Origin: Candidatus Heimdallarchaeota archaeon
Lineage (GTDB): Archaea > Asgardarchaeota > Heimdallarchaeia > Heimdallarchaeales > Kariarchaeaceae
Length of the DNA stretch: 10,707 nt
Assembly: GCA_015523565.1 (NCBI GenBank)
Contig: WAKA01000182.1
Span: 1 to 10,707 of the forward strand
Direction of reading: 5' to 3'
Made by a program: the position numbers and the translations under genes. The notes below the pieces were generated by a model. The model was not told the DNA's origin. It was given only the letters and a program-made list of their open reading frames with translations, and did no database searches. Positions 1 through 10,707 of the stretch are shown here, in pieces. Position 1 is the stretch's first letter. Each line of letters starts with the position of its first letter.

Positions 1-24
1 AACTAATGCCTCGAATTGTGGAAT

Positions 25-61
25 GTTTCAATCCTATTTCTAGGTTTTAGGCGTTCGCGAC
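25..61 (-). CRISPR. Single CRISPR-type direct repeat A (37 nt), probably the leader-proximal repeat of an array extending left beyond the window; 1-24 would be a partial spacer
   Basis: Minus strand reads GTCGCGAACGCCTAAAACCTAGAAATAGGATTGAAAC: 37 nt, canonical ATTGAAAC 3' handle, internal CCTA-N4-TAGG hairpin. It sits at the window edge, and only one copy is visible. Confidence 0.75.
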
Positions 62-202
62 TACGGGTGATTCTTCATTCTCAGACTCCCTACATAAACG
101 TTTCGAATTACGTAATGTACATTGCACTGTTTTGAACAGGGCCACTTCCAGCCACTCTCCTCCAAGAATTTTGGGGGTGATTCTAAATGCCCATATTTTC
201 AT
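62..202 (-). promoter_or_regulatory. Putative CRISPR leader with archaeal BRE/TATA promoter
   Basis: Non-coding region next to repeat A. Minus strand TTCGAAACGTTTATGT (106->91) resembles BRE (CGAAA) plus TATA about 30 nt upstream of the repeat. The 10-bp direct repeat GGGTGATTCT occurs at 65-74 and 175-184. Confidence 0.55.
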
Positions 203-952
203 TCATATCTTGATCTCTATCGGGTCAAAGTTGATGGCGTCTGCCGAAACGCAATAAATGGGGATATTTTTCACAATGAAAGGGTTGTTGATCAGGTAAG
301 TGTGCACATGGCCGCAGACAACTACGTCGGGTTTGAATTCAGCAATGAGATCCATCATCCTCTCATCAAATTCTTCCTTGTAATTTGGGTTTCCTGGATT
401 GCAGTTTGGGATTTTTGAGATTATTGCATTCCAAACTTCGTTGGTTGGGGGGAAGTGTAGCAGGACGACAAGCTTTTCCACATCCGGCAATGATTCCAGT
501 GATGTTCTCATCCGCCTCAATTCCCTGTCCAATATTTTCTCATTTTCCTCATGCCCTTTCCTTCTGCTCCATCCCCTTGTCCCTGCAATGCCAATGCCAT
601 TGACTGAATGGGAATTGTTGTGGATCAGTCGCATTGTTGATATTTCATTGTCCATGCTTTCCAAGATCCTTTTTGCCTTTCTTTCATCACTGAACAGCCT
701 GTCGTGGTTTCCTTTCACAAGGTATTTTTTTCCGGGCAGGCTTGCGAGGAATTCAAGGTCTACCATGCCGTTCTTGAGGTTGTTTGCCCAACTTATGTCT
801 CCAGGTACGAACACAATGTCATCCTTGCTGATTTTTGAGAGCCAGTTTTTTCTTGTCTTTTCCATGTGATTCTGCCAGTTTTCCCCGAACCTGTCCATTG
901 ATTTTCCTTTTGAGGATGGAAGGTGGAGGTCACTTATTGCAAAAAAGTTCAT
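203..952 (-). CDS. Calcineurin-like metallophosphoesterase (DR1119-like)
   Basis: Motifs SDLHL, PGDISW, KGNHD, LLHFPP and CGHVH. I moved the start from 994 to the ATG at 952 (MNFFAISDLH), which has a TTTTAT box about 25-30 bp upstream. Confidence 0.92.
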   Translation of the reverse strand: MNFFAISDLHLPSSKGKSMDRFGENWQNHMEKTRKNWLSKISKDDIVFVPGDISWANNLKNGMVDLEFLASLPGKKYLVKGNHDRLFSDERKAKRILESMDNEISTMRLIHNNSHSVNGIGIAGTRGWSRRKGHEENEKILDRELRRMRTSLESLPDVEKLVVLLHFPPTNEVWNAIISKIPNCNPGNPNYKEEFDERMMDLIAEFKPDVVVCGHVHTYLINNPFIVKNIPIYCVSADAINFDPIEIKI

Positions 953-1039
953 CACATATTTTTTGCTGTTGGCATTGATAAAAGCATCGGACAATTTTCA
1001 AAGCTTGGATTTTTATTTTCCCCATTCTTGATCCAATTA

Positions 1040-1603
1040 ATGCTGGATCAGGAATTGCGGGAACTTAAGGATCGCCTGTTGTCCAGGTTTCTTCCCTCTG
1101 TTCCATTTTCGCCTGCTCTGATAACTGCTTTTGGTCTTGCTGTTGGAATCGCCTCAATTGTGCTGATTTGTTTGGGGATGTTGCTTCCAGCTTTCCTGCT
1201 CTTCTTGGTAAACCGTTTCGCGGATATCGTCGATGGGGCGGTTGCAAGGCAACAGGGATCAACTTCCAAAGGTGCAATGCTTGACCTGTTCGCGGATTAT
1301 GTGATATACTTGGGTGTGCCCTTGGCAATTGCTGCCAGCTTTCCCTCTCTTCAAATTCTGGTCTCCGTAATGTTTGCGCTTTTTGTGCTCAACCTCTTGC
1401 TTTGGACTTACCCCCAACTGTTGCGTCCCATTGAATTGCCGCCCAACCAGAAATACCCTCGAAGTCTTGTCGAGGGAACAGAGACCACGATATTTTATTG
1501 CTTGTTTATCATGTTCCCTTCTGTTCCCCTGTTCCTTGTTTTCAATTTTCTATTGCTCATCACTGTACTGCATCGATTATTTCACGCGCTGTCTTCACTT
1601 TAG
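1040..1603 (+). CDS. CDP-alcohol phosphatidyltransferase family membrane protein (YnjF-like)
   Basis: Signature ADIVDGAVAR...GAMLDLFADY (DxxDGxxAR..G..D..D), hydrophobic helices and a C-terminal LVEGTET motif. ATG 1040 avoids overlap with the divergent gene and has TTTTAT at about 1011. Confidence 0.9.
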   Translation: MLDQELRELKDRLLSRFLPSVPFSPALITAFGLAVGIASIVLICLGMLLPAFLLFLVNRFADIVDGAVARQQGSTSKGAMLDLFADYVIYLGVPLAIAASFPSLQILVSVMFALFVLNLLLWTYPQLLRPIELPPNQKYPRSLVEGTETTIFYCLFIMFPSVPLFLVFNFLLLITVLHRLFHALSSL

Positions 1604-2363
1604 CAAGCTTCCGTTTTCTTTCGGCATATGAGACAACTTGTTCCTTTAAACTATTGAGAAATCCTGAATCTATGTCTGCAACGCTTTTCAAATCAGAGAA
1701 CTGCCTTGAAATCATCTCATAGATCTCTTTCCTGTCTGCAAACAAATGCTCTATTTCTGTCCTGATGAAGAACAGGATCAGGACGATTTCCTTTCCATTC
1801 AATCTCTCGTCTGCACCTTCCGCCCTGATCATGGCTTGGGCGGCAAATGAATGGTAGGCTTTACAGTTCCTTGCAGGCAATGGTCCAAAGAACCCAAGAT
1901 TGACATTGCTTTCATCTTGATTGATTTCGCCTTGACCGAGTGATGCAAACCATGTGATTGTCATATAGTCCAGAAATGCCTTCTGTTGCGTTGAATCCTG
2001 TACGAACGGGAATTTTTCATTCACTATTGTTTCTGCCCCTGTCCTGCCAAACCTTTGGATTGCAATGTAGATCATCCTTGACAGGTCTTCATTGTTTCCT
2101 GTCATTTCCCTTGGGGGGATTATGTCTTCCAATATTTCTGCATAATATTCTTCGTCAATGGGAATTTTCCAGACTATGGCAACTCCTTCCTTTCCATTTG
2201 TTTGATGTGATTTCCCGTTTTCAGCATCATTCATCCTTTTTGCGATAAGCAGGTTTCTTCTAGCCTCATTGGAAAAAATGACCTTTCCTTGCATGTTCTT
2301 AATTTCCACTGCAAAAGGGAGCTTTTGAAGAACCTGCTCCCAAGGAACTTCGCCAGTCACCAA
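1560..2363 (-). CDS. PAS-like sensor domain fused to a longin/uDENN-like (Asgard-type) C-terminal domain
   Basis: The N-terminus VLQKLPFAVEIKNMQGKVIFSNEA...WKIPI...EILEDI fits a compact PAS. The C-terminus IYIAIQRFGRTGAE...SLGQG...GFFGPLP...ADERL...LILFF resembles longin/uDENN-like domains. The start could be TTG 2363 or GTG 2360. Confidence 0.65.
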   Translation of the reverse strand: MVTGEVPWEQVLQKLPFAVEIKNMQGKVIFSNEARRNLLIAKRMNDAENGKSHQTNGKEGVAIVWKIPIDEEYYAEILEDIIPPREMTGNNEDLSRMIYIAIQRFGRTGAETIVNEKFPFVQDSTQQKAFLDYMTITWFASLGQGEINQDESNVNLGFFGPLPARNCKAYHSFAAQAMIRAEGADERLNGKEIVLILFFIRTEIEHLFADRKEIYEMISRQFSDLKSVADIDSGFLNSLKEQVVSYAERKRKLAKVKTAREIIDAVQ

Positions 2364-2940
2364 TTATATATATAAATCCCCATATTAAAAATTTCTATGA
2401 TAAAAAATTTATTTACTATACTTTACTGCACAATTATGGACAAGGCATTGATTTGCATTCCTGCAATACTCTTCCTTTAACCCACATGCCTTTTGGCAAT
2501 CCATTATTTTGAATCTGAATTAAATCCCTACAATTTAGGAATGTCATGCAACTCAAGAATCGTTGATGCAATTGTGCATGGTTTTTGTTTTCTCACTGCA
2601 ACATTCAATTCATTTCTTCATGATGCCGCCATTCGCCAACATTTTTGCAGATAATGATTTGTACATGTCACAGCAAATGAAAAGAATTTTCTTGAAGTTG
2701 GGGTTCTCTCTTCATAAGCTTCTGCTATGGGAACTGCATTTCCCCTTTCCAAACAATCCCTGACTCTGCAACCCAAACCTTGGAAGGAAACGACTCTTCT
2801 TGGGAGGTCTTTTTTGACGGCAATTGGTGTCACATTTATTCCAAACTCTAACAAAAGAAAAAAAGCATTGGAAATATCCTTTTTTCGAAAGCATGAACTA
2901 ATGCCCAAAAAAATTTAAATTTTCTAGCCCCATTTGAATC

Positions 2941-3558
2941 ATGGGAAAAACATTTGTTGTTTTTTGCACAATCCTCCTTCTACTTTCTGGCTTGTCTGCT
3001 GTAAGTGCAGAACGTTTCCAATTGGACTATTCCGTGGATATTGTTGGGTTTACCTTGCTCCCGAACGATCAAATGATGTTGGGGATGAACGTGACTGGTT
3101 ATTTCCAGAATGAAGTTGAATTCGTCAATGGCACCCAAATCTCGGGACTGATCAATTCAAGTTCAATGACATTTTCAGTTGGTTTTGAGGTCAACAGATC
3201 GTCAATCCCGCTCATCTATTCAGGTTATACTTTTTTTCTAAATGAGACGGTTCTAGTTCCTGTGAGAGTGATATTCCATTTTGCATGGAAGGTGAATGGG
3301 ACGGTGACTCGTTATCCAGGCTTCAATTTCACTCTTCCTTCTGATTTTCTTGATGAAGACGGTCAATGCCTTGGGACAGTCTCTTCACTGGCATGTGAGC
3401 GGGAATTTTCGTTTCAATATTGGAATGTGACTGCGGAATTTACCAATAATTTCTGGGATGTCCCTGAGGATTCCCCTGGCAGTGTCTTTCCCCTTCTCTT
3501 GATCCTTGGTATCCCCGTGCTTTTGATCTTTTTGGTTTACAAGTATCTTGACAGGTGA
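2941..3558 (+). CDS. Secreted, C-terminally membrane-anchored surface glycoprotein (hypothetical)
   Basis: Signal peptide MGKTFVVFCTILLLLSGLSAVSA, 8 N-x-S/T sequons, and a C-terminal SPG + TM helix + YKYLDR tail. TTTAAA lies at 2914-2919. Confidence 0.8.
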   Translation: MGKTFVVFCTILLLLSGLSAVSAERFQLDYSVDIVGFTLLPNDQMMLGMNVTGYFQNEVEFVNGTQISGLINSSSMTFSVGFEVNRSSIPLIYSGYTFFLNETVLVPVRVIFHFAWKVNGTVTRYPGFNFTLPSDFLDEDGQCLGTVSSLACEREFSFQYWNVTAEFTNNFWDVPEDSPGSVFPLLLILGIPVLLIFLVYKYLDR

Positions 3559-3662
3559 CGCTTGAAACCAGCCAATGGTCGCAATTTTGTCCAAGATAAT
3601 GCTGTTGCATATATGGTAATTCAATGGCAAAAAATTAAATTCCTACGCTTCACTTCACAATT

Positions 3663-4142
3663 ATGAACAAGAAACTGCTTGGCATTCTGCTAATCCTGTC
3701 ACTTTATCCCATCAGCCTTCTATCAATCTATCTCTTGGCACCAGATCCAAATACAGGGAATTTCCCTTCGAGATGCCCTGAGACTCCAAACTGTACACGG
3801 GTGGCTGATATAAATGTACGTGGTTATGGTCTTTCTCCTTTAACATTCAATACGTCCCTTTCATCCCTTCATGATGCAGTCGTCCAATGGATCAATGACC
3901 AACCCCGTACAACTGTTTTGGCTGATAATGGAACTTTTATCCATGCGAAATTCCTCACTGCCTTCTTTCGGTTTCCAGATGACTTCTACCTGTTCCTTTT
4001 CTGCCAAAACAACAGCGCAACACTTTGGGTACAAAGCCAATCACGTCTTGGCAAAAGTGATCTCAATGTCAATGAGGATAGGGTGCAAGCTTTCTTCTCT
4101 TATCTGTCAACTCTTTCATTGCCCCAACAGGATTGTAGCTAA
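3663..4142 (+). CDS. DUF1499 domain-containing protein
   Basis: N-terminal TM followed by CPETPNC, FIHA, FRFPDD and SQSRLGKSDLNVNEDRV motifs typical of DUF1499. Confidence 0.88.
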   Translation: MNKKLLGILLILSLYPISLLSIYLLAPDPNTGNFPSRCPETPNCTRVADINVRGYGLSPLTFNTSLSSLHDAVVQWINDQPRTTVLADNGTFIHAKFLTAFFRFPDDFYLFLFCQNNSATLWVQSQSRLGKSDLNVNEDRVQAFFSYLSTLSLPQQDCS

Positions 4143-4270
4143 TACCATTTCCCAACAGGATTGTAGCTAATACCATTTCCCAACAGGATTGCGTCTAATA
4201 CCATTTCCCAACAGGATTGCGTCTAATACCATTTCCCAACAGGATTGCGTCTAATACTATTTCCCAACAG
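4123..4270. repeat. Spacerless 28-bp tandem repeat, 5 full copies plus a partial copy
   Basis: Unit CCCAACAGGATTG(TAG/CGT)CTAATACCATTT starts at 4123, 4151, 4179, 4207 and 4235, with a partial copy at 4263. The first two copies are the TAG variant and the next three the CGT variant. Confidence 0.97.
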
Positions 4271-4272
4271 AA

Positions 4273-4665
4273 TTAGTACCATTCCCAAATGCCCAAAAGC
4301 ACACCGATGATTTCCACTACGACATAGAGCCAGAAGATATACAGCAGAGTGCCTGCAATCAATGCAAGCAATGTGATGTTGATGATGCGTGTCTTTTGCC
4401 TTTTTGCCTCATCAAGACTGCAAACCCCTTCCTTCTTATAGAAATAATATGCCAGTCCCAATAACAGTGCGACTAATGCCACTCCTCGGAATGCCCATCT
4501 GTACCCATAATACAGGGTATCGGATAGAGATGCGGCAAAGCTGACACTGCTTAGACCAAGCAAGACAAGGACAACGGGTGTGAAACAGCAAAGCCCTCCC
4601 AAAAACGCACTTATGGATAGCACTCCCTTGAGTTTCCTCAACTCATCGATTGCATTCATAAACAT
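4273..4665 (-). CDS. MerF/MerT-like heavy-metal transport membrane protein
   Basis: GLCCFTPVVLVLLG matches the vicinal-Cys first helix of MerF. There are about 3 TM segments and an extra Cys in the loop (EGVCS). An alternative start is at 4659. Confidence 0.7.
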   Translation of the reverse strand: MFMNAIDELRKLKGVLSISAFLGGLCCFTPVVLVLLGLSSVSFAASLSDTLYYGYRWAFRGVALVALLLGLAYYFYKKEGVCSLDEAKRQKTRIINITLLALIAGTLLYIFWLYVVVEIIGVLLGIWEWY

Positions 4666-4713
4666 AACTGGTTGATTATACTTATAAACAATCGGTTCCC
4701 TGAAAATGAGTCC

Positions 4714-5130
4714 TTAGTTTGCCTTATCCACCAGACGTTTCCATTCTATCTTTGGACATTTGTCCTCTATGTATAATAATCCCTTCTCTTCTGCGGCACG
4801 CCTTGCCTCTTCCGACCGAACCCCCAAAGGTAGCCAGATCAATGGAATGCCCTTTTCTGCGGCAACCTTTGCCTGCTCACCGACAATTTTCTCGTTCAGG
4901 TAGAGAATGACTCCATCAACTTTCTCATTCAAGTCTGCCAAGGAAGGAATGACTGGATCACCAAGTACCTCCTTTTCACGGGGATGAATCGGAACCAGTT
5001 TATGCCCCTTTTCCTTCAAAAATCTTGAAATCTCATTGCTTGTCCGCTCAGGCTTTGAAGAAGCACCCACAATGGCGATTTTGCGGGGCTTTGTCAAAAA
5101 CTCTATGATTTGCTCATCTGTCGCTTCCAT
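4714..5130 (-). CDS. CoA-binding protein (YccU/CoA_binding_2 family)
   Basis: Motifs KIAIVGASSKPERTS, VPIHP, SLADL..VD, IWLPLG and DKCPKIE. Confidence 0.93.
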   Translation of the reverse strand: MEATDEQIIEFLTKPRKIAIVGASSKPERTSNEISRFLKEKGHKLVPIHPREKEVLGDPVIPSLADLNEKVDGVILYLNEKIVGEQAKVAAEKGIPLIWLPLGVRSEEARRAAEEKGLLYIEDKCPKIEWKRLVDKAN

Positions 5131-5197
5131 ACTTGAATCATCCCTTGCTCTCTATAAAAATAATTCAGCTTAAGAAATTCCCTGTTCCATAAGTTTT

Positions 5198-5258
5198 GAT
5201 GAAATTTTGCCTAGACGAAATTTTGTCTCCGAAGTACGATGAATTCTTGCAATATTGC
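5198..5258. promoter_or_regulatory. Putative operator cluster in the divergent CoA-binding/pcp intergenic region
   Basis: Imperfect direct repeats GATGAAATTTTGCCT (5198), GACGAAATTTTGTCT (5214) and GATGAATTCTTGC (5238). Also a quasi-palindrome AGACGAAATTTTGTCT and a perfect palindrome GCAATATTGC at 5249-5258. Confidence 0.35.
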
Positions 5259-5310
5259 CCGATTTTCCCCCATTTCAAAAGATACATAACGTGACACACG
5301 AATATAGATT

Positions 5311-5940
5311 GTGAAGGCTCTTCTTACTGGTTTTGAACCATTCGGCGGCTATGGGACAAACCCGACGCAGATGCTTGCAGAACATTTCAACGGAATGAAC
5401 TTCCGTTCCATCTCTGTTGTCGGAAGGGTAATTGAACTCAAATATGGCACAATAAGGCATCAAATCAGGGAGCTTGTTGATGCTGTTCAACCCGATTGCA
5501 TTGTCATGACTGGACAATCCGCAAGAAACGCAATCACCCCTGAACGAATTGCCATAAATTATGCGGAATCATCTACTCCCTACAACTGTGGAACCAAAGT
5601 GGACGGTGAAATCCTCGATCCTGAAGGAGAGGACGGGCTTTTCTCAACACTCCCCCTGAAAGAAATTGTGCATGAACTAAGGAACCAAGGCATCCCATCA
5701 TATGTCTCGCTTTCCGCTGGAACCTTCGGGTGCAACCAAATATTCTATGAATGCCAACGATACCTCAAACTCAAAAACATAAACATTCCGTCAGGATTTA
5801 TTCATGTCCCTCTCCTACCTGAACAAGCAAAAAACGGGAAGTTTGCATCCATGCATTTCGACCTGATGATACGTGCATTCGAAATCGTATTCAAGATACT
5901 TGACAATGTTTGTCAATCCACGGAAATGCGACATGGATGA
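5311..5940 (+). CDS. pcp: Pyroglutamyl-peptidase I (pyrrolidone-carboxylate peptidase, C15)
   Basis: LLTGFEPFGG, PERIAIN (E78), SAGTFGCN (C141) and GFIHVP (H165) give the catalytic triad. GTG start. Confidence 0.96.
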   Translation: MKALLTGFEPFGGYGTNPTQMLAEHFNGMNFRSISVVGRVIELKYGTIRHQIRELVDAVQPDCIVMTGQSARNAITPERIAINYAESSTPYNCGTKVDGEILDPEGEDGLFSTLPLKEIVHELRNQGIPSYVSLSAGTFGCNQIFYECQRYLKLKNINIPSGFIHVPLLPEQAKNGKFASMHFDLMIRAFEIVFKILDNVCQSTEMRHG

Positions 5941-5962
5941 ATGCTCTATCCCAGAACCTGAA

Positions 5963-6012
5963 CTAAACTTCAACCAATCTCTTTCAGGACTAAACTTCAA
6001 TCTCCTTCAGGA
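5963..6012. repeat. Imperfect tandem duplication of the antitoxin gene 3' end
   Basis: CTAAACTTCAAccaaTCTCTTTCAGGA (5963-5989) versus CTAAACTTCAATCTCCTTCAGGA (5990-6012). Confidence 0.8.
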
Positions 6013-6310
6013 TTTCATCCCTTGTTCGTGATGTGTGCCTGTCCATTTCCTCAGTTATTGGGGGTTCCACGCCTGCCTCCTCAATCAGCATGAATGCCTC
6101 TGACAGTGTGAGGTTCCCTCTTTTACAAAGCTCAAGCATTCCGATTTTCCCTTCTGCATAAAGATTCAAAAGCACCTCCCGCTTCCAATTCCTAAATGCA
6201 TCCAATGTGGCTTCTCGAAATACAGTCCCCATTTGGCTTCCAACCAACTTTGTATACCACCTGAGAAATTCCACCTCTTCATTCGGAATCTTAAAGGATA
6301 TTTGTCCCAT
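5990..6310 (-). CDS. UPF0175-family putative antitoxin with N-terminal RHH-like DNA-binding segment
   Basis: QISFKIP beta strand plus helices (RHH-like). LYAEGKIGMLELCKRGNLTLSEAFMLIEEAGV resembles the UPF0175 HTH. Adjacent to a PIN gene. Confidence 0.75.
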   Translation of the reverse strand: MGQISFKIPNEEVEFLRWYTKLVGSQMGTVFREATLDAFRNWKREVLLNLYAEGKIGMLELCKRGNLTLSEAFMLIEEAGVEPPITEEMDRHTSRTRDEILKEIEV

Positions 6311-6321
6311 AAATAAAAATC

Positions 6322-6348
6322 AACCATAACCTATTTAAAAATATGGTT
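6322..6348. promoter_or_regulatory. Bidirectional TATA box flanked by an inverted-repeat operator
   Basis: AACCATA (6322-6328) N13 TATGGTT (6342-6348) encloses the palindromic TTTAAA (6334-6339), which lies about 24-26 bp from both divergent start codons (6310 and 6365). Confidence 0.65.
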
Positions 6349-6364
6349 TGAAAATCAAACATCA

Positions 6365-6847
6365 ATGCATACTTTTCTTCTAGATACCATTTCATTCGGA
6401 AAATTGATAAAATTAAATTTTCCATCCCTCTTGAATTGCTTCAATAAAAACAAAATATGCATAACACATCCTGTTTTGGATGAAATTATGCACCATTTTG
6501 GTCAAAAGGGAAGGGAATTCTCAAAACATTTCACATTACTACCATTGAGAGACTTTGATTACAGTGAATACTTCAAGTTAGGGTTGGATTACGCTGATGC
6601 ATCACTTCTTGAATACCAAATTGGTGATGAAATTATCATCTCAGAAGATCATCCACTAATTGCATATGCAACATTCCATCGAAAAAGAGCAATTCAATTG
6701 ATTGATTTTCTATTATTTTGCTCAAAGATGGGTGTTATTGACAATAAAACACTTTATCGATGCAATCATGAATTAAGAAAAATGAAAAATATCACAAAAA
6801 AAAAGCACAAGGAAGTTAAGCAATATCTTGCTGGAACAAATTATTGA
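6365..6847 (+). CDS. vapC: PIN-domain (VapC/DUF3368-like) ribonuclease toxin
   Basis: Acidic PIN tetrad LLD7T, VLDE40I, YAD78AS and SED95HPL. The gene is AT-rich. Confidence 0.82.
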   Translation: MHTFLLDTISFGKLIKLNFPSLLNCFNKNKICITHPVLDEIMHHFGQKGREFSKHFTLLPLRDFDYSEYFKLGLDYADASLLEYQIGDEIIISEDHPLIAYATFHRKRAIQLIDFLLFCSKMGVIDNKTLYRCNHELRKMKNITKKKHKEVKQYLAGTNY

Positions 6848-7010
6848 ACCATATGGGCCTTTAAGAAGCTGTTTCATATATCGTAAATAGACCCTCTGAA
6901 ACTATAAGATATTCTATCTAATAAATTGTTTAAAGAATTGCTGTAATCTAAATTTTTCTGATGTTTATCCTGCCCACACATACAAATTCTCACGTGCGGA
7001 AAATCGAAAA

Positions 7011-7085
7011 TGGGCCCACTGGGATTTGAACCCAGGACAAATCGGTTATGAGCCGACCACTCTAACCAGGCTGAGTTATGGGCCC
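7011..7085 (-). tRNA. tRNA-Ile2 (anticodon CAU, likely agmatidine-modified); tRNA-Met is the alternative call
   Basis: Full cloverleaf GGGCCCA-TA-ACTC-AGCCTGGTTA-GAGT-G-GTCGG-CTCATAA-CCGAT-TTGTC-CTGGG-TTCAAAT-CCCAG-TGGGCCC-A. The GGGCCC acceptor is typical of archaeal Ile tRNAs rather than initiator (AGC) or elongator Met (GCC). No CCA and no intron. Confidence 0.93.
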
Positions 7086-7267
7086 AAAAGATTAGGTTGA
7101 TTGGAACGAAATTCCAATTGCAATATTGATTCCATTAATAAAAAATTACCCATACGTTCGTGTGTCAATTGAAAAGATGCTGTGCCTGAATTAAAATGCC
7201 TCTGCATTTTATGTTTTATGCGTATTGTTTTTATGAATTCTTGTATTTTTTGGGTTAGGGATTTTGA

Positions 7268-10200
7268 TTGGGTTTTCGGATATATTTCTCTGGTTTTGGC
7301 TCATACGATCTTTCATCCGTTATTTTGGGAAGAGAGGATTTGAGGGATGGATTTTTGTGTTTCTTGGATGATGGATCCAATGGAGTTACATTGGCGGACA
7401 TGATTTTGCGTCGGATGGATGTTTTGTATTATCTTCAACATGGTCTTGGCAAGCAAGAGTTTATCAGGCGTTTTCAAGGTTTTTTTGGTAATTTGGATGT
7501 TAATTTGCTTGGTTCATATTATGATTTCATTGAGGGGAACAAATCAAAAGAGATCTTGTCCCGGTGTAATTCGATGGGGGATGTTATTGGATATGGTTGT
7601 GGTGGTCTTATTGGTGGTTCGGAATTGAAGTCATACGAAGGCGAGGTTGCTGAGAAGTTCTTTCTTCATTTCATTGAGCGGGAGCTTGGGTCATATTTAC
7701 TTGTTCGAGGTTTTAGGGGTGGACATCAGTATCCTGGAACCCTTTTTCTTCATGACTTTACGTTGGATGGAGATTATTTGACGGGATTGTTGTATTCATT
7801 GGGTGCTGATCGTGCAGAAGAGGTTTTGTCTCGGTGTTTAGGTGGGAGGATTGACCAAAAAGTGGGGACAGAGGGGTTTGTGTTGGATGCATTGAGGACA
7901 GAAGAGCTTGTGTTGGGTGCATTGAGGACAGCTTTGGTTCTTATCAAGCGTCATTCTTTGGATGTGAATGGGATAAGTTCTGGGAGTGATCGGATGACCC
8001 TTGTTGTTCCCATTGATGGCGTTCCAAAGGATGATGTGATGGGTTGTCTGGTAAACTATTTCATTGATGAGGTCTTTAGTCATGGTTTTCTCAACACGAT
8101 TGATGAATACAAGATCACATTTTCGCGTTATCTTGATGATCGGTTGGTGTTGATTCCTGCGGATCGTGTATTGGATGCATGTAACGAGAACACATTGGAA
8201 ATTTTTGGCAGGTTAAGTGATTACCCTGAATTGTTGCGTTCTGGCGATGATTCCCGTGTTTTTCTTCCCAGTGTTGGCTTGGGTCGTTTGGACAAGCTGG
8301 GTCGAGACTGGTTGAAACTAAAGAATGAGTTGGGTGTAAATGACTTATTTACACGTGGATTTGAAGCGACGGATGAATTGAAATTGGCATTGGCCAAGAG
8401 GAATTTTGGTGTTGGCACTCTTTCGAAGTTGTCGTCAGGGGATTTGGTTACGGTTGAAAGGGTGATTTCGGGTTTTGTGCGAAAGATGGAAAATTCAATT
8501 GCCCAACACCAGATTATTGAGTTCATGCGTAGTGGCCGTTGGTTTGATCCAAAGGATTTGGGGCTTGGTTTTAGCCAAATAAGGTCCACAAAGGTTGCGT
8601 TGGAAACAGGTCTGATGAAATTGACACACTATTCGGATTTGGTTCAAGTAAAGGTGGGTGACAAAGTTTCAATATTGAATGGGGAAACCCCTGTTCCTGA
8701 AAAAATGGGTGGTGCCGTCCCTGTCAAGGTAATGGGGGTTGACGGAGTGTTCATTGAAGGTTTCATCATATTGCTTCCGTTGATGGATTGCGATGGACGG
8801 CAATATATCGGCATAGTGGATCGTGACAGTTTTTTTGCACCTCATGAGGTTTCTGGGGATACAAGGTTAGGTATAACAAAATTTTTGGAGGGGGATCTGG
8901 TCAAGTATTTTGACAACTTGGACTTGTTTTCGACAGTTATTGAGACTGCATCCTTGGAAACTATATGGCAGTTCAGGAGATATCAGGAGAAAGTATACAA
9001 TTTGGTTTTCCAGACACCTGGTCAGGGTCATTGCAGTAATTTCTTATTTGGCAGGTGGATGCCTGAGCAGTCCTTTCTCACTTACGCAGGTGTTCCGGAA
9101 AATGAGGTTTTTCGGCTTTTAAAACGGCTTGGGCATGACTATCCCGTTACATTCAACCATGTTCGGTCGTTTGGGATTTCCAAACTAAATCTGAAGTGGA
9201 TGGAAGGTATTGAGTTTCATGCTTGGAAGAAAATCATGGAGGTAAGTATCGTTCCCGCGACTGAACATTTGGAGGGCTGTCCATCCCGTTATAGGACAAT
9301 TGCAAGGGTTGGCAATCTGGTTGAATATACGAACCATGCAGTTCCTTCTGGCTGCACCCAAAGTGCAATTGGATTCATTAGGCATTTGGTTCCAAAGGCT
9401 CAGGCTGGAAATTTTATCAAAGGCAATCAACTTGATATTTCAAAACTACAGGAAACTAGTGTGGATACAGTCTTGAAATGGTTTGAAACACTTCCGCAAG
9501 CCCATCGATCGTTTCCCAACCTTGATTTGCCGAGTCCACTTGCAGGGAGCACAGCAGATATTTTTTCAGGTCAGGTGGTTCCCACATCCCTTATTGAGGT
9601 GGTTGAGGTGGTATTGGACGAGATTTCCATTATTTACGTCCCTTATAGACCTCCTACTGGCACAATGCGGGACAAATCCCTCAACAACAATGTAAAACTC
9701 AATGAAACCTTGGCACGTCGTCTTCTCCAAAGATTGGGCAATGAAGGGAAGCAAATCGATTTTCTTGGTCTATATTTCCACGAGATAGGGCAGTACATCA
9801 CAATTCCCGAAATGGAAGGGTATGCAGGACGTGTTCTATTCAATGAATTGAAAAGGGTGGCGGCAGGCGATGTGGAGAATCTTATGGAATTTCATTTCAA
9901 GGAAGAATACACGCACCTCAAAAATGTCTTCATCTGGTTTGATCCTGAAAAGATAGATGAACCACAAGGGGAACAATTTACAATTCTTGACTTGAGAATC
10001 TTGCCTGGTCAATTTTTAACACATCCTGGGCATATCGACCCGATATTTTCAGGAACCCGTCATGTCGGTGGGAAACGATATTTGGAAATGACATCCATTT
10101 ACAAGAACAGATCCCTTTTTGAGAGGAAAATGCATTATTGGCTTGAAGCACAGCTTCGACGTATCTTATGCAGGCTAACCCTTGATGAAAACCTTTTCTA

Positions 10201-10630
10201 CCAAAACTATACCGCTTGGAAAAAAACAAAGATTGGTGGGTTGTCCAATGCCTATAAGGGCGGTCGGATTGATCGGCTGTTTTCAGACAGGCTGATACTT
10301 GAATTAGTCAAGAGATATTTGGCTCCTGGTTGTACATTGGGTTATGACCTGAAAAAGAGCAAAGTGATGATCAGACGTGCCCATGATGAAAGGGTATTTA
10401 GAAGCGGGACTTTTCTGACCCCCGTCTTCCTTGATGACAGTTTGGCAGTTGATTTAGAGAGGGATACGTCAGGGGGTACGATAGCATTGGCAAATTATGG
10501 AAAGCTGTTGGAGGAAGCCATTGCAAAAATTCCGAAAGAAGATGTTGAAGGAATGGCAACTGCCATCCCCGATTTTTTGGCTCCTTTCACTTTCCGACGC
10601 ATAAAAGTACTTTTTGAGAACCATTTCTGA
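7268..10630 (+). CDS. Large hypothetical protein (1120 aa) with candidate tandem PD-(D/E)xK nuclease-like modules, adjacent to a CRISPR repeat
   Basis: Uninterrupted 3.36-kb ORF with no signal peptide, clear TM segment or P-loop. Candidate motif sets are E129/D163/D196-Q-K198 and E960/D1002/D1027-L-K1029. The start is uncertain (TTG 7268 or ATG 7400). Confidence 0.75.
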   Translation: MGFRIYFSGFGSYDLSSVILGREDLRDGFLCFLDDGSNGVTLADMILRRMDVLYYLQHGLGKQEFIRRFQGFFGNLDVNLLGSYYDFIEGNKSKEILSRCNSMGDVIGYGCGGLIGGSELKSYEGEVAEKFFLHFIERELGSYLLVRGFRGGHQYPGTLFLHDFTLDGDYLTGLLYSLGADRAEEVLSRCLGGRIDQKVGTEGFVLDALRTEELVLGALRTALVLIKRHSLDVNGISSGSDRMTLVVPIDGVPKDDVMGCLVNYFIDEVFSHGFLNTIDEYKITFSRYLDDRLVLIPADRVLDACNENTLEIFGRLSDYPELLRSGDDSRVFLPSVGLGRLDKLGRDWLKLKNELGVNDLFTRGFEATDELKLALAKRNFGVGTLSKLSSGDLVTVERVISGFVRKMENSIAQHQIIEFMRSGRWFDPKDLGLGFSQIRSTKVALETGLMKLTHYSDLVQVKVGDKVSILNGETPVPEKMGGAVPVKVMGVDGVFIEGFIILLPLMDCDGRQYIGIVDRDSFFAPHEVSGDTRLGITKFLEGDLVKYFDNLDLFSTVIETASLETIWQFRRYQEKVYNLVFQTPGQGHCSNFLFGRWMPEQSFLTYAGVPENEVFRLLKRLGHDYPVTFNHVRSFGISKLNLKWMEGIEFHAWKKIMEVSIVPATEHLEGCPSRYRTIARVGNLVEYTNHAVPSGCTQSAIGFIRHLVPKAQAGNFIKGNQLDISKLQETSVDTVLKWFETLPQAHRSFPNLDLPSPLAGSTADIFSGQVVPTSLIEVVEVVLDEISIIYVPYRPPTGTMRDKSLNNNVKLNETLARRLLQRLGNEGKQIDFLGLYFHEIGQYITIPEMEGYAGRVLFNELKRVAAGDVENLMEFHFKEEYTHLKNVFIWFDPEKIDEPQGEQFTILDLRILPGQFLTHPGHIDPIFSGTRHVGGKRYLEMTSIYKNRSLFERKMHYWLEAQLRRILCRLTLDENLFYQNYTAWKKTKIGGLSNAYKGGRIDRLFSDRLILELVKRYLAPGCTLGYDLKKSKVMIRRAHDERVFRSGTFLTPVFLDDSLAVDLERDTSGGTIALANYGKLLEEAIAKIPKEDVEGMATAIPDFLAPFTFRRIKVLFENHF
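7866..7931 (+). repeat. In-frame 30-bp tandem duplication within the large ORF
   Basis: GGACAGAGGGGTTTGTGTTGGATGCATTGA and GGACAGAAGAGCTTGTGTTGGGTGCATTGA are 26/30 identical and encode TEGFVLDALR and TEELVLGALR. Confidence 0.9.
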
Positions 10631-10668
10631 ACAAATCCAATAATTTTAGGGGATAAATCATAAAACTC

Positions 10669-10705
10669 GTTTCAACCTAATTCTAGGATTCTCACTCAAT
10701 GAGAC
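10669..10705 (-). CRISPR. Single CRISPR-type direct repeat B (37 nt), probably the trailer-end repeat of a second array extending right beyond the window
   Basis: Minus strand reads GTCTCATTGAGTGAGAATCCTAGAATTAGGTTGAAAC: 37 nt, TTGAAAC 3' end, CCTA-N4-TAGG hairpin. About 22 nt are homologous to repeat A. It sits at the window edge, and only one copy is visible. Confidence 0.7.
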
Positions 10706-10707
10706 GT

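Follow-up and report, generated by a model that had tools for sequence, protein, structure and literature searches.

The analysed window, which is the complete 10,707-nt contig C182 (positions 1-10707) of a Heimdall-group Asgard metagenome-assembled genome from a hydrothermal vent (G000, 233 contigs), is very probably an ordinary chromosomal segment located between two same-strand CRISPR arrays, with the short-read assembly broken inside both of them. Two distinct 37-mers, repeat A (GTTTCAATCCTATTTCTAGGTTTTAGGCGTTCGCGAC, positions 25-61) and repeat B (GTTTCAACCTAATTCTAGGATTCTCACTCAATGAGAC, positions 10669-10705), were present as exact copies on the plus strand and in one shared orientation at the two ends, precisely as described in the initial annotation. 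As the window is a whole contig, 24 nt separate repeat A from the left contig end, and 2 nt separate repeat B from the right one. In the proposed minus-strand order, a B array would end at 10705-10669, followed by approximately 10.6 kb of non-cas genes, a leader (202-62) and the start of an A array (61-25). The features of the window were as follows.

1..24, minus strand: partial leader-proximal first spacer of the A array, beyond repeat A and cut off by the contig end
25..61, minus strand: CRISPR repeat of family A, sense GTCGCGAACGCCTAAAACCTAGAAATAGGATTGAAAC; leader-side first repeat of an array continuing beyond the left end
62..202, minus strand: leader of the A array, 141 nt, from the metallophosphoesterase stop to the first repeat; conserved core at 62-179
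98-91, minus strand: TATA-like TTTATGTA within the A leader, a putative promoter element assigned from sequence
203..994, minus strand: metallophosphoesterase (calcineurin-like), non-cas; Pfam PF00149, E 2.3e-14
923..1603, plus strand: CDP-alcohol phosphatidyltransferase (membrane lipid synthesis); Pfam PF01066, E 2e-10
1560..2363, minus strand: 267-aa protein; no match in Pfam, NCBIfam or PADLOC
2941..3558, plus strand: 205-aa protein; no match in Pfam, NCBIfam or PADLOC
3663-4142, plus strand: DUF1499 protein (Pfam)
4273-4665, minus strand: MerT-like membrane protein (Pfam)
4714-5130, minus strand: CoA-binding protein (Pfam)
5311..5940, plus strand: pyroglutamyl peptidase; Pfam PF01470, E 1.4e-45
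5990-6310, minus strand: RelB/ribbon-helix-helix-like 106-aa gene; NCBIfam RelB_antitoxin, E 6.8e-4 (weak), and Pfam DUF6290, E 5.5e-3
6365-6847, plus strand: 160-aa gene, no family match, forming a divergent pair with the 106-aa gene
7010..7086, minus strand: tRNA-Met (CAT); ARAGORN, and Rfam RF00005 at 66.7 bits
7268..10630, plus strand: lineage-restricted orphan ORF (1120 aa) with five paralogues elsewhere in the genome
10669..10705, minus strand: CRISPR repeat of family B, sense GTCTCATTGAGTGAGAATCCTAGAATTAGGTTGAAAC; terminal, trailer-end repeat of an array continuing beyond the right end

No ORF between the repeats matched a cas model in Pfam, NCBIfam or PADLOC, in agreement with the earlier reading that no recognisable cas gene lies there. 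The metallophosphoesterase gave a weak PADLOC match (candidate family PDC-S10, E 6.9e-10), and the N- and C-terminal segments of the 205-aa protein were hydrophobic, as read from its translation. The genes for the DUF1499, MerT-like and CoA-binding proteins were also adjacent on contig C7 of the same-genus genome G046 (59-91% amino acid identity), with no array nearby; positions 3663..5130 are a conserved chromosomal block. Synteny within the genus was limited to patchy nucleotide matches of 65-82%, the near-closed genome G045 giving short matches only, and array positions could therefore not be projected from same-genus genomes. At the gathering threshold, the tRNA was the sole Rfam match in the window, and no CRISPR-DR family was detected.

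CRISPR arrays were recognised as direct repeats (23-55 nt) alternating at regular intervals with unique spacers of comparable length. The window itself contains one copy each of repeats A and B and a 24-nt spacer stub, and such arrays were found for both repeats elsewhere in the genome and in public contigs from the source runs. With up to three mismatches allowed, this genome contained 30 occurrences of repeat A and 23 of repeat B, while reversed control patterns of both returned 0 matches. In total, family A comprised 36 copies on six contigs and family B 28 copies on four, with unique spacers of 34-40 nt separating the copies in arrays; repeats were carried by 13 of the 233 contigs of the bin. 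Exact A copies were arrayed on C211 (12 copies) and C143, and exact B copies on C137 (17 copies) and C65; near-identical A variants were present on C173, C219 and C4, and a B variant, B', on C211. The last-named contig shows the same layout as the window, i.e., an array, 7.8 kb of non-cas genes and an array. The view that both 37-mers are CRISPR repeats was thus upheld: the initial annotation had proposed a search for further copies with unique spacers, and had staked its claim on their existence. Repeat A (up to three mismatches) was absent from all 46 other genomes of the order, and repeat B was present only in two same-genus genomes, where it forms B-type arrays. An exact search of 185,579 species genomes, from which the own genome may have been left out, gave no match to the 20-mer of hairpin plus handle of repeat A.

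The contigs of four public runs from one vent study, all of them DNA contigs, contained repeat-spacer-repeat units for A and B with differing spacers, and the joints from 61 to 25 and from 10705 to 10669 carried unique inserts of 33-38 nt. The summed depth of these contigs reached 803 and 1073 in the end bins, as compared to 16-57 inside the window, the repeat-bearing contigs being not assignable to a single locus. Together, the depth and the repeat-to-repeat joins bear out the suggestion that the segment sits between two arrays and that assembly stopped within the repeats. Short-read assemblies end at CRISPR arrays more often than for any other reason. The spacer stub, the pile-up of contigs and the arrays elsewhere suggest that both ends of C182 would continue into multi-spacer arrays. 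The stub (1..24) was unlike the first spacers of other A-type arrays. Exact searches of viral contigs returned no match for the stub, nor for a core common to one A spacer and one B spacer. One perfect protospacer was found, with a TTC motif 5' of it.

The crRNA sense is the minus strand, with the repeat ending in ...ATTGAAAC. On C4, C65, C143 and C181, the mutated terminal repeats were those on the downstream side when the arrays are read as ...TTGAAAC; the apparently degenerate last repeat of C78 was discarded as polarity evidence, since it is truncated by a Nextera adaptor. Read on this strand, both repeats form an identical 4-bp hairpin, CCUA-N4-UAGG, followed by AUUGAAAC in repeat A and UUGAAAC in repeat B; this is the predicted processing end that the initial annotation had noted as shared. 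The sense strand of repeat A ends in CCTAGAAATAGG-ATTGAAAC and matches the Cas6-type repeat end ATTGAAA(C/G) after a short hairpin, and that of repeat B ends in CCTAGAATTAGG-TTGAAAC, 1 nt shorter than A. The hairpin energy alone was no better than that of shuffled sequences (z -0.5 and -1.0). Repeats of a further family, C, have a different stem (TCTAGA) at the same position.

Given this polarity, positions 62-202 constitute the leader of the A array. Over the 118 nt adjoining the repeat, 117 were identical to those of the C211 leader, which precedes a 12-repeat A array, and 81-83% identity over 120 nt was found with two leaders of A'-type arrays that flank cas1-cas2-cas4 on C173. The A and B leaders have a common core (z 4.1). 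The first spacers differ, so these A-type arrays are separate. At the trailer side, a comparison of the flanks of seven array ends and of G044 revealed no similarity. The B repeat at the trailer end of the window is perfect, degeneration of the terminal repeat being frequent but not obligatory. As the other trailer ends are mutated, this junction may have arisen by truncation or rearrangement in the recent past. For the two B trailer ends (C65 and C182), a single B leader was recovered, that of C137, which indicates that one array end is unassembled.

The search for cas loci in the bin that had been recommended identified type I-B operons on C65 and C4, Cas1-Cas2-Cas4 on C173 and type III modules. 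Cas8b-Cas7b-Cas5-Cas3-Cas6 on C65 (Cas8b, E 4.9e-21; Cas7b, 1.4e-32; Cas5 by Pfam, 1.1e-6; Cas6, 4.4e-17; Cas3 with Cas3_HD, DEAD and Cas3-like_C_2 domains) is followed by a B array. On C4, where these four genes were scanned, Cas7b-Cas5b-Cas3b-Cas6 (8.5e-68, 1.8e-35, 1.3e-135 and 8.2e-15) is followed by an A' array. The Cas6 proteins of the two operons are 18% and the Cas3 proteins 28% identical, and their Cas7 proteins are of the Csh2 type versus the Cst2/DevR type. Because each repeat family is linked to its own operon and its own, only 18% identical, Cas6, the genome harbours two co-resident type I-B systems, A' on C4 and B on C65; this was one of the two alternatives of the initial annotation, the other being shared processing in trans. 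Cas1 was encoded on four contigs (C76, C49, C12 and C173), the Cas1-Cas2-Cas4 genes of C173 adjoining an A'-type leader and array, and Cas6 on C65, C4, C49 and C14. RAMPs and Cas10 were found on C71, C223 and C195; the type III modules are located on array-less contigs. The genome as a whole thus encodes Cas1, Cas2, Cas4, Cas6, Cas3, Cas5, Cas7b, Cas8b, Cas10 and RAMPs, and the operons beside arrays on C65 and C4, like all such genes, lie outside the window.

From these elements, we propose that the leader promoter drives transcription of a pre-crRNA, which a Cas6 would cut at the base of the CCUA-N4-UAGG hairpin, leaving an (A)UUGAAAC handle. The resulting crRNAs would load I-B complexes and possibly type III complexes, and the adaptation module may extend the cas-remote arrays in trans via their conserved leaders. 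Many archaea are known to carry cas-remote arrays behind conserved leaders. In archaeal type I-B systems, one Cas6/Cascade can serve several arrays, as in Haloferax volcanii with its three, and Methanocaldococcus jannaschii has many dispersed cas-remote arrays. The present systems resemble archaeal type I-B in the Cas8b-Cas7b-Cas5-Cas3-Cas6 set, the 34-40-nt spacers, the TTC 5' of the protospacer (a predicted PAM), the 37-nt hairpin repeats with a ...ATTGAAAC 3' end giving a predicted 8-nt 5' handle, and the conserved leaders on arrays far from cas genes. They differ in that two deeply diverged I-B operons are each tied to their own repeat family, although the A and B families still share the hairpin-plus-handle half, with its predicted processing, and the leader core. 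On contig C69 of G046, two same-orientation arrays of a B-type repeat, differing from B by 2-3 nt, likewise bracket about 12 kb. The ORFs bracketed there match the cas6-cas3-cas5-cas7-cas8 order of C65, with further genes, by size only, whereas the genes bracketed in the window are non-cas and its arrays belong to two repeat families. In the closed genomes of Heimdallarchaeum (Ca. Heimdallarchaeum endolithica and H. aukensis), seven CRISPR-Cas systems are present, among them one orphan array and one operon that lacks an array; the loci vary strongly between relatives, and some lie beside tRNA genes (Wu et al. 2022, PMC8813620). The present genome is similar in order, vent habitat and the co-residence of several CRISPR-Cas systems, but belongs to a different family within the order, and its systems are spread over fragmented contigs, so that array numbers and linkage are only partly known.

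The largest ORF of the window (1120 aa) gave no match in Pfam, NCBIfam, PADLOC or PDB, the PDB profile search yielding nucleoporin noise only (E 0.12), and an ESM Atlas feature search returned no usable match. An AlphaFold2 model built from the six-paralogue alignment was too poor to search (mean pLDDT 41, pTM 0.26). Its five paralogues, 27-41% identical, lie on five other contigs of the bin; only 10 matches were obtained among 1.84 billion representative proteins, and the family occurs in 2 of the 47 genomes of the order. Five of the six paralogues, but not the sixth, are located within 700 nt of a tRNA. We conclude that this is a tRNA-associated, lineage-specific gene that merely neighbours the B array and is not CRISPR-associated; it is probably mobile. 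Aloposons are transposons at tRNA sites with tandem genes for proteins of 3,000-6,000 aa and four upstream genes, including one for a ParA-like ATPase (PMC8813620). The 1120-aa gene adjoins a tRNA, as do aloposons and other Heimdall mobile elements. Unlike aloposons, it is a single gene lacking their upstream genes, its upstream neighbours being tRNA-Met and the small gene pair, and it is thus no aloposon. A general clustering of tRNAs with CRISPR repeats was rejected, as 3 of the 38 tRNAs of the genome have a repeat within 6 kb, which is about chance.

One extension of this reading, which we regard as unlikely, is that the right third of the window (the gene pair, tRNA-Met, the 1120-aa gene and the B repeat) is a recent insertion zone, in which a tRNA-seeking selfish gene truncated the B array. 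That such a gene, from a genus-confined family, landed between the tRNA and the B array is equally doubtful, yet it would account for the undamaged trailer repeat, as well as for the second paralogue beside a solitary repeat and tRNA-Glu on C78. It is very unlikely that the 1120-aa protein acts together with the adjacent B array as a CRISPR-associated effector or accessory factor that has escaped recognition, which would make its gene a new kind of cas gene. The ORF does end 38 nt from the B repeat and lacks a family in the databases searched; moreover, 349 nt separate the start of the C78 paralogue from a solitary C-type repeat, and 2.9 kb separate it from a C array, and repeats occur on 3 of the 6 paralogue-bearing contigs as compared to 13/233 overall. 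However, the paralogue contigs C148, C50 and C102 are without any repeat, and on C219 the repeat is 22 kb away, whereas the tRNA is the steady partner. The ORF also lies at the trailer end and on the opposite strand, beside neither a leader nor a cas operon; G044 has 26 B-type repeats and no homologue, no gene of this kind lies between the arrays of the complete B-type locus G046:C69, and the near-chance proximity of tRNAs to repeats argues in the same direction.

Solitary repeats exist in the genome (C78:2339-2375 and C173:2087-2123). That one or both terminal 37-mers are of this kind, the contig stopping there only because the repeat is multi-copy, is highly improbable. In favour of this explanation, the B repeat is perfect, with just 2 nt beyond it, and the repeat-holding public contigs are not assignable to a locus. 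However, a complete conserved leader precedes the left repeat, on whose other side 24 nt of unique sequence resemble a spacer, a contig of run X2 extends 255 nt past position 10706, and the excess of assembled B trailer ends over leaders indicates that array ends are still missing from the assembly. Although the source is a metagenome bin of 233 contigs, and 16 contig ends in it carry sequencing adaptor, a sign of imperfect assembly hygiene, it is scarcely credible that the contig is a chimera wrongly joining the flanks of two unrelated arrays or two organisms, because independent unitigs of run X1 tile 125-10655 with approximately 30-nt overlaps and an even depth of 16-33 (gaps at 4153-4258 and, small, at 10482-10503), run X2 covers most of the window at 95-100% identity (with little or no contig cover over 5713-6783, a hole to which no weight was given), the GC content is 41.6% for the contig versus 38.6% for the genome, the big ORF has its paralogues on five other contigs of the bin, and the central gene block has a syntenic counterpart in a same-genus genome.

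The arrangement on C182, a chromosomal segment between two arrays, is real but routine. The 1120-aa orphan gene need no longer be considered a candidate cas gene; should the proposed insertion at the B array be general, tRNA-adjacent array ends in Asgard archaea would act as landing sites of a new mobile gene that lacks an integrase. The arrays of this genome have been assigned an orientation and grouped into four repeat families with linked cas modules, and their spacers are therefore usable correctly for virus or host matching. The A/B pair represents a natural test case, in which two I-B systems with unrelated-looking Cas6 proteins (18%) have the same hairpin-plus-handle half in their repeats. 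The conservation of this half could stem from a joint use of the crRNAs by the type III modules, which lack arrays.

The two 37-mers described in the initial annotation were located exactly at positions 25-61 (repeat A) and 10669-10705 (repeat B) of the plus strand. The window is an entire contig (G000:C182:1-10707) of a 3.57-Mb bin of 233 contigs, and the public runs holding the DNA are labelled as hydrothermal vent metagenome. At three mismatches or fewer, the genome contained 30 copies of repeat A and 23 copies of repeat B, and no occurrence of the reversed control pattern of either. Looser matching yielded 36 copies of family A on six contigs (C4, C143, C173, C182, C211 and C219) and 28 copies of family B on four (C65, C137, C182 and C211), with unique spacers of 34-40 nt. 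Further repeat families were found on C76, C78 and C181 (family C) and on C49 and C197 (family D, 30 nt). The repeats were checked in Logan contigs from four runs of one study, of which X1 may be the source run. Summed contig depth was 803 and 1073 in the end bins versus 16-57 inside the window, and many Logan contigs returned from position 61 to 25, or from 10705 to 10669, via unique 33-38-nt inserts that differed from sample to sample. The search for further copies thus returned repeats with unique spacers in the genome and repeat-insert-repeat joints in the public contigs, and the identification of both 37-mers as CRISPR repeats was upheld. The depth and the joints at both ends likewise bear out the proposed position of the segment between two distinct arrays; the bracketing itself is confirmed, and its interpretation as array ends is supported.

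In minus-strand sense, each repeat closes with ...TTGAAAC, preceded by a 4-bp hairpin (CCUA-N4-UAGG). In this orientation, mutated terminal repeats were always located at the downstream end (C4, C65, C143 and C181). A fifth case, on C78, was rejected as an artefact, as a Nextera adaptor cuts the repeat; this adaptor (CTGTCTCTTATACACATCT) occurs at G000:C78:9233-9284 and at 15 other contig ends (16 affected ends in the bin), and the adaptor stubs are loose ends in the public contigs too. Window positions 62-179 (minus strand) were identical in 117 of 118 nt to the leader of the A array on C211 (12 repeats), with divergence beyond, and showed 81-83% identity to two leaders on C173 belonging to the variant family A'. 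The first spacers behind the A-type leaders of the window and of C211 and C173 differ, indicating separate arrays with a duplicated leader. A TATA-like element (TTTATGTA) situated 30 nt upstream of repeat A is a putative promoter. The trailer flanks compared among array ends had nothing in common. The hairpin and TTGAAAC end, the downstream mutated repeats and the conserved upstream leader establish the minus-strand order of the window: the B array end (10705-10669), 10.6 kb of genes, the leader (202-62), the first A repeat (61-25) and a 24-nt stub of the first spacer.

As initially proposed, no recognisable cas gene lies between the repeats: none of the 12 features matched cas models in Pfam, NCBIfam or PADLOC.

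203-994, minus strand: metallophosphoesterase, bordering the A leader on its upstream side
in the window: CDP-alcohol phosphatidyltransferase
in the window: two proteins without an assigned family
in the window: DUF1499 protein
in the window: MerT-like membrane protein
in the window: CoA-binding protein
in the window: pyroglutamyl peptidase
in the window: small divergent gene pair, its first member weakly resembling RelB-type antitoxins
in the window: tRNA-Met
7268-10630, plus strand: 1120-aa orphan ORF

The metallophosphoesterase matched PDC-S10, a candidate defence family in PADLOC (E 6.9e-10), but this match may reflect only the generic phosphoesterase fold. The DUF1499/MerT-like/CoA-binding block is syntenic in the same-genus genome G046 (59-91% amino acid identity), and the middle of the window is therefore ordinary chromosome; neither an array nor the orphan ORF was present near the block in G046.

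The 1120-aa ORF had no family in Pfam, NCBIfam or PADLOC, no PDB relative and only 10 matches among 1.84 billion representative proteins; its structure model reached a pLDDT of only 41, too low to indicate a fold. Its family, confined to the genus, comprises proteins of about 1,100-1,180 aa and is present in two of the 47 genomes of the order, with five paralogues of the ORF in this genome (C148, C219, C78, C50 and C102; 27-41% identity) and fragmented copies in G046. The columns invariant in all six copies include D241 and E280-x-K282, which would fit a candidate PD-(D/E)xK nuclease motif. The ORF falls outside the definition of an aloposon. Its position beside repeat B could suggest a hidden cas gene, but this is probably not the case, since a CRISPR repeat adjoins only two copies (C182 and C78), whereas five of the six have a tRNA gene no more than 700 nt away (Met, Met, Glu and two tRNAs with introns), and the same-genus genome G044 carries B arrays without any homologue. 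Three contigs with paralogues contained no CRISPR repeat, and 22 kb separate the C219 copy from the repeat on that contig. Genome-wide, tRNA-CRISPR proximity was near chance (3 of 38 tRNAs). A solitary C-type repeat (C78:2339-2375), co-oriented with tRNA-Glu and 63 nt downstream of it, adjoins an orphan-ORF paralogue. Because the trailer repeat is intact and its neighbour is an orphan gene associated with tRNA genes, there is a slim chance of the B array having been truncated by a mobile gene.

The cas modules were located elsewhere in the genome. C65 encodes Cas8b, Cas7b (Cst2/DevR type), Cas5, Cas3 (HD plus helicase) and Cas6, and a B array comes directly after these genes, trailer end first. 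C4 encodes Cas7b (Csh2 type), Cas5b, Cas3b and Cas6, behind which lies an A' array, likewise trailer end first. The Cas6 proteins are 18% identical and the Cas3 proteins 28% over part of their length. These linkages show two co-resident systems, one of the alternatives initially offered; the two are old, distinct type I-B systems and not a recent duplication. Each end of C173 carries an A'-type array and its leader; the stretch between the two arrays contains a flavin monooxygenase gene, a solitary A-type repeat (2087-2123, 4 mismatches), cas1, another gene resembling cas1, cas2 and cas4, the last immediately upstream of the right-hand A' leader. In this adaptation module (C173:2232-4990), the clear Cas1 (TIGR00287, E 1.8e-40) is a minus-strand gene product, the gene of the divergent one (332 aa, E 3e-6) lies upstream of cas2-cas4, and an unassigned 287-aa gene separates them. 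Cas1 was additionally found on C76, C49 and C12, and Cas10 and RAMP genes on C71, C223 and C195, contigs without arrays.

The initial annotation had correctly described the repeats as alike in the processing half: the 3' half (hairpin plus handle) is common and the 5' 17 nt differ. Their leaders have a common repeat-proximal core, TTAT(G)TAGGGAG(T/G)CTGA(G/A)AAT (z 4.1; 0 of 500 shuffles as good), absent from C-type leaders. None of the other genomes of the order searched contained repeat A; repeat B occurred in two same-genus genomes (26 and 45 copies), whose B-type repeats carry the A-type loop (GAAA) and are thus intermediate between A and B. The common 3' half, the leader core and these intermediates make A and B look like sister array families.

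In archaea, cas-remote arrays with conserved leaders are standard, as are several arrays served by one system. The layout of the window is not unique in the genome, since on C211 a divergently transcribed B' array (variant of family B) and A array flank 7.8 kb of non-cas genes (KaiC-like ATPase, sulfurtransferase, MFS transporter and hydrolase). On G046:C69, about 12 kb of ORFs lie between two same-orientation B-type arrays, and the ORFs mirror, in size, cas6-cas3-cas5-cas7-cas8 of C65; this is the classical picture that may have been expected of the window.

In the B' array of C211 (five repeats), one spacer matched C65:3868-3903 (34 of 36 nt; 5' flank CCG) inside cas3 of the B-linked operon. 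An array of this genome thus carries a spacer directed at a cas gene whose system is co-resident or closely related. A C-array spacer of C181 had a perfect protospacer (39 of 39 nt, 5' TTC) at C144:4383-4421; TTC is a classical type I-B PAM. C144, a 5.4-kb contig consisting mostly of one 1245-aa ORF, probably represents a mobile element or provirus that was binned together with its host. A B-array spacer of C137 (11579-11615) and an A-array spacer of C211 (10409-10445) overlap on one target, over which they run in opposite directions and agree in 31 of 33 nt; the target had no match in viral contigs. The overlap shows that the A and B systems have both sampled the same invader.

In the same order, closed genomes of Heimdallarchaeum contain seven CRISPR-Cas systems, among them an orphan array and an operon that lacks an array; the systems vary strongly between relatives, some adjoin tRNA genes, and their spacers had no match in viral databases (PMC8813620). 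The arrays of the window are another instance of this pattern.
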